Shown: positions 1-64,000, counted from the stretch's first letter. The stretch: 64,000 nucleotides of DNA from Candidatus Parcubacteria bacterium (GCA_019661785.1 JAIFWP010000002.1:161869-225868), one strand, 5' to 3'. The notes: generated from the sequence alone by a model not told the origin. Program-made: numbers and translations.

Positions 1-1290
1 GAAGCGGTGTTGCTCGTCGATAATAGCTAAAGCCAAGTGCTTAAACTTAACTGACTTCTGTATAAGAGCGTGTGTGCCTATGAGCACGGCTATCTCGCCG
101 CTCGCGACCCACTTCAAGAGTTGTGTACGGGAGATGTCGGTCCAGCCGCCCGGATTAACTTTGCTGGGGAACTTCCTACACCCGGCTCCAGTGATGAGGG
201 CGATGTTCACTGGCAAGTGCCTAAAGTACTTTATGAAAGAGTCGAAGTGCTGGCTCGCAAGTATCTCGGTCGGCGCCATGATAGCGGTCTGGAGAGTGCC
301 GAAGCCCTGTCCTTTAGGTTTGCTTGTTGTGACGGCATAAGCGAGAGAGGCGGCTACGGCTGTCTTGCCGCTACCTACATCACCCTCGAGCAAGCGCGAC
401 ATGGCATGCCCACGCTTGAAGTCCTCAAGCGCTCCCTCTATAGCTCGGCGCTGAGCGTTCGTTGCAGTGAAGGGGAAGCGCTCCATGAACCTTTCCATTT
501 CCTCCATGCTCTTGTCGATAACGAAGGCGCTCCGCTCCTTGAAGAGGTGTCGCGTCTTCTGCTTCTCTAGCTGGATAAAGAATATCTCCTCGAAGGCGAA
601 GCGCTTGCGAGCTGCCTCGGCGTCAGCCGCCTTCTGCGGGGCGTGTATCCAGACGAGAGCAGTGCGCAGAGTCGGGAGAGAATACTTTTTTAATATCTCT
701 TGCGGCAGAGGGTCCTCAATAGCGTCGAGGATGCCGGAGCCGAGCACAAGCTGCATCTTGTGGAAAAACCAGTTAGAGGTTACTCCGCGTGTCTCCGGAT
801 ATACAGGGTAAAGAGCGTGGATGTCAGAGTCCTTGCCAAAGAGTGATATTCCTATAGTCTGCGGCATATCACCCACATGCTCGACCTTGGGATTAGAGAA
901 ATACAATTCAGCATTCGACTTCTTCTCGCTCACTTTGCCCTCTACGCGCACTGTCGTGCCATCGTGGAGCATCTTCGCCAGGTACGGCTGGTGGAACCAG
1001 ATTATTTTTATCTTCTCTGAGCCGTCTGTGACCCAGGCCTCGGACATGGGTATTTTCTTCTTCCAGGCCTTGCTCGTCTTGAGCCCTGAGATAGTGCCGA
1101 AGACGGTGGCATGGTCGCCCTTAGCAAGGCTTGCAATGCTCGCCACCTCAGCCGTGTCGCCATAGCGAGTGGGGAAGTGATACAGGATATCCTCGACGGT
1201 CGTGAGCCCGAGCCTCTTAAGCGCCTTCTCCTGCGCGGGGAGTATGCGGAAGTGGGAGGAGAGAGGGTCAGATAGATTCATGTCGGTATT
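1..1290 (-). CDS. recG: ATP-dependent DNA helicase RecG, N-terminal about 430 aa; the ORF is open to the window edge
   Basis: Reverse-strand translation from the ATG at 1290 gives MNLSDPLS...HFPTRYGD (wedge region)...GDVGSGKT (Walker A)...IIDEQHRF (DEQH box) with no stop before position 1. It is missing from the ORF track because it has no stop inside the window. Confidence 0.85.
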
Positions 1291-1309
1291 CTACATTATA
1301 TATACGTGA

Positions 1310-1337
1310 AGCCGCCCGGAACTAGTTCCGGGCGGCG
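1310..1337. terminator. Perfect palindromic hairpin GCCGCCCGGAACT/AGTTCCGGGCGGC between recG and the small minus-strand gene
   Basis: A 13-bp perfect inverted repeat. The stop codon of ORF 1322..1516 lies in its loop. Confidence 0.5.
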
Positions 1338-1516
1338 GGGGCATCCTCGTCTGGGTGTTTGAGACGGAATTTGCCTTTCTTGTTCTGCCACTCCTCGTCG
1401 CCAATCCACTTCTGGCGGACGAGGCAGTCGTCTTTGCATCCTTCCGACTTGCAGATGATGCGTTCGTGCTGGTCATCTGGATGCCCAGTCTTGTCCTCCA
1501 CTACGTTGTGGCTCAT
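1322..1516 (-). CDS. Small Cys-containing hypothetical protein (64 aa)
   Basis: GGAGG Shine-Dalgarno 5 nt upstream of the ATG. The stop is embedded in the hairpin terminator. No recognizable family. Confidence 0.5.
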   Translation of the reverse strand: MSHNVVEDKTGHPDDQHERIICKSEGCKDDCLVRQKWIGDEEWQNKKGKFRLKHPDEDAPAARN

Positions 1517-1569
1517 GCTGCCTCCATGACAGGTGTCAGGTATGAGTATGGTTGAAATCTAGTCCGGAA

Positions 1570-1911
1570 CTACTCTACCACATCCTTCTTCTCATCCAAG
1601 CGGTCTAGATGGAGCGCCTTAAATACGAAGTATATAACAAGGGCGATGATTATGAGATTTATAAGGTTCGATACGAAGTCGCCCCACTTGAATATGACTC
1701 CATGGATGTCGAGGGTGAGCTTGCTTATGTCTCCAACTTTGCCCAAGAGTATGCCTATCACAGGGGTGAAGATGTCCTCGACTAAGGCTGTGACGGTCTT
1801 GGCCACGGCAGCGCCAATGATGAAGCCGATGGCCAGCCCGACTATGCCCTGAGTGCGGAGGAAGTGTATAAAGCCTTTCATGAGTTTAAAGACGTAAGGG
1901 AAGGGGCGCAC
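1570..1911 (-). CDS. mscL: Large-conductance mechanosensitive channel MscL; the true start is probably the internal Met near 1881 (MKGFIHFL...)
   Basis: MKGFxxFLxxGNVVDLAVGVIIGAAF-type N-terminus, two TM helices and a charged C-terminal tail. Confidence 0.8.
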   Translation of the reverse strand: MRPFPYVFKLMKGFIHFLRTQGIVGLAIGFIIGAAVAKTVTALVEDIFTPVIGILLGKVGDISKLTLDIHGVIFKWGDFVSNLINLIIIALVIYFVFKALHLDRLDEKKDVVE

Positions 1912-1927
1912 TTTCGTGCGCCCTTTG

Positions 1928-2566
1928 CTACAGCCTTTCTGCCGCCAGTATCACAGCGAGCTGCAGCTTGGCTCGATGGACCCGCATCTTCACGGTACCC
2001 ACGGTTATGCCAAGCAGCTCGGCGATCTCATTGTGGCTCAGGTCATCCATGTGGAAAAGGTAGTACGACTCACGGAGACTCGGAGTCATCTTCACCATCG
2101 CTTCGCGGAGAGTCTCTTCGGCTTGCTTTCTATCGAGTACTCTCTCGGTGCTGTTCTCCTTGTCCTCGTACACCTCTTCCTCGTCTGGTACGAGACTTAG
2201 GCTCGTCTCATTCCTGCTGCGGAAGCTTCGGATGTCGCTCACGATAAAGTTCTTGACTGCGGTGAAGAGCCAAGACCGGAGCTTGCTCTCGTCGCGGAAC
2301 ATTGGCAGATGCTTCAAGAGCTTTAGGAAGGTGTTCTGGACGATGTCCTCGGCGAGGTCTCTGTCCTGAACAATCTTGTCCGCAAAGATGACGAGTCTGA
2401 GCCAGTATCGGCGGTAGATCTCAGCACATGCGAGCGGCTCGCCCTCATTGTGGGCCTTCACCAGCTCGCCGTCGCTTAGGCGAGATAGGGACGAGGTGCT
2501 GCTCGATGCGACTGAGAGCATGTTGGAGAAGTCCCTTAAGGCGCTTCCCTTCGTATTGGCAGACAT
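1928..2566 (-). CDS. ECF (sigma-70 family) RNA polymerase sigma factor
   Basis: Region 2 (YRRYWLRLVIFADKIV...DIVQNTFLKLL) and a region 4 HTH (LSHNEIAELLGITVGTVKMRVHRAK). AAGGAG RBS 7 nt before the ATG. Confidence 0.85.
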   Translation of the reverse strand: MSANTKGSALRDFSNMLSVASSSTSSLSRLSDGELVKAHNEGEPLACAEIYRRYWLRLVIFADKIVQDRDLAEDIVQNTFLKLLKHLPMFRDESKLRSWLFTAVKNFIVSDIRSFRSRNETSLSLVPDEEEVYEDKENSTERVLDRKQAEETLREAMVKMTPSLRESYYLFHMDDLSHNEIAELLGITVGTVKMRVHRAKLQLAVILAAERL

Positions 2567-2677
2567 ATCGAAGCTCCTTTGGGGTGGGTTGAAGGACGTT
2601 CTGTGGGAGATTATGCACCTGTGTGGGCATAAATCAACTCTGCTGTATAATCAAAGTATTAGAAATTAGTTAAAAAT

Positions 2678-3064
2678 ATGCTTGCACAAATGTCCCAATA
2701 CCATGACGAAGCCTTCCTCTTGGTGAGGCTCGTAGTGGGTTACATCTTCATCTACCACGGTCTGCCTAAGCTCAGGAAGCCAGAAGGCATGGCGCAAGGT
2801 CTCGGCTGGCCTAAGGGAGCTATCATGCTCATCGGCCTTGTGGAGCTCTTGGGTGGTCTCGGCGTCGGTCTCGGTGTATACATACAAGTCTGCGCCATCC
2901 TCCTTGCTCTCGTCATGGTCGGTGCTGGTTGGATGAAGATAACTAAGTGGAAGACCCCATTCTTCACCATGACAGCTACTGGCTGGGAGTACGACCTTAT
3001 CCTCTTTGCTGTCTGCCTCTTCATCGCTGCTCATGGAGCAAGCATGTACTCCTTGATGATGTAG
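2678..3064 (+). CDS. DoxX-family membrane protein
   Basis: Four-TM DoxX-like pattern (LLRLVVGYIFIYHGLPKL...). TATAAT about 27 nt upstream. Confidence 0.7.
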   Translation: MLAQMSQYHDEAFLLVRLVVGYIFIYHGLPKLRKPEGMAQGLGWPKGAIMLIGLVELLGGLGVGLGVYIQVCAILLALVMVGAGWMKITKWKTPFFTMTATGWEYDLILFAVCLFIAAHGASMYSLMM

Positions 3065-3065
3065 T

Positions 3066-3473
3066 ATGGCGATACTCAATAGAGACAAGTCCAAGAACAC
3101 GACCCTCTTCCTACTCCGGCTTGCGGCATCCTACATATTTATCCAAAGCGGGGGACTCCTCCTCTTTGGTTGGTTTGGCGGCATGCCGGCCGGAGTACCG
3201 GTGACGACTCTCCTCACCATAGCTGGCATCCTTGAGTTGGTCGGAGGCGTAGCTATACTCCTGGGCATCTTCACTCGCCCTGTCGCCTTCATCCTCGCGG
3301 GTGAGATGGCGGTGGCGTACTTCATCGGCCACGCTATGCCTATGGGCCACATGTGGGTCCCGCTCTTGAACCAAGGTGAGCCAGCTATGCTCCTCTGCTT
3401 CATCTTCCTCTACTTTGCCGCTCGCGGCGCAGGCAGTCTCAGTCTCGACGCCAAGTTGCGAAAGGCGTACTAA
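3066..3473 (+). CDS. DoxX-family membrane protein, tandem paralog
   Basis: LLRLAASYIFIQSG...; starts 2 nt after the previous stop. Confidence 0.7.
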   Translation: MAILNRDKSKNTTLFLLRLAASYIFIQSGGLLLFGWFGGMPAGVPVTTLLTIAGILELVGGVAILLGIFTRPVAFILAGEMAVAYFIGHAMPMGHMWVPLLNQGEPAMLLCFIFLYFAARGAGSLSLDAKLRKAY

Positions 3474-3488
3474 TCCGTCTGTATCTGT

Positions 3489-3827
3489 ATGAAGATTATC
3501 CTTAGACTCCTCATCTCGGCGGGAGCTATAGCTGTGGCGGTAAAGCTCCTACCCGGCGTGCATGTGAGCGGGGGATGGCAGACTTACCTCATCCTCGCTA
3601 TAGTCCTCGCGGCTATCAACTTCTTCATTAAGCCTGTTCTTTTGCTTCTGACTCTACCGCTTAGCATACTCACGCTCGGGCTCTTCACGGTTGTGCTCAA
3701 TGCTGCGCTTGTCTTCCTTGCGACAAAGATTGTCCCAGGCTTTACCGTGGACTCCTTCCTCTACGCAGTCTACTTCGGTGTCGTACTAGCAATAGTAAAC
3801 GGCGTACTAAAGCGCCTCGACGACTAG
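3489..3827 (+). CDS. YvlD / phage-holin-4_2 (PF04020-like) four-TM membrane protein
   Basis: LLPGVHVSG.W...LPLSILTLGLFTVVLNA...VPGFTVD matches the family consensus. Confidence 0.7.
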   Translation: MKIILRLLISAGAIAVAVKLLPGVHVSGGWQTYLILAIVLAAINFFIKPVLLLLTLPLSILTLGLFTVVLNAALVFLATKIVPGFTVDSFLYAVYFGVVLAIVNGVLKRLDD

Positions 3828-4127
3828 CTACCAGACCTTATATATCTCGCGGCCACCGGAGACGTACATGTCGTTCATGTCCTTCCACTTGTCCTGCTCC
3901 TCTTTGCTCACCTCAGAGTAATCCTTCTCCATCTCCTTACGCATAGCCTCTTCGAACTCGGCGAGGTTATTGTAGTTATGAATCATGATGACGCGGTGCC
4001 ATTGGCCTGTCATGTCGGTGAGTATGTAAGGACCCTTTACTGGGTCGAAGGGCATGGTCTTCATGAGCTTGGCTATCTTCGAGGCATTGCCGGGCTTACA
4101 GACGAATGTGTTGTGTACTTGGATCAT
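3828..4127 (-). CDS. Hypothetical protein (99 aa), possibly a small alpha/beta-barrel protein
   Basis: Clean ORF overlapping the next gene by 4 nt, which suggests an operon. No confident family. Confidence 0.5.
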   Translation of the reverse strand: MIQVHNTFVCKPGNASKIAKLMKTMPFDPVKGPYILTDMTGQWHRVIMIHNYNNLAEFEEAMRKEMEKDYSEVSKEEQDKWKDMNDMYVSGGREIYKVW

Positions 4128-4384
4128 CCCGTTAGAGTTAGGAAGCGCTTAATTCTATTGTTAATAAATCGTTTACCCATGCCAGATTTTAAATATTTTT
4201 CTCTGGCCCTAGCGTCATCTTCATTATGACACGCTTCGCAGTATATAACGTAAAAAGGACCACGACCTTTCGTATATGTTGACTTACCATTGTTGTGCTG
4301 CCATAAGCGCTTCCGTAAACTATTCGTGATGCCTGTGTACCACTTACCGTCTTTCTTGCTCTTTAGTACGTAGTTGTACCACAT
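4124..4384 (-). CDS. GIY-YIG nuclease family protein (UPF0213-like)
   Basis: YNYVLKSKKDGKWYTGITNSLRKRLWQHNNGK...KYLKSG matches the GIY-YIG core. Confidence 0.8.
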   Translation of the reverse strand: MWYNYVLKSKKDGKWYTGITNSLRKRLWQHNNGKSTYTKGRGPFYVIYCEACHNEDDARAREKYLKSGMGKRFINNRIKRFLTLTG

Positions 4385-4442
4385 AACAGAGTGAACTCTA
4401 ACGGGATCATAAATTGTTATTAAGAATTATTTTAGGTATGCG

Positions 4443-4625
4443 TTATGCCGGATGGCGCTCAAGGAAGTCTTCAATCATCGCTTCCTGCTTATCTTTGAAT
4501 TCCGGCAGGTTTTGCTCCTCGATAAACTTGCGGAGGAAGCCAACCTCAGCGCGGAGGGCCATGACTGTGCCTCGCTCCTCTCCAAACCGCCCGATGAGCT
4601 CTTGTATGAATTCTGGATAAGTCAT
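4443..4625 (-). CDS. Small hypothetical protein (60 aa)
   Basis: ORF only. A competing plus-strand ORF 4452..4667 looks less protein-like. Confidence 0.3.
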   Translation of the reverse strand: MTYPEFIQELIGRFGEERGTVMALRAEVGFLRKFIEEQNLPEFKDKQEAMIEDFLERHPA

Positions 4626-4700
4626 TTTAGTTTGCGAGTGCTATTAAGAGGAGTGCGATACTTATGACGGCGTAGGTGCCCAAAGTCTTAGTAAAGAGCC

Positions 4701-4940
4701 TTACTCCTTAGTCTCGTAGGCCTTGCGGACGTTAGCTTGGATAAAGTCGCTTAGCCCCTGGCCTGCTTCAGCTAGCTCCTTCATCTGCGCGACATTGTCT
4801 GCCCCGGCGCTCGCGTTCGTATACTTATATGTATAGAACCCGCTTCGGCTTGGGGTCTTGAACTTCACAATGATAAAGTCCTCGCCTATCTCATAGCTCT
4901 CGACGGGGGACTGCCCACTCACATTTTTGTATTCCTGCAT
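4701..4940 (-). CDS. KTSC-domain protein
   Basis: VESYEIGEDFIIVKFKTPSRSGFYTYKYTN...FIQANVRKAYE resembles the KTSC domain (PF13619). Confidence 0.55.
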   Translation of the reverse strand: MQEYKNVSGQSPVESYEIGEDFIIVKFKTPSRSGFYTYKYTNASAGADNVAQMKELAEAGQGLSDFIQANVRKAYETKE

Positions 4941-5028
4941 GGCTTTGGATTAACCTAATAATTCCGTCGGTACATTATAGCCCTTTGGATGGGAAAAACG
5001 GCCTATTTATGCTAAATTGGCCTTGTCT

Positions 5029-5120
5029 GGAGACGTGTCAGAGTGGTCTATCGTACCTCTTTGCTAAAGAGGTGTGCCCTTTAAAAGGCACCGACGGTTC
5101 GAATCCGTCCGTCTCCGCCA
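5029..5120 (+). tRNA. tRNA-Ser(GCU), class II with a long variable arm; CCA encoded
   Basis: Acceptor GGAGACG/CGTCTCC, anticodon arm CCTCT-TTGCTAA-AGAGG, variable hairpin GTGCC...GGCAC and T-arm GACGG-TTCGAAT-CCGTC. Confidence 0.85.
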
Positions 5121-5204
5121 AGTAGCCGTTCTTAGTGTTGAGTTGTTATCAACAGCTTTCAGTTTTTTGTCAAATAGTCGTTTTTTTCATGATAGTCTGA
5201 ATGT

Positions 5205-7046
5205 ATGCAATGGAACGAGCGACTTACGGAAAATATTATAAATGGCTGGCTTAATAAGGTAGGAATCACAGAAAAAGATGGTTTTTCTGTTGAGCAACAA
5301 CTTAGTTCTAATCCGAGGATAGAAAAACTTCTTAAAAATGCTAGTAAGTCTGGAAACGGTGTTGGAAAACCTGAGTTCATAATAACTAAAAATACTGAAC
5401 AGAATTTTATTTTAATAATTGAATGTAAGGCTGATCCAAAATTTCATGAGTCCAAAAATCACGATAAATACAAAGACTACGCAGTTGATGGAGTTCTGCT
5501 ATACGCTTCTTATCTCGCCAAAGAATTTAATGTCATTGCCGTAGCTGTAAGTGGACAAAAAGAAGCAGAAATTAAAATAGACACTTTTCTACATCCTCGA
5601 GGATCTCTTAGGGCAGCTCCCCTAAAAGAAGGTGCTAGAGGGACAGCAATAAGAGAGATTATATCCTGGACTGATTATATACGTCATGCCACTTATGATG
5701 AAAATCTGACTCGAGTACGTCGTGAAGATTTAGCCAGATTTTCCCGTGATCTTCATAACTACATGCGTGACTATGCAAAAATAACTGAAGCTGATAAGCC
5801 CTTGCTTGTCAGTGGTATTCTTATCGCACTAATGGATGATGGATTTAAAGTTTCCTATTCTAAGTATGAGGAAGGATCATTGGCGAAGAGAACATATGAG
5901 ACAGTTAGAGATATTATTAACTCCGCCCAACTCGGAATAAATCAGGAAGAAAAAAAAGATGCAATCATAAATTCTTTTAGCTTTATTAAGCATCATCCTG
6001 AATTAAAAAAGATAGATCCTGAAACTAAAGAATCGCCGTTGGCACATATAATTAAAGAGATTGATCTTGAGGTCAGACCTTTTACTGAGGATCATTATGA
6101 TTTTGATGTGATTGGAAGCTTCTATGCTGAATTTGTTCGTTATACTGGCGGAGACAAAAAAGGTCTTGGTATTGTACTAACACCCAAACATCTAACAGAT
6201 TTGTTTGCAGATCTTGCTGGAGTTAATAAGAACTCAACTATTTTAGATACGTGTGCTGGCACGGGGGGGTTTCTAATATCAGCCATGCAAAAGATGACCA
6301 AAAATGTCAGTGATCTTGAAAGAAAGAGAATTTTGAGTGATTCTCTTATCGGTATTGAACAAGAACCAAAAATGTTTGCCTTGGCGGTTTCTAACATGAT
6401 CCTGAGAGGAGACGGAAAGACTAATCTTTATCAAGGATCATGTTTTGACGAGGATATTATTGGTCCCCTACGTGGTAAGGCAACGGTTGGATTTATTAAT
6501 CCCCCTTATTCTCAAAAAGGAAAAGCACTTCATGAATGGAATTTTATTGAAACTTTGTTGGATTCCTTGCAAGAAAATGCTACAGGAATTGTTGTGGTGC
6601 CGATGTCTTTATCAATTGCTCCTCATCCGACTCGACAAAAAATTTTGATTAATCATAGGCTGGAAGCTGTAATGAGTATGCCGGATGATTTATTTTATCC
6701 AGTAGGTGTCGTGTCGTGTATTATGGTTTTCACGGCGCACAAACCGCACGATAGTGAGCCAAGGCACGAGAGTTGGTTTGGTTATTGGAAAGACGATGGT
6801 TTTATAAAGGATCGCTTACAAGGCAGAATTCCCACGTCTAGATGGCCACTGATACGCGAAAAATGGCTTAACACTTTTTCTAAAAGAGAAGTGATCCCAG
6901 GTTTTAGCGTACGCAAAAAAGTAGATGGAAATGATGAATGGTGCGCAGAAGCTTATCTAGAAACAGACTACTCTTCAATAAAAGAAGAGGATTTTGAAGA
7001 TTTAATTAAGAGATACATTTTATTTAAAACCCTTAGTAATAGGTAA
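5205..7046 (+). CDS. Type IIB (BcgI-like) restriction-modification enzyme: N-terminal PD-(D/E)xK endonuclease fused to a gamma-class N6-adenine DNA methyltransferase
   Basis: N-terminus GKPEFIIT...ILIIECKAD (PE...ECK nuclease motif). The C-terminal half has AdoMet motif I (LDTCAGTGGFL) and motif IV (NPPY). 613 aa is close to BcgIA. AT-rich codon usage. Confidence 0.75.
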   Translation: MQWNERLTENIINGWLNKVGITEKDGFSVEQQLSSNPRIEKLLKNASKSGNGVGKPEFIITKNTEQNFILIIECKADPKFHESKNHDKYKDYAVDGVLLYASYLAKEFNVIAVAVSGQKEAEIKIDTFLHPRGSLRAAPLKEGARGTAIREIISWTDYIRHATYDENLTRVRREDLARFSRDLHNYMRDYAKITEADKPLLVSGILIALMDDGFKVSYSKYEEGSLAKRTYETVRDIINSAQLGINQEEKKDAIINSFSFIKHHPELKKIDPETKESPLAHIIKEIDLEVRPFTEDHYDFDVIGSFYAEFVRYTGGDKKGLGIVLTPKHLTDLFADLAGVNKNSTILDTCAGTGGFLISAMQKMTKNVSDLERKRILSDSLIGIEQEPKMFALAVSNMILRGDGKTNLYQGSCFDEDIIGPLRGKATVGFINPPYSQKGKALHEWNFIETLLDSLQENATGIVVVPMSLSIAPHPTRQKILINHRLEAVMSMPDDLFYPVGVVSCIMVFTAHKPHDSEPRHESWFGYWKDDGFIKDRLQGRIPTSRWPLIREKWLNTFSKREVIPGFSVRKKVDGNDEWCAEAYLETDYSSIKEEDFEDLIKRYILFKTLSNR

Positions 7047-7047
7047 T

Positions 7048-8007
7048 ATGGAATTAACACCTCTAAACACAATTTTTGACATTGAGTATGGAAATAAATT
7101 CGATCTGAATAAAATGATTATTAAAGATAAAAGCAAGATAGCTTTTGTGGGGCGTACAGAAAAAAATAATGGTGTTACGGCGTATGTTGAAGAGGTGTCT
7201 GGGATAAGTCCATATGATCCAGGTTTCATAACTGTCGCTCTCGGCGGTGCAATTCTTGAGTCTAATCTCCAGCCATTCCCTTTTTATACGGCGCAGAATG
7301 TTGCAGTTTTAAAACCTAAAAATACAATGAGTGACGAAGAGAAACTTTTCTATGCTTTTGCTATTGAAGCTAACAAATTCAGATATGGCGCCTTTGGTAG
7401 AGAGGCTAATCGTTCCTTGAGAACGCTTCTTGTTCCGAAGTCTATTCCCAAGATGTTTATGAAGAAGAGTAATTTTGAACCATCTAATGAATCTATATTA
7501 TTCCCAAGGGAGGTGACATTTCCACCTACTTTATGGAAATCATTCAAGTACAAAGATATATTTGATATCCAAACTGGTATTGGTCCATTAGTAAAATCAA
7601 GAACAATCGAGAATGGAGCAGTCCCTTTTGTGTCTACAACATCTGAGAGTAATGGTTTCTCTTACTATTATGCTGGTCCTGCAAAACATGCCGCAAATCT
7701 CATAACCGTGAGTAATGATGGATCTGTAGGAGAAGCTTTCTATCAAGATAAACCATTTTCTGCCAGCTATAAGGTTAATATTTTAGCTCCAAAATTTGAA
7801 CTTAATTTGTATAGGGCATTATTTTTGAACGCGATCATTAGAAAAGAAAAATATCGTTATTCATACGGACGCAAGTGGGGACTAGATAGAATGAAGGAAT
7901 CAATAATGAAATTGCCAGCATGTCCAAATGGGAGTCCTGATTGGAAATATATGGAAGATTATATAAAGTCTCTGCCGTATACCAAGACTTTGCTCAGCTA
8001 CGTTTAA
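7048..8007 (+). CDS. Restriction-modification specificity (S) subunit with two TRD-like halves (BcgIB-like)
   Basis: Starts 2 nt after the RM gene. Internal duplication (FDIEYGNKF... / FDIQTGIGP...) and HsdS-like conserved linkers (LLVPKSIP..., IMKLPA). Confidence 0.65.
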   Translation: MELTPLNTIFDIEYGNKFDLNKMIIKDKSKIAFVGRTEKNNGVTAYVEEVSGISPYDPGFITVALGGAILESNLQPFPFYTAQNVAVLKPKNTMSDEEKLFYAFAIEANKFRYGAFGREANRSLRTLLVPKSIPKMFMKKSNFEPSNESILFPREVTFPPTLWKSFKYKDIFDIQTGIGPLVKSRTIENGAVPFVSTTSESNGFSYYYAGPAKHAANLITVSNDGSVGEAFYQDKPFSASYKVNILAPKFELNLYRALFLNAIIRKEKYRYSYGRKWGLDRMKESIMKLPACPNGSPDWKYMEDYIKSLPYTKTLLSYV

Positions 8008-8109
8008 ATTAAAGATTTTAATCTGTAATATTAAATTAAGTACATCAAATTTTATAAATTTCGAACGCCTTGAAAGATTAAAGGTTTTGTTGTAGTTTTG
8101 GTTGAATAA

Positions 8110-8976
8110 ATGACCTCACAACTTTTTCCAGAAGCAGCTCTCCCACAGTATCTTTTGGATATTTATTTCCAAGGGCCATCTTTTAACGGAATGATGGAGA
8201 TTGATTCCCTCGCCAAAGAGGTTCAAGGCTTAGAGACTGTGTTGAGAATTGCGTTGCATTCCCTGATAAAAAATAAAAGGCTTAATCTGAAAAGTGGGGA
8301 CTTGGAAATTTATGTTGAGGCATTTGAGAAGGGATCATTTCGAAAAAGAATAAAAGTTTTTAATAGGACAACAAAAGAATATGTGCCTCTAGTTAGTTTG
8401 GCAACATTAGTTGTCTTGATATTCCAAACGATCCCTCAATATAAAACAGAGGAGATAAAAACTTTGTCTCCAGAGCTAATTGCTTCAGTGAGAGATCAGG
8501 TAGTGTTAGAACTATTGCAGGATAAGAAGTTTTTGGGTGCAGCGGCTGATATTGTACAGCCTATATCGCTTGGAGGTGATATGTGCACTTTGTCTTCAGC
8601 CGTTGACAATAAAGCCGTGATTGATTCCGAAACTAGTAAGAAGTTTATTAATTTAACTGATTCTGCTGAGAGTTCAGTTGATGATGGGGAATATTATGAA
8701 GTATTGCAGGGAAGAATAAACAGGGTGGATCTGGATGCTTCAAGAAGGCATATAGGATTTAAGGTCAATAGTGAGGGAGCGACAATTGATGCAACATTTC
8801 AAAATAAGCCATCTCCCGAAGAAATGAAGTCTTTGCTTGGTGAGTGGGTGGAAATCAAAGGTAATGTTTCGTATATAGGCGGCCAAAGAAGTCATGTGGA
8901 TATCTCTGAATTTAATGTAATCAAACAGAGGCAATTTGATATGCATTCTGATCAATCAGATAATCCCAAAAAATAA
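8110..8976 (+). CDS. Hypothetical protein (288 aa) in the AT-rich island
   Basis: Long clean ORF with AT-rich composition like the RM genes. No recognizable motifs. Confidence 0.55.
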   Translation: MTSQLFPEAALPQYLLDIYFQGPSFNGMMEIDSLAKEVQGLETVLRIALHSLIKNKRLNLKSGDLEIYVEAFEKGSFRKRIKVFNRTTKEYVPLVSLATLVVLIFQTIPQYKTEEIKTLSPELIASVRDQVVLELLQDKKFLGAAADIVQPISLGGDMCTLSSAVDNKAVIDSETSKKFINLTDSAESSVDDGEYYEVLQGRINRVDLDASRRHIGFKVNSEGATIDATFQNKPSPEEMKSLLGEWVEIKGNVSYIGGQRSHVDISEFNVIKQRQFDMHSDQSDNPKK

Positions 8977-9007
8977 ATTAATATTACCGAGGTACACTTA
9001 AGCCCTA

Positions 9008-9388
9008 ATGTTTTTGAAATTCAGGCTTAGGCGGGGGAGAAAGACTATACGGCGGAGGCCGGCGGGGAAGTATTTGAAGTATAAGGAGGAGGCGAGGGCG
9101 CTGGTGCGGGCGAGGCTCGAGTACTTTAATGCCGAGTATGGCTTCAAGTGGAATCGTATTGCCATTAAGGACCACAAGTCGCGATGGGGTAGCTGCTCCA
9201 AGAAGGGGAATCTGAACTTTAACTACCGCATAGCCCTCATAGCGCCTCACCTTGCCGACTATATAGTAGTGCACGAGCTCTGCCACTTGGGAGAGCTTAA
9301 CCATTTAGTCGAGCGCTCTATGCCAGACTGGCGTAAGAGGCGAGACGAACTGATGAAGATAGGAGCCAACACTGCAAGTTTGATTTGA
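9008..9388 (+). CDS. DUF45/YgjP-family zinc metallohydrolase, C-terminal half only (likely 5'-truncated)
   Basis: SRWGSCSKKGNLNFNYRIALIAPHLADYIVVHELCHLGELNH (HExxH) matches the DUF45 C-terminus. About 100 N-terminal residues of the family are absent. The gene sits 31 nt after the island's last gene. Confidence 0.5.
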   Translation: MFLKFRLRRGRKTIRRRPAGKYLKYKEEARALVRARLEYFNAEYGFKWNRIAIKDHKSRWGSCSKKGNLNFNYRIALIAPHLADYIVVHELCHLGELNHLVERSMPDWRKRRDELMKIGANTASLI

Positions 9389-9583
9389 CCCATACGTCAG
9401 TAGGAGGATGAAAGAGAGCAAGAGACAAGTCAGGAACAAGGATGTGGTAAAGAATCAGCGCATGGTACACCTTTCAATACCCCCGAGGATGGAAGGTGAT
9501 ACAAAGAGCACAAGGACTAGGTCGAAGAAGAAGCCGGGTGAGATACACAAGCCACGGAAGGGGAAGTAGGCTAAAATGTATCG

Positions 9584-9838
9584 ATGAATATATGGCTCAA
9601 GCGTGAGTGGTATGTGGCCATGCATGGACAGCCGAGGAGCTTCCGCACTAAGAAGTGGATTGTGATACTCGTAGTCGCCGCAGTCCTCTATAGACTTCGT
9701 GGATGGGGTTTGGTCTTGTGGGTCTTTGCCCCGCTTGGACTCATTGGCATTTGTGCGCACTTCTACCTCAGGCATAAGACAGGTGGCTGGAGGAGGGAGT
9801 GGAAGTTTGTGAAAGCAATCCCTACCCCGTACGACTAA
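9584..9838 (+). CDS. Small two-TM hypothetical protein
   Basis: ORF with hydrophobic helices. The competing antisense ORF looks like junk. Confidence 0.3.
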   Translation: MNIWLKREWYVAMHGQPRSFRTKKWIVILVVAAVLYRLRGWGLVLWVFAPLGLIGICAHFYLRHKTGGWRREWKFVKAIPTPYD

Positions 9839-9855
9839 TAAGCTACAACACCCCC

Positions 9856-10302
9856 ATGTCAGAATATAAATCACAGTACAAAAACATCTTTGTGAATTTG
9901 CCCGTGAAGGATATTGGGAAGACCAGAGACTTCTGGACTAAGCTCGGCTTTAACTTCAACCCGCAGTTTAGCGATGAGAGGAACCTGTGCCTCGTCATCC
10001 ATGACAACATCTTTGCCATGCTCCTTAGCGAGGACTTCTTTAAAGGTTTTACTAAGGTAGAGATTGCCGATCCGAGGAAGGCGAACGAGGCCATAGTAGC
10101 TCTCTCGGCCGAGAGCAGGGAAGACGCAGATGGGCTCTTCAATAAAGCCGTAGCCGCGGGTGGAGTAGAGACGCGCCCAGCTGAGGACATGGGGTGGATG
10201 TACGGCAGAGCCTTCCAGGACCTCGACGGACATCAATGGGAGGTTGTGTGGATGGACATGGCCAAGGCGCCAGCGCATCCGGGCGAGGCTACCAATAATT
10301 AA
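9856..10302 (+). CDS. VOC (glyoxalase/bleomycin-resistance fold) family protein
   Basis: Internal ATG (MSEYKSQYKNIFVNLPVKD...) chosen over the track start at 9799. Beta-alpha-beta-beta-beta VOC pattern. Confidence 0.65.
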   Translation: MSEYKSQYKNIFVNLPVKDIGKTRDFWTKLGFNFNPQFSDERNLCLVIHDNIFAMLLSEDFFKGFTKVEIADPRKANEAIVALSAESREDADGLFNKAVAAGGVETRPAEDMGWMYGRAFQDLDGHQWEVVWMDMAKAPAHPGEATNN

Positions 10303-10310
10303 ACAAATAT

Positions 10311-10709
10311 ATGAATAGAATAGTCCACTTCGAGATACAGGCCGATGAGACAGAGCGAGCGGCCAAGTTCTACCGAGACGTCTTCAGCTGGGAGATAGAG
10401 AAGTATCCTATGCCTGACATGGAGTACTGGGGCGTCATGACTGCGCCGAAGGACTCTAAAGAGCCAGGCATCAACGGCGGGCTCTTGAAGCGTCCATGCC
10501 CAGCGCCAGCGCTCGGCCAAGGATTGAACGCCATGGTCTGCACCATACAGGTCGACGACTTCGACGCATATGCTAAGAAGATACTCGCCGCCGGAGGCCA
10601 GGTGGCTATGCCCAAGTTCGCTCTCCCAGGCATGGCTTGGCAAGGCTACTTTATCGACACTGAGGGCAACACCTTTGGCCTGCATCAGGCAGATGCTGGC
10701 GCTAAGTAA
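10311..10709 (+). CDS. VOC family protein
   Basis: VHFEIQADETERAAKFYRDVFSWE... and C-terminal GNTFGL. Confidence 0.7.
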   Translation: MNRIVHFEIQADETERAAKFYRDVFSWEIEKYPMPDMEYWGVMTAPKDSKEPGINGGLLKRPCPAPALGQGLNAMVCTIQVDDFDAYAKKILAAGGQVAMPKFALPGMAWQGYFIDTEGNTFGLHQADAGAK

Positions 10710-10738
10710 AAGCAGAATAATTCTAAACTAATAAACTT

Positions 10739-11170
10739 ATGGCAAAACCAAATCCAGTTGTGCACTTCGAGATGGGCTATAACGATAAGGAGAGAGCGAA
10801 GAAGTTCTACAATACTGTCTTCGGCTGGCAGATGCAGGAGATGGGGCCCGACATGGGCGGCTACGTCGTCGCTCAGACGGCAGTGACGGATGAGAAGGGG
10901 ATGGTACAGACCCCAGGCAATATTAATGGGGGCTTCTACCAGAAGACAGCAGACCCAGGCTCGCATGCGCCATCGGTAGTCATAGCAGTGGACGACATCA
11001 AGCAGGCCATGAAGGATGTAGAGGCAGCAGGAGGCAAGATTGCTGGCGCTATGGGCGCTGACGGCAAGCCATCCATGGAGCCGATGATGATACCTGGCGT
11101 TGGACTCTGGATATCGTTCATCGATACAGAGGGCAACAGGACGAGTTTGCTACAGCCAGTACAGAAGTAG
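10739..11170 (+). CDS. VOC family protein
   Basis: VHFEMGYNDKERAKKFYNTVFGWQ... and C-terminal GNRTSL; paralog of the previous gene. Confidence 0.7.
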   Translation: MAKPNPVVHFEMGYNDKERAKKFYNTVFGWQMQEMGPDMGGYVVAQTAVTDEKGMVQTPGNINGGFYQKTADPGSHAPSVVIAVDDIKQAMKDVEAAGGKIAGAMGADGKPSMEPMMIPGVGLWISFIDTEGNRTSLLQPVQK

Positions 11171-11204
11171 ATACGCCACTCCTGTTGTGCTAAGGTGAGA
11201 GTAT

Positions 11205-11624
11205 ATGAACAAAATAATCATCGGCATCGTAGCGCTTGTCATTATTGGCGTAGGGGCTTGGTACTTCATTAGCCACAAGGGCAATGGGGAGCAGATTGGC
11301 GGAGCAGTGACATCTTCTGCACCAGAGACCAAGTACACCGACCCTAAGCAGGGAGAGGTGGCTGTGGTGGGTGCCTGGGACTGCCTCGTGCGAACGGACG
11401 GAAGCGAGACGACCAAGGATAACTGTCTCTTCAGCCTTAAGGGTGATGATGGCAAGGTCTACGCTCTCGACCTCTCGAAGGTGGAGGTGATAGGCAAGGG
11501 CTCAGACAAGGCCGCGAAGATACGAGCTGTCGGTACGCTTGGCAAGAGCTCGGAGAGCGACTTGTCAGGAATCTTCAATTACGACGCAGTCCTCGCAGTG
11601 CGCGTGATACAGAGCGCGGAGTAG
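11205..11624 (+). CDS. Membrane-anchored hypothetical protein
   Basis: N-terminal TM helix; AAGGTGAG RBS. Confidence 0.55.
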   Translation: MNKIIIGIVALVIIGVGAWYFISHKGNGEQIGGAVTSSAPETKYTDPKQGEVAVVGAWDCLVRTDGSETTKDNCLFSLKGDDGKVYALDLSKVEVIGKGSDKAAKIRAVGTLGKSSESDLSGIFNYDAVLAVRVIQSAE

Positions 11625-11640
11625 TCTTAAACAAATAGGT

Positions 11641-11681
11641 AATAAAAATGCCCCGTTCCGACTTAGGTCGGAACGGGGCAT
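11641..11681 (-). terminator. Intrinsic terminator: 15-bp perfect hairpin ATGCCCCGTTCCGAC/GTCGGAACGGGGCAT with a U-tract on the minus strand
   Basis: Immediately follows the TAA of the minus-strand gene 11696..11926. Confidence 0.7.
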
Positions 11682-11695
11682 TGCTTGTGCCCGTG

Positions 11696-11926
11696 TTAGA
11701 TGAGGAAGAAGTGGAGGCTGTCCACGCCCTCGTCGACGGGCGACCCGCGGAAGGTGTAGCTTCTCTTCTTGCCGTCGTATCCGAAGCACCATCCCTCGGC
11801 GAAGGTCTTCTTGCCCCAGGGGCCGCCGTCGCAGGAGCAGCAGTCGGCTTCAACTGGCTGGGTGAACGTGTAATGCTGGCCGATGACGAACGCGGTGTTC
11901 GTATCGGCTTCTGCTGTGCCGGTCAT
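11696..11926 (-). CDS. Small Cys-rich hypothetical protein (76 aa)
   Basis: Strong GC3 codon bias, terminator directly after the stop, CCSCDGG motif. Confidence 0.5.
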   Translation of the reverse strand: MTGTAEADTNTAFVIGQHYTFTQPVEADCCSCDGGPWGKKTFAEGWCFGYDGKKRSYTFRGSPVDEGVDSLHFFLI

Positions 11927-12038
11927 GAGGGTCTCACTGCTGAGGTTGACTTGGTCTACTAAGTATTATACACCTTTGCCTAGCTTTGTCAAGTACTGAT
12001 AGGGTAGGCAGAATCATATAGAAAAACCATGTTTCGCC

Positions 12039-12713
12039 TCAGTGGGCTATGGCTAGACAAAGGATTTTGCACGCGTCCGCAGAGCGGAGCGCGCGCCTAG
12101 CCTCGGCGAAAGTAGCTCCGGTGGTAGTGACATCATCGAGAAGGATTATATTCTTGCCCCTCACAAATTCGGGGCCTGCGACCGTCATAGAATTCTCAAG
12201 ATTCCGGAGTCTCAACTTTTTATTGACGGTCTTGGTCTGGCTCTCGGTATGGCTGTGCTTGGACAAGATGTTTGGCGAGTATTCAAATAAGTTTTCCACA
12301 TCAAGTTTTTTGATTTCCTCACACAGCACTTCGGTCTGGTTCCAGCCTCGCTCGCTCCGACGTTTGTCCGACATGGGCATGGGTACTAAGAGAGGCTCTA
12401 TGAAGTTGTCGAAGAGCGCTCGCTCGGCTAGCTCGTGGCACAGCACGTCGTATACGATAGTTGCGAGGGTCGAGGCTATCTTCACATTCTTCCTGTATTT
12501 GAGCTCCCAGACTAGGTCTCGCACACGAGGGTCAGTGTAGGAGAAGATGGCAATAGTGTCGGGCCCCACGTCGCCAAGGCTATGCGGGGCCGAAAGCCTC
12601 GTGACGAGTTCTCCAGGGGATAGGGTTTCCAATTCGAGAACTCCCAAGGCCTTCGGGAACAAAAAGTCCACAAAACCCTCAAATGTAGCCTTTAGACTCA
12701 TGTATAATGACAT
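12039..12713 (-). CDS. comF: ComF-family competence protein (phosphoribosyltransferase domain)
   Basis: C-terminal PRTase motif IILLDDVTTTGATFAEA. Confidence 0.8.
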   Translation of the reverse strand: MSLYMSLKATFEGFVDFLFPKALGVLELETLSPGELVTRLSAPHSLGDVGPDTIAIFSYTDPRVRDLVWELKYRKNVKIASTLATIVYDVLCHELAERALFDNFIEPLLVPMPMSDKRRSERGWNQTEVLCEEIKKLDVENLFEYSPNILSKHSHTESQTKTVNKKLRLRNLENSMTVAGPEFVRGKNIILLDDVTTTGATFAEARRALRSADACKILCLAIAH

Positions 12714-12716
12714 TAT

Positions 12717-13829
12717 ATGTCACTCTTTGGCTCCACTTTCGGCAACCTTTTTGGCAAGAAGGAGGTTCCGAGCGTACTCGGTGTGGACATCGGCTCCTCG
12801 GCTATAAAGATAGTCCAACTAAGGAAGAAGAACGGTCAAGCCGTGCTCGAGACCTACGGCGAGCTCGCTCTTGGTCCGTATGGCGCGTCCGCCATCGGCC
12901 AGTCGGTGCAATTGCCGACGGAGAAGATTATTGAAGCTCTCTCAGACCTTATGAAGGAGAAGGAGGTCAACGTCACAACGCGCCTCGCCGGACTCTCCAT
13001 ACCCTTCAGCTCCTCGCTCATGTCGGTCATCGAGCTCCCGGCAGTCTCCGACAAGCAGCTCGCGACCATGGTCCCTCTCGAGGCCCGCAAGTATATACCC
13101 GTACCGATAAACGAAGTCATGCTCGACTGGTCAGTTATCCCTAAGACCGACAGCAGAGACGATGACGCAGTCGCTGAAGGGATGCAAAAGAAGGTTGAGG
13201 TCCTCGTCGTCGCCATCCACAACGACACCATATCCAAGTACCAGCAGATTGTGGAGAAGACGGGTCTCCAGGCAGGCTTCTTCGAGATAGAGATATTCTC
13301 CACTATGCGCTCCGTAGTCGAGGAGAGTCTGACGCCAACTATGATAATGGACTTTGGCGCGGCGTCGACCAAGCTATACATCATTGAGCGCGGGGTTATC
13401 AAGTCATCGCACACTGTTAACCGCGGCTCGCAAGACATCACTGCGGCCATAGCGGGCTCACTCGGCATACCAGTAGAGCGAGCAGAGATGATGAAGCGCG
13501 AGGTCGGCGCAAGCGGCTCGGACCAAACATTGCGTCAGATTATTACTCTCGTCCTCGACTACATCTTTGCCGAGGCTAATCGCTCTCTCTTAGGATTTGA
13601 GAAGAAGTACAATAGGACAGTGGGCAAAGTAATACTCGTCGGCGGAGGAGCCTCGCTCAAGGGTCTAGCAGAGCTCGCCAAGAACGCCTTCAAGACCGAG
13701 GCCGTGCAAGGCAACCCCTTCGGCAAGCTATCGACCCCGGCATTTATAGAGAAGGTCCTCCGCGAGACTGGTCCTGAGTTCGCCGTCTGCATCGGCGCCG
13801 CTTTAAGGAAGCTCCAAGACGAAGGATAA
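12717..13829 (+). CDS. pilM: Type IV pilus assembly protein PilM (actin-like ATPase)
   Basis: N-terminus FGKKEVPSVLGVDIGSSAIKIVQL is typical of PilM; 370 aa. Confidence 0.85.
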   Translation: MSLFGSTFGNLFGKKEVPSVLGVDIGSSAIKIVQLRKKNGQAVLETYGELALGPYGASAIGQSVQLPTEKIIEALSDLMKEKEVNVTTRLAGLSIPFSSSLMSVIELPAVSDKQLATMVPLEARKYIPVPINEVMLDWSVIPKTDSRDDDAVAEGMQKKVEVLVVAIHNDTISKYQQIVEKTGLQAGFFEIEIFSTMRSVVEESLTPTMIMDFGAASTKLYIIERGVIKSSHTVNRGSQDITAAIAGSLGIPVERAEMMKREVGASGSDQTLRQIITLVLDYIFAEANRSLLGFEKKYNRTVGKVILVGGGASLKGLAELAKNAFKTEAVQGNPFGKLSTPAFIEKVLRETGPEFAVCIGAALRKLQDEG

Positions 13830-13834
13830 CTATT

Positions 13835-14743
13835 ATGCACTGGTTCTTTATTGCCCTGGCGGCACCGGCTTTGTGGAGTGTCTCAAACCATATTGATAAG
13901 TTTGTCATAAGCAACTATTTCTCAGGCAAGGGAGTTGGATCTCTTGTGCTTTTTACAGCTCTTGGCGGAAGTTTGGTGGCTATCCTTATAGCGATATTTA
14001 GTAATGCGTCCTTCAACCTCGGAAGCGCACATATTTTAGTCATTGCTCTAAGCGGGGCGATTCTCGTTGCTGCATTTATTCCGTATCTCCATGCGCTTGA
14101 GATTGATGAAGCCTCCTATGTTACAGCGCTCTTCCAGATGATTCCTGTGTTCGGCTATGTTTTAGCGTTTCTATTTTTAGGGGAGAATCTCAGTGTCGCT
14201 CAGACAATTGGTTCAGCCTTAATCATTGGGGCATCAATCTTCATGTCGCTCGACTTGTCTGAGCACATACGCATCAGGATGAAGCCGCTTCTTCTCATGA
14301 TGCTCTCGTCCTTGATGATATCCCTTAACGCTTTGTTGTTTAAAGTTATTGCTCTGGATGAGAGTTTCTGGGGCACGGCATTCTGGGAGTATGTAGGTGC
14401 CGGAGTGTTCGGCCTGTTGCTCTTCGTGCTGTACCCGCTCTACAGGACTCAATTTCTCGCAACTCTCACGCGAAGTCGCTTTACGGTTTTAGGGTTGAAC
14501 ACATTTTCTGAATGTTTGAACATCGGCGCGAAGTTGTTGGCCAACTTTGCGAGTCTCCTTGCTCCTCTTGCCCTCGTGTGGGTCGTCAACGGTTTCCAGC
14601 CGCTTATCGTATTTCTGTACGGAGTTATTCTCACATTATTCATACCGAAATGGGGGACTGAAAATCTCAGCGCTAAAGTAATTTTGCAAAAATTGACCGG
14701 GATGGCGGTCATCTTTGTCGGAGTGGCCTTGCTCTTCGCCTAG
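13835..14743 (+). CDS. DMT/EamA-like 10-TM transporter
   Basis: Ten predicted TM helices in two EamA-like halves. Confidence 0.6.
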   Translation: MHWFFIALAAPALWSVSNHIDKFVISNYFSGKGVGSLVLFTALGGSLVAILIAIFSNASFNLGSAHILVIALSGAILVAAFIPYLHALEIDEASYVTALFQMIPVFGYVLAFLFLGENLSVAQTIGSALIIGASIFMSLDLSEHIRIRMKPLLLMMLSSLMISLNALLFKVIALDESFWGTAFWEYVGAGVFGLLLFVLYPLYRTQFLATLTRSRFTVLGLNTFSECLNIGAKLLANFASLLAPLALVWVVNGFQPLIVFLYGVILTLFIPKWGTENLSAKVILQKLTGMAVIFVGVALLFA

Positions 14744-14858
14744 AGTGTAAATACTTTTGTGCCCGCAAGCTCCAAGACGAAGGTTGACAGGTGACTAACT
14801 AAGTGCTATTACATAAGCGGATTGTTTCATCTGGCAACTTCTCACTGGAGAGTGCGTA

Positions 14859-15389
14859 ATGCGTATCCGAAGCTTTTTGGGTTCAGCCGCGCTGGTTCTT
14901 CTCGCGGCAGCGGCCGAAGGGCAGGCATTGCCTGCGGGTGTCATACTTGGCGCTGCGCAGCGTAAGGCGCAGAAGATGGCTGAGGCCGCGCCTGTGCACA
15001 GGGATACCGTGGCTGTGAAGGGCGGTCTCATGCTCGTCTGCGATGTGCAGCAGGCTGTCATAGCCGTGACCGGGTATCAGTATGCGGACGGTTCCAAGAT
15101 TCTGGCGAGTGCGTCGGCGGGCATCACCTTCCTTCTCGTTGTGGACTCGGCCGGCAAGAGGCTCACTCTGCTCTCGCCCAAACCTATCCCCGTATGGAAG
15201 AATTCCGTGTACGCGGTGACTTATCATCCGCGAAGTGCAGTCGATCCGCTCGAGCTCATCGAGATATCGTCGCTCGTGTTTGATTTGAAAAGCCAAGGCA
15301 CCATCTTCGTCAATGGTATTTTGATGGGTGCCACGAGTATCGACGCAAAGGCCGATGCCATTATCCAGAAGGGAAGGTCTTGCCGTTAA
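14859..15389 (+). CDS. Secreted hypothetical protein (signal peptide); high-GC cassette gene
   Basis: GGAGAG RBS, signal peptide MRIRSFLGSAALVLLAAAA and visibly higher GC than its neighbors. Confidence 0.55.
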   Translation: MRIRSFLGSAALVLLAAAAEGQALPAGVILGAAQRKAQKMAEAAPVHRDTVAVKGGLMLVCDVQQAVIAVTGYQYADGSKILASASAGITFLLVVDSAGKRLTLLSPKPIPVWKNSVYAVTYHPRSAVDPLELIEISSLVFDLKSQGTIFVNGILMGATSIDAKADAIIQKGRSCR

Positions 15390-15399
15390 GTTCTCTGTA

Positions 15400-15431
15400 C
15401 CCGCCCCGATGAAAATCGGGGCGGTTCTTCA
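15400..15431 (+). terminator. Intrinsic terminator CCCGCCCCGAT-GAAAA-TCGGGGCGG plus a T-tract (copy 1)
   Basis: A GC-rich hairpin of at least 10 bp followed by TTCTTC. An identical copy sits at 16136. Confidence 0.7.
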
Positions 15432-15520
15432 TAAATTTGATTTCTTTTATCCAAAAGCGCATAGTCAGAGCGCGGGCGAAAGATAGTACCCCGTGTGTAC
15501 CTTTAGTATAGGAGCTGACC

Positions 15521-16132
15521 ATGTCTACAGGCATGCTCGGCAGGGTGTCGCTCTCTGACCTTCAGGGACCGATGAATGATTTGATGGAAAAGTTGGCGGG
15601 GCCAAATGGTCATCGGTGGCTGAGGGAACTGAACAGATTCCTCAGGCGGCAGGGGACCTGGACCTCGCTCTTGCCTCTCGTTGTCGAGTCCGATGGCAAC
15701 TCGGGAGAGGACTACATCCGCTATCTTGCGCGTAACTGGGAGCTTAACAATCACGCCAAGCAGGCGATTCTCTCACCTGAGTTTGTCGTCACCAGAGACG
15801 TGAAGTATGAGATTCAGCTTCTGATGCGCTCTGACTTCGACGTCTTGCCCACTAGCAAGAGTGTCTATCAGGTAGCGGCGGGGCGTGGCTACAAGCCTGC
15901 GCCGCTTGAAGTTGGCCCCCTGCTCAGGAGCATGATGAGGCGGAACGATTTCAAGAAGCTCGGCATCCAATGCATCGTCGTCATGCAGCCCGAGGAGATA
16001 CTGACGGCTCGGTTCTATATCGGTATGGACGATACCCTGAGCGTGGTCGCGCCGGGAGCTGAAAAGAGATGGTCCAACGATACTGCCTGGGCGTTCGTCG
16101 CTCCGGAAGAAGATGTGTACGTGCATGCGTAA
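15521..16132 (+). CDS. Hypothetical cytoplasmic protein (203 aa); high-GC cassette gene
   Basis: TAGGAG RBS and high GC; no family recognized. Confidence 0.55.
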   Translation: MSTGMLGRVSLSDLQGPMNDLMEKLAGPNGHRWLRELNRFLRRQGTWTSLLPLVVESDGNSGEDYIRYLARNWELNNHAKQAILSPEFVVTRDVKYEIQLLMRSDFDVLPTSKSVYQVAAGRGYKPAPLEVGPLLRSMMRRNDFKKLGIQCIVVMQPEEILTARFYIGMDDTLSVVAPGAEKRWSNDTAWAFVAPEEDVYVHA

Positions 16133-16135
16133 GCC

Positions 16136-16167
16136 CCCGCCCCGATGAAAATCGGGGCGGTTCTTTG
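16136..16167 (+). terminator. Intrinsic terminator, identical 30-nt copy of the 15400 element
   Basis: CCCGCCCCGATGAAAATCGGGGCGGTTCTT repeated exactly. Confidence 0.7.
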
Positions 16168-16222
16168 TATCTGTGTATATATAGATAGAAGTATTGGGGA
16201 ATCTCTTCTATAATTAAGCTAG

Positions 16223-16951
16223 ATGCAACCCCAGTTTCAATCATCATTCATCCCTAAAGGTCCGGTAGCTACTACTGGCACGGCCACTCGTGTCTCGCAA
16301 GGCGCAGACAGGAGCCTCCTTGGCACTCTAGCTGTCCTTGTTTTCGTTATATCGGTAGTCCTCTCCGTTGGCGTCTTCGGCTATGAGAAGTATCTTGACT
16401 CGCGCATCAACGCCATGAACGGCGACCTCGCCGCCGCCCGCGCGACGCTTAAGCCAGAAGTCATCACGGACATCTCCCGCCTCGACCAGCGACTCGTAGC
16501 AACGCAGGTGCTCCTCAATAAGCACATCGTCCTCTCGCCACTCTTCGACTACCTTGAGAACGCCACCTTGAAGGGTGTGCGCTTCACCGAGTTCCAATAT
16601 CTCACTACAGAACAGGGCCTCACTCTCAACATGCGCGGAGAGGCTAAGGGATACGCGGCAGTCTCCTTGCAGGCACAGGTCTTCAACAAGAGCCCTTACA
16701 TGAAGCAGCCTATCTTCTCTGACCTCGACCTCGACGACAAGGGCAATGTGACCTTCTCCTTCAAGGTGAAGCTCGACCCAAGCATCGTCTCGTACAAGAA
16801 GCTCGTTAACGATGTGCCTGCTGTCACACAAGTGCTCGTACCTGTCTCTCAGCCAGTGACAACTGTTGCGACTACGACTACCGATAAGACAACACAGAAG
16901 CAGACAGCCGCTTCGACCACAGCTTCAACAACGAAGAAGACAAGCCAATAG
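16223..16951 (+). CDS. pilN: PilN-like type IV pilus assembly protein (TM plus coiled coil plus Thr-rich tail)
   Basis: Single TM helix followed by a periplasmic domain; lies between pilM and pilO. Confidence 0.6.
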   Translation: MQPQFQSSFIPKGPVATTGTATRVSQGADRSLLGTLAVLVFVISVVLSVGVFGYEKYLDSRINAMNGDLAAARATLKPEVITDISRLDQRLVATQVLLNKHIVLSPLFDYLENATLKGVRFTEFQYLTTEQGLTLNMRGEAKGYAAVSLQAQVFNKSPYMKQPIFSDLDLDDKGNVTFSFKVKLDPSIVSYKKLVNDVPAVTQVLVPVSQPVTTVATTTTDKTTQKQTAASTTASTTKKTSQ

Positions 16952-16958
16952 AAAACGT

Positions 16959-17498
16959 ATGAAAAACTCCACCTCACTCATCCTGCTCCTCATCTCAATC
17001 GGCCTCTTCTACACCTTCATCTCGCCGCATTACGATACAGTCGGCACCTTGCGCGCCCAGTCGGGTAAGTACGAAGACATCCTCGCGAGCGTCTCAGCCC
17101 TCACTGCCACTCGCGATGACCTCTCGGTGAAGCTCGCCAACATGCCTCCCACAGAGGTAGCCAAGCTCGAGAAGATACTTCCTGACAACGTAGACACAGT
17201 GAATCTCGCTATGACCTTTGACTCCATAGCCGCTCGCTATGGCATATCCATCAAGTCGGTACGTACCGTCGAGGTAAAGACTGATACAGGCACAGGCATC
17301 GTCCAGGCGAGCGCCAATCCGTATGAGAAGGTGACCGTATCCTTCTCCTTCGTATCTACGTATCCTAACTTCCGCAAGTTCATGGCTGACATCGAGCAGA
17401 GCCTGCGCATCATCGATGTGAAGTCGGTGACCTTCCAGGCTACGGACTCTGGCCTCTACGAGTATCAGGTCTCGGTCGACACCTATTGGCTAAAATAA
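16959..17498 (+). CDS. pilO: PilO-like type IV pilus assembly protein
   Basis: Internal ATG (MKNSTSLILLLISIGLFY...) chosen. N-terminal TM, coiled coil and C-terminal alpha/beta domain. Confidence 0.6.
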   Translation: MKNSTSLILLLISIGLFYTFISPHYDTVGTLRAQSGKYEDILASVSALTATRDDLSVKLANMPPTEVAKLEKILPDNVDTVNLAMTFDSIAARYGISIKSVRTVEVKTDTGTGIVQASANPYEKVTVSFSFVSTYPNFRKFMADIEQSLRIIDVKSVTFQATDSGLYEYQVSVDTYWLK

Positions 17499-17502
17499 CG
17501 AC

Positions 17503-17793
17503 ATGCAGTATATCCAAAAGAACAAGTCGATACTCATAGCCATAGCTCTCTTTGCTCTCGTTATCTGGGCTTATGGAGCTTTCATCAAAGGCCCTTCCAC
17601 GAGCGTAGCGACGAACCAATCCGCACAGAAGGTGGGCGGAGACGTGCTCGACCTCTACTCCTCGCTCAAGGCAGTGTCTCTCGACCAGACGCTCTTCTCA
17701 ACAGCTTTGTACAGGCACTTGCAGGACTTCTCCTCTGATATACCGCTACAGCCAGTCGGCCGCACGAACCCCTTTGACGTCATAGGCAGATAG
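17503..17793 (+). CDS. Small membrane-anchored pilus-cluster protein (96 aa)
   Basis: N-terminal TM helix; located between pilO and pilB. Confidence 0.45.
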   Translation: MQYIQKNKSILIAIALFALVIWAYGAFIKGPSTSVATNQSAQKVGGDVLDLYSSLKAVSLDQTLFSTALYRHLQDFSSDIPLQPVGRTNPFDVIGR

Positions 17794-17812
17794 AGTTTTA
17801 AATCACGAATGA

Positions 17813-19543
17813 ATGTCAATCCTCGACTTACTCAAAGATAAGAAGGTCATAAAGCCTGAGGATATTGCTGCCATAGAGGCTGAGGCGCAGGGGAGCGGCC
17901 TCTCTCTTGAGCAAGTGCTCGTCACTCGCGGCATAGCGCCGGAGACAATACTTGAGGCCAAGGGCCAAGAGCTCGACATACCAACGAGGAGCTTGAAGGA
18001 TTTGAACGTGCCGTCAAAAGTCCTCGGCTACATACCAGAGGAGTCGGCCGAGCACTATAAGGTTCTACCATTAGGGGTCAAAGACGGCGTACTTGAAGTG
18101 GGCATCGTCGACCCAGACGACATCGAGGCTCGCGATGCGCTCAACTTCATCTCGGCGAAGATAGGTATGCCGTACAAGCTCTTCCTCGTCTCGGCGGCTG
18201 ACTTTGGCAATGTCGCTACTCTATATAAGGGCATCACCGGAGAGGTGAACGAGGCTCTCTCCGAACTCGACACCGAACTCGCTGAGAAGCAGGAATCAAG
18301 AAAGAGCAAGCAGAAGGACAAGATAGACGAGGTCGAGCTTGGTCTGACTGAGACGAAGATTGTTGAGGACGCTCCGGTAACGAAGATTGTCGCCACTATC
18401 CTCTCATATGCTACCGAGGGTAACGCGTCAGATATTCATATCGAACCTCAACACGACAACATCCGCGTGCGCTTCCGAGTTGACGGTGTGCTTAATACTT
18501 CGCTTGTGCTGCCTATCAAGGTCCACTCGGCTGTGGTAGCGCGCATCAAGATACTCTCGAACATGCGCCTCGACGAGAAGAGGAAGCCTCAGGATGGCCG
18601 CTTCAGCGCGAAGATGGAGAGCCGCCGCATAGACTTCCGCGTATCGACCTTCCCAACTTACTATGGCGAGAAGGTGGTGATGCGTATCCTCGACCAAGAG
18701 AAGGGAGTTAGGAAGCTCTCTGAACTAGGCCTCTCGAAGGAGAACCTGGCTCTCATCCTCGACGCCATCAAGCGCCCTTACGGGCTCATCCTTATATCCG
18801 GCCCGACAGGCTCCGGCAAGTCGACCACTCTCTACTCCATGCTTAACGAGGTCGACAAAGACCACAGTAACGTGCTCTCTCTCGAGGATCCGGTGGAGTA
18901 CAACATGGCCGGCGTGAGCCAGTCGCAAGTCCAGCCGGAAATCGACTACACCTTTGCCACAGGACTTCGTACGACCTTGCGCCAAGACCCAGACATCATC
19001 ATGGTCGGTGAGATACGAGACAAGGAGACGGCTCAGCTCGCCATACAAGCGGCGCTTACCGGACACTTGGTGCTCTCGACCATACACACGAACAACGCTC
19101 TCGGCGTTATCCCGCGCCTCATTGACATGGGCGTCGACCCTTACCTCATAGCTCCGACTCTCATACTCGCCATGGCTCAGCGCTTGGTGAAGACTCTCTG
19201 CGAGGGCGGCGGCAAGGCCATCCCGGTCGAGGACTCTATCAAGCTCATGCTCGACAAGCAGTTTGCCGACTTGCCGCCGGAGTTCAAGAAGTCGATACCC
19301 TTCGGCAAGGAGGTCTACGAGCCGTCACCAACTGCTACCTGTCTCTCCGGTGTCGCTGGACGCACTGCAGTTATGGAAGTGCTCGCCATGGACAAGGATA
19401 TTGAGCAAGTGATACTCAAGAATCCGACCGAGCCTGAGCTCATGAAGATAGCTCGCGCCAAGGGCATGCTCACTATGAAGGAGGACGCTATCTTGAAGGC
19501 CTTCCAGAAGGTCATTCCATTCGCTGAGGTAAATACGCTATAA
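17813..19543 (+). CDS. pilB: Type IV pilus assembly ATPase PilB (GspE family)
   Basis: N-terminal GSPII-E domain; Walker A GPTGSGKSTTLY; Asp and His boxes. Confidence 0.9.
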   Translation: MSILDLLKDKKVIKPEDIAAIEAEAQGSGLSLEQVLVTRGIAPETILEAKGQELDIPTRSLKDLNVPSKVLGYIPEESAEHYKVLPLGVKDGVLEVGIVDPDDIEARDALNFISAKIGMPYKLFLVSAADFGNVATLYKGITGEVNEALSELDTELAEKQESRKSKQKDKIDEVELGLTETKIVEDAPVTKIVATILSYATEGNASDIHIEPQHDNIRVRFRVDGVLNTSLVLPIKVHSAVVARIKILSNMRLDEKRKPQDGRFSAKMESRRIDFRVSTFPTYYGEKVVMRILDQEKGVRKLSELGLSKENLALILDAIKRPYGLILISGPTGSGKSTTLYSMLNEVDKDHSNVLSLEDPVEYNMAGVSQSQVQPEIDYTFATGLRTTLRQDPDIIMVGEIRDKETAQLAIQAALTGHLVLSTIHTNNALGVIPRLIDMGVDPYLIAPTLILAMAQRLVKTLCEGGGKAIPVEDSIKLMLDKQFADLPPEFKKSIPFGKEVYEPSPTATCLSGVAGRTAVMEVLAMDKDIEQVILKNPTEPELMKIARAKGMLTMKEDAILKAFQKVIPFAEVNTL

Positions 19544-19550
19544 TACTCAT

Positions 19551-19940
19551 ATGAAGAAGGCCTACACAGTGCTCCTAGTAGACGATGACAAATTCCTCCT
19601 GGAGATGTATCAGAAGAAGTTCGACAAGTACGGCATCAAGGCCGAGATGTGTGTTGGTCCAGAAGAAGCTCTAGGCAAGCTCCGTGGAGGCGCCATCTAC
19701 GACATACTCGTCTTCGACATCATCATGCCCAGCATGGACGGCATTGAACTCCTAAGGACCGTGAAGAAAGAGAAGCTCTCTCCCCAGGCCATAGTAGTCA
19801 TGCTCACGAACGAGAGCGGCTCCGAGAGGATAGAAGAGGCCAAGACTCTCGGCGCAGCGGGATACATAGTCAAGGCAACCTCCATACCTTCGGAGGTGGT
19901 CGAGGAGATTATCAAGATTGCCGACGCTAACGCTAAGTAG
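19551..19940 (+). CDS. Single-domain response regulator (CheY-like receiver)
   Basis: LLVDDD...DILVFDIIMPSMDG...AAGYIVK. Confidence 0.8.
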   Translation: MKKAYTVLLVDDDKFLLEMYQKKFDKYGIKAEMCVGPEEALGKLRGGAIYDILVFDIIMPSMDGIELLRTVKKEKLSPQAIVVMLTNESGSERIEEAKTLGAAGYIVKATSIPSEVVEEIIKIADANAK

Positions 19941-19951
19941 GATATTTATAC

Positions 19952-21013
19952 ATGGGAGCTGCGACCTTACTCGACGAACTCGTCGACATAGTCATGAAGG
20001 AGAGCGCGTCCGACCTGCATCTGGCCGAGGGTCGGCATCCTATCATCCGCGTTTCGGGCTTTCTCATACCGCTTGAGAAGTATGCTCCGCTCACAGCCGA
20101 GGACATTAAAGGCTTCTTTGCGCTTTTCTTGCCGCCAGAGAGCCAGCAAGAGTTCCTGAAGAAGAAAGAGTCCAACTTCGCCTACGCGCACAAGTCTGGT
20201 TCGCGCTTCCGCGGGAACCTCTTCGAGTCCATTGGCCGCAGGGCCATAGCGCTTCGTCTCATACCGACCCGCATTAAGACCTTCGAGGAGCTTAACCTTC
20301 CTCCAGTCCTGGCTGAGTTCTCAGGCCGCCAACAGGGCTTCTTCCTCGTAGTGGGTCCGGCCGGACAGGGCAAGTCTACGACTCTGGCCTCCATGATAGA
20401 GCTCATAAACCAAGAGAGACTAGAGCACATCATCACCATCGAGGACCCAATAGAGTTTCTCTTCACGCCGGCTAAATCCATCATCGACCAGCGCGAGGTG
20501 AAGACCGATACACCCGACTTCCATACCGCACTCTGGGGAGTCTTCCGCCAAGATGCGGATGTTATCATGGTAGGGGAGATGCGCGAGCCCGACACTGTGG
20601 CTGCGGCAGTGACGGCGGCCGAGACGGGACACCTTGTGCTCTCGACTCTCCACACCAACACGGCGGCTCAGACGGTGGACCGCATCATTGACTCTTTCCC
20701 AGCTGAGAGCCAGGAGCAGATACGCATACAGCTATCGAGCTCGCTTATAGGCATCTTCTCCCAGCGGTTGGTGCCGAGAGTGAAGGGGGGCCTCATCCCG
20801 GCCTACGAGCTACTCTTGAACAACAACGCCGTGGCAAACCTCATAAGAGAGAAGCGCACTCACGAGTTGAACGCCGTCATAGAGACCTCGAGCGAAGCTG
20901 GGATGATAGACTTCAACCGCTCGCTTGCGGAGCTAGTGAGGAAGGGGGAGATAACTCCGGAGAACGCTACCCAGTACTCGACCAACCCCCGCGCGCTCGA
21001 ACGCATGATATAA
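19952..21013 (+). CDS. pilT: Twitching-motility ATPase PilT
   Basis: GPAGQGKSTTLASM Walker A; PilT length. Confidence 0.9.
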   Translation: MGAATLLDELVDIVMKESASDLHLAEGRHPIIRVSGFLIPLEKYAPLTAEDIKGFFALFLPPESQQEFLKKKESNFAYAHKSGSRFRGNLFESIGRRAIALRLIPTRIKTFEELNLPPVLAEFSGRQQGFFLVVGPAGQGKSTTLASMIELINQERLEHIITIEDPIEFLFTPAKSIIDQREVKTDTPDFHTALWGVFRQDADVIMVGEMREPDTVAAAVTAAETGHLVLSTLHTNTAAQTVDRIIDSFPAESQEQIRIQLSSSLIGIFSQRLVPRVKGGLIPAYELLLNNNAVANLIREKRTHELNAVIETSSEAGMIDFNRSLAELVRKGEITPENATQYSTNPRALERMI

Positions 21014-21025
21014 ATATAAGTACCA

Positions 21026-22234
21026 ATGCTCTATAAATACAAAGCCCTTGAACAGTCTGGAGCCGAAAAGGCGGGTTCCATAGAAGCCGTATCTCTCGAG
21101 GTAGCCATCGATAGTCTGCAGAAGCGCGGTCTTATCATAGCTAACATAGACTCGGCCGATAAGGAGTCGTGGCTTTCACAGTTCTCCTTAGGACAGAAGG
21201 TTTCGACCAAGGACATAGTTATCCTCTCCCGCCAGATTGCCACTCTCTTCAACGCCTCGGTCTCGGCACTAAAAATCTTCTCCCTCCTTGCGGCCGAGGT
21301 GGAGAACAAGCACCTGAGGCGCTCAATGTCGGAGATTACCGACGACATCCAAGCTGGCAGCAGCATCTCTAAGGCTATGAGCAAGCACCCAGACGTCTTC
21401 TCTGAGTTCTATGTGAACATGGTCAAGTCCGGAGAGGAGACAGGGAAGCTCAATGAAACCTTCGAGTATCTCGCCGACTATCTAGATAGGAACTACGAGG
21501 TCGTCTCGAAGGCCAAGAACGCGCTCATATACCCCGCCTTCGTCGTCGGAGTCTTCGTTGCCGTGATGATACTCATGTTCACCGTCATCATCCCGAAGAT
21601 ATCCGTCATTCTCCTCGACTCCGGGCAGCCGATACCTTTCTATACAGCTATTGTCTTTGGCTTCTCTAACTTCCTTATCTCGTACGGCATCATCCTGCTC
21701 GCTGCGCTCGTGGTCTTAGGCTTCCTCTTGGCGAGATTTCTCAACACCGACGAAGGACGCACAGCCTTTGCCCATTTTAGGCTCGAGGTACCTTACATCG
21801 GCGGCCTCTACAGGAAGCTCTATCTCTCGGTCATCTCTGACAATCTTTCGACCATGATACTCTCGGGCATACCGATGGTCCGCGCTCTCGAGGTTACGGC
21901 AAGCGTGGTGGGGAATGATGTTTATGAGACCATCGTGAGCGACAGCGTGGCCGCGGTCAAGGGCGGCAGCGCTCTCTCTCAGTCGCTCTCTCAATACGAG
22001 GAGATACCAGCCATGCTCATACAGATGATAAAGGTCGGCGAGGAGACAGGCGAGCTCGGAGACATCCTTAAGACCATGGCCCACTTCTACCAGCGCGAGG
22101 TGGTGAACGCCGTGGACACCCTGGTGGGCCTCATAGAGCCAGTTATGATAGTGCTCCTCGGCCTCGGAGTCGGTACTTTGCTCGCCTCGGTGCTTATCCC
22201 CATCTATAACATAGCTAACTCGGCTGGTGTATAA
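21026..22234 (+). CDS. pilC: Type IV pilus platform protein PilC (GspF family)
   Basis: Two GspF repeats and three TM segments. Confidence 0.85.
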   Translation: MLYKYKALEQSGAEKAGSIEAVSLEVAIDSLQKRGLIIANIDSADKESWLSQFSLGQKVSTKDIVILSRQIATLFNASVSALKIFSLLAAEVENKHLRRSMSEITDDIQAGSSISKAMSKHPDVFSEFYVNMVKSGEETGKLNETFEYLADYLDRNYEVVSKAKNALIYPAFVVGVFVAVMILMFTVIIPKISVILLDSGQPIPFYTAIVFGFSNFLISYGIILLAALVVLGFLLARFLNTDEGRTAFAHFRLEVPYIGGLYRKLYLSVISDNLSTMILSGIPMVRALEVTASVVGNDVYETIVSDSVAAVKGGSALSQSLSQYEEIPAMLIQMIKVGEETGELGDILKTMAHFYQREVVNAVDTLVGLIEPVMIVLLGLGVGTLLASVLIPIYNIANSAGV

Positions 22235-22241
22235 TAATCCT

Positions 22242-22676
22242 ATGAAGAAATACACCCGCGGCTTCACCTTGATTGAGCTCCTAGTCGTTATCGCTATCAT
22301 CGGTATCTTGTCTTCGGTCGTGCTTGCTTCGCTCAACTCTGCTAGAGGCAAGGGCAATGATGCTAAGACTAAGGCCCAGCTCTCCGGACTTCGTGCAGCT
22401 GCCGAGATATATTACGACGACCACGGCGACTACAGCTCGTCAGCATCTTGTGGCGCAGGCATGTTTGCCGATGCCAACTCCGGCATGAGCGCCTACACTA
22501 CCTCGTCTAACTATCCCGCTAACACTAACTTGAAGTGCAATGCTAGTGGCACTGCTTATGCCGTCTCTGGAGCTTTGACTGGTACAGCTGGCAAGTTCTG
22601 GTGTGTTGACTCGACTGGCGCCTCAAGACAGGTGAGCTCTGACCCAGGTGCAGTGACGGTTTGCCCAGCATCGTAA
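22242..22676 (+). CDS. pilA: Type IV major pilin (prepilin N-terminal methylation domain)
   Basis: MKKYTRGFTLIELLVVIAIIGIL leader and hydrophobic helix. Confidence 0.85.
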   Translation: MKKYTRGFTLIELLVVIAIIGILSSVVLASLNSARGKGNDAKTKAQLSGLRAAAEIYYDDHGDYSSSASCGAGMFADANSGMSAYTTSSNYPANTNLKCNASGTAYAVSGALTGTAGKFWCVDSTGASRQVSSDPGAVTVCPAS

Positions 22677-23398
22677 TTTTTCTCATACGTTTCGTATTCG
22701 GGGCTATTATAGGCAGCTTTCTTAATGTCGTAGGACTCCGATATCGCTCGGGACTCACGCTCGGCGGACGCTCGGCTTGCGCATCATGCGCGAGGACCCT
22801 TAAGTGGTATGAGCTAGTGCCCATATGGAGCTACTTCGCTCTGCGCGGCAGATGCAGTACATGCAAGGTGAGGATATCTTGGCTCTACCCGGGCATGGAG
22901 ATACTCACTGGGCTCATATTTGCCACGGTGCTTCCAGGCTACTGGCCCGCCTTTGCCATATATGTAGTCATTTTCATCTATGACCTTAGGCACAAGATTA
23001 TCCCCGACAGCTTGGTCTATGCATCTATAGGCTATGCGCTCGTTGTAAGACTTCTCTTCTTCCACTCCTCCCTCGCCGACTGGCTTGCGGGCCCGGTCCT
23101 CTTTGCTCTCTTCGCCCTGGGGTGGCTCCTCTCGCGGGGAAGAGCGCTAGGATTTGGCGATGCCAAGCTCGCTCTATCGATAGGGCTCTTGCTCGGCGCC
23201 TCCATGGGACTATCGGCCATAGTGCTCTCCTTCTGGATAGGCACGGCTATTACGCTCCCGGTCATGTTCTTCTCCATGTTTTTTTCGCAAAAAAAGCTTA
23301 CAATGAAGTCTGAGATACCCTTTGCCCCATTCATCATCTTGGGCGCTTGGGGCAGTCTACTTTTCCATCTTGATCTCTTTCATCTCACATCGTTTTAA
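22661..23398 (+). CDS. pilD: Prepilin peptidase PilD (A24 family)
   Basis: N-terminal CxxC...CxxC zinc-binding region and eight TM segments; TTG start as in the track. Confidence 0.8.
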   Translation: MPSIVIFLIRFVFGAIIGSFLNVVGLRYRSGLTLGGRSACASCARTLKWYELVPIWSYFALRGRCSTCKVRISWLYPGMEILTGLIFATVLPGYWPAFAIYVVIFIYDLRHKIIPDSLVYASIGYALVVRLLFFHSSLADWLAGPVLFALFALGWLLSRGRALGFGDAKLALSIGLLLGASMGLSAIVLSFWIGTAITLPVMFFSMFFSQKKLTMKSEIPFAPFIILGAWGSLLFHLDLFHLTSF

Positions 23399-24023
23399 AA
23401 GATTTTTCGCTTCGCGCCGAGGATTTACCATCGTCGAGCTCATGGTCTCGGTCGGCATCATGGTGACCCTCTCAGGCCTCATCGCCTTCAACCAGTCGCA
23501 CTACACCTCAGGCGCTGAACTAAGGAACTTGGCCAACGACCTCTCGCTCTCGCTCCGCCAGGCTCAGGTCTATGGCATCTCGGTCAAGGAAGTCTCGCCT
23601 GGGTCAAATATCTTCAATGTCGGCTATGGGGTCGAGTTCAACATAACGAGCAACGGGAGCAATAGCTCTTATATCTTCTTCGCCGACAGAGGGGTGAAGA
23701 ACAGACTATACGACGATGGCTGGTCTTGCCCTATCGGAAGCGGTCTGGAGTGTCTCGACAAGGTAAGCATCTCCGGGGGCAACTATATAGAGTCACTTTG
23801 CGCCATAAGCGCTGGCGGAGCTAAGGTCTGCGGTTCTAGCAGGCTCGACATCACCTTCGTCCGTCCGGCGACGGAAGCGCATATAATATTTGACGGGGAT
23901 GCGGCAGGCTCGGCTGGATTAAGCGGAGCTTGCATCAAACTCACCTCGACCGAGGGTAAGTCGCACTGGGTGTCCGTCTTCGTGACGGGCCAGATATCGG
24001 TCGATAGCCCCGCCTGCATATGA
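23322..24023 (+). CDS. Minor pilin / pseudopilin (start uncertain; may be an internal TTG)
   Basis: RRGFTIVELMVSVGIMV prepilin motif. Confidence 0.7.
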   Translation: MPHSSSWALGAVYFSILISFISHRFKRFFASRRGFTIVELMVSVGIMVTLSGLIAFNQSHYTSGAELRNLANDLSLSLRQAQVYGISVKEVSPGSNIFNVGYGVEFNITSNGSNSSYIFFADRGVKNRLYDDGWSCPIGSGLECLDKVSISGGNYIESLCAISAGGAKVCGSSRLDITFVRPATEAHIIFDGDAAGSAGLSGACIKLTSTEGKSHWVSVFVTGQISVDSPACI

Positions 24024-24580
24024 CACACACGAAAGGCTTCACTCTTATAGAGATTATGACCTCGGTGGCGGTCTTTGCTGTGGTTATGGTCATATCCATG
24101 GGCTCTATTCTCTCCGTGCTCCAGGCCAACAGGAAGTCCGAGTCCTTGAAGACCGTCATGGATAACCTGAACCTATCTGTGGAGAGCATGTCGCGCGAAA
24201 TGCGCTTTGGCATGAACTACAATGGCGGCCTTGTGGGCGACATATACTCTCCGCATAATTGCTCTGATGGATGCGACACAGTGGCCTTCCTCGCTAACGA
24301 CAGGCGTACAGAGATAGTCTATCGCTCCCTCTCTGGCTCGGGGAAAATAGAGAAGTCGACCGATGCTGGCACGACGTATGTGCCGGTGACCGCGCCGGAG
24401 ATAACCATAGAGGACTTGAAGTTCTATGTTTTAGGAGCCCTGCCATCCGCGCAAGAGTCTACTCCTCTCCAGCCGAAGATACTGATAAAGATTAAGGGCT
24501 CGGCTGGCACCAAAGCGAGTGAGAAAACGAACTTCACTGTGGAGACCTTGGTCTCGCAGCGCGTCCTAGACAACCAATGA
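24020..24580 (+). CDS. Minor pilin / pseudopilin
   Basis: MTHTKGFTLIEIMTSVAVFAVV. Confidence 0.75.
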   Translation: MTHTKGFTLIEIMTSVAVFAVVMVISMGSILSVLQANRKSESLKTVMDNLNLSVESMSREMRFGMNYNGGLVGDIYSPHNCSDGCDTVAFLANDRRTEIVYRSLSGSGKIEKSTDAGTTYVPVTAPEITIEDLKFYVLGALPSAQESTPLQPKILIKIKGSAGTKASEKTNFTVETLVSQRVLDNQ

Positions 24581-25117
24581 GTAAAATGACCAAAGCCAGA
24601 AAAATAAACAGAGGCTTCACTCTCATAGAGACTCTCATAGCCATATCCATCCTTGTCATGGCCGTGACAGGAGCCTTTGCCGCAGCGCAGAACGGCATAT
24701 CCTCGGCCACCTTCTCGAAGGACCAGATAGTGGCCTTCTATCTCGCTGAGGAGGGGATAGAAGAGATACGCAACCTAAGGGACCAGAACGGTCTCGCCGG
24801 AGTCGGGTGGCTCGCGGGTATAGCTTCGTCGGGCAGCGACCCATGCTACTTCGGCAGTGTCTGTATGGTCGACGCGGTCTCGAGCACAGATGTCATATCT
24901 AAGTGCGGCCTCGAAGCAGGCTCATGCCCTGTTCTCAAACAAGACCCTGATACAGGCTTCTTTGGCTATGACTCTGACTGGGATAACTCGCCCTTCCGCC
25001 GCGAGGTACAAATCGCCGAGGTCACGCCGGGCAACACACACGAGGTCACTATTATAGTCACTGTCACCTGGTCGAAGGGACTGCTTCAGAGACAGTTCAG
25101 AGCGAAGGAGAATATAT

Positions 25118-25131
<14 letters not shown>
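24577..25131 (+). CDS. Minor pilin / pseudopilin
   Basis: RGFTLIETLIAISILVMAV. Confidence 0.75.
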
Positions 25132-27635
<2,504 letters not shown>

Positions 27636-27639
27636 CCAT

Positions 27640-27924
27640 ATGAATAAGGAGGAAGTCTTGAAATTGGCCAAATTGGCTAGGGTTGGGATAGGCGAGGATG
27701 AAGCAGACAAGCTCTCACACGAGTTCGATGCGATTTTGAAGTATGTGGGCGAGATAAAAGGAGCACAAATGACCAATGACCAAATCCCAAACTCCAAACC
27801 AGATTTAAGGAACATAATGAGGGAAGACTCTAACCCCCATGAGGCTGGTATATACACCGAAGCTATTTTGAGCCAGGCGCCACAGAGAGAAGGCAACTTC
27901 CTAAAGGTAAAGAAGATACTCTAA
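27640..27924 (+). CDS. gatC: Glu/Asp-tRNA amidotransferase subunit C
   Basis: 94 aa with the GatC pattern. Confidence 0.8.
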   Translation: MNKEEVLKLAKLARVGIGEDEADKLSHEFDAILKYVGEIKGAQMTNDQIPNSKPDLRNIMREDSNPHEAGIYTEAILSQAPQREGNFLKVKKIL

Positions 27925-29348
27925 TGATAGACATTTCTAAATTAACAATAGTCTCTGCGAGGGAAGCTCTGAAGAAGGGTGAGTTCACCTCGCGCGAGCT
28001 TACCCAGGCTTGCATTGATGCTATTAAATCTAAAGACGGAGAGATTCATGCCTTCCTCGAAGTCTTCAGCAATGCTCTGGCTCAAGCCGACGAAGCCGAT
28101 AAGCAGATTAAGAACGGGGTGGACCTACCCCTCCTCGGCATACCTGTAGCACTCAAGGACAATATCTTGGTTAAGGGGGAGAAGGCGAGCGCTGGGTCGA
28201 AGATACTGGAGAACTTCATTGCTCCATACGACTCCACTGCTACACAGAAGCTGCAGCAGGCAGGGGCAGTCATCGTCGGCCGTACCAACTGCGACGAGTT
28301 TGCCATGGGCTCCTCTACAGAGAATAGCGCTTATGGTCCGACTAAGAATCCTTTAGATACCTCTCGCGTTCCTGGAGGCTCATCTGGCGGCTCGGCCGCT
28401 GCGGTTGCTGCTGGGTTTGTGATTGCCGCGCTTGGCTCGGACACAGGAGGCTCTATCCGTCAGCCAGCAGCCTTCTGCGGTATCGTTGGCATGAAGCCGA
28501 CTTATGGTCGCGTGTCGCGCAATGGCCTCATAGCTATGGCGAGCTCTCTAGACCAGATAGGACCTTTCACCAAAACGGCCGAGGATGCAGAGATTATATA
28601 TAACGTAATAAAAGGTCAGGATAGAATGGATTCCACTACGCTCGATGGGAAGACTTTTCCTGCTCACGGTCATGAGGGAAATTCGCGAGAAAAGTCTTCC
28701 CATCTCACTATTGGGGTACCACGCAGCTTCTTCGAATCCTCACTCGACAAGGCAGTGCTAGAGAATTTCAACCAAGCGGTAAAGAAGTTCGAGTCTCTTG
28801 GATATAAGACTAAGGATATCGAGCTCCCGACTCTCAAGTACTCGCTTGCCGTGTACTACATCCTTATGCCAGCCGAAGTGTCCTCGAACCTGGCCCGCTT
28901 TGACGGAGTGAAGTATGGACTCCATGTCGACGGAGTTAACTCCATCGATGATTACTTTAAGACTAGGGGAGAGGGCTTCGGTCCCGAGACTCGCCGACGT
29001 GTCATCCTCGGCACATATGTGCTCTCCTCAGGCTACTATGACGCCTATTACGGAACCGCAGTGAATATGAAGGCTGCTATCACTAAGGAACTCCGTGAGG
29101 CTTTCAAGGACGTTGACCTCATCCTCACGCCCACGACTCCAACTCCGGCATGGAAGTTCGGTGAGAAGTCAGACCCACTCTCCATGTACCTCGCGGATAT
29201 CTTCACTGTGCCGGCAAACATCTCTGGCTGCCCTTCGATGTCCTTGCCTAGCGGCGAGGTAGATGGCTTGCCGCTCGGAGCGCTACTCACCGCGGACTTG
29301 GGCAATGAGACTGCGCTCTTTGAAGCGGGAAAATCTTTTCAGGGTTAA
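27924..29348 (+). CDS. gatA: Glu/Asp-tRNA amidotransferase subunit A
   Basis: Amidase signature GGSSGGSAAAVAAG. Confidence 0.9.
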   Translation: MIDISKLTIVSAREALKKGEFTSRELTQACIDAIKSKDGEIHAFLEVFSNALAQADEADKQIKNGVDLPLLGIPVALKDNILVKGEKASAGSKILENFIAPYDSTATQKLQQAGAVIVGRTNCDEFAMGSSTENSAYGPTKNPLDTSRVPGGSSGGSAAAVAAGFVIAALGSDTGGSIRQPAAFCGIVGMKPTYGRVSRNGLIAMASSLDQIGPFTKTAEDAEIIYNVIKGQDRMDSTTLDGKTFPAHGHEGNSREKSSHLTIGVPRSFFESSLDKAVLENFNQAVKKFESLGYKTKDIELPTLKYSLAVYYILMPAEVSSNLARFDGVKYGLHVDGVNSIDDYFKTRGEGFGPETRRRVILGTYVLSSGYYDAYYGTAVNMKAAITKELREAFKDVDLILTPTTPTPAWKFGEKSDPLSMYLADIFTVPANISGCPSMSLPSGEVDGLPLGALLTADLGNETALFEAGKSFQG

Positions 29349-29357
29349 GATATATAC

Positions 29358-29993
29358 ATGCCTCCAAGGAAAGAAGAACCGAAGAAGGACCATTTCGTCG
29401 AGTGGGGATTCGTCCTCCTCGTCATCGGCATCCTCATCCTCCTCTGGTCATACATCCTGCGCTCCTTCTATGTCGTGAGCTTGTGGAATGCCATTGTCTA
29501 CTGGTTCCTCCACTTTATATGGCCAATACTCGTGGTGCTCTCTATCATCCTTGCTGTACTCGCGATACTAGGCACTATTTACAACATCCGTCGATTGAAC
29601 GCCATCCTGGAGGAGGAGAAGAAGATATACGGTCCACTCCCTGACGAGGAGCCGCTGCCTGCCGAGCCTGTAGTAGAGAAGAACGACAAATGGGAGCGGG
29701 TCATGGCTCATGCCAACTCCGCCAATGCCTCTGATTGGCGACAAGCTATCATCGAGGCTGATGTCATGCTTGGCGAGATATTGCGCACTGAGGGATACCA
29801 CGGCGACTCTGTCGGAGAGATGCTCCGAGGGGTGGATCGTATCGAACTCCTCTCCCTAGACGCTGCTTGGGAGGCGCACAAAGTGCGCAATGAGATAGCC
29901 CATGCTGGCGGCGATTATGAATTGAACGAACGCAACACAAGGCGCGTCATCCTCCTCTACGAAAGCGTATTCAAGGAACTGAAGGTTATCTAG
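29358..29993 (+). CDS. Membrane hypothetical protein (two TM plus a C-terminal soluble domain)
   Basis: ORF only. Confidence 0.5.
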   Translation: MPPRKEEPKKDHFVEWGFVLLVIGILILLWSYILRSFYVVSLWNAIVYWFLHFIWPILVVLSIILAVLAILGTIYNIRRLNAILEEEKKIYGPLPDEEPLPAEPVVEKNDKWERVMAHANSANASDWRQAIIEADVMLGEILRTEGYHGDSVGEMLRGVDRIELLSLDAAWEAHKVRNEIAHAGGDYELNERNTRRVILLYESVFKELKVI

Positions 29994-30148
29994 TCTATCC
30001 ACCTATATCATTGTTGCGGGTGCCCGATTTGCACGGACGCCTACAGGTTATGAGCCTGTCGAGGTACTGCTCCTCCAACCCGCTAAGACAGGTATTATAA
30101 CGTACAGGACTGACAAAATCAACGAAAAATAGTATAGTGTTTCCCATC

Positions 30149-30221
30149 GTCGGGGTAGCTCAGTCGGTAGAGCACAGGACTCATAAGCCTGGGGTCGTGG
30201 GTTCGATCCCCACCTCCGACA
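30149..30221 (+). tRNA. tRNA-Met(CAU), elongator-type or Ile2-type
   Basis: G1-C72 acceptor, anticodon loop CTCATAA, canonical T-arm GTGGG-TTCGATC-CCCAC. The antisense translation shows the classic GSNPRP tRNA artefact. Confidence 0.8.
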
Positions 30222-30245
30222 CCTGCCCCGATGGGGGAAAATAAT

Positions 30246-30317
30246 GCGGCTGTAGCTCAACGGTAGAGCACTCCCCTGTCACGGGAGAGGCCGTGGGGTC
30301 AGCACCCATCAGCCGCG
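30246..30317 (+). tRNA. tRNA-Asp(GUC) with a non-canonical T-loop (GTCAGCA)
   Basis: Acceptor GCGGCTG/CAGCCGC, D-arm GCTC-AACGGTA-GAGC, anticodon arm CTCCC-CTGTCAC-GGGAG. Confidence 0.6.
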
Positions 30318-30396
30318 CAGAAATAGTTAAATACAAAAGAAATCGCAAAAAATGTCGAGCCTCAGACTCGGCATTTTTTGCTAAAATAGCAGCACT

Positions 30397-32472
30397 GTGA
30401 AGCACCTTAAGTTCTTTTGGGCTCCTTTCCTTACATTAGTCCTTATAGCCAACCCGCTCTTTGCCGTCGCAGAGACTCAGGTCTTATCTATAGATACAGC
30501 AGAGCTTACCGAGGCTACGACTACTCCAGATACACAGGAGATAATAGTGAAGTATAAGGACTCAGACGACATACAAATCGTCGAGGCGGAGAGTCCTGCA
30601 CAAGTAGACGAGACTATACAAAGCATTGAGTCTAACCCCAGTGTGGACTACGCTGAGCCCAACTTCAGCCGAGATATCTTCGCCATAGACTCAAACGATA
30701 CTCACCGTGCTCTCGAGTGGGGCCTAGACAACACTGGTCAGACCATCCTTGGCACAGCCGGCACCTTAGATGCTGACATAGACGCGCCCGAGGCCTGGGC
30801 TATGTCTGAGGGCACTAGCACTCTCGTCGCCGTCATAGATATCGGAGTCGACTACAGACATCCCGATATAGCCAATAAGATGTGGGATGGCAGCTCGTGC
30901 GTGGATGACTCTGGCGCCACAATAAGCGGGGGTTGTCTGCATGGATATGACTTCACTAATGGAGACAATGACCCTTTGCCGCCTCAGACTAGCGGAGGAG
31001 TGAACTTCCATGGCACGCACGTAGCGGGCATCATCGCGGCAGAGAAGGGCAATGGTCTTGGTATTACTGGCGTTGCGCCAAATGCGAGGATAATGGCCAT
31101 CCGCTTTGCCCTTGATGTGGCGAGCGAGGTCAGGGCTATCAACTTCGCCAAGGCGAATGGAGCTAAGATTATTAACGCTTCGTATGGAGGCAACGAGTTT
31201 TCGCAGGCAGAGTACGATGCTATAAAGAGCTTCACCGATGGGGGAGGAATCTTCGTCGCTGCGGCAGGCAACAGTGCTGCGAACAACGATGGAGGCACCC
31301 ACACTTATCCTGCAGATTACGATATTGCTAATATCGTCACAGTAGCTGCTATTAACAACCGCGACGGGCTCACATCCTTCTCTAACTACGGAGCTAGTTC
31401 AGTCGATGTCGGCGCTCCTGGTGAATCTATTTTGAGTCTCTATCCCGACTACAGCGTGCCATCGTCTCCTTCATACATATATGCTTATGCTGACGGCACC
31501 TCAATGGCCGCTCCTATGACGGCTGGAGCAGTGGCTCTCCTGTGGGGAGCATCTCCCACACTTAGCTCTGCGCAAGTAGTGAGCCTCATTACGAGTACGG
31601 GAGACTCTTTGCCCGCTCTCGCAGGCAAGACCACGAGCGGCAAGCGTATCAACGTCTACAATGCATTGCACTCTGTCCTCGCCACTTCCACAGCCGTGCT
31701 CTCTGGCTTGCCGAGCGCTACCTCGACCGAGGGCATACCAAGCCTTAGCGTGACAGTCGGCGGGGACGGCATAGCTTACTATGCGTATAAACTCGATGGC
31801 AGTGCTTGGAGCGCGACGACTACTGTGGCCACTCCTATCACCGCTACGTCTCTCACGAACGGTATGCACAGCCTCTCTGTCATTGGTGGATCGGCTTACG
31901 GCGTTTGGCAAAGTGAGGCCTCGTCGACGGACTATACATGGAATGTGGTCGACACTACTGCGCCAGACGTGACTGGCCTTGCGGATGATGCTAATGGCAC
32001 ACAGTCTAAGTCTTGGAGCTGGGGCTCGTTAGACCCGACGGCCATCTTCCGCTTTGAGGTGTCTACATCCTCAGTACCGCTTGCTCTAGCCAGCACGACA
32101 TATGCGACGACGACAAGTGCAAATGTAAGCAGTCCTCTTGGCGCCGTCTATATACATGTGCAGGCAAAGGACAACAACGGCAACGAGAGCGCGGTGCGGA
32201 CCTTCTCCGCGCTTCTCGCCGAGCCTGTAGCGCCAGTCGCGCCTGCTCCTAGCGGTGGTGGAGGGGGAGGCGGCGGCGGCGGGGGTGGTGGAGGAGGTTC
32301 GAGTTCCGGTTCATCCTCTCCTACCGTGACCCAGGCTCTCTCAGGAGACGAGAATAGTGATGGCAAGGTAGACTTGCTCGACTTCAACAGCCTTATGATC
32401 CATTGGTCCTCGCGTGCGAATCCGATACTCGACTTTAATAGCTTAATGGTACACTGGTCACTCCAAGGATAA
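30397..32472 (+). CDS. Secreted subtilisin-like serine protease (S8) with a C-terminal poly-Gly linker and a dockerin-like EF-hand repeat
   Basis: Catalytic Asp (VAVIDIGVD), His (HGTHVAG) and Ser (GTSMAAP). Fifteen Gly in a row. GDENSDGKVDLLDFNSLMIHW fits the dockerin Ca-binding loop at positions 1, 3, 5, 9 and 12, and a second helix repeats (LDFNSLMVHW). Confidence 0.8.
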   Translation: MKHLKFFWAPFLTLVLIANPLFAVAETQVLSIDTAELTEATTTPDTQEIIVKYKDSDDIQIVEAESPAQVDETIQSIESNPSVDYAEPNFSRDIFAIDSNDTHRALEWGLDNTGQTILGTAGTLDADIDAPEAWAMSEGTSTLVAVIDIGVDYRHPDIANKMWDGSSCVDDSGATISGGCLHGYDFTNGDNDPLPPQTSGGVNFHGTHVAGIIAAEKGNGLGITGVAPNARIMAIRFALDVASEVRAINFAKANGAKIINASYGGNEFSQAEYDAIKSFTDGGGIFVAAAGNSAANNDGGTHTYPADYDIANIVTVAAINNRDGLTSFSNYGASSVDVGAPGESILSLYPDYSVPSSPSYIYAYADGTSMAAPMTAGAVALLWGASPTLSSAQVVSLITSTGDSLPALAGKTTSGKRINVYNALHSVLATSTAVLSGLPSATSTEGIPSLSVTVGGDGIAYYAYKLDGSAWSATTTVATPITATSLTNGMHSLSVIGGSAYGVWQSEASSTDYTWNVVDTTAPDVTGLADDANGTQSKSWSWGSLDPTAIFRFEVSTSSVPLALASTTYATTTSANVSSPLGAVYIHVQAKDNNGNESAVRTFSALLAEPVAPVAPAPSGGGGGGGGGGGGGGGSSSGSSSPTVTQALSGDENSDGKVDLLDFNSLMIHWSSRANPILDFNSLMVHWSLQG

Positions 32473-32483
32473 CTAACAGATAT

Positions 32484-33206
32484 ATGAAAAAAGCTTTACT
32501 AGCCCTCTCGTTATCGCTCGCTCTGCCCATGCTTGCTTCGGCGAGTACGGCCTACTTCACTCCGGCTACGGTCACGGTGAAGCCTGGACAGAGCGTCACC
32601 CTGAGCATCATCGTCGACCCACAAGGTGCTCAAGTCTATACTGCTAAGATCGCTGTATCTTACCCGAGTGACTTGGTGAGCGTGACATCATTTAGCCCCG
32701 CCTCTGGTTGGCTCTCGCTTAACCAGCCTGGATACGATGTCGTAGACAACGCAGCCGGCTCTCTCATAAAGACTGCTGGATATGCAGGAGGCTTTAGCGG
32801 CGTTAAGATATTTGGCACCATCACTCTCACTGCCAAAGCTTCGGGCTCTGCCACGGTCTCTATTACCGGAACCACGCAAGTGCTTGGCGCTAATAATGAG
32901 AACTCCTTCTCCTCTGGCGGACGAGCGATAGTAGTTGTCTCGACTCCGACACCAGCTACAACGGTTGTGAATCCGGCTCGACCTCTGCTCAAGAAGCCTT
33001 CCGCACCAGTAGCGAAGACTGCTTCGACTACCGCAGCCTCGTCTACAGCGAGTACCACGGCTACACCAGAGGCGAGTAGTCCCGTACCCGAGCTCGCTTC
33101 AGCTGTATCTACTGGTAGCAAGAACATGACCTTGGTTCTGGGGTTTGTAGCTGTGGCAGCTGCTTTCTTGGCGGGGATATTTATTGGCCGCCTCAAGACT
33201 GTATAA
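32484..33206 (+). CDS. Membrane-anchored surface protein with a cohesin-like beta-sandwich domain, a Thr/Ser/Ala-rich stalk and a C-terminal TM
   Basis: Signal peptide. FTPATVTVKPGQSVTLSIIVDP...AKIAVSYPSDLVSVTSF resembles cohesin-module sequence patterns. C-terminal TM helix plus RLK. Confidence 0.5.
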   Translation: MKKALLALSLSLALPMLASASTAYFTPATVTVKPGQSVTLSIIVDPQGAQVYTAKIAVSYPSDLVSVTSFSPASGWLSLNQPGYDVVDNAAGSLIKTAGYAGGFSGVKIFGTITLTAKASGSATVSITGTTQVLGANNENSFSSGGRAIVVVSTPTPATTVVNPARPLLKKPSAPVAKTASTTAASSTASTTATPEASSPVPELASAVSTGSKNMTLVLGFVAVAAAFLAGIFIGRLKTV

Positions 33207-33213
33207 TAAACAC

Positions 33214-33882
33214 ATGAATATAAAACGCGATTTATCGATACTAGCTGTAGTAGTGCTCGTGGCTATATGCGGAGGAGTCCTATACATGCGACCCGCTCTG
33301 CATCCTATTGTTACGCCGGGACCGACTGGCACAGGACAGACCCAGGTGTTGCCTTTGGACGGTACGGTAGTGCTCCACCTTGGAGAGACAGCGTCATTTA
33401 GAAATCTTACCCTCACGCCAACTCAGTTGGTCGAAGATAGCCGATGCCCACAAGACGTGCAATGCATCCAGGCCGGGACGGTAAGGGTGAAGGTAGATGT
33501 ATCTTCGGGTCTTGGCAACGCCGCTTCGATATTGAAACTGGGCGAAGTCTTCACTACAGAGAGCGAGAGGATAACGCTCACAGAAGTGTCTCCATCCAAG
33601 CTGTCTTCTGTCACTATCGCTCCTGCGGATTACCAATTCACTTTCCTCGTAGAGTCGCAGGCTAGCCACATAGACAACGGCAGCACTTCAGGCAAGTGCT
33701 ATGTCGGCGGATGCTCAAGCCAGATTTGCTCTGACGAGCCTAATGCCGTATCAACCTGCGAGTACACGGCGGCTTATGCCTGCTACAAGACAGCCAAGTG
33801 CGAGAGACAGTCTACCGGCAAATGCGGATGGACTCCATCGACCGCACTCAATATGTGCCTCAAGAACCCTCCCTCGCTCTAG
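33214..33882 (+). CDS. Membrane-anchored protein with a Cys-rich C-terminal domain (10 Cys)
   Basis: Internal ATG chosen (MNIKRDLSILAVVVLV...). No family recognized. Confidence 0.5.
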   Translation: MNIKRDLSILAVVVLVAICGGVLYMRPALHPIVTPGPTGTGQTQVLPLDGTVVLHLGETASFRNLTLTPTQLVEDSRCPQDVQCIQAGTVRVKVDVSSGLGNAASILKLGEVFTTESERITLTEVSPSKLSSVTIAPADYQFTFLVESQASHIDNGSTSGKCYVGGCSSQICSDEPNAVSTCEYTAAYACYKTAKCERQSTGKCGWTPSTALNMCLKNPPSL

Positions 33883-33915
33883 AAAGGAAGCCAGAAAGCA
33901 TACGTTTATAGACTC

Positions 33916-34131
33916 GTGCCTGGAGACTCGTTCATACACGCAGATATATTCTTCTTCGTGGCGACCATCGCTGTCGCAGTCTTCGTCGCGGTGTCTATCG
34001 TCGTGGCAGTTTATCTAGTGCGTGCGCTTAGGGCCATAGAAGAGAGGACCGAGGATATGAAGGAGAGCTTCCTATACAACTTATTATTCAAGACTCGCAA
34101 TAAATATAAAGTCGATGCCAAAGATAAATAA
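33916..34131 (+). CDS. Small single-TM hypothetical protein
   Basis: ORF plus hydrophobic helix. Confidence 0.3.
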   Translation: MPGDSFIHADIFFFVATIAVAVFVAVSIVVAVYLVRALRAIEERTEDMKESFLYNLLFKTRNKYKVDAKDK

Positions 34132-34200
34132 AGAGAAGGCTCTTATCATCGGCATGGCCGTGGCAGAGATAATCGCCTTGGCCACCGAGCTAAAAAGAGA

Positions 34201-34836
34201 ATGGAATACAGCAAGCACATCGAGCTCCAGAAGAAGCTCGCCAAGGAAGTCCGCATCGAGCCGCTCAAGGGCGAGGTAAGGCTCGTGGCCGGAGTTGACG
34301 TCTCGATGGAGCGCTTTGGCAATACTCTCTATGCGGGCATTATAGTGCTGTCTTACCCAGAGCTTCGGGTAGTTGAGGAGGTAGTGGCCAAGTCGGAGAC
34401 CGACTTCCCTTATATACCTGGGCTCTTGTCCTTCCGCGAGATACCAGCGCTCTTAGAATGCGTGAAGAAACTTTCATATAAGCCCGACGTCTACATAGTG
34501 GATGGACAGGGCATAGCTCACCCGAGGCGGCTTGGCATCGCCACGCATCTCGGCCTCATACTGGGCACGCCCACCATCGGTTGTGCCAAGAGCGTGCTTT
34601 ACGGCAGACGCTCGGGCGACAATCTTGTAGACCCCAAGACTGGAGAAGTGATAGGTCGAGTCCTCTCGACAAAGAAGGGCTCGAACCCGCTCATCGTCTC
34701 TCCCGGGCATCTCATCACTCTAGAGGAGTCGGTCGAGATAGTCCGCTCTGCTCTCAAGGGATACAAGTTGCCCGAGCCTACCCGCCGAGCGCATCTCCTG
34801 GTGAACGCCTTTCGAAAGGGTATTATCAAAAATTAA
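34201..34836 (+). CDS. nfi: Endonuclease V (deoxyinosine 3' endonuclease)
   Basis: DVS...YIPGLLSFRE...IVDGQGIAHPRRLGIATHLGL...PTIGCAKS matches EndoV motifs. Confidence 0.85.
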   Translation: MEYSKHIELQKKLAKEVRIEPLKGEVRLVAGVDVSMERFGNTLYAGIIVLSYPELRVVEEVVAKSETDFPYIPGLLSFREIPALLECVKKLSYKPDVYIVDGQGIAHPRRLGIATHLGLILGTPTIGCAKSVLYGRRSGDNLVDPKTGEVIGRVLSTKKGSNPLIVSPGHLITLEESVEIVRSALKGYKLPEPTRRAHLLVNAFRKGIIKN

Positions 34837-34851
34837 ACACCATGGCAGTAG

Positions 34852-35054
34852 AAATACAAAACAATCCTAGCGGCGGAGACAACGGCGGCAGCGCAATGAC
34901 AGCGCTCGTAGCTATCCTCGTCATCGTAGTCATCGGACTCGCTATCTGGTTTGGCTTCCGGCACACCGGCTCATCCGGCGGCACCAATGTGAACGTCTCA
35001 CTACCGACGACATCCGGCGGCACAGGCGGAGTCACAGGAGGCGCAGGATACTAA
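34852..35054 (+). CDS. Small Gly-rich single-TM protein (67 aa)
   Basis: ATG within the track ORF 34581..35054; followed by a strong hairpin. Confidence 0.35.
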
Positions 35055-35076
35055 ATTCTGTTTGGCTCAGTTTTGC

Positions 35077-35116
35077 AAAACGGCTCTAAATTAGCTAAGA
35101 TTAGAGCCGTTTTCGC
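35077..35116 (+). terminator. Hairpin AAAACGGCTCTAA/TTAGAGCCGTTTT (13-bp stem) after the small gene
   Basis: Perfect inverted repeat followed by TCG. Confidence 0.5.
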
Positions 35117-35119
35117 ATT

Positions 35120-35277
35120 GCCAAGATAGCTCAGCCCCGACGAGCGAAGCTGTCGGGGAGCCGACCTTGCGTCGGCTTTGGTAGAGTTAGATAGTATTGC
35201 CAAGATAGCTCAGCCCCGACGAGCGAAGCTGTCGGGGAGCCGACCTTGCGTCGGCTTTGGTAGAGTTAGATAGTATT
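35120..35277 (+). repeat. Two tandem 79-bp direct repeats, each starting with the first 15 nt of tRNA-Thr(GGU) and carrying two GC-rich hairpins
   Basis: Unit: GCCAAGATAGCTCAG + CCCCGACGAGCGAAGCTGTCGGGGAGCCGACCTTGCGTCGGCT + TTGGTAGAG + TTAGATAGTATT. Copies at about 35120 and 35199; the intact tRNA begins at 35278. Confidence 0.8.
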
Positions 35278-35350
35278 GCCAAGATAGCTCAGTTGGTAGA
35301 GCACATCCATGGTAAGGATGAGGTCCCCGGTTCGATCCCGGGTCTTGGCT
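35278..35350 (+). tRNA. tRNA-Thr(GGU); CCA encoded at 35351-35353
   Basis: Acceptor GCCAAGA/TCTTGGC, anticodon loop ATGGTAA, T-arm CCCGG-TTCGATC-CCGGG. Confidence 0.85.
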
Positions 35351-35372
35351 CCAGGTCTGCTATACTCAGGTT

Positions 35373-35759
35373 ATGTCACGAGAAGGCGCTCCAACCCAAG
35401 AGCAAGTAAGAGAGGCTTACATCATAGATGAACTTAGAAATACCACTCCAGAAAAGTTAATGAATATGATGCAGGCCACTTCGGCCGAAGAGATGCGGAA
35501 AAATGCTCAAGATCCTGAACAAATCAAAGAATATCTAGCTTGGGATGATGAATGGAGGAGCTTGGTTCAGGCTCTAGAGGGTGAAGAAGGCGAAAGGCAG
35601 ATTTTAAATACAGAACTTAAAAGAGCTGACCTATATATCGCGGCCGACCTAACTGCTTTAGCCAGAGAGACGCTTGAGAGCGCTAGGGACATTGCATGGG
35701 CGATGGGATTCGAGAATGTTTCTGAGGACATTGAAGGTAGACTTGAGACACTCGAGTAG
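35373..35759 (+). CDS. Hypothetical protein (128 aa), acidic and helical
   Basis: ORF; lower GC. Confidence 0.45.
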   Translation: MSREGAPTQEQVREAYIIDELRNTTPEKLMNMMQATSAEEMRKNAQDPEQIKEYLAWDDEWRSLVQALEGEEGERQILNTELKRADLYIAADLTALARETLESARDIAWAMGFENVSEDIEGRLETLE

Positions 35760-35800
35760 TGTTTGCATATAGCAAGATAATGCATATCATTATCTGGCAA

Positions 35801-35873
35801 GCCACCCTAGCTCAGTTGGTAGAGCACCGCTTTCGTAAAGCGGGGGTCCGCAGTTCGATTCTGCGGGGTGGCT
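35801..35873 (+). tRNA. tRNA-Thr(CGU)
   Basis: Acceptor GCCACCC/GGGTGGC, anticodon loop TTCGTAA, T-arm CGCAG-TTCGATT-CTGCG. The prfB ATG starts 2 nt after the tRNA. Confidence 0.85.
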
Positions 35874-35874
35874 C

Positions 35875-36723
35875 ATGGCGGAGAAGGAAGCTATACAAGC
35901 AAAGATAGATGCTATAGAGGCCGAGATGGCCTCGGCAGACTTTTGGAGTGACAAGAACGCCGCTCAAGCGAAGATTAAAGAACTTCAAGATTTGAAAAAT
36001 GATTTGGAGGGCGTCGGCAAGTATGACAAGGGAGATGCCATTATGAATATCTTTACTGGTGCAGGAGGGGACGACGCCGCAGATTGGTCGAAGATGCTCT
36101 TAGCCATGTATGAGAAGTACGCTGCTAAAAAAGGCTGGGCGATAAAGACTCTTGGTGAGAATCAGCTCGAAATCAGCGGCAAGAATGTCTACGGCACCCT
36201 AAAGAACGAGTCAGGCGTACACCGTCTTGTGCGCATATCACCCTTCGGAGCTAAGGGCATACGACAGACCTCCTTTAGCATGGTCGAGGTGGTGCCCAAG
36301 TTCGACAGGCCTGATGAGCTCGCTATACCGCCAGACGATATCCGCGTTGAGCTCTCCCGCTCTAGCGGCCCGGGCGGGCAAAATGTGAACAAGCGCGAGA
36401 CAGCCGTACGCGTGGTGCACATACCAACCAACCTCGCTGTGCATGTGGAGACCGAGCGCTCTCAAGCGCAGAACAAGGAGAAGGCTCTTGCCATGCTCAG
36501 CGCCAAACTTTACAAACTTCAGGATGATGAAAGGAAGGCCAAGGAGAGCGGCATGTATGTATCAAAGACGACGCAGAACGAGTGGGGGAGCCAAATACGC
36601 TCGTACGTGCTACATCCATATAAGATGGTTAAGGATCATCGCACCGATGTCGAGAGCTCTCAGCCGGACAAGGTGTTGAACGGCGACTTGGACGAATTCA
36701 TAGAGGCTGAAAGGGCTCTCTAA
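35875..36723 (+). CDS. prfB: Peptide chain release factor 2 (short form, 282 aa; no frameshift site)
   Basis: SPF tripeptide (RISPFGAKG) and GGQ motif (SGPGGQNVNK). Domain 1 is about 80 aa shorter than in E. coli RF2. Confidence 0.85.
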   Translation: MAEKEAIQAKIDAIEAEMASADFWSDKNAAQAKIKELQDLKNDLEGVGKYDKGDAIMNIFTGAGGDDAADWSKMLLAMYEKYAAKKGWAIKTLGENQLEISGKNVYGTLKNESGVHRLVRISPFGAKGIRQTSFSMVEVVPKFDRPDELAIPPDDIRVELSRSSGPGGQNVNKRETAVRVVHIPTNLAVHVETERSQAQNKEKALAMLSAKLYKLQDDERKAKESGMYVSKTTQNEWGSQIRSYVLHPYKMVKDHRTDVESSQPDKVLNGDLDEFIEAERAL

Positions 36724-36746
36724 ATATGTTAAAATAGCGGGTACGT

Positions 36747-37427
36747 ATGATTTTCTTTGATCGTGTTTCAAAGGTCTATCCGGACGACTCTGTCGCTCTC
36801 TCGGACATCACCATCACCATAGAGCCCAAAGAATTCGTCTCCATAGTCGGCCCATCAGGCGCAGGCAAGACCACTTTGCTCAAGATGCTCCTCGCAGAGG
36901 AGTACCCGACCGAGGGAGAGGTCTTCTACGAGTCAAAGAACGTGCACGACTTGAGCAAGAAGGATTTAAATGAATTGAGAAGGAAGATTGGCATGGTTTT
37001 CCAGGACTTCCGTCTCATACCGGGGAAGACCGTATACGAGAACATCGCCTTTACCATGGAGGCAGCTGGGAGGAGCGACGCAGAGATAGAGCAGGATGTG
37101 CCGCACGTCTTAGAGCTTGTCGACTTGGCGTCGAAGGTCTGGAACTTCCCCCACGAGCTCTCTGGCGGTGAGAAGCAGCGCGTAGCTATAGCCCGCGCGC
37201 TAGTGAACCAGCCCGATGTCCTCGTGGCCGACGAGCCGACAGGGAACCTCGACCCGGTGAACACTTACGACATCGTCCAAATACTCAAGAAGATTAACGA
37301 CTTCGGCACGACCGTCATCCTCACCACGCACAACAAGGGCATTATCGACTCCCTAGGCAAGCGCGTTATTGCTATGGATAAGGGCAAGGTCGTGCGCGAT
37401 GACAAGGAGGGCAAATACTTCATCTAA
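36747..37427 (+). CDS. ftsE: Cell-division ABC ATPase FtsE
   Basis: Walker A GPSGAGKTTLLK, signature LSGGEKQR, Walker B. Confidence 0.85.
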   Translation: MIFFDRVSKVYPDDSVALSDITITIEPKEFVSIVGPSGAGKTTLLKMLLAEEYPTEGEVFYESKNVHDLSKKDLNELRRKIGMVFQDFRLIPGKTVYENIAFTMEAAGRSDAEIEQDVPHVLELVDLASKVWNFPHELSGGEKQRVAIARALVNQPDVLVADEPTGNLDPVNTYDIVQILKKINDFGTTVILTTHNKGIIDSLGKRVIAMDKGKVVRDDKEGKYFI

Positions 37428-37449
37428 GATATAATACAAAGATAAACTC

Positions 37450-38376
37450 ATGTTCTGGACCAATTTCAAACGCATAGCCCGCACCGGATTCATGAACTTC
37501 TGGCGCAACGGCACTGTCTCTCTCGCCTCTGTCTTCATGATGACGGTGACCTTGCTCGTCATAGGCTTTATCCTTTTTGGCTCGGCAGTGCTCAACACCT
37601 CGCTCAACACCTTGCGCGACAAGGTCGACATCACGGTGACTTTCGTACCTACCGCGGCGGAGACTGATATATTGTCGATGAAGCACTCTCTCGAGACTCT
37701 CTCTGAGGTGTCTCTTGTCACTTACACCTCGCGCGAGGATGCTCTCACAGCCTTCACCGCTAGACATCAGAACGATCAGTCTATACTCACCGCTCTCGCG
37801 GAACTCAATGGCAATCCTCTTGGGGCCGAGCTCGACGTGAAGGCCAAGGACCCGTCTCAGTATCAGAGCATCGCGGACTTCCTCCAGAGTCAGAGCACTC
37901 TCTCAACCTCAGGAGTTTCCATCGTCGACCATGTGAACTTCTACCAGAACAAGGTTGCTATAGATCGCCTGTCCTCTATCATCCGTGCCGCAGACAAGCT
38001 CGGTCTCGCCATCGCCATCGCCTTCATCATCCTTTCGATACTCATTGCCTTCAACACTATCCGCCTCACTATATACATTGCTAGAGAGGAGATATCGGTC
38101 ATGCGTCTCGTCGGCGCTTCGACAGCATACATACAGGGACCATTTGTCACTGTTGGCATCATGTACGGACTCCTGGCGACTCTGGCGTCCCTCATCCTCT
38201 TCCTGCCTATCACATACTGGATAGGGAAGGTCACAGCAAACTTCTTCATCGGGTTGAACCTCTTCAGCTACTACCTACACAACTTCCCTCAGGTCTTCCT
38301 AGTCCTCCTTGGTTCAGGCGCCTTCATCGGAGCGGTGTCCTCACTGTGGGCAATACGCAGATACCTCAAGGTTTAG
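37450..38376 (+). CDS. ftsX: Cell-division permease-like protein FtsX
   Basis: N-terminal TM, periplasmic domain, three C-terminal TM; follows ftsE. Confidence 0.8.
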   Translation: MFWTNFKRIARTGFMNFWRNGTVSLASVFMMTVTLLVIGFILFGSAVLNTSLNTLRDKVDITVTFVPTAAETDILSMKHSLETLSEVSLVTYTSREDALTAFTARHQNDQSILTALAELNGNPLGAELDVKAKDPSQYQSIADFLQSQSTLSTSGVSIVDHVNFYQNKVAIDRLSSIIRAADKLGLAIAIAFIILSILIAFNTIRLTIYIAREEISVMRLVGASTAYIQGPFVTVGIMYGLLATLASLILFLPITYWIGKVTANFFIGLNLFSYYLHNFPQVFLVLLGSGAFIGAVSSLWAIRRYLKV

Positions 38377-38423
38377 GGCCGTATTTTAGGCCTGCTAAAC
38401 TACTCGAATCTTCTCCTTGACAA

Positions 38424-38452
38424 ATGAGCTTTTTGGGTGTATAGTTAAAGGG
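38424..38452 (+). promoter_or_regulatory. Sigma-70-type promoter TTGACA-N17-TATAGT, about 90 nt upstream of the 38541 gene
   Basis: Consensus -35 and near-consensus -10 with 17-nt spacing. Confidence 0.5.
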
Positions 38453-38540
38453 TCAGCTCGAGAGAGCTTTCCCCGTTACGTGTCTCTCCCAGGACACAAG
38501 GCACTCTGCCAGAACGGGCACGAATCTTCCAGGAGGAAGC

Positions 38541-38960
38541 ATGGGAACGTACATTCACAACCTCGCGATGTCCCTTATCGGTCAGCTTGGCCTCGAGCCT
38601 GAGGTCAATCACGGTGATAAGTTCATCCGCGTCGAGCATTTCTACGAGATCTATGCCGAGAAATTGGAACCGGCTCTCGAGGGAATGAGCCCGCAGACCC
38701 TGGGTAAGATCAGTGGCTGCGGTCTGGGTCGGTGGGACAAGGGTGGCACAAAGCTGCTCGAGATTTCAGATTTCGAGGGCTACTTGTCAGGCGGAGCAGA
38801 TGGGAAGGCTATCCTGGTGCATTTAGCTTGCATGACGGTCCTCGCAGAAGTGGCCAACATCTTCCGAGAGTGGCACCCAGATTTATTTCCTGCGTCGGAG
38901 TACCAGACTCCGGAGGAAGTGCCAGATCGTGTGATGCATCGAAGTGGTTCTGTGGGATAA
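38541..38960 (+). CDS. Hypothetical protein (139 aa)
   Basis: AGGAGG RBS 6 nt upstream; terminator downstream. Confidence 0.55.
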   Translation: MGTYIHNLAMSLIGQLGLEPEVNHGDKFIRVEHFYEIYAEKLEPALEGMSPQTLGKISGCGLGRWDKGGTKLLEISDFEGYLSGGADGKAILVHLACMTVLAEVANIFREWHPDLFPASEYQTPEEVPDRVMHRSGSVG

Positions 38961-38986
38961 GCGAGGAGACACACTTAACAAGTCTC

Positions 38987-39016
38987 GGCCGACGGAGCAA
39001 TCCGCCGGCCTTTTTT
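38987..39016 (+). terminator. Intrinsic terminator GGCCGACGG...CCGCCGGCC plus TTTTTT
   Basis: Imperfect 9-bp GC stem followed by six T. Confidence 0.55.
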
Positions 39017-39032
39017 GTAAAATTTATTGAGA

Positions 39033-39776
39033 CTAGGCCTTAATTTTTGAGAAGAGCCAAGAGCCTATGGCGAGGAAGATGAGAGAGACTACGATGAGCA
39101 CGCTCCAGTCAGTGGCATAGGAGAAGTGATGCGTGTTCACGAGGAGTCCGCGCAAGCCGTCGACGGCGTAGGTCATCGGATTCACATGCACTATATAACC
39201 GAGCACTTTCGGCAACCCTTCAACAGGGAACATGGAGCCAGAAAGGAAGAACATCGGCGTGACGATGAACTGCATGACTATAGGGAAGCCTTGCATGTCG
39301 TCTAGCACAGACGCGATGCCTGTACCTAGCGAGGTGAAGAGGATGGCCATGATGAATATGAATACCACTGCCAAGATAAGGTGCGACGTCTCAGGCCGGA
39401 AGCCGAAGATCATGGCCAAAATGATGACGAGGAGTCCTTGGACAGTAGCTACCGTAGCGCCGCCGAGAGTACGGCCGAGCATGATGTTCAAACGCGAGAC
39501 CGGCGCGACAAGCGTCTCCTTAAGGAAGCCAAACTGCTTGTCCCAGATGACTTCAATACCTCCGAAGATGGAGGTGAAGAGGATGGTCATGGCGACAACG
39601 CCAGGGGAGAGGAACTGGAGATAGTTGCCCTGTCCGGCTTGTTTGAATATCGATCCGAAGCCATATCCGAGAGCGAGGAGGTAGAAGAGAGGCTGGCCCA
39701 AGGCGCCCACTATTCTAGAGCGGCTCCTTAGGAACTTCTTCACCTGTCTCTGCCAGAGTATGTATATAGTGTTCAT
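39033..39776 (-). CDS. ABC-2 type transporter permease
   Basis: Six TM; ABC-2 pattern. Confidence 0.75.
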   Translation of the reverse strand: MNTIYILWQRQVKKFLRSRSRIVGALGQPLFYLLALGYGFGSIFKQAGQGNYLQFLSPGVVAMTILFTSIFGGIEVIWDKQFGFLKETLVAPVSRLNIMLGRTLGGATVATVQGLLVIILAMIFGFRPETSHLILAVVFIFIMAILFTSLGTGIASVLDDMQGFPIVMQFIVTPMFFLSGSMFPVEGLPKVLGYIVHVNPMTYAVDGLRGLLVNTHHFSYATDWSVLIVVSLIFLAIGSWLFSKIKA

Positions 39777-39829
39777 GCTATTTTTGATTACTCACAAGTT
39801 CGTAATTGTTAGTGTAGTGAGTTTACGAA

Positions 39830-40618
39830 CTACCTTTTACCGCCGCCCCACATCTTGGCCATGTCGCGCATCTGTCCCTCGCCGCCCTCCTCGCGCACGC
39901 TGTGGCCAGTGAGCTTGAGGAAAGCCTCTTCGAGCGAGTTAGTATCAGTCTGCTTCTTAAGCTCTTCGAACGAGCCCTCGGCCACGATAGTGCCATGGTC
40001 GATGATGGCTATCCTCTGCGCCATTTGCTCGGCCTCGTTCATGTAGTGAGTGGTGAGGAAGACGGTGATACCCTCCTTCTTGTTCAGGTCTTTGATATAA
40101 GTCCAAAGAAGATTCCTGGTCTGGGGGTCAAGGCCAAGCGTAGGCTCGTCGAGGAACAGTACCTTAGGATGATGCAAGAGTCCGCGCGCTATCTCGAGAC
40201 GGCGCTTCATCCCGCCGGAGAAGTCCTTCACCAGGTCGCCTCTGCGGTCGTAGAGCTCAACGAGCTTCATAAGCTCTTCTATGCGAGGACGGTAGAGCTC
40301 CTTCTTTAAGCCATAGAGCACAGCGTGTATCTCCATATTCTCGTATGCGGTGAGGTCGCTGTCGAGGGATGGATCTTGGAAGACGATACCAAAAGACTTG
40401 CGTACCTCATCTGGATTCTCTCTAGGGTCGAAGCCGTTCAGCATGACGGAGCCACCAGTAGGGTCGAGGAGAGTAGTAAGCATCTTGATGGTCGTGGTCT
40501 TGCCAGCCCCGTTTGGGCCAAGGAAGGCGAATATCTGCCCCTGAGGCACGTTGAAGGACACATGTTTTACCACCTCACGGTCACCGAAGGTCTTGGACAG
40601 TTGTTTGGCTTCTATCAT
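39830..40618 (-). CDS. ABC transporter ATP-binding protein
   Basis: Walker A GPNGAGKTTTIKML, signature FSGGMKRRL, Walker B LFLDEPT. Confidence 0.85.
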   Translation of the reverse strand: MIEAKQLSKTFGDREVVKHVSFNVPQGQIFAFLGPNGAGKTTTIKMLTTLLDPTGGSVMLNGFDPRENPDEVRKSFGIVFQDPSLDSDLTAYENMEIHAVLYGLKKELYRPRIEELMKLVELYDRRGDLVKDFSGGMKRRLEIARGLLHHPKVLFLDEPTLGLDPQTRNLLWTYIKDLNKKEGITVFLTTHYMNEAEQMAQRIAIIDHGTIVAEGSFEELKKQTDTNSLEEAFLKLTGHSVREEGGEGQMRDMAKMWGGGKR

Positions 40619-40682
40619 AGGGACAAGTTATAATACGCTGTATTAACAGGTGTCTTACAGGCAACAACTTAACATTTAATAC

Positions 40683-41153
40683 ATGAATAACAAAGTAGTA
40701 GCTCTTATTGCGATAGCTGTGGTCATAGTTGTCGGTTGGCTCGTCTATAGGCACAACGGCTCAAGTGTGAATTTGGACAGCGGACTGACTCTGCCTTATG
40801 GCTCGACAGACAACGGCTCTCCGGCTGCTTCAGCGCCGGCTGACAACACTCCCGTCTCGACTACTCCAGCTGCGGGAACGGTCAAGGAGTTCACAGTGAA
40901 CGGAGGAGGCTACTACTTCGCTCCTAAAACTATTACGGTAAATAAGGGGGATACTGTGAAGATTAACTTTGTGAACGCCGGAGGCATGCACGACTGGGTC
41001 TTAGATGCATTCAATGCTAAAACGCCGGTGATCCAGAGTGGACAAACGGCGTCGGTGACCTTCGTAGCAGATAAGACAGGGACCTTCGAGTACTACTGCT
41101 CAGTAGGGAACCACAGGCAGATGGGCATGGTGGGGACTCTCACTGTTAACTAG
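40683..41153 (+). CDS. Cupredoxin-like (blue-copper) membrane-anchored protein
   Basis: N-terminal TM. C-terminal YYCSVGNHRQMGM provides Cys, His and Met copper ligands, with an upstream His in GGMHDW. Confidence 0.65.
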   Translation: MNNKVVALIAIAVVIVVGWLVYRHNGSSVNLDSGLTLPYGSTDNGSPAASAPADNTPVSTTPAAGTVKEFTVNGGGYYFAPKTITVNKGDTVKINFVNAGGMHDWVLDAFNAKTPVIQSGQTASVTFVADKTGTFEYYCSVGNHRQMGMVGTLTVN

Positions 41154-41160
41154 GATAAAC

Positions 41161-41190
41161 AAAAACCCCGCCGAGTGGCGGGGTTTTTGT
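41161..41190 (+). terminator. Intrinsic terminator AAAACCCCGCC-GAGT-GGCGGGGTTTTT
   Basis: Perfect 11-bp stem plus a T-tract; palindromic, so it could act in both directions. Confidence 0.75.
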
Positions 41191-41342
41191 TATCTGATGG
41201 GGTTCTCTCCTCTGATGAGGCGGACGAGTATCATGATAATCGCCACGACGAGGAGGATGTGGATGAATCCGCCAAGCGTGAACGAGGTCACGAGGCCCAA
41301 GAGCCAGAGGATAAGAAGTATGACTGCTATGGTAACAAGCAT
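41189..41342 (-). pseudogene. lmo0937-family small membrane protein gene with a +1 frameshift in a TTT/AAA homopolymer
   Basis: Removing one A from GTGAAACG (about 41277-41281) restores a 50-aa ORF MLVTIAVILLILWLLGLVTSFTLGGFIHILLVVAIIMILVRLIRGENPIR, which matches the lmo0937 family pattern. As written the frame breaks after LVTSF. Confidence 0.6.
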
Positions 41343-41409
41343 GTTCTATTGTGTTAACGCGCACTTGCTATAAGACACACACGAGTAGACGAGCTATGGC
41401 CGCGGGCCC

Positions 41410-41937
41410 TTACAAAGTCTTGGCGTATTCTCGTATCTCGGCGGCACCGTACTTCTTGAACACATCCTTCACCGCGGCTGGGTTCAATGACTTGGCCGTA
41501 AGCAGTATGCCGCCGCGTCTGACCTTCTCCTCATAAACTCTGGCCTCGACGTCAGGCACTCCAAGCCCCGCCAAAGCTCCTACAAGCCCGCCAGCAGCGA
41601 GACCTGTCATGGCTCCGGCAGCTGTAGTAGCGGCGACGCCAGTGAGCCCTAAGGCCGCGGCGATAGGTCCAGCCACGAAGAGCGAACCAAAGCCGGGCAG
41701 TAGGCCATTGGCTACAGCAAGACCGGCTATGGCGCCCAAGACTGCTCCGGTCGTGGCTCCGCTCGCGGCCCCTTCGCCAGCTTGGTTGCCAACCTCGACA
41801 GTTTCGCCGCCTTCCTCGGCTGTGTATATATAAGATATGTCGGTGTCAGCAATACCAAGAGCGCGGAGCTCGCTTATGGCTGCGTCAGCGTCTGCGCGCT
41901 TTTCAAATATGCCTATTGTTGTAGTGTCCATAGCCAC
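41410..41937 (-). CDS. General stress protein: YflT-like N-domain plus a Gly-zipper membrane region
   Basis: IGIFEKRADADAAISELRALGIADTDISYIY followed by Gly/Ala-rich helices. Confidence 0.55.
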   Translation of the reverse strand: MAMDTTTIGIFEKRADADAAISELRALGIADTDISYIYTAEEGGETVEVGNQAGEGAASGATTGAVLGAIAGLAVANGLLPGFGSLFVAGPIAAALGLTGVAATTAAGAMTGLAAGGLVGALAGLGVPDVEARVYEEKVRRGGILLTAKSLNPAAVKDVFKKYGAAEIREYAKTL

Positions 41938-41984
41938 GAAGACGTCGCGGCGCGGCTAACATTACTGGAAAATTACTTGTGAAT

Positions 41985-42590
41985 TTATCCCAGGACCTTG
42001 TGCGCCAAACCCATCTGCACTGCTTCGTCAGCAGTGAGTATGGTATTTTTGCGCATCATCTCGAGCACTCGCTCAGGGGTGTAGCGTCCGTTAGTTGCAT
42101 CAGAGACGACACAGGCATACTGGTAGTCCTTGAGGTTGTCCTCCTTCAACATGGCCTCCATGTCCTCTACGGTGAAGCGTTTCTCTGTGCCGAAGGTGCG
42201 TCCAGCCATGTGGAAGAGGAGAGTAGTGTTCTGCGTGATGTAGCGCCTTTGCCCAGCGAGGAAGACGATAATGCCCGATGAGTCTACATCGCCGGAGCCT
42301 ATAGTCACGAGGTTTGGCTTGAGCCACGTGCGCATAGCATCGTAGAAGCTCATGCCTATGCCCGAGGCTCCTCCAAAGGAGTTCACCATGAGGTGTATCT
42401 CATCTTTGGGGCTCTCTATGAGCATGCGCTTGACCTCGTTCATGACGCTGTCGAGGTTCTGATAATTGACGCCGCCGAGCCAAGAAATAGTCCGCTCTGG
42501 TCGAGCGGAGAAGGGGGCTGCTTTGCTTCGGCTTCTGGTCTGGTTAGTAATGGTCGCGCTTGTTGTATTTATTGTATTTTTTGAATCCAC
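41985..42590 (-). CDS. ClpP-like serine peptidase (S14 family), stand-alone
   Basis: MVNSFGGASGIGMSFYDAM...GSGDVDSSGIIVFLAG...LLFHMAG align with the ClpP Ser and His regions. Confidence 0.6.
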   Translation of the reverse strand: MDSKNTINTTSATITNQTRSRSKAAPFSARPERTISWLGGVNYQNLDSVMNEVKRMLIESPKDEIHLMVNSFGGASGIGMSFYDAMRTWLKPNLVTIGSGDVDSSGIIVFLAGQRRYITQNTTLLFHMAGRTFGTEKRFTVEDMEAMLKEDNLKDYQYACVVSDATNGRYTPERVLEMMRKNTILTADEAVQMGLAHKVLG

Positions 42591-42688
42591 TTTTTTGTAT
42601 TAAATTTTCTTAACCCACATCCTATATATTTACTACACAACATGCAAGCTCATCAGTAAAGAGTTGTGTGGATAACTATTGGATATGC

Positions 42689-42714
42689 AAAAACTCCCGG
42701 AGACGGGAGTTTTT
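42689..42714 (-). terminator. Intrinsic terminator AAAAACTCCCGG-AGA-CGGGAGTTTTT
   Basis: Follows the stop of the KGG gene; palindromic. Confidence 0.7.
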
Positions 42715-42735
42715 GCTAGGATGCGCTCTCGATCA

Positions 42736-42948
42736 TTACATGTTGTTGCTGCCACCCTGATTGCCGCCCTGGTTGTTGCCGCGTGCCTGGCCGCCCTTGC
42801 GTCCAGCCTCACGTGCTTCCTCAGAGTCGAACTCATGAGCGGTACCCTTCTCGTGAGCGGCCTTGCCACCCTTCGAAGCGATCTCGCGCTGCTTGTCCTC
42901 GTCCATGCCAGCGAATCCGCGTCCGCTGTTGCTGTTGTTGTCTGCCAT
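42736..42948 (-). CDS. KGG-repeat general stress protein (YciG/GsiB-like)
   Basis: SKGGKAAHEKG...GRKGGQARG repeats. Confidence 0.7.
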   Translation of the reverse strand: MADNNSNSGRGFAGMDEDKQREIASKGGKAAHEKGTAHEFDSEEAREAGRKGGQARGNNQGGNQGGSNNM

Positions 42949-43045
42949 GTTAGTGAAATTAAAATCTAATTGCTGTTAATCTCGACCCTGCACGGAAAGA
43001 CGACGAGCTATAATCGACCTTACATTTTCTTATGGTGTAATTAAC

Positions 43046-43651
43046 TTACAGAGATTTTATATCTGAAACTAATTCTGGGAATTCTTTTTGATTGAAATGT
43101 CCTTTGTCTTTGAAAGTTCTCACAACTGCGTTTGGTATGGCTTTTGCATATTTAGCAATGTCTTTGAACGGCACCTGTTTGTCATCCTTGCTGTGATATA
43201 GGAATATCTTCCCGCCTTGTTCTTCCAGCAGCTTCAAACTTGGCGGGAGATTGAAATCAACTAGCTCATAATCCGCATCCTCTTCATCAAACGGTGCGGC
43301 AATTAGGAAAGTGCCATGTATGCGCTTGGCGAGCTTGTTCTCCGATAGATACTTGGCCAAGAATATACCGCCAAGTGAGTGTCCAACCAAGATAATCTCT
43401 TGGTCTAGAAGCGGCAGAAGCTTTTCGAACCAGATCCTCCACTCTTCATATCTGGCATTGAACTTGTTCGGCATCTCTGGACGGATGACCTTGTACTCGT
43501 CACCAAGGCTAGATTCTAAAGAGTCTTTCCAACCCTGCTTCATAAAGTACTCTAAGCTGTCTACGACAAACTCTTTGAGCGAAGCTATGTATGCCTCGTA
43601 GGTGCCATAGTTGTCTCCTCCGTGTATGACTACGACCTGCTTCTTCATCAC
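43046..43651 (-). CDS. Alpha/beta-hydrolase (serine hydrolase, YdeN/RBBP9-like)
   Basis: GHSLGG nucleophile elbow; AT-rich. Confidence 0.7.
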   Translation of the reverse strand: MMKKQVVVIHGGDNYGTYEAYIASLKEFVVDSLEYFMKQGWKDSLESSLGDEYKVIRPEMPNKFNARYEEWRIWFEKLLPLLDQEIILVGHSLGGIFLAKYLSENKLAKRIHGTFLIAAPFDEEDADYELVDFNLPPSLKLLEEQGGKIFLYHSKDDKQVPFKDIAKYAKAIPNAVVRTFKDKGHFNQKEFPELVSDIKSL

Positions 43652-43905
43652 CTCAGATAAAGGTATAAACCGGAGGCTATTATGATTTGAATGATAATCG
43701 CGACAAAAAGCTTTGAGGAGCTCTTAATGGAAGGGCCGTATAGATACGCCGCTAACGATATGGCATATAGGACTATTGCGAATCCTAAAACGATGAGCAA
43801 ATTTGGCCCTTCGGGGTCGTTAAAGAGCGCGAGCATTACTCTAGAGCATACGATAGCTGTTATGCCTAGGATTAGTAATGAAGTCTTATTTGAATGCAGA
43901 TGCAT
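43648..43905 (-). CDS. Small membrane protein (85 aa)
   Basis: Three hydrophobic helices; overlaps the neighbor by 4 nt. Confidence 0.4.
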   Translation of the reverse strand: MHLHSNKTSLLILGITAIVCSRVMLALFNDPEGPNLLIVLGFAIVLYAISLAAYLYGPSIKSSSKLFVAIIIQIIIASGLYLYLR

Positions 43906-43906
43906 G

Positions 43907-44083
43907 CTAGCTAGCTTTATGGAACTTCTTGCCTATGTAGTATGGCCAGATGATGATGGCGAGCACTCCTCTCCAGAAGGTGAGTCGAAGATATCCGATA
44001 GTGAATAGCCATCCAATAGTCCACAGTGGCCCTAAGCCGTTTCCAGTAACAATAACATTATGAAATTTATCTATGTTTTGCAT
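43907..44083 (-). CDS. Small membrane protein (58 aa)
   Basis: Below the 60-aa cutoff and so absent from the track. Its stop lies 2 nt before the next start, which points to an operon. Confidence 0.3.
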   Translation of the reverse strand: MQNIDKFHNVIVTGNGLGPLWTIGWLFTIGYLRLTFWRGVLAIIIWPYYIGKKFHKAS

Positions 44084-44254
44084 GTGTAGATTATAGCACT
44101 GACAATGAGAGGTTAAACAGTGATAAGTAGGAACAGAACGAGGAGAAGAATGCCTGGAACCATTTATCTGTGCACAAAATTATTGCGTAATATTGCTCTG
44201 ATAAATGATAGAATGTTGTCATAAGTACCATTATTAAATTAACTACCAACATAT

Positions 44255-46636
44255 TTGTATTGGACAAAAGACAATATAAAAACTTTGGCCAATATATTTA
44301 TGAATAAAGTAAAATCGGCAGCATCGGCGCTTGTCATTATCAGCATGTTCATGGGAAGTGCTCTCCCCGCATTTGCCCAGCTCGGCGGTGTCACCTCTCC
44401 GCCTGTTGAAGCGCCCTCTGCTCCCGTACCCGAGCCTGCACCAGCACCTGTAGTAGAACCGTCAGCGCCACCTGCTCCCGAAGTCGAAGGTGTGGAACCA
44501 GAAGTGCAGACAACTGTTGAAACAGGCACTCAAACAGTTACGGAAACTGTCACGCAAATAGTTGCCGCAGATACTACCGCGCCGGTCATTTCCGGAGTTG
44601 CCGATCTTTCGCTTGGCTTGAGCGAAGCCACGATCGTCTGGACTACGGACGAACTCGCTACTTCTCGTCTTGAGTACGGAACAACGGAGAGTTACGGATC
44701 ACAAGCCACTCTCGATGATACAGCCCTCTTGGCGCACACCGCGATCATTCTTGGCCTTGCACCGAATACGACATACTACTACTGTATTCATGCGACAGAC
44801 CTTTCTCACAACACCAGGAATTCATGCGGGCATTCTTTCAGGACATCGGCAGCTCAAATCATTGAAGACACCACACCGCCGGATGTGACACTCATAACGG
44901 TTGCGCCAATCACGACGACTGGAGCAACGATCAATTTCACCACGGACCAAATTGGCAATACCCGAGTTGAATACGGCACGACGGCTGGCTATGGAGAAAC
45001 GACAGCTCTCAATACAACTTTCGCAATCAATCACAGCGTCACCCTTTCCAACCTTACATCAAACACTCTCTATCACTACCGCATAATCACGAGTGACGAA
45101 ATCGGCAATGAGACCATCACCTCAGACGAGACATTTACCACTGATAGCTTGGTGGACGTTAATGCCGGCGCCACCGTTCCTGAATCGTTAAATGCTGGTG
45201 CAGGAGATACAGGAATCAGCGCATCGGTAGTTATTTCCGCTGTCGATGCGGTTTCTCTGTCTACTGGAAGCGCCACGATCACCTGGCACACCAATCTTCC
45301 TTCGGATTCTCAGATCGAATATGGCGACAGTGAGAATTTCGGATCATTAAGCATTTTAAGTACTGCTCTTACCACTTCTCATTCAGTCACCTTGAACGGC
45401 TTGGCTCAAAACACCAACTACATCTTCCGAGTCAAATCAAAACCGCTTGGAGCATCGGTTGCTACTGTGTCTCAAAACTATGAGTTCGATACGCTCAATC
45501 ATTCCATCCCAGTCGTGGCACCAGCAAACATCATTTCGGTTTCTTCGGGATCGGTAACAAATACTGGAGCGACTATAAATTGGACGACAGACAAGGGAGC
45601 AACATCGCAAGTGGAGTACGGCACTGATACCGCCTACGAATTTTCGAGTACGAATACCGAAACTCTTCTCACTTCTCACTCAGTTGCTTTGAGTAGTCTC
45701 AATTCAGGCACAGCGTATCACTATCGAGTGAAATCTGTTGATGAAGCGGGAAACATTACTTTTTCCGAGGACTATACCTTCATCACTACAGGCACCTCTT
45801 CCAATGTTTCAACACCTCCTGCACCAATCATTACGAGTGAAGGAGAAACTCCGATTGTTGATGTAGCAGGCGTTGACGGACAGGTGGTTTTTGAGATTAA
45901 TGAGGGCAATCCGGCTATCAATGAAGATGTTGTCATCGAACGAGACGAGGTTGTCATCTACGAAGGCAACAGCGAGACATTCACTGACACCAACCAGACA
46001 AATGGAGTGACTCATAATTACACTGTCTTTGCCCGTAGCTCTGGTGGAGGTTCATCAAGACCGGTTAACATCTCCATTGCTCCGGTTGCAGGAGTGCGAC
46101 AGGTGAAATTTAATGAAAGCGGCACGCTCTCCTCATCCACTCCAGCCTTCCATTTCGTCAAACAATGGCAGAAGGGCGACACGGATATCGAGATAGAGCA
46201 TTTGCAGGAGATACTCGTAGCGGACAAGGACTCATACCCTGAAAAATATGTTACTGGATATTTCGGTCCGCTCACCGAAGCCGCTCTCAAGCGTTTCCAG
46301 GCAAAGCATGGTCTCCCTCAAACAGGTGCGGTTAATGCTGCGACCCAAGAAAAACTCAATACGGTTTCCCATTCAGAAACTAAGCTCGATATCTCACATG
46401 ATTACGTCGTCTTTGCCACCGACCTAAAGCGTGGCGATCAGGGAGAATCCGTTAAAGATATCCAGCAGTACCTCATCTACGAGGGCAGTTATCAGGAAGC
46501 GATAATCTCAGGTTACTTTGGCAACTTCACTCATAATGCGGTGAAAATATTCCAAACAAAATACAATATTAATCCGGTATCGGGAATCGTTGGCCCAAAG
46601 ACTCGTCACAAGATGCAGCAGTTGGTGGGGTTATAG
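44255..46636 (+). CDS. Large secreted surface protein: four Fn3/PAP-N-like repeats plus two C-terminal peptidoglycan-binding (PG_binding_1) domains; the true start is probably the ATG at 44300
   Basis: Signal peptide MNKVKSAASALVIISMFMGSALPAFA. Repeated ...ATINWTTD..ATS.VEYGTT..YG...SHSV.L..L..NT.Y.YR. Two GYFGP/N...LK.FQ..H/Y motifs. Confidence 0.75.
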   Translation: MYWTKDNIKTLANIFMNKVKSAASALVIISMFMGSALPAFAQLGGVTSPPVEAPSAPVPEPAPAPVVEPSAPPAPEVEGVEPEVQTTVETGTQTVTETVTQIVAADTTAPVISGVADLSLGLSEATIVWTTDELATSRLEYGTTESYGSQATLDDTALLAHTAIILGLAPNTTYYYCIHATDLSHNTRNSCGHSFRTSAAQIIEDTTPPDVTLITVAPITTTGATINFTTDQIGNTRVEYGTTAGYGETTALNTTFAINHSVTLSNLTSNTLYHYRIITSDEIGNETITSDETFTTDSLVDVNAGATVPESLNAGAGDTGISASVVISAVDAVSLSTGSATITWHTNLPSDSQIEYGDSENFGSLSILSTALTTSHSVTLNGLAQNTNYIFRVKSKPLGASVATVSQNYEFDTLNHSIPVVAPANIISVSSGSVTNTGATINWTTDKGATSQVEYGTDTAYEFSSTNTETLLTSHSVALSSLNSGTAYHYRVKSVDEAGNITFSEDYTFITTGTSSNVSTPPAPIITSEGETPIVDVAGVDGQVVFEINEGNPAINEDVVIERDEVVIYEGNSETFTDTNQTNGVTHNYTVFARSSGGGSSRPVNISIAPVAGVRQVKFNESGTLSSSTPAFHFVKQWQKGDTDIEIEHLQEILVADKDSYPEKYVTGYFGPLTEAALKRFQAKHGLPQTGAVNAATQEKLNTVSHSETKLDISHDYVVFATDLKRGDQGESVKDIQQYLIYEGSYQEAIISGYFGNFTHNAVKIFQTKYNINPVSGIVGPKTRHKMQQLVGL

Positions 46637-46665
46637 TCAAACCCTCCGTTTCGAAGAGGGTTCGG

Positions 46666-47001
46666 TCACAAATTATTGTTAATGAGATTCAGTTTCTTTT
46701 CACGTCGCCAGCCCTTCAATTCCAACTCTCTTTGCTTCGCTTCTTTCAGAGTTTGGAATATCTCTTTGTATCTTAACTCAACTGGTCTGCGGATCTTCGT
46801 ATAATATGCTCCCCACTTGGAGTCATTGTGTTGATGTAACCTCCTTTCAAGATTATTTGTACACCCTACATATAAGGACTTATCTGCGCATTCGAGAATA
46901 TAGACGAAGAATGACACATTCAAATAATACCACTTCGCTCTACTGAGCTCAGTGCCTTCGTCGACCTTGTGAAATACGGTCGAAGACCCTGAGGAGCACA
47001 A
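46666..47001 (-). CDS. GIY-YIG nuclease family protein
   Basis: FFVYILECADKSLYVGCTNNLERRLHQHN...; the start is uncertain. Confidence 0.7.
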   Translation of the reverse strand: MCSSGSSTVFHKVDEGTELSRAKWYYLNVSFFVYILECADKSLYVGCTNNLERRLHQHNDSKWGAYYTKIRRPVELRYKEIFQTLKEAKQRELELKGWRREKKLNLINNNL

Positions 47002-47012
47002 GCGACGAAGGG

Positions 47013-47083
47013 CTGCCGATCAGGGACTCGAACCCCAATTAACCGCTCCAGAGGCGGTCGTCCTACCATTAGACGAATCGGCA
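47013..47083 (-). tRNA. tRNA-Gln(CUG)
   Basis: Reverse-strand U1-A72 acceptor TGCCGAT/ATCGGCA, anticodon arm ACCGC-CTCTGGA-GCGGT, T-loop TTCGAGT. Confidence 0.7.
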
Positions 47084-47141
47084 ATACAGGCCAAGAATAG
47101 CTCAAAAGCGAGCTATTTTCAATCTTGATATACTTACTGCT

Positions 47142-47579
47142 ATGAAAACCATAGCCCCAGAGGCACTTGAGTATTTGAAGACACAGAGAGTGGGGACGCT
47201 CGCTGTGGAGATGCTCGATGGGTCGCCGCATGCGGCGACGGTGCACTTTGCCCATACTGAGGAGCCCTTAGCCTTCTATATACAGACGGGTACAGATTGT
47301 CGCAAGAGTGAAGCGCTTTTGAAGAACGGCTCTACCCGAGCAAGTTTCGTCGTTGGCTCAGACGAGAGCAACATGAAGACTCTCCAGCTCGATGGCGTAG
47401 CCAAGGTCGCGAATGAAGGGGAGGAGGACCACTTCATGGAGATCTACTTGGGCAAGTTCCCTTCGAAGGAAGGCAAGGTCAAGGACCCCGAGGCTTTATT
47501 TATAATATTTACCCCTACCTGGTGGCGCTTCACTGACTGGAAGACAGCCGAAGGCAAGAAGATCTGGATTTCAGAATAG
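47142..47579 (+). CDS. Pyridoxamine 5'-phosphate oxidase-like FMN-binding family protein
   Basis: Split-barrel pattern (VGTLAVEMLDGSPHAATVHF). Confidence 0.55.
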   Translation: MKTIAPEALEYLKTQRVGTLAVEMLDGSPHAATVHFAHTEEPLAFYIQTGTDCRKSEALLKNGSTRASFVVGSDESNMKTLQLDGVAKVANEGEEDHFMEIYLGKFPSKEGKVKDPEALFIIFTPTWWRFTDWKTAEGKKIWISE

Positions 47580-47603
47580 CTTCAACACAACGTCGTACTT
47601 GTT

Positions 47604-47801
47604 ATGCCAAGAAAGTACAGTAAAAAGTCACAGCAGAAGGTGGAGAAGGTCATGCACGAGTATAAGGAAGGGAAACTTAAGAGTGGACGAAGCGGCAAGA
47701 AGGTTAAGAGCCGCAAGCAAGCTATAGCCATAGGGCTCTCAGAGGCTCGTCGTGCTGGAGCCAAAATCCCTCCTCCTAAGAAGAAGCCTCGCGCTCGATA
47801 A
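47604..47801 (+). CDS. Small basic Lys-rich protein (65 aa)
   Basis: ORF; pI highly basic. Confidence 0.45.
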   Translation: MPRKYSKKSQQKVEKVMHEYKEGKLKSGRSGKKVKSRKQAIAIGLSEARRAGAKIPPPKKKPRAR

Positions 47802-47803
47802 CT

Positions 47804-48718
47804 TTAATGCGATTTTGTGCTGGCATTAGCTTGTGGTGAGACAGAGGATTCTCCACCGGTATTAACTGCTGTAAGCCAGTAATGGTAGCTAGTGTTGGGT
47901 TTTAGCCCAGTATCGTTTTTGGTTGTCGCAGATATGCCAGAGTAGGTAGGGGTAGCGGGCCTCGTGTTGGTGGTGCTCCTATATATGTTGTAAGTAACAG
48001 CACCGCTCACTGCCTTCCAGCTCAAGTCTATCTCAATCGAAGAGCGGACGGTTAGAGTTGGCGCAGATGGAGTGGCTGGTGCCGTTACGACCAGTGCTGG
48101 CGTCACAGGTTCTGCAACTGTCTGTGCCGTAGAGTCATCTGACGAATTGCTGTCGCTTGCGGGCTGGCTTAGCGAGGAGTCTTCTCCACTCGTATTGGTA
48201 GTGTCGCTGTCTTCCATTAAGAGGGCTTCAGACGTAGTAGCTAAGCCAAGGAGCCTCGACTCCTCAGGAAAGTAGGTATCTCCGAGCCGCATACGGTTTA
48301 TGACAATGGTGAAGATACTCTCAAGAGTCTCTCGGTCTACTACGCCTGTCACCTTGAGCTGGAATCCTTCTTGGAAGACGCTAACCGCGCCTTGCGTAGT
48401 CGGACCGTAGTATCCGGAGACAGACTCTTGGTCGAGGAATTCGATATTAGCTAGGAGCTCTTGAAGGCGCTTCACAGAATCTCCGCTCACGCCGAGTGTC
48501 ATGGGCTTTGGCAAGGGCACTAGAATCTCTAACTTATCGCGCTCAAGCCCCGCACGCAGGTCGGTTATCTTGTAGTGAAGGCTGGTTGAAAGCTCCTCGG
48601 CTGTGGAGGGGCCAGGATCTTCCGTAGGGACATCGGCAGGCGATGGCACAGTCAAACCAAGGAATGCTGTCGCGCTAAGCGCAATCGAAGCTGCCCATTT
48701 GCCGAGCAGGGAGAGCAT
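47804..48718 (-). CDS. Secreted protein with a PG_binding_1 domain and a C-terminal Fn3 domain
   Basis: Signal peptide; GDSVKRLQELL...YYGPTTQGAVSVFQ; Fn3-like LTVRSSIEIDLSWKAV...YRS. Confidence 0.65.
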   Translation of the reverse strand: MLSLLGKWAASIALSATAFLGLTVPSPADVPTEDPGPSTAEELSTSLHYKITDLRAGLERDKLEILVPLPKPMTLGVSGDSVKRLQELLANIEFLDQESVSGYYGPTTQGAVSVFQEGFQLKVTGVVDRETLESIFTIVINRMRLGDTYFPEESRLLGLATTSEALLMEDSDTTNTSGEDSSLSQPASDSNSSDDSTAQTVAEPVTPALVVTAPATPSAPTLTVRSSIEIDLSWKAVSGAVTYNIYRSTTNTRPATPTYSGISATTKNDTGLKPNTSYHYWLTAVNTGGESSVSPQANASTKSH

Positions 48719-48730
48719 CGGCGGGAGAAT

Positions 48731-49003
48731 TTACTTCGTACCTGCGGCGGTCTTCTGAGCAGCTGGGCTCAAAGGCAATGGCTTTGCAACTGCACCAACC
48801 TTGGATGCGCGTGTCTGGCGTGCCTTGAGGCGGGCGTTGAGCTGGTCGATCTTAACCTGGTTGGTAGCTGGGGAAGAGAGGATGGCTGCGGCCTCAGTCT
48901 CGAAGGATTCAGCTGATGCGACAGAACCCCTACCATAGTTCATATATAGAGCTATGAGGATGATAACGACTACGATGACGATACCGACAATTGGCTTTTT
49001 CAT
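48731..49003 (-). CDS. Single-TM hypothetical protein (start set at the internal MKKPIVG)
   Basis: TM helix at the N-terminus. Confidence 0.45.
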   Translation of the reverse strand: MKKPIVGIVIVVVIILIALYMNYGRGSVASAESFETEAAAILSSPATNQVKIDQLNARLKARQTRASKVGAVAKPLPLSPAAQKTAAGTK

Positions 49004-49134
49004 TGATTTGATTATATTTATACTACCCGTTGAATTAAGTGGGTTATATATAAGTTTAGCTCTAAGCTCATCGAATAGCTCATCGGCTATCCCCATAGGA
49101 AAGCATAAAGTAGCCAGCACGTTACAATATAGAT

Positions 49135-50073
49135 ATGAAGAGACCCTTGCTTCTAGCCATCCCTATAGTCGTAGCACTAGCCCTAGTGGTGAAGCATGAG
49201 TCTTTGCGCCCTGTAACCACGCCCCAGATACCTGATACTGGCCTTACCGCCACCGCTACCGGAGCCAATACAGTAGCCAGTGTAACTATGTCTGTGTTGC
49301 CTAAGGTCGTACTTCAAGGCGACCCAGCTCTTATAGCCATAGATGGCATAGACAATGCCTCTGCGGTGAAGTCTCTAGTGTGGAATGGCAAGCCAATAGG
49401 AGTATTAATGCTCCATGGCAAGCCATCGGCCTTCGTCGGTGTGGACTTGAGGATGAAGCCTGGTACATACCCTATCACTCTCACGCTTAACGACGGCCGA
49501 GTAGTGAAAAAGGATTTGGTCGTGGGCACTCGCGAGATTGCCAAGGCCCCGCTCGGCATACCGGAGAGCCTCGGAGGCAATACGCCCGAAGCAGAGAAGC
49601 AGCTAGTGTCAGAACTGGCTAAGGAGAACGCCATTATCTCGTCTGTGCCCACGTCCAGCTCGGCTTTGTGGAGTGAGGACTTCGTCTTCCCGCTTAAAGG
49701 CGAGCTCGTTATAACAGATCCGTATGGATACACTCGGCTCACTGGTGCCTCGACCATAAGCCACAAGGGTACCGACTTCCGCGCTGCTACTGGCACTCCT
49801 GTCTACGCCATGAACTCAGGAACGGTGCGGATAGCTAGGAACTTCACCGACTACGGCGGCACCATTATCCTTGACCACGGCCTCGGACTCCAAACCCTTT
49901 ATATGCACTTAAGCGAGCTAGATGTGAAGGTGGGCGACACGGTAGTCGCAGGCGAGCTCATAGGCAAGAGTGGTCAGACTGGCTATGCCGAAGCTCCGCA
50001 TCTCCATATATCAGTGAAGATTGGTGGAGTCTCTATAGACCCGATGAAATTTATGAAGCTGGGAAGTTTATGA
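49135..50073 (+). CDS. M23-family (LytM) peptidoglycan endopeptidase
   Basis: HKGTDF...D.G...H.GL.TLYMHLS...GQTGYAEAPHLHISV. Confidence 0.85.
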   Translation: MKRPLLLAIPIVVALALVVKHESLRPVTTPQIPDTGLTATATGANTVASVTMSVLPKVVLQGDPALIAIDGIDNASAVKSLVWNGKPIGVLMLHGKPSAFVGVDLRMKPGTYPITLTLNDGRVVKKDLVVGTREIAKAPLGIPESLGGNTPEAEKQLVSELAKENAIISSVPTSSSALWSEDFVFPLKGELVITDPYGYTRLTGASTISHKGTDFRAATGTPVYAMNSGTVRIARNFTDYGGTIILDHGLGLQTLYMHLSELDVKVGDTVVAGELIGKSGQTGYAEAPHLHISVKIGGVSIDPMKFMKLGSL

Positions 50074-50283
50074 TGCTTGCGGGACAAAACCGTTAGAGCC
50101 ATTGTCGGTAGAGGTCGAGGAGTTTGCACCTGATGCGCCGCCATTTACAGGTGACGAGAGGTCGCTCGCTGCTGTAGAGTTTGAGTTTGTGTCATCGGTA
50201 TCGCCGTTCCAATGCATGAACAGGGCTGCTCCCACTATGACGAGCGCGATGATGCCTATGATGCTTGCGGTACTGGTCTTCAT
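50068..50283 (-). CDS. Small secreted or membrane protein (71 aa)
   Basis: TM followed by a Ser/Asn-rich tail. Confidence 0.35.
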   Translation of the reverse strand: MKTSTASIIGIIALVIVGAALFMHWNGDTDDTNSNSTAASDLSSPVNGGASGANSSTSTDNGSNGFVPQAS

Positions 50284-50333
50284 GAAAGGGTTGACGTATA
50301 GGGAGCCTTAATCTGTCTTGCTATAATGTCCAT

Positions 50334-50927
50334 ATGACAAAACGGCGGGTTATCGGACTCGACTTCGACGATGTTCTCATGGATTTTCGCTATAATCTTG
50401 ACCAGTATCACAACTTTGTTTACGGCACCTCGTTTAAACGTGAGGATGCGGTAAGCCATGATCTGTGGATTCCTTGGAATTGCGCCAAGGATGAGTATGC
50501 ACAGAGAGTCTTTGATTTCTACGAATCCGATCATCATCACAACGCATCGCCTCTCGCTGGAGGACCCGAAGCTGTGAAGAAGCTGAGTCTCAATAACGAC
50601 ATAGTCATGATTACTTCAAGGCCCGACCATGTCAAAGAAGTTACTCTGAGATGGCTCGAGAAACATTATCCATATCTTATGGATCATACTTATTTCACCA
50701 ATCTGTTTGAAGGCAATGGCATCAGAAAGAAAAAATCTGAAGTATGCGCCGAGCTTGGAGTTGATATCTTTGTCGACGATTACCTAGGCTATGCTAATGA
50801 TATAGCCGAGAGCGGCAGGGAAGTTCTCCTCTTCAATGCACCATGGAACCAGACCACGGAGCTTCATCCTAAAATCACTCGAGTTAAGGACTGGGCGCAT
50901 ATATTGGAAGTCTTGGGGATGAAATAA
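50334..50927 (+). CDS. HAD-family 5'(3')-deoxyribonucleotidase-like hydrolase (NT5C-like)
   Basis: IGLDFDDVL (DxD motif) and the C-terminal FVDD. Confidence 0.7.
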   Translation: MTKRRVIGLDFDDVLMDFRYNLDQYHNFVYGTSFKREDAVSHDLWIPWNCAKDEYAQRVFDFYESDHHHNASPLAGGPEAVKKLSLNNDIVMITSRPDHVKEVTLRWLEKHYPYLMDHTYFTNLFEGNGIRKKKSEVCAELGVDIFVDDYLGYANDIAESGREVLLFNAPWNQTTELHPKITRVKDWAHILEVLGMK

Positions 50928-50936
50928 GGTAAGAGA

Positions 50937-50970
50937 AAACCCCGCAGTGACGTTACATCACTGCGGGGCT
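50937..50970. terminator. Bidirectional terminator AAAACCCCGCAGTGA-CGTTACA-TCACTGCGGGGCT between convergent genes
   Basis: 11-bp perfect stem. Confidence 0.7.
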
Positions 50971-50986
50971 CTGCCTTGGTCGACCT

Positions 50987-51688
50987 CTACAGCATTACCG
51001 AGGTCTTATCCATGAGCACGCTCTCGGGGATGTCCTTGTCGTTAAAGTGCTCGATAATCCATCCGGCGATGTCCTCGGGCTGGATGGCATCCGCACGCTT
51101 GTCGGGCGCGACCTTCGGAGTATTGATGGTCGCTGGCTGGATATCTGTCACCCTGACGCCGGTGCCCTTGAGCTCGTGCCGCAAAGCCTTCATCAAATGG
51201 AACGAAGCCGCCTTCATGGGGCCGTAGGTGAGGTTCCTCGTGAGCTCCGGCTTTACTGCCGCATGGGAAGAGATGTTCACAATGAGGCCGTGGCCCTCTG
51301 CGCGGAAGACTTGCTGGGCCACGAAGCTCGTGACGAAGCTCGTCTTGAAGAAAGCCTCGTAATGCGCGTCGGCATGAGCGGAGGCGTCCTCGACGGAGTC
51401 GTCGATGCCAACCTGAGCCCAGCTGCCAGTAGACATAACGACGGCATCAACGTTTCCAAACCTCTCGGCCGCGCGCTCGAAGACTTGCTCGACCTCCTCT
51501 GCATTGGAGGCGTCGGCCGCGACGGCCAAGGTCTGCTCGGGAGGCAGAGTATCTGCAACCAGCTGGAGTTTGCTCATTGACCGCGAGAAGAGAACGACGT
51601 TGGCTCCCTGTAGAGTAAACTCTCTGGCCAAAACTCTGGCCAGTTCTCCGCTCCCGCCGGATATTGCGATGGTTTTGTCTTTAAGCAT
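50987..51688 (-). CDS. Short-chain dehydrogenase/reductase (SDR)
   Basis: TIAISGGSGELARVLA (TGxxxGxG-like) and the Y..K catalytic motif; start moved to the ATG at MLKDK. Confidence 0.8.
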   Translation of the reverse strand: MLKDKTIAISGGSGELARVLAREFTLQGANVVLFSRSMSKLQLVADTLPPEQTLAVAADASNAEEVEQVFERAAERFGNVDAVVMSTGSWAQVGIDDSVEDASAHADAHYEAFFKTSFVTSFVAQQVFRAEGHGLIVNISSHAAVKPELTRNLTYGPMKAASFHLMKALRHELKGTGVRVTDIQPATINTPKVAPDKRADAIQPEDIAGWIIEHFNDKDIPESVLMDKTSVML

Positions 51689-51733
51689 TGAGTGATGGGT
51701 TGGGGTCCGCGTGCTATAATACACTAATATACG

Positions 51734-52843
51734 ATGAACAAAAGAGGGAAATTCGTTCTTGGATTGCTCGTTCTTTTTTGTCTATGGAGGCCGCAGGCTG
51801 CTCAGGCTGCGCTGTCTAGCCCATTTGAGGTCTCGGGTTGGATACCTTATTGGCGCTCGGCCACTGGCACGGCGGAGTTCCTCACCCACATAGACTCCTT
51901 CAAGGAGATAAATCCTTTCGCCTACACTGTTAAGAGCGATGGCACATTGGCCGACCAGATGAGCCTAACTGAAGCGCCTTGGCCTCTCTTAACGCAGCTC
52001 ACTCATCTCAAGCAGATACGCCTCGTGCCGACAGTCATGTGGTCCGACGGTCAGGCTATCGACAGGGTATTAAGGAATCCCGAACTCCGCGCCTATCATG
52101 TCCAAAATATAGTCAGGACTGTGAAGGCAAACGGCTTCGACGGCATCGACATCGACTATGAGGCCAAGCTCGCTAAGACCCAGCCATACTTCACGGAGTT
52201 TCTAAGAGAGCTTTACAAGGCTATGGGGGACAAGTGGGTCATGTGCACTATTGAAGCTCGCACGCCTGCTGACTCGCGCAGCAATCCTAACCCTGACGAC
52301 CCCAAGGATTATGCGAATGATTATAAAGCGCTCAATAAATACTGCGACCGAGTGCGCATCATGGCTTATGACCAGGCCTCGGTCGACCGCAAGCTCACAA
52401 CGACTGTCTCCGGCCCATACATACCGGTAGCAGACCCAAAGTGGGTCGACAAGGTACTCACCCTAGCGGAGAAGGATATATCGAAGAAGAAGCTCATGCT
52501 CGGCGTAGCTACTTATGGATATGAGTACAAGGTTACTCCGCTTAGTAGCGGTTATGCGTATAACCAGCAGTGGGCCTTCAACCCGAAGTATGCAACGGAT
52601 TTGGCGAGCTCTCTCAACTTAAGTCCGCAGAGGAATGTCTCTGGCGAACTCTCCTTTACTTACAAACCGGAGTCGAATACTGCCGGAGCTATCCTCGATT
52701 CATCCTTCAATATCCTCTGGTGGTCCGATGCATCGGCTATTGCTGATAAGATCGCCTTGGCCAAGCGCCACGGTATCCGAGGCATATCCATTTTCAAGAT
52801 TGATGGCGGCGCAGATCCAAACCTCTGGTCAGTGTTGAAGTAA
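51734..52843 (+). CDS. Secreted glycoside hydrolase family 18 (chitinase/PG-hydrolase-like)
   Basis: Signal peptide; catalytic DGIDIDYE. Confidence 0.8.
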   Translation: MNKRGKFVLGLLVLFCLWRPQAAQAALSSPFEVSGWIPYWRSATGTAEFLTHIDSFKEINPFAYTVKSDGTLADQMSLTEAPWPLLTQLTHLKQIRLVPTVMWSDGQAIDRVLRNPELRAYHVQNIVRTVKANGFDGIDIDYEAKLAKTQPYFTEFLRELYKAMGDKWVMCTIEARTPADSRSNPNPDDPKDYANDYKALNKYCDRVRIMAYDQASVDRKLTTTVSGPYIPVADPKWVDKVLTLAEKDISKKKLMLGVATYGYEYKVTPLSSGYAYNQQWAFNPKYATDLASSLNLSPQRNVSGELSFTYKPESNTAGAILDSSFNILWWSDASAIADKIALAKRHGIRGISIFKIDGGADPNLWSVLK

Positions 52844-52861
52844 TCCGCGCGATAATCTATA

Positions 52862-54688
52862 GTGGCCCACATGGAATCAACCGAGAAGCAAGCTCTGTCC
52901 TACCTCAACCTTTTGAACACGGAGTACCACAAGCTGCACAAGGCTTACGAGGACCTCTTTTGGACTTCGTATATGGGTGACCATAGCGTGGATAAGAGGT
53001 TAAACACCGCTCTTAAGAAGCGTGATGCTTTCCGCGCGGACGCATCTCTGGTGAAGAAGCTCGAGGGGCTTAAGGATGGGGCAAGCAAAGAGACGAAGAC
53101 GCGCATCGGATATTGGCTCTGGTTCTTCTCCTGCTATCAGACGCCTCCGGCAGGACTTGTTATAAAGGAGAAGATAGATAAGCTCGAGGGAGAGGTGCAA
53201 AGCAAGTGGTCGAAGAGGAAAGAAGGTTATATCGACCCGCACACAAAGAAGTTCGTACTCGCTTCCTCTAACAAGATGGGTACCATAATGGTAACCAATG
53301 GTGACGAGCAGGTGCGCCGGGCTTGCTTCGAGGCAAGGGAGAAATCTTCTGTGCAGTTCACTCCCGATTTGGTGAAGCTCATAAAACTGCGCAACGAGTT
53401 TGCCAGAGCAATGGGGTTCAAGGACTTCTACGACTACAAGCTCTCGACTGTCGACAGGATGACGAAGGCAGAAGTCTTCGGCCTCTTCGACAAAATATAC
53501 CAGAAGACTAAGTACGCCATCAAAAATATAGAGAAGCTCGAGAAGAAGATGCCCGGCCTCTTAAAGCCTTGGAACTTCGGTTACATGATGAGCGGGGACT
53601 TCATCAAGGAGGAGGACCCGTATCACCAGTTCAGCGAAGCGCTCCCTCGCTGGGGACGCTCCTTTGCCGCTATGGGCATTACCTTCGGCGGTGGCTCTCT
53701 CGGCCTCGACCTCCTCGAACGCAAGGGCAAGTATCACAACGGCTTCTGCCATTACCCAGACTTGGTAAGGACGGAGAAGGGGAGACTCATGCCTGGGAGC
53801 GCTAACTTCACCTGCAATATGGTGAACGGCCAAGTAGGTTCCGGATATCAGGGCTACCACACTCTCTTCCATGAGGGAGGCCATGCCGCAGACAGGCTCA
53901 ATGCCGAAACTATCGATGTCTGCGTGAATCATGAATACGCGCCAAGCTCGGTGGCATGGGCCGAGACCCAGAGCATGTTCTGCGACAGTGTCTTTGGCAG
54001 CGTGGACTGGGCTTCAAGATATGCCAAGGATGAGAAAACAGGCAAGAGTTACCCCTTCGAACTCTTCGAGCGCCAAATAAAGAAACTCCATCCAACGCGT
54101 CCGCTCGCGCTAAACGGTATTATGATGGTCACCGACTTTGAGCGGCAGGCCTATGAGATGAAGGACCTTACTGTAGATAAGTTAAAGCTCCTGGCGAGGA
54201 AGACCTATGCCAAATTCTACAAGCGTGCTGTGCCCTCGCACTACATACTCTCAATACCTCACATATACAGCTTTGAGAGCTCGGCTTACTATCACGGTTA
54301 TGGCCTCGCGGAGCTAGCGGTGTTTCAGTGGAGATATTATTTCTACAACAAATACGGATACATAGTCGATAATCCTAAGGTTGGAGAGGAGATGAAGAAA
54401 GTCTGGAGATTGTCCGCGACAAGGACATTCACTGATTTCGTGAAGATGGCGACAAAGAGGCCTATCTCTGCAGACGCATTTATCCGTGATGTGACTATGA
54501 CCATACCGCAAGTGCTCGAGCGCGCCAAGCAGAGGATAAAGAGGCTTGAGAGAGTTAAGCCATATAAAGGTCCTATAAAGCTCGACGCTAAGATACGCCT
54601 CTTGAACGGTAAGGAAGAGATAGCGAACAACAAGAAGAGTTTTGAGGATATGTCTGCGAAGTACAAGGCCTGGCTTGAAAGGAAGTAG
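52862..54688 (+). CDS. Zinc metallopeptidase, M3-like (oligoendopeptidase F-like)
   Basis: HEGGH zinc motif (TLFHEGGHAADRL) with a downstream Glu; 608 aa. Confidence 0.55.
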   Translation: MAHMESTEKQALSYLNLLNTEYHKLHKAYEDLFWTSYMGDHSVDKRLNTALKKRDAFRADASLVKKLEGLKDGASKETKTRIGYWLWFFSCYQTPPAGLVIKEKIDKLEGEVQSKWSKRKEGYIDPHTKKFVLASSNKMGTIMVTNGDEQVRRACFEAREKSSVQFTPDLVKLIKLRNEFARAMGFKDFYDYKLSTVDRMTKAEVFGLFDKIYQKTKYAIKNIEKLEKKMPGLLKPWNFGYMMSGDFIKEEDPYHQFSEALPRWGRSFAAMGITFGGGSLGLDLLERKGKYHNGFCHYPDLVRTEKGRLMPGSANFTCNMVNGQVGSGYQGYHTLFHEGGHAADRLNAETIDVCVNHEYAPSSVAWAETQSMFCDSVFGSVDWASRYAKDEKTGKSYPFELFERQIKKLHPTRPLALNGIMMVTDFERQAYEMKDLTVDKLKLLARKTYAKFYKRAVPSHYILSIPHIYSFESSAYYHGYGLAELAVFQWRYYFYNKYGYIVDNPKVGEEMKKVWRLSATRTFTDFVKMATKRPISADAFIRDVTMTIPQVLERAKQRIKRLERVKPYKGPIKLDAKIRLLNGKEEIANNKKSFEDMSAKYKAWLERK

Positions 54689-54710
54689 TTAGCGCTTCGT
54701 TAGTAGGTTA

Positions 54711-55130
54711 ATGAAGAGACTTCTAATCATTGCATCTTTATTTTCATTTATATCGCCGACGCTAAGCCTCCAAGCAGCGTCTCTCGTTGACCTAGGATAC
54801 GGCTCGTCGAGCCAGACTGGGCTCATAGAGGAAGCATCATCGACAGTCGACTACGAGAACGATAGCGTCATCATCTATCACGAGGACGAAACTCGGCTCA
54901 TGAGTCTTGTGCCAGTAGCTCTCTTGGTTAAGATAACCGCGTACCATGACGGCAGAGTAGAGTTTGATTATCCTTGGTATGGACTCTTCGCTCCTGACAA
55001 AGATGCTCTTGAGTCTAAGGTTAGGACAGCGGCTGCGGAGGTCCTTGAGATGGTCCCGACTGGAGGCTGGACAGATGACGACCGAGGAAGCCTTGCCGAA
55101 CACATAAAAGCCGCTCTGCAAGAGCTATAA
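54711..55130 (+). CDS. Secreted hypothetical protein
   Basis: Signal peptide. Confidence 0.5.
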   Translation: MKRLLIIASLFSFISPTLSLQAASLVDLGYGSSSQTGLIEEASSTVDYENDSVIIYHEDETRLMSLVPVALLVKITAYHDGRVEFDYPWYGLFAPDKDALESKVRTAAAEVLEMVPTGGWTDDDRGSLAEHIKAALQEL

Positions 55131-55137
55131 TGATAGG

Positions 55138-56163
55138 ATGTCGTTTCAAAGGCTTACTGCCTGGTACCGCAAGTACGAGAGGCCGGTCTCCTCGCTCTCT
55201 CTTATAGGCGGATTCGTATTCGACGCTCTGACTCTTCGCAGAGTAGATACCTTCTGGGAGAATTTCTGGATAATAATCCATCTCCTTGTCTCGGCCATCC
55301 TAATACTCCTCATTAACCGTAAGGGAGTGCGGGACCCAGGCGAGACCAAGGGCGAGTTCGACTTCTGGCTCTTGAACCTGCTCCAGTTCACTTATGGAGG
55401 TCTCTTGTCGGCCTTCCTTGTCTTCTACTTCCGCTCGGCGGCTCTCTCGGTCTCTTGGCCCTTCCTGCTTCTGCTTGCCCTGGCCTTCGCAGCCAACGAG
55501 CGCTTGAAGCGCCATCAAGAGAGGCTTACCTTCCAGATATCTCTCTTCTTCCTCTCGCTCTTGTCCTTTGCTATCTTCTTCGTGCCGGTGCTTGTAGGCT
55601 CCATCGGTCCCTGGGTCTTCGTCCTCGCGGGCGTGGCGTCCTTGCTCGTGATGAGGCTCTTCCTCGCCTTGCTCAAGGCTGAGAAGAAGTACTTGTGGCT
55701 CTCCATCCTCGCCATCTTTATCGCGGTGAATGTCTTGTACTTCACCGATGTCTTGCCCCCGATACCTCTCTCGCTCAAAGATGGAGGCATCTACTACTCA
55801 GTAGTGAGAGGTGCAGGCGGGGAATATATGTTAAGTAAGCCAAGTGAAAGTTTCCTCGACTATGTGACTCTTTATCCCAAGGTTGCGATTAACCCTGCTG
55901 GACAGGCACTCTATGCATATACGGCGGTGTTTAGCCCGGCACGATTCTCTACAGGCATTACTCATATCTGGCAGAGGTATGATGAGTCGACCAAGTCTTG
56001 GGTGACTACTTCGACAGTTCTCCTCTCCATCTCAGGCGGGAGGAGCGAGGGATATAGGACCTTCTCTAGTTCTCTAGTGACTCTGGGTAAATGGAGAGTG
56101 AGCGTGAAGACTCCTGGCGGACAGCTCATCGGGCGCATAGGCTTTACGGCCGTAGCTAAGTAG
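55138..56163 (+). CDS. Polytopic membrane protein, hypothetical
   Basis: About six TM plus a C-terminal extracytoplasmic domain. Confidence 0.55.
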   Translation: MSFQRLTAWYRKYERPVSSLSLIGGFVFDALTLRRVDTFWENFWIIIHLLVSAILILLINRKGVRDPGETKGEFDFWLLNLLQFTYGGLLSAFLVFYFRSAALSVSWPFLLLLALAFAANERLKRHQERLTFQISLFFLSLLSFAIFFVPVLVGSIGPWVFVLAGVASLLVMRLFLALLKAEKKYLWLSILAIFIAVNVLYFTDVLPPIPLSLKDGGIYYSVVRGAGGEYMLSKPSESFLDYVTLYPKVAINPAGQALYAYTAVFSPARFSTGITHIWQRYDESTKSWVTTSTVLLSISGGRSEGYRTFSSSLVTLGKWRVSVKTPGGQLIGRIGFTAVAK

Positions 56164-56230
56164 GGTCTAATTGTGCCCCAATAAGAAAGCGAGCCGCTTT
56201 GCGTCTAAGATGCTATAATCGACCTGACTT

Positions 56231-56767
56231 ATGAACGACAACCGCATCTCGCTCACTCTCCTCGGCATCGTACTCCTCTTCACAGCGGTCATTTTCTACG
56301 CGCGGCATGTGAGTCTCGCTAGGCAGGGCGAGCAGTCGCAGGTCCCGGTCATCGCCCACTATACGAACTATGCTTATAGAGTGAACTTGCGCTACCCGCC
56401 AGAGTGGCAGCCAGTCGGTGGATACGCTTATGACAGATATGAGGGAAACGATGGCTTCTTTGGCATCTCGGCTGGAGGTACTGGCAATGTGGCTATGGCA
56501 GACATGGTTAAGAGCGAGGTTGACCATCCCCTAAAGCCTTACGGCAAGGAACCCAGCATCCAAGACCTCCTCATAGACGGACAGAAGGCCAAGCTCATAA
56601 TGCCTTCGGCTGACCAGGATGCGTCTATGCGAGGGCAAGCTGTGCTCATCGTGACATACCCTCTACCTCTCACTATCGGGACTGAGACATACAAATACTT
56701 TGTCTTCTGGGCTGACCGAGCTCATATACAAGACATCGCAAGCTCTATCACCTTCATAAATCAATGA
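56231..56767 (+). CDS. Membrane-anchored hypothetical protein
   Basis: N-terminal TM. Confidence 0.5.
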   Translation: MNDNRISLTLLGIVLLFTAVIFYARHVSLARQGEQSQVPVIAHYTNYAYRVNLRYPPEWQPVGGYAYDRYEGNDGFFGISAGGTGNVAMADMVKSEVDHPLKPYGKEPSIQDLLIDGQKAKLIMPSADQDASMRGQAVLIVTYPLPLTIGTETYKYFVFWADRAHIQDIASSITFINQ

Positions 56768-57246
56768 TGGAGGGCAGAGAGTTGGCCACTTTCGCTATGG
56801 GATGCTTCTGGGGAGTGCAGGTTTTGTTTAAGAAAGTGCCTGGGGTGCTTAAGACTACTGTAGGCTATACTGGCGGACATGTGGAGAATCCGGGATACGA
56901 GAGAGTGTGCATGGGCACTACTGGACATGCCGAGGCCATAGAGCTTGAGTTCGACCCAAGTGTCGTCTCGTATCAGACCCTACTCGATACCTTCTTTGAG
57001 CATCATGACCCAACAACACCGAACCGCTCCGGCCCAGATGTGGGCACTCAGTACCGTTCGGCAATCTTTTATTATAATGACGCGCAGAAGAAGGCTGCAG
57101 AGGAAACTATCGATAAGCTCACGAGGACGAAGCGGTATTTGAATCCCATTGTGACTGAGGTCGCTCCGGCAGGAGCCTTCTACCGTGCTGAGGAGTATCA
57201 TCAGGACTATGCCGAGAAGAACACCTCATACGTCTGCCACATTTAA
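56764..57246 (+). CDS. msrA: Peptide methionine sulfoxide reductase MsrA
   Basis: GCFWG active site. Confidence 0.9.
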   Translation: MMEGRELATFAMGCFWGVQVLFKKVPGVLKTTVGYTGGHVENPGYERVCMGTTGHAEAIELEFDPSVVSYQTLLDTFFEHHDPTTPNRSGPDVGTQYRSAIFYYNDAQKKAAEETIDKLTRTKRYLNPIVTEVAPAGAFYRAEEYHQDYAEKNTSYVCHI

Positions 57247-57820
57247 GAAGCTTAAGAGGCTCACCACGCCGGAGAAGGTTCAAGATTTTTTGAATACGCT
57301 ACCATTCAACTTTGAGAAGAAGGGAGAGACGTACAGGTCGGTGAAGAAGGCTCTAGAAGCGGGTGAGGCGCATTGCTTCGAGGGAGCACTCATCGCTGCT
57401 GCGGCACTACAGATGCACGGACACAAACCACTCTTGCTCGACCTGCGCACATCTAATGGAGACGCTGACCATGTCGTAGCGCTTTTTAAAAAAAATAAGC
57501 ACTGGGGCGCAGTATCGAAGACGAACCATGCTGTGCTCCGCTACCGCGAGCCTGTGTATGCAAGCGTGCGCGAGCTTGCTATGAGCTACTTTCACGAATA
57601 CTTCTTACATAATGGCACGAAGACCATGAGGAAGTTCTCTAAACCTTTTGACTTATCTAAGACGAAGTTTGATTGGCTCAACTCGAATGAAGACCTCTTT
57701 GACTTAGTCAATGCCCTCGACCACTCTCCGCATGTGCCAGTTGTGCCTAAGGGTCTGAAGCTCCGCAAAGCCGAGAAGGTTGAAATCAAAGCAGGGAAGA
57801 TAGTAGAATTTAAAAGATAA
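57209..57820 (+). CDS. Hypothetical protein (possible Cys-His fold; function unknown); overlaps the msrA 3' end
   Basis: ORF; start ambiguous (GTG 57185 or ATG 57209). Confidence 0.45.
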   Translation: MPRRTPHTSATFKKLKRLTTPEKVQDFLNTLPFNFEKKGETYRSVKKALEAGEAHCFEGALIAAAALQMHGHKPLLLDLRTSNGDADHVVALFKKNKHWGAVSKTNHAVLRYREPVYASVRELAMSYFHEYFLHNGTKTMRKFSKPFDLSKTKFDWLNSNEDLFDLVNALDHSPHVPVVPKGLKLRKAEKVEIKAGKIVEFKR

Positions 57821-57831
57821 ATATAAACAAC

Positions 57832-58260
57832 ATGGACCTACACCCGATTGTCATCCACTTCCCGATAGCTTTACTCACGCTCTATGCCATATTCGAACTC
57901 GTGAGGTTTGAGAGGGTCTTGGCCAAGCCGTATTGGCATTATGTAAAGAAGGTCTTGGTGCTCGCAGGGTTTGCGGGCTCACTTGTAGCTGCATTGACCG
58001 GACTTATAACAGCCAACTTCACAATAGTCGGCCCAAGGATCTTTATGATGCATGAGTTCTTTGCTCTCGCCACCATTTTGCTTTCAGGCATCGCTAGCGG
58101 CTTCTACTTTAAAAACAACCAGCACAGGGCACTTATCGTTATCGCCATTCTTATCCTAATCTGCATCACGATCACCGGAGGACTCGGCGCAGCTATGGTG
58201 CGAGGTACTCACTTTGACCCATTCATGGCACCGATTTTCAAACTACTTGGAGTTTACTAG
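57832..58260 (+). CDS. DUF2231-like membrane protein
   Basis: HPIVIHFPIALL N-terminal motif and four TM. Confidence 0.6.
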   Translation: MDLHPIVIHFPIALLTLYAIFELVRFERVLAKPYWHYVKKVLVLAGFAGSLVAALTGLITANFTIVGPRIFMMHEFFALATILLSGIASGFYFKNNQHRALIVIAILILICITITGGLGAAMVRGTHFDPFMAPIFKLLGVY

Positions 58261-59373
58261 TCTCTTGGAGAAGCGGTTGCCGAGGAAGGCAGCTATAGCG
58301 AGGATGAAGAATATCGAAGTGAAGGGCCACAAGTGAAGAGCCAAGGCACCCACAGCCGAGCCAAGGATGAAGCCGACCGAGCGTGTTAGGCGGAAGATAG
58401 ATATGAGCCCTGTGTCCTCGCCGTCCACATGCTTGAAGAAGTAGCTCTCAGTGGTTATCTCTATAAAACTCGCTCCGACTCTAGATATGAATAATGCTAC
58501 AGCCCACTTGCCGAAGTCGTGCCCGATGTACGGCATGAAGATGAGGGAGATGGCAAGGATGCCGAAGCCCAAGGTCATTATCTCCCGCTCGCTAACCTCC
58601 TTGTCGGCAAGCGCTCCCACCGGCCACTCGAAGATGACAAATGGCAGTAGCATAATGGTGAAGATGACGCCTATCTCGTGCCAGCTGAAGCCCACATTTT
58701 GATGTAGATAAATTGGCATGTAGATGACCATCATGCCGTAGAAGAACTCGAGTATAAGGCGCGAGAGCGTGACTCGCCTAAGACTCTTCTTGCGCCACCA
58801 AGCAAGGAGGGGGAGTGAGTGGCCAGGGCGCTTGTGTAACTTCTTGTTCTTGAATCCTAAAGCGAAGAGGAAGATAGGCAGGAGTACGACTGCCGCCGCA
58901 AGATAGAACATAGAGAAGGTGTCATCAACTGTGAAGAAGGTGATGAGCACTGGACCCAAGACTATGGCCGCGTTCATGACAGTGAGGTAGAGGCCTCGGA
59001 TCTGGCCCGTCTTCCTGTTTGTCGTCATTTCTTCCACGAGCACATCGAGAGCGTAGAAGACCATGAGCGATACTGCTGCGTAGAGGAGGAAGAAGAAGGT
59101 TGCATCGATGCTGCTATGGGCAAAAGCTGCACCGACCGTGGCACCAAGAGTGAGAGCGACGAAGAGGAGGAGGAACTTCCTCACACCGAGCCAGTTCATG
59201 AGCCTGGGAGCGAGGAAGAAGAGCACGAGACTGAGGAGTGCGCCCACTACGTATAAGATACCGACAGCCCTAAGGTCGAAGAAGTGTGCGAGGAAGGAGG
59301 AGTTGATATATAACGTCGCCGCGAAGTGGAGCGAGAACAAGAACTCCGCCAAAAAGATCCAAAATAAACGCAT
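58243..59373 (-). CDS. MFS transporter
   Basis: Twelve TM; MFS pattern. Confidence 0.8.
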   Translation of the reverse strand: MRLFWIFLAEFLFSLHFAATLYINSSFLAHFFDLRAVGILYVVGALLSLVLFFLAPRLMNWLGVRKFLLLFVALTLGATVGAAFAHSSIDATFFFLLYAAVSLMVFYALDVLVEEMTTNRKTGQIRGLYLTVMNAAIVLGPVLITFFTVDDTFSMFYLAAAVVLLPIFLFALGFKNKKLHKRPGHSLPLLAWWRKKSLRRVTLSRLILEFFYGMMVIYMPIYLHQNVGFSWHEIGVIFTIMLLPFVIFEWPVGALADKEVSEREIMTLGFGILAISLIFMPYIGHDFGKWAVALFISRVGASFIEITTESYFFKHVDGEDTGLISIFRLTRSVGFILGSAVGALALHLWPFTSIFFILAIAAFLGNRFSKRLVNSK

Positions 59374-59418
59374 TGCGCTAAATTATAGCCCAACTTCGTC
59401 AAGGCTACGATGGGCAAG

Positions 59419-59453
59419 CAAAAAACCCTGCCTCTCGAGAATCGAGGGCAGGG
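59419..59453 (-). terminator. Strong intrinsic terminator on the minus strand: CCCTGCCCTCGA-TTC-TCGAGAGGCAGGG plus six U
   Basis: 12-bp stem with a single mismatch. The plus strand shows an A6 tract before the hairpin. Confidence 0.75.
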
Positions 59454-59819
59454 CGGGGTGTGTTGTCTGGATACCGGAGTGTTCACGGATGACCAGATTG
59501 GAAGTGGGGTCTCGACGGCTGGTTACGTCTCTTGCCTCACAACCCATACTTGTTATGTGGAACCGACTGAACACCTTTTTTACAATCGCTCGGGATACAG
59601 GGCTTGGTTTGCTAATGATTCACCCAGGAAACCGACGGACACGACTGCTGCCTTAGCGTTCCTGCTCGGTTGGAATAGAACCGACGGACACAGAAACAGG
59701 CCAGAATTCAGCGCTTCCTAAAGAACTGTCTTTTATTATTATACACCTACAAATACTTTTGTCAAGGAGAAAATAGATAGCAAAAAAGAGCCCTTGGTTA
59801 GGCCCTTTTTCAGCATTCT
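59454..59819 (-). other. About 370 nt between the RNase J stop and the terminator with no credible ORF: candidate structured ncRNA or long 3' UTR
   Basis: No ORF with coding character on either strand. Internal 13-nt direct repeat AACCGACGGACAC twice. Ends in the terminator. Confidence 0.25.
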
Positions 59820-61619
59820 TTAGACTCCTAGAATAACTGGGATGATGATTGGCTTCTTCATTGTCTTTTGGAAGAGGAAGCGGGCGACATCCTCGGAGAC
59901 AGCGTTCTTGGCGTAGTCGAAGTTGATGGGGTTCATGCCGACGGTCGTCGACTCTATGGCACGCTTGATGATGTGACGAGTCTCTGAGAGGAGTTCCTGC
60001 GACTCGCGGAGGTAGATGAAGCCGCGGGAGATAATGTCTGGGGATTTCTTAAGATGTCCTGACTTCTGCACCATGGCAACGACTACGACGAAGCCCTCTT
60101 CGGCGAGCATCTTCCTGTCGCGGATGAGCACCTCGGAGACATCTCCGACGGAGAAGCCTTCCACCACCATGTCCTCTGATGGAGCCTTTACTCCCAGTCT
60201 CACGAACTTAGTACCCTTGTCCTGTATCTCAATGAGGGAGCCATTGTCTGGGACGAGGATGTTCTCTCGAGGGCAGCCAAGCTGCGCGGCGAACTCGGCA
60301 TGCATCTTGAGCATGTAGTGGTGTCCGTGCACTGGCATGAAGAATTTATAAGGTATCTGCTTGTGGACCCACTCCATCTCTCCGCGCTTGGCGTGACCTG
60401 AGGTATGCACATCGGAGTCGAGGTAGGTGATGATCTTGGCATCGTTCCTAAAGAGGTTGTCTTTGAGCTTTGCTACGGCGCGCTCGTTGCCAGGGATGAT
60501 AGATGACGAGAGGATGATGGTGTCAGAGCGCTGGAGCTTCAAGAACTTGTGAGTCTTGTTCGACATGCGCATGAGAGCAGCGAACTCCTCTCCCTGAGCT
60601 CCAGTGGCTATCATCATGACCTTATTGGGAGGATACTTCTCTATCTCCTCTACGCCTATGACATGGTCGACGTCGACTAGGTTAAGGTGCTTAATAATCT
60701 CGACGTTGTTCTTCATGCTCCTACCCTCGATGACGACCTTCTTGCCGTAGCGCTTGGCCATGAGGAAGAATTCAATAATGCGCTCTACCTGGGAGGCAAA
60801 GGTGGCGATGATGACGCGGCCTGGAGCGTCCTTCACTATGGCGTCGATGTTCTTAAGTATCGAAACTTCAGAAGGGGAGAAGCCACCCTTCTCAATACCC
60901 GTTGAGTCCATGGTAAAGAGGAGGACGTTCCTATCTTTGAACATCTTGTACTGCTCGATCTCCTTAGGAGCTATGACTCCGTTCTCGTTCTCAACGCGGA
61001 CGTCTCCGGTGTTTACTATGTCGCCAAAGGGGGTTTCGATGATGACTCCAGTAGAGTCAGGTATCGAGTGCGTCAAGCCGAAGAAGCGGACCTTCAAGTT
61101 TGGAGTGATGGCTATCGACTTGTCGTCCTTGTCGACAACGCGGATGTCGAGGGCTGGCATGTGCGGGAACTCCTCTTGGCGCTTCTTGATAAGGAGGGCG
61201 CCGAACTCTCTCACGTAGAGAGGCGGGTTGCCTATGCGGTTCATGATATAAGGTATGCCGCCGATGTGGTCGAGGTGTCCGTGGGTAATAACCATGGCGC
61301 GGACTTTGCTCTTCCTTTCCTCGATGTACTTAGTGTTCGGCAATATATAGTCGACGCCTGGAGTCTCTGCGTCGGTGAACTGGATACCGCAGTCTACAAC
61401 GATGATGTCATCGCCAAACTCAATGGCAGTACAGTTGCGTCCGACCTCCTCCACTCCTCCCAAGGGGACAATACGAATGACGCCCTCGGCTATAGGAGGG
61501 ATGACGTCAGGGGCCTTCTTCTGAGGGATGGCTCGATCGGAGCCTCGGCGCATGCTCTTGCCTCTCATGCCGCGCTTGAAGTTGCCTCGTGGTGCTTGGG
61601 GGGAGTTGGTTGGGTTCAT
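59820..61619 (-). CDS. rnj: Ribonuclease J (metallo-beta-lactamase / beta-CASP)
   Basis: VITHGHLDHIGG motif, beta-CASP region and a basic N-terminal extension. Confidence 0.9.
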   Translation of the reverse strand: MNPTNSPQAPRGNFKRGMRGKSMRRGSDRAIPQKKAPDVIPPIAEGVIRIVPLGGVEEVGRNCTAIEFGDDIIVVDCGIQFTDAETPGVDYILPNTKYIEERKSKVRAMVITHGHLDHIGGIPYIMNRIGNPPLYVREFGALLIKKRQEEFPHMPALDIRVVDKDDKSIAITPNLKVRFFGLTHSIPDSTGVIIETPFGDIVNTGDVRVENENGVIAPKEIEQYKMFKDRNVLLFTMDSTGIEKGGFSPSEVSILKNIDAIVKDAPGRVIIATFASQVERIIEFFLMAKRYGKKVVIEGRSMKNNVEIIKHLNLVDVDHVIGVEEIEKYPPNKVMMIATGAQGEEFAALMRMSNKTHKFLKLQRSDTIILSSSIIPGNERAVAKLKDNLFRNDAKIITYLDSDVHTSGHAKRGEMEWVHKQIPYKFFMPVHGHHYMLKMHAEFAAQLGCPRENILVPDNGSLIEIQDKGTKFVRLGVKAPSEDMVVEGFSVGDVSEVLIRDRKMLAEEGFVVVVAMVQKSGHLKKSPDIISRGFIYLRESQELLSETRHIIKRAIESTTVGMNPINFDYAKNAVSEDVARFLFQKTMKKPIIIPVILGV

Positions 61620-61642
61620 GTAGATATTTCTGTATTAGGTGA

Positions 61643-63403
61643 TTATCTTTTGGCGAATATATTCCAAACGGAGTTTGTCTCTATGTACCAGTCCCGTACG
61701 CTCTCAAAGCGGTCTTGCGGTGTAGACAGGTCGCCGAGCGTGAGCCCGTGGACGGTCTTTGGCACCACATAGAGGAAGCTCGGTGTGTACAGGAAGACGG
61801 CCGGGAGGTCGAACTTCACTAGGCTGTTGAAGGCCTTGTAGTCAGCGGCACGCTTGTCCTGGTCGCTCTGCGAGCGCGCATCCGAGAGGAGCTTGTCGGC
61901 TTGGCTCGATACGTAGAGAGCGATGTTTAGCCCTGGGTCGCTACGCTCTGACGAGTGCCAGAAGGGGTATACGTCCGCATCGCGTCCGACAACTTCTCCG
62001 AAGAGGAGAGCCTGGTAGCGGCGGGGACGGATGACGTTCTGGTTTAAGTCACCCTGCTCATAGACATTCACAGTTATGTCAGCTCCTAGCTTAGACCAGG
62101 CTGACTTCAACATATCCGCCACCGCCCGGAGTTCCGGGTTGTCAGATGTGGAGAGAGTGAACGACAACTTGATGGTATCAGTTTTGGATTTTTTTTCAAG
62201 TATGCCGGTTTCTGCATTCTTCACCCAGCCGTTCCTTGCAAGTAGGGCTGTGGCGTCGAGGAGATTCTTCTCCATGTCTCTATTTGTAACTGAGTTGTCG
62301 ATATCCTCGAAGAGTCCTGGAGGGAGAGGGCCGTCTATGGCCGTGCCGTAGCCGAAGAGAACTTTGTTCACAATGTCTTGCTTAGGTGCGGTCATGTCGA
62401 GAGCCAGTCTCACCGACTTATCGAGGAGAGATTTATTGGTACTCTGGTTGAAGAAGACTCCAAAGACTCTCGGCAAAGGCGAGGAGAGGATGTTTTGGCC
62501 TGACTTCTTTAAGCCTGCGGCTTCGGCCGGAGAGATGCCGGAGAGGCTGTCTATGTCGCCGCCGTCGAGGGCGCTCAAGAGGTCTTGTTCGCTAGGGTAG
62601 AACTTGAAGACGTAATGCTTAATGTATGGAGCTCTGCCCACAGCCTTATCGAAGGGGGTGAGGTCGTAGTAGTTAGGTATGCCGCCCGAGTCTCTAGTAA
62701 CATTTGCCACTTCATAGGGACCGGAGCCTACCGGAAGGATGTTCCACTGGCTGAAGGAGAACTCGTCGTTGGTAACTGAGGACCAGACATGCTTTGGCAG
62801 GATGCCGACAGTGAGGTTCGCTCTGAAGGGGGCATATGGCTGGCGGAGAGTGAAGCTCACTGTGCTCGAGTCGACTTTGGAAATGGACACTCCGGCGAAG
62901 TCGCCAAAGAGAGGACTCTTCACATCGGGGTCGAGTATCTTGTCTATGGTGAAGACAACATCATCGGCCATTACTGGTGTGCCGTCCTGGAAGTAAGCAT
63001 CAGGACGGATCTTCAAAGTATAAGTAAGACCGTTTGGCGATACAGTGAGGCTCTCGGCGAGGTCGTTTACCAGAGTGCCGTCGGCTCCGTACTTGAGGAG
63101 GCCTGAGTAGACTAAGGCGGAGAGGTTCTTGTCTGCCTCCGAAAGTGCCAGGACCGGGTTTATGAAGCGCGGATTGCCCACGACGCCCTCGGTGAGAGTG
63201 CCTCCGCGGAGCGGTACATCCGTAAGGTAAGCGCTATTCACCTTATATAGAAGGCTGAGCGAACAGAGTATGAATAGGAAGGTGAAGAAGTAGAAGACCG
63301 ACTTCTCAGCCAAGGTGAGTCTCCGGAGGGCTCTCTCAATGGAGCGTTCTAGAGGCAGATGGAAGCGCTTAGTAGAGAGCGCGCGTAGCTTTTGATAGTT
63401 CAT
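61643..63403 (-). CDS. ABC transporter substrate-binding protein, family 5 (Opp/Dpp-like), membrane-anchored
   Basis: SBP_bac_5 pattern; N-terminal TM anchor. Confidence 0.8.
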   Translation of the reverse strand: MNYQKLRALSTKRFHLPLERSIERALRRLTLAEKSVFYFFTFLFILCSLSLLYKVNSAYLTDVPLRGGTLTEGVVGNPRFINPVLALSEADKNLSALVYSGLLKYGADGTLVNDLAESLTVSPNGLTYTLKIRPDAYFQDGTPVMADDVVFTIDKILDPDVKSPLFGDFAGVSISKVDSSTVSFTLRQPYAPFRANLTVGILPKHVWSSVTNDEFSFSQWNILPVGSGPYEVANVTRDSGGIPNYYDLTPFDKAVGRAPYIKHYVFKFYPSEQDLLSALDGGDIDSLSGISPAEAAGLKKSGQNILSSPLPRVFGVFFNQSTNKSLLDKSVRLALDMTAPKQDIVNKVLFGYGTAIDGPLPPGLFEDIDNSVTNRDMEKNLLDATALLARNGWVKNAETGILEKKSKTDTIKLSFTLSTSDNPELRAVADMLKSAWSKLGADITVNVYEQGDLNQNVIRPRRYQALLFGEVVGRDADVYPFWHSSERSDPGLNIALYVSSQADKLLSDARSQSDQDKRAADYKAFNSLVKFDLPAVFLYTPSFLYVVPKTVHGLTLGDLSTPQDRFESVRDWYIETNSVWNIFAKR

Positions 63404-63441
63404 CCCTATTAGAGATTAAGGAGATAGTTTAAGAGCGAGGT

Positions 63442-63669
63442 TTAGGAGCGGAAGAAGAGGGAAATGAAGGCGGTAGCAGCGAACAAGATGGCAGTGATTA
63501 TTGTACCAATGAATAGGAATCGTTCAAAGCCGCGCCTAGCATAGCGGGTAGCGTTCATACCATCCGCGCCAAAGGCTGCACCGAGGCCGGCTTCGGAGCG
63601 CTGGAGGAGTATCCCTCCGATGAGGAGGATAGATAGCACTAGCTGGATGTAGGGCAGTAGGGAAGCCAT
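63442..63669 (-). CDS. secG: Preprotein translocase subunit SecG
   Basis: LLIGGILLQRSEAGLGAAFG is the SecG signature region; two TM. Confidence 0.8.
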   Translation of the reverse strand: MASLLPYIQLVLSILLIGGILLQRSEAGLGAAFGADGMNATRYARRGFERFLFIGTIITAILFAATAFISLFFRS

Positions 63670-63766
63670 AATCTACAGGAGGTAAGGATAACACGTAAGG
63701 TTTCTACTTTCAATGCGTTTGTGGTAGCTTAGAAATAGCCCTAGGTTGTCCCTTTTTGGAGGTTTT

Positions 63767-63955
63767 ATGCTCCTCAGAATCCAGATATGGTTCGAGCTTC
63801 GAAAGGAAAAGAAGCGTAACCAGCTTCGCCAACGAGTGTGTGAGCTCAAGTTGCTTCGCAGCTCGAGCTTGCGCGCCGACGATATGGCGAAAGTGGAACG
63901 GCTTTACGTAGAGGAGCGTATTTTGTGTAACAAGCTCCTGTGGTTGAATAGTTGA
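63767..63955 (+). CDS. Small coiled-coil hypothetical protein (62 aa)
   Basis: GGAGG Shine-Dalgarno 4 nt before the ATG; terminator hairpin right after the stop. Confidence 0.5.
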   Translation: MLLRIQIWFELRKEKKRNQLRQRVCELKLLRSSSLRADDMAKVERLYVEERILCNKLLWLNS

Positions 63956-63965
63956 GCGTGAGGTA

Positions 63966-63995
63966 GGGCCCCGATTCGTCGGGGCCCTTTCATTT
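63966..63995 (+). terminator. Intrinsic terminator GGGCCCCGA-TTCG-TCGGGGCCC plus a T-rich tract
   Basis: Perfect 9-bp GC stem. Confidence 0.65.
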
Positions 63996-64000
63996 GACAA

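Follow-up and report, generated by a model that had tools for sequence, protein, structure and literature searches.

Among integration targets, tRNA genes are a classic case, and islands that have integrated there are flanked by partial duplications of the tRNA. In E. coli, the tRNA-linked repeats (the tyrT 178-bp repeats; TLRs) are arranged in tandem, each with a piece of a tRNA, and probably arose by unequal crossing-over. Genomes of CPR/Patescibacteria are tiny and streamlined. In Rickettsia, palindromic elements (RPEs) are said to have been described by Ogata and colleagues in 2000 as selfish palindromes inserted in frame in protein genes, and in mitochondria double-hairpin elements are seen near mobile endonuclease ORFs. 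REP/REPIN elements and their RAYT transposases are known from E. coli and Pseudomonas, and REP dimers with GTAG or CGTC tags are described in work that also discusses RPEs (Di Nocera et al., 2013; PMC3733652). The double-hairpin elements of Allomyces mitochondria and the repetitive hairpin-forming elements of sponges are presented in one report as dispersed, present in rRNA and protein genes and kept in transcripts (PMC2800124). Phage T4 SegB is a free-standing GIY-YIG homing endonuclease that lies in a tRNA gene region (PMC2330249).

We compared these systems with a locus in a 64,000-nt stretch of DNA from a Candidatus Parcubacteria bacterium; this whole stretch is called the window. Tandem Repeats Finder reports a perfect tandem repeat at 35117-35292 (period 79, 2.2 copies, 100% matches, score 352), and ARAGORN places an intact and presumably functional tRNA-Thr(GGU) gene at 35278..35353 on the plus strand, which Rfam RF00005 matches over its full length (67 bits, E 8e-14). 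The first-pass annotation had described two perfect 79-bp units ahead of an intact tRNA-Thr, each built from tRNA nt 1-15, an insert, tRNA nt 16-24 and a spacer, and we found both the count, as assembled in this metagenome-assembled genome (MAG), and the order to be correct. By direct reading, the units (35120-35198 and 35199-35277) run GCCAAGATAGCTCAG, CCCCGACGAGCGAAGCTGTCGGGG, AGCCGACCTTGCGTCGGCT, TTGGTAGAG, TTAGATAGTATT, where GCCAAGATAGCTCAG is nt 1-15 of tRNA-Thr(GGU), CCCCGACGAGCGAAGCTGTCGGGG is hairpin 1 (24 nt), AGCCGACCTTGCGTCGGCT is hairpin 2 (19 nt), TTGGTAGAG is tRNA nt 16-24 and TTAGATAGTATT is a 12-nt spacer. The two hairpins together make a 43-nt element, and the lengths first given for the insert (41 nt) and the spacer (14 nt) have to be corrected to these values. 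All parts lie on the plus strand. In unit 1, a dead copy of tRNA nt 1-15 occupies 35120..35134 and is identical to 35278-35292, with an alignment that is unbroken across nt 15; the double hairpin, recognized from its fold and from relatives elsewhere, occupies 35135..35177 (hairpin 1 at 35135-35158 and hairpin 2 at 35159-35177); the dead copy of nt 16-24 follows at 35178..35186, where the alignment has no target-site duplication; and the spacer at 35187..35198 takes the place that a GIY-YIG ORF has in related loci. In unit 2, the sequence and the tandem repeat place the dead copy of nt 1-15 at 35199..35213 and the dead copy of nt 16-24 with its spacer at 35257..35277, and the second double hairpin between them, at 35214..35256, is identified by the 43-mer count and by its fold. 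This 43-mer occurs twice in the 64-kb window, where shuffled sequences lead us to expect 0.00 occurrences, and we found no duplicated pieces of other tRNAs in the window.

Hairpin 1 reads CCCCGAC-G-AGCGAAGCT-GTCGGGG, where AGCGAAGCT reads AGC GAA GCT, so that the hairpin has a bulged G and an extra 3-bp inner stem, and hairpin 2 reads AGCCGAC-CTTGC-GTCGGCT. When the 43-nt element is folded (–27.5 kcal/mol, z = –4.55), both of the hairpins that had been proposed for the insert are formed, and the whole unit folds into a D-stem-like helix around two stable hairpins (z from –3.2 to –4.5). An Rfam 15 scan of 34000-36500 at E <= 10 returned two tRNAs only and left the units without any match. Inside the units there is no promoter or terminator consensus; upstream of unit 1, the sequence TTGCAA-17-TAAGAT matches the promoter consensus at 8/12 positions, which is below the level at which a promoter is called. 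The neighbors of the locus are nfi, a small membrane protein gene, an orphan ORF, tRNA-Thr(CGU), prfB and ftsEX, and there is no integrase, transposase or island within 3 kb. Exact-protein look-ups with nfi and with the ORF at 35373-35759 gave no record, and a homologue search with the latter returned its self-match only, which makes it an orphan and yielded no relatives with shared synteny. The sole related hairpin in the window is a terminator-like palindrome at 11651-11680.

To look for the element in other genomes, we scanned one genome per species with a strict pattern and found the double hairpin twice on one Saccharibacteria MAG contig (L001 and L002). At L001, nt 1-15 of the contig's own tRNA (GCCGAGATAGCTCAG) are followed by the element, TTGGT, a spacer and an intact tRNA-Thr(GGU); the element is identical to that of the window at 41/43 positions, and the two differences are a compensatory change from an A-T to a C-G pair in the inner stem. 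At L002, the element lies in a partial second copy of tRNA-Thr(CGU) directly after the intact gene, and this partial copy has a variant double hairpin at the T-loop position as well. A loose pattern, CGAC-N6-20-GTCGGGGAGCCGAC-N3-9-GTCGG, scanned in metagenome contigs, matched at least 120 metagenome stretches, mostly from groundwater, aquifer and sediment samples, with many hits in the Hainich ('Hain') groundwater assemblies; after removal of chance matches and duplicates, there were 111 distinct canonical copies among the matches listed, with lengths of 39-56 nt and a mode of 40. The pattern used to gather this set fixes the central 14 nt, and the diversity and context frequencies of the set are biased for this reason. 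Viral contigs scanned with the pattern gave 0 matches and thus no sign of a phage origin. Each fetched contig has 1-3 copies, and in the 64-kb window there are the two copies of the locus and no others. The insert is therefore found beyond the locus as a family, in the Saccharibacteria MAG and in the metagenome stretches, and it belongs to a dispersed, sequence-conserved hairpin element present at more than 100 different sites, which supports the first-pass suggestion of a MITE-like insertion. In the open literature we found no published description of the element, also when we searched with its literal core sequence, and it goes unmentioned in recent papers on tRNA introns and rRNA insertions in CPR.

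The two hairpins of the element are one module in opposite orientation, NNCCGAC-G-loop-GTCGGNN, whose interior is either a closing pair with a 3-nt loop or a longer inner stem-loop. When the loops of hairpin 2 are reverse-complemented (GCTTCG, GTTTCA, GCTTTG, GATTCT), they give the loop repertoire of hairpin 1. We checked the stems for covariation and found it in both the outer pairs and the inner stem: among the matches listed, both of the outer base pairs are Watson-Crick pairs in 292/349 modules (CC/GG 130, AG/CT 123, TC/GA 18, CT/AG 10, and others), and in 36/49 cases hairpin 1 has a paired inner 3-bp stem, with 14 different triplets, indicating that pairing is maintained. Again among the matches listed, 107/111 hairpin-1 copies have the bulged G that follows CCGAC, and the final base of the hairpin-2 loop is C in 111/111. 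The sequence of the CCGAC/GTCGG core does not vary across phyla either, and a protein partner that reads this sequence may be the reason.

To identify where the element inserts, we examined its flanks. The flank logo is tCAG, element, TTG, with T at +1 in 102/111 copies among the matches listed. A tRNA gene is present within 400 nt of 56/111 listed copies, and in 49/111 the flanks, once the element is taken out, align to the neighboring intact tRNA. The junction falls after tRNA nt 15 in 38 of these 49 listed copies (30 in the orientation of the tRNA and 8 in the opposite orientation); 3 others have it after nt 10, and 2 after nt 53. The alignments of fragment to tRNA run through the junction with neither duplication nor gap and are thus evidence that there is no target-site duplication. 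In-silico deletion of the element rebuilds a full tRNA in only 1/111 copies among the matches listed, indicating that the element lives in tRNA fragments and not in working tRNA genes; copies are also found in 3' tRNA fragments and in intergenic DNA. The idea that the units are remnants of a disrupted tRNA is supported, since the units are dead 5' fragments. A tRNA intron or split tRNA was considered and rejected on the same 1/111 deletion count among the listed matches and because no Rfam intron family matched. A gathering-threshold Rfam scan of two loci, L035 and L140, found tRNAs only, and the interruption of about 200 nt in the tRNA-Thr-like gene of L035 is thus not a recognized intron. 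At tRNA-linked loci the 5' fragment always matches the local tRNA, a match that is not accounted for by simple homing from another tRNA species and that counts against the cassette reading given below. Three models were weighed for the origin of the locally matched 5' duplication (target-site duplication, Campbell-type circle integration and template switching), and each of them fits some loci but none fits all.

Some copies lie inside protein genes, in both orientations. Among the matches listed, the length of the element is divisible by 3 in 14/17 copies within long ORFs, as compared to 29% overall (p = 7e-6). This mod-3 constraint in coding sequence argues against removal at the RNA level. 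The protein genes that carry the element include those for IleRS, GyrB, IF-2 and L7/L12. In the IleRS of L106, the 15 residues encoded by the element face a gap in solved IleRS structures and directly precede the conserved FPAD(F/Y)IAEG.DQTRGWF motif, and the GyrB copy lies within a variable linker. The element is a DNA-level selfish sequence that is translated where this is tolerated, as in the RPEs of Rickettsia. We are highly confident both of the assignment of the window copies to this family and of the DNA-level selfish nature of the element.

In many tRNA-linked copies, the stretch from the hairpin-bearing 5' fragment to the intact tRNA is taken up by a conserved ORF of about 87 aa. The consensus of this ORF includes M.YVYIL..., YYIGST.D..RR..QH and LKKLKRKDYIEKI..DG.IKI, and Pfam identifies the protein as a GIY-YIG catalytic domain (PF01541, E 7e-11 to 5e-17). 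Among solved structures, it is closest to the stand-alone UPF0213 proteins BH0048 and EF2693 and then, weakly, to Slx1. With a family HMM, we found a full ORF within 450 nt of 21/111 copies among the matches listed and partial C-terminal remnants of the ORF at two further copies (L017 and L120). When all ORFs within 2 kb of 110 copies were clustered, GIY-YIG was the one family to recur, present at 18 loci as compared to 6 for the next family, EF-Ts, among the matches listed; in these flanks no transposase family, IS200/RAYT or other, was found near the element. A protein search returned 90 homologues, those with names being from Paceibacterota, Nomura-, Wolfe- and Uhrbacteria, and loci were then fetched by protein alone, to remove the sampling bias of the hairpin pattern. 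This gave nine distinct protein-seeded loci (L123, L124, L128, L132, L134, L135, L137, L140 and L146). All nine have the same arrangement, in which tRNA nt 1-10 or 1-15 is followed by the double hairpin, CTCAG... or TTGGTA..., the ORF and the tRNA, and in all nine the hairpin-bearing 5' fragment lies 3-32 nt before the start codon of the ORF. In several of them the stop codon of the ORF is the TAG of tRNA nt 8-10, and several have, past the intact gene, 3' pieces of the tRNA that bear hairpins: an 83-bp unit present twice at L132, a T-loop insertion at L135 and three tandem 23-nt hairpins at L128.

When distinct ORFs were compared, 24/25 were directly followed by a tRNA, with 10 anticodon types represented. 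In a neighbor-joining tree of this short protein, which is weak, the tRNA-Phe and tRNA-Thr(UGU) lineages are intermixed, a pattern that hints at target switching. In two loci, L092 and L013, the flanking fragments match each other and differ from the intact tRNA, and the unit of ORF plus tRNA appears, from this comparison, to have replaced the resident tRNA. Many tRNA-Phe cassettes keep the same synteny across many lineages (glutaredoxin ... GIY-YIG-tRNA-Phe ... HSP20-PrsW), which points to long vertical persistence rather than active mobility and counts against reading the cassette as mobile. The link between nuclease and hairpin is correlative, and the two may be drawn independently to tRNA 5' regions.

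The closest models for the window are tandem and ORF-less arrays. At L140, two tandem units precede tRNA-Thr(UGU): unit 1 consists of GCCGCCTTAG, the hairpins, CTCAG and the full ORF, and unit 2 consists of GCCGCCTTAG, the hairpins of unit 1, CTCAG and only the first ~28 nt of the ORF. The full and the ORF-deleted unit side by side indicate that such units duplicate in tandem, presumably when the repeated 5' segments of the tRNA recombine unequally, and that they lose the ORF by deletion. Just past the tRNA, this locus has a gene for a large serine recombinase. About 25 other loci among the matches listed have ORF-less units before Thr, Val, Ile, Phe, Ala, Arg, Gly and Lys tRNAs, with a layout of local tRNA nt 1-15, element, nt 16 to ~20-47, a spacer of 6-74 nt and the intact tRNA. 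At L021, 35 nt are cleanly duplicated in tandem, without filler and with the element in the first of the two copies, and this indicates that ORF-less units may arise without ever having had an ORF. Around the window copies the GIY-YIG family HMM detected no ORF remnant, and it found no family member in the 64-kb window, which contains two GIY-YIG ORFs that are distant from the cassette family (32-36% identity). That neither the spacer nor the rest of the units holds an ORF remnant counts against descent from an ORF-bearing cassette. As a sequence arrangement, the two identical ORF-less units of the window fit the end of an L140-type series. We therefore keep one part of the earlier idea of a serially duplicated integration scar, the tandem duplication, for which the L140 array is a parallel; the other part, an integrase att scar, does not stand, because no integrase is nearby and the 5' part of the tRNA, not the 3' part, is duplicated.

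The small selfish element that splits each unit between tRNA nt 15 and 16 is widely distributed among Patescibacteria/CPR. We consider it probable that the window units are what remains of a selfish hairpin/GIY-YIG tRNA cassette after loss of the ORF and tandem duplication, a reading that includes descent from a cassette with an ORF. Under this reading, the element would move at the DNA level and would insert beside AG/TT(G) without target duplication, at sites supplied by the tRNA D-loop (nt 15/16) and, less often, by nt 10/11 or the T-loop (nt 53/54). Insertions would survive only where they are harmless, in redundant tRNA fragments or in frame in tolerant parts of proteins. The nuclease gene, whose ORF often ends in the TAG of tRNA nt 8-10, presumably rides on the tRNA transcription unit and would use the tRNA promoter; the nuclease expressed there may recognize the CCGAC/GTCGG pair or tRNA D-arm DNA, and it could, across CPR phyla, both disperse the hairpins and remodel or replace tRNA genes. 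We propose only tentatively that the GIY-YIG protein, a bare catalytic domain with structure-specific nucleases among its relatives, is the mobilizing enzyme and acts on the hairpins or on D-arm DNA. In the window, an ORF-less derivative would have been amplified to two units by unequal recombination between tRNA 5' repeats; the intact tRNA downstream would do the work, and the units may be co-transcribed as its leader. The hairpins, which interrupt the left repeat, may stabilize the cassette against deletion between direct repeats.

A different explanation is that the element is a stand-alone REP- or MITE-like sequence moved by another enzyme, that it landed in a harmless, pre-existing tandem duplication of the tRNA 5' end, that the GIY-YIG genes are unrelated neighbors with a preference of their own for tRNA 5' regions, and that the window units never had an ORF. 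We found that 88/111 copies among the matches listed have no GIY-YIG ORF within 450 nt and that many copies are in protein genes or intergenic DNA, and both the clean duplication at L021, which has no trace of an ORF, and the window units, with neither a family ORF nor a remnant of one, speak for this explanation. However, the nine loci that were fetched by protein alone all have hairpins in the 5' fragment, whereas random colonization would leave empty sites; no transposase family is enriched among ORFs within 2 kb of 110 copies; and the ORF decays inside units at L140, L017 and L120. We consider an independent element unlikely as the explanation of the locus. The number of units raises a separate question, since the window comes from a metagenome-assembled genome and short reads give a poor count of 79-bp units that are 100% identical; if the assembler resolved the repeat loop wrongly, the true number could be one or could exceed two. 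The existence of at least one unit is beyond doubt, because the architecture recurs in dozens of independent assemblies, and tandem arrays are present elsewhere (L140, L132 with 83 bp twice, and L128), and we consider an assembly artefact in the copy number to be improbable.

The units could also be functional RNA, either a structured 5' leader of tRNA-Thr (a processing signal, a decoy for the acceptor 3' strand or an attenuator) or a small-RNA array, and this would account for the D-stem-like helix that encloses two stable hairpins (z –3.2 to –4.5), for the covariation of the stems and for the position of the units directly ahead of a tRNA with which they may be co-transcribed. The family as a whole argues otherwise: the element occurs in both orientations relative to tRNAs, in coding sequences where it is in frame and translated, and in 3' fragments and intergenic DNA; the units have neither an Rfam match nor a promoter or terminator consensus inside them; and the sequence of the stems is conserved across phyla as well as their pairing, which points to a protein or DNA-level partner. 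The small-RNA or attenuator array of the first-pass annotation is not supported, in view of the orientations, of the in-frame copies in proteins and of the Rfam scan at E <= 10, and we regard a role as RNA as very improbable. Partial tRNA duplications of the kind that flank tRNA-integrated islands, together with the serine recombinase past the tRNA at L140, could be taken to mean that the units are attL/attR-type scars of an integrase-mediated island or phage that entered the tRNA gene and was then excised. This is extremely improbable for the window, where it is the 5' part of the tRNA that is duplicated and not the 3' part, where no integrase or island is present within 3 kb, and where the insert is a conserved 43-nt hairpin pair that is found at unrelated sites and in 0 viral contigs scanned with the pattern.

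Streamlined as they are, CPR genomes tolerate a conserved selfish hairpin pair of ~40 nt in tRNA loci and in essential proteins. The order of split fragment, hairpins, GIY-YIG gene and intact tRNA suggests a new way for a nuclease gene to parasitize tRNA transcription units, possibly to the point of replacing resident tRNA genes (L092 and L013). The units also leave behind pseudo-fragments of tRNAs and short tandem repeats, both of which mislead the annotation of tRNAs and the assembly of short reads, and the hairpin can serve as a simple sequence marker with which to follow gene flow from one CPR lineage to another. Should the nuclease indeed recognize the hairpin, the enzyme would merit characterization as a DNA-structure nuclease that is very small and programmable-looking.

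Small palindromic selfish DNA and homing-type nucleases are known in kind, and for the hairpin/GIY-YIG tRNA cassette itself we found no description in the open literature. The mitochondrial double-hairpin elements resemble it in having two adjacent GC-rich hairpins and in being dispersed and apparently mobile; they differ in that they are organellar and unrelated in sequence and are not reported to target the tRNA D-loop or to duplicate the tRNA 5' end. Like RPEs, the element is palindromic DNA that lies in frame inside essential proteins (here IleRS, GyrB, IF-2 and L7/L12) and also in RNA genes. In contrast, RPE-1 is 100-150 bp long, known from Rickettsia only, unrelated in sequence and not known to have a tRNA-fragment or nuclease context. 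TLRs are likewise tandem repeats beside a tRNA gene, each with a piece of that tRNA; however, the piece is the tRNA 3' end, the repeats lie downstream of the tRNA, and neither an inserted hairpin element nor a nuclease gene is known from them. An integrase att scar differs from the window in the same respect, since the window duplicates the 5' segment of the tRNA, and it differs also in that there is no integrase or island in the neighborhood. As compared to a classical MITE, the element has no target-site duplication, and no IS-like parent was found among ORFs within 2 kb of 110 copies. An IS200/IS605-type PATE has hairpin ends and no target-site duplication, inserts 3' of a fixed tetra- or pentanucleotide and depends on TnpA (Y1) in trans; for the element, the flanks are biased (tCAG/TTG) and a target-site duplication is absent, but no Y1 transposase was seen within 2 kb of the copies.

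For the nuclease, SegB is a parallel in context, as in both cases a GIY-YIG gene lies among or next to tRNA genes, and SegB is selfish and spreads with flanking tRNA sequence. SegB is larger, modular, site-specific and from a phage, whereas the genes described here are in cellular genomes, encode a UPF0213/Slx1-type catalytic domain of ~87 aa and are preceded by a hairpin-split tRNA fragment. As compared to a free-standing GIY-YIG cassette, the window units have no intact ORF, and the window copy is at best a remnant of one. For the hairpins, the parallel is with REP/REPIN sequences, imperfect palindromes of 20-40 nt that are often found as inverted pairs: in both, GC-rich hairpin modules form an inverted pair, the stem is conserved while the loops vary, and some copies are intragenic and translated. 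Unlike REP/REPIN sequences, the element has no terminal GTAG or CGTC tag, since it begins CCCC... and ends ...GGCT, with CGTC only internal at the boundary between loop and 3' arm; it has a strong preference for the tRNA D-loop, and CPR hosts. Classical REP/REPIN sequences number tens to hundreds per genome and are mostly extragenic, and the element may be less abundant, to judge from 1-3 copies per fetched contig and two in 64 kb. The element also flanks a small, single nuclease gene that looks vertically inherited, as REP/REPIN sequences flank their nuclease/transposase gene, although the partner here is a GIY-YIG protein and not the HUH/Y1 (IS200-like) transposase of RAYT systems. A partnership of the REPIN-RAYT kind between the hairpin and the ~87-aa nuclease, which would be an undescribed, GIY-YIG-based system of DNA mobility, is possible but less likely than not.

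The double-hairpin element, an inverted pair of NNCCGAC-G-loop-GTCGGNN modules, is evidently able to insert into or beside itself, because nested or adjacent copies are found at four of the comparison loci from other contigs (L105, L048, L009 and L086). At L105, for example, a hairpin module lies within the loop of hairpin 1 (CCCCGACG[CTCCGACCTTGCGTCGGAG]GTCGGGG), and at L086 two double hairpins are separated by only TAGCTCAA. Hairpin-bearing tRNA copies are also found 3' of the intact tRNA. At L002 (434-665), a second, 5'-truncated copy of tRNA-Thr(CGU) comes after the intact gene; its D-loop (nt 15/16) holds one double hairpin, and its T-loop (nt 53/54) holds another that has a hairpin nested in it. 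The arrays at L132 and L128/L131 are likewise 3' of the intact tRNA: the former (~1550-1720) consists of two copies of an 83-bp unit made up of a spacer, a single TCCCGAC hairpin and the T-arm/acceptor 3' end of tRNA-Asn, and the latter (~1880-1990) has three 23-nt hairpins (YGCCGAC-GTAAA-GTCGGCA) in tandem preceding a tRNA-Phe 3' fragment.

At L092 (2150-2850) and L013 (10450-11050), tRNA fragments flank the ORF and the intact tRNA on both sides. These flanking fragments match each other, but their acceptor stems and anticodon stems are unlike those of the intact tRNA; an older resident tRNA with the same anticodon seems to have been replaced by an incoming unit of ORF and tRNA. At L035 (~950-1200, viewed on the minus strand), a tRNA-Thr-like gene directly upstream of a GIY-YIG ORF has an interruption of ~200 nt in its anticodon loop, which matched no intron family in Rfam at the gathering threshold. 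At L140 (1070-1661), a large serine recombinase gene (Resolvase, Recombinase and Zn-ribbon domains) is convergent with the tRNA-Thr that bears a tandem cassette array, and there may be an integrated element at the 3' end of this tRNA.

Within the window, a 10-bp hairpin (ACGGCTCTAA ... TTAGAGCCGT) followed by TTTT lies just upstream of unit 1, the first 79-bp repeat, in the stretch 35073-35119, and is probably the terminator of a small membrane-protein ORF (34843-35054). A weak promoter-like TTGCAA-17-TAAGAT overlaps this hairpin; a consensus scan called neither the terminator nor the promoter. Between the two tRNA-Thr genes is an orphan ORF of 128 aa (35373-35759) with no database match except itself, and tRNA-Thr(CGU) and the start of prfB span 35801-35875, prfB starting at 35875, the first base past the tRNA end. 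A perfect palindrome at 11651-11680 (GCCCCGTTCCGAC TTAG GTCGGAACGGGGC, 13-bp stem) looks like an intrinsic-terminator-type hairpin; its core is CCGAC/GTCGG, as in the double-hairpin element, and it may be a solo hairpin module or a coincidence.

Two further small stand-alone GIY-YIG ORFs are found in the window, both on the minus strand. One (86 aa, 4124-4384; Pfam E 6e-15) adjoins neither a tRNA nor a hairpin element. The other (about 83 aa; Pfam E 3e-19), in the region 46666-47084, is directly downstream of tRNA-Gln(CUG) (47084-47010). The interval between this tRNA and the ORF contains a long inverted repeat at ~47011-46955 (CCTTCGTCG ... CGACGAAGG) and, at 46950-46937, a short sequence that resembles a D-arm (GAGCTCAGTAGAGC). 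Compared with the cassette family, this ORF has only ~36% identity, and the arrangement is perhaps a tRNA-linked GIY-YIG cassette of another kind, or one that has decayed.
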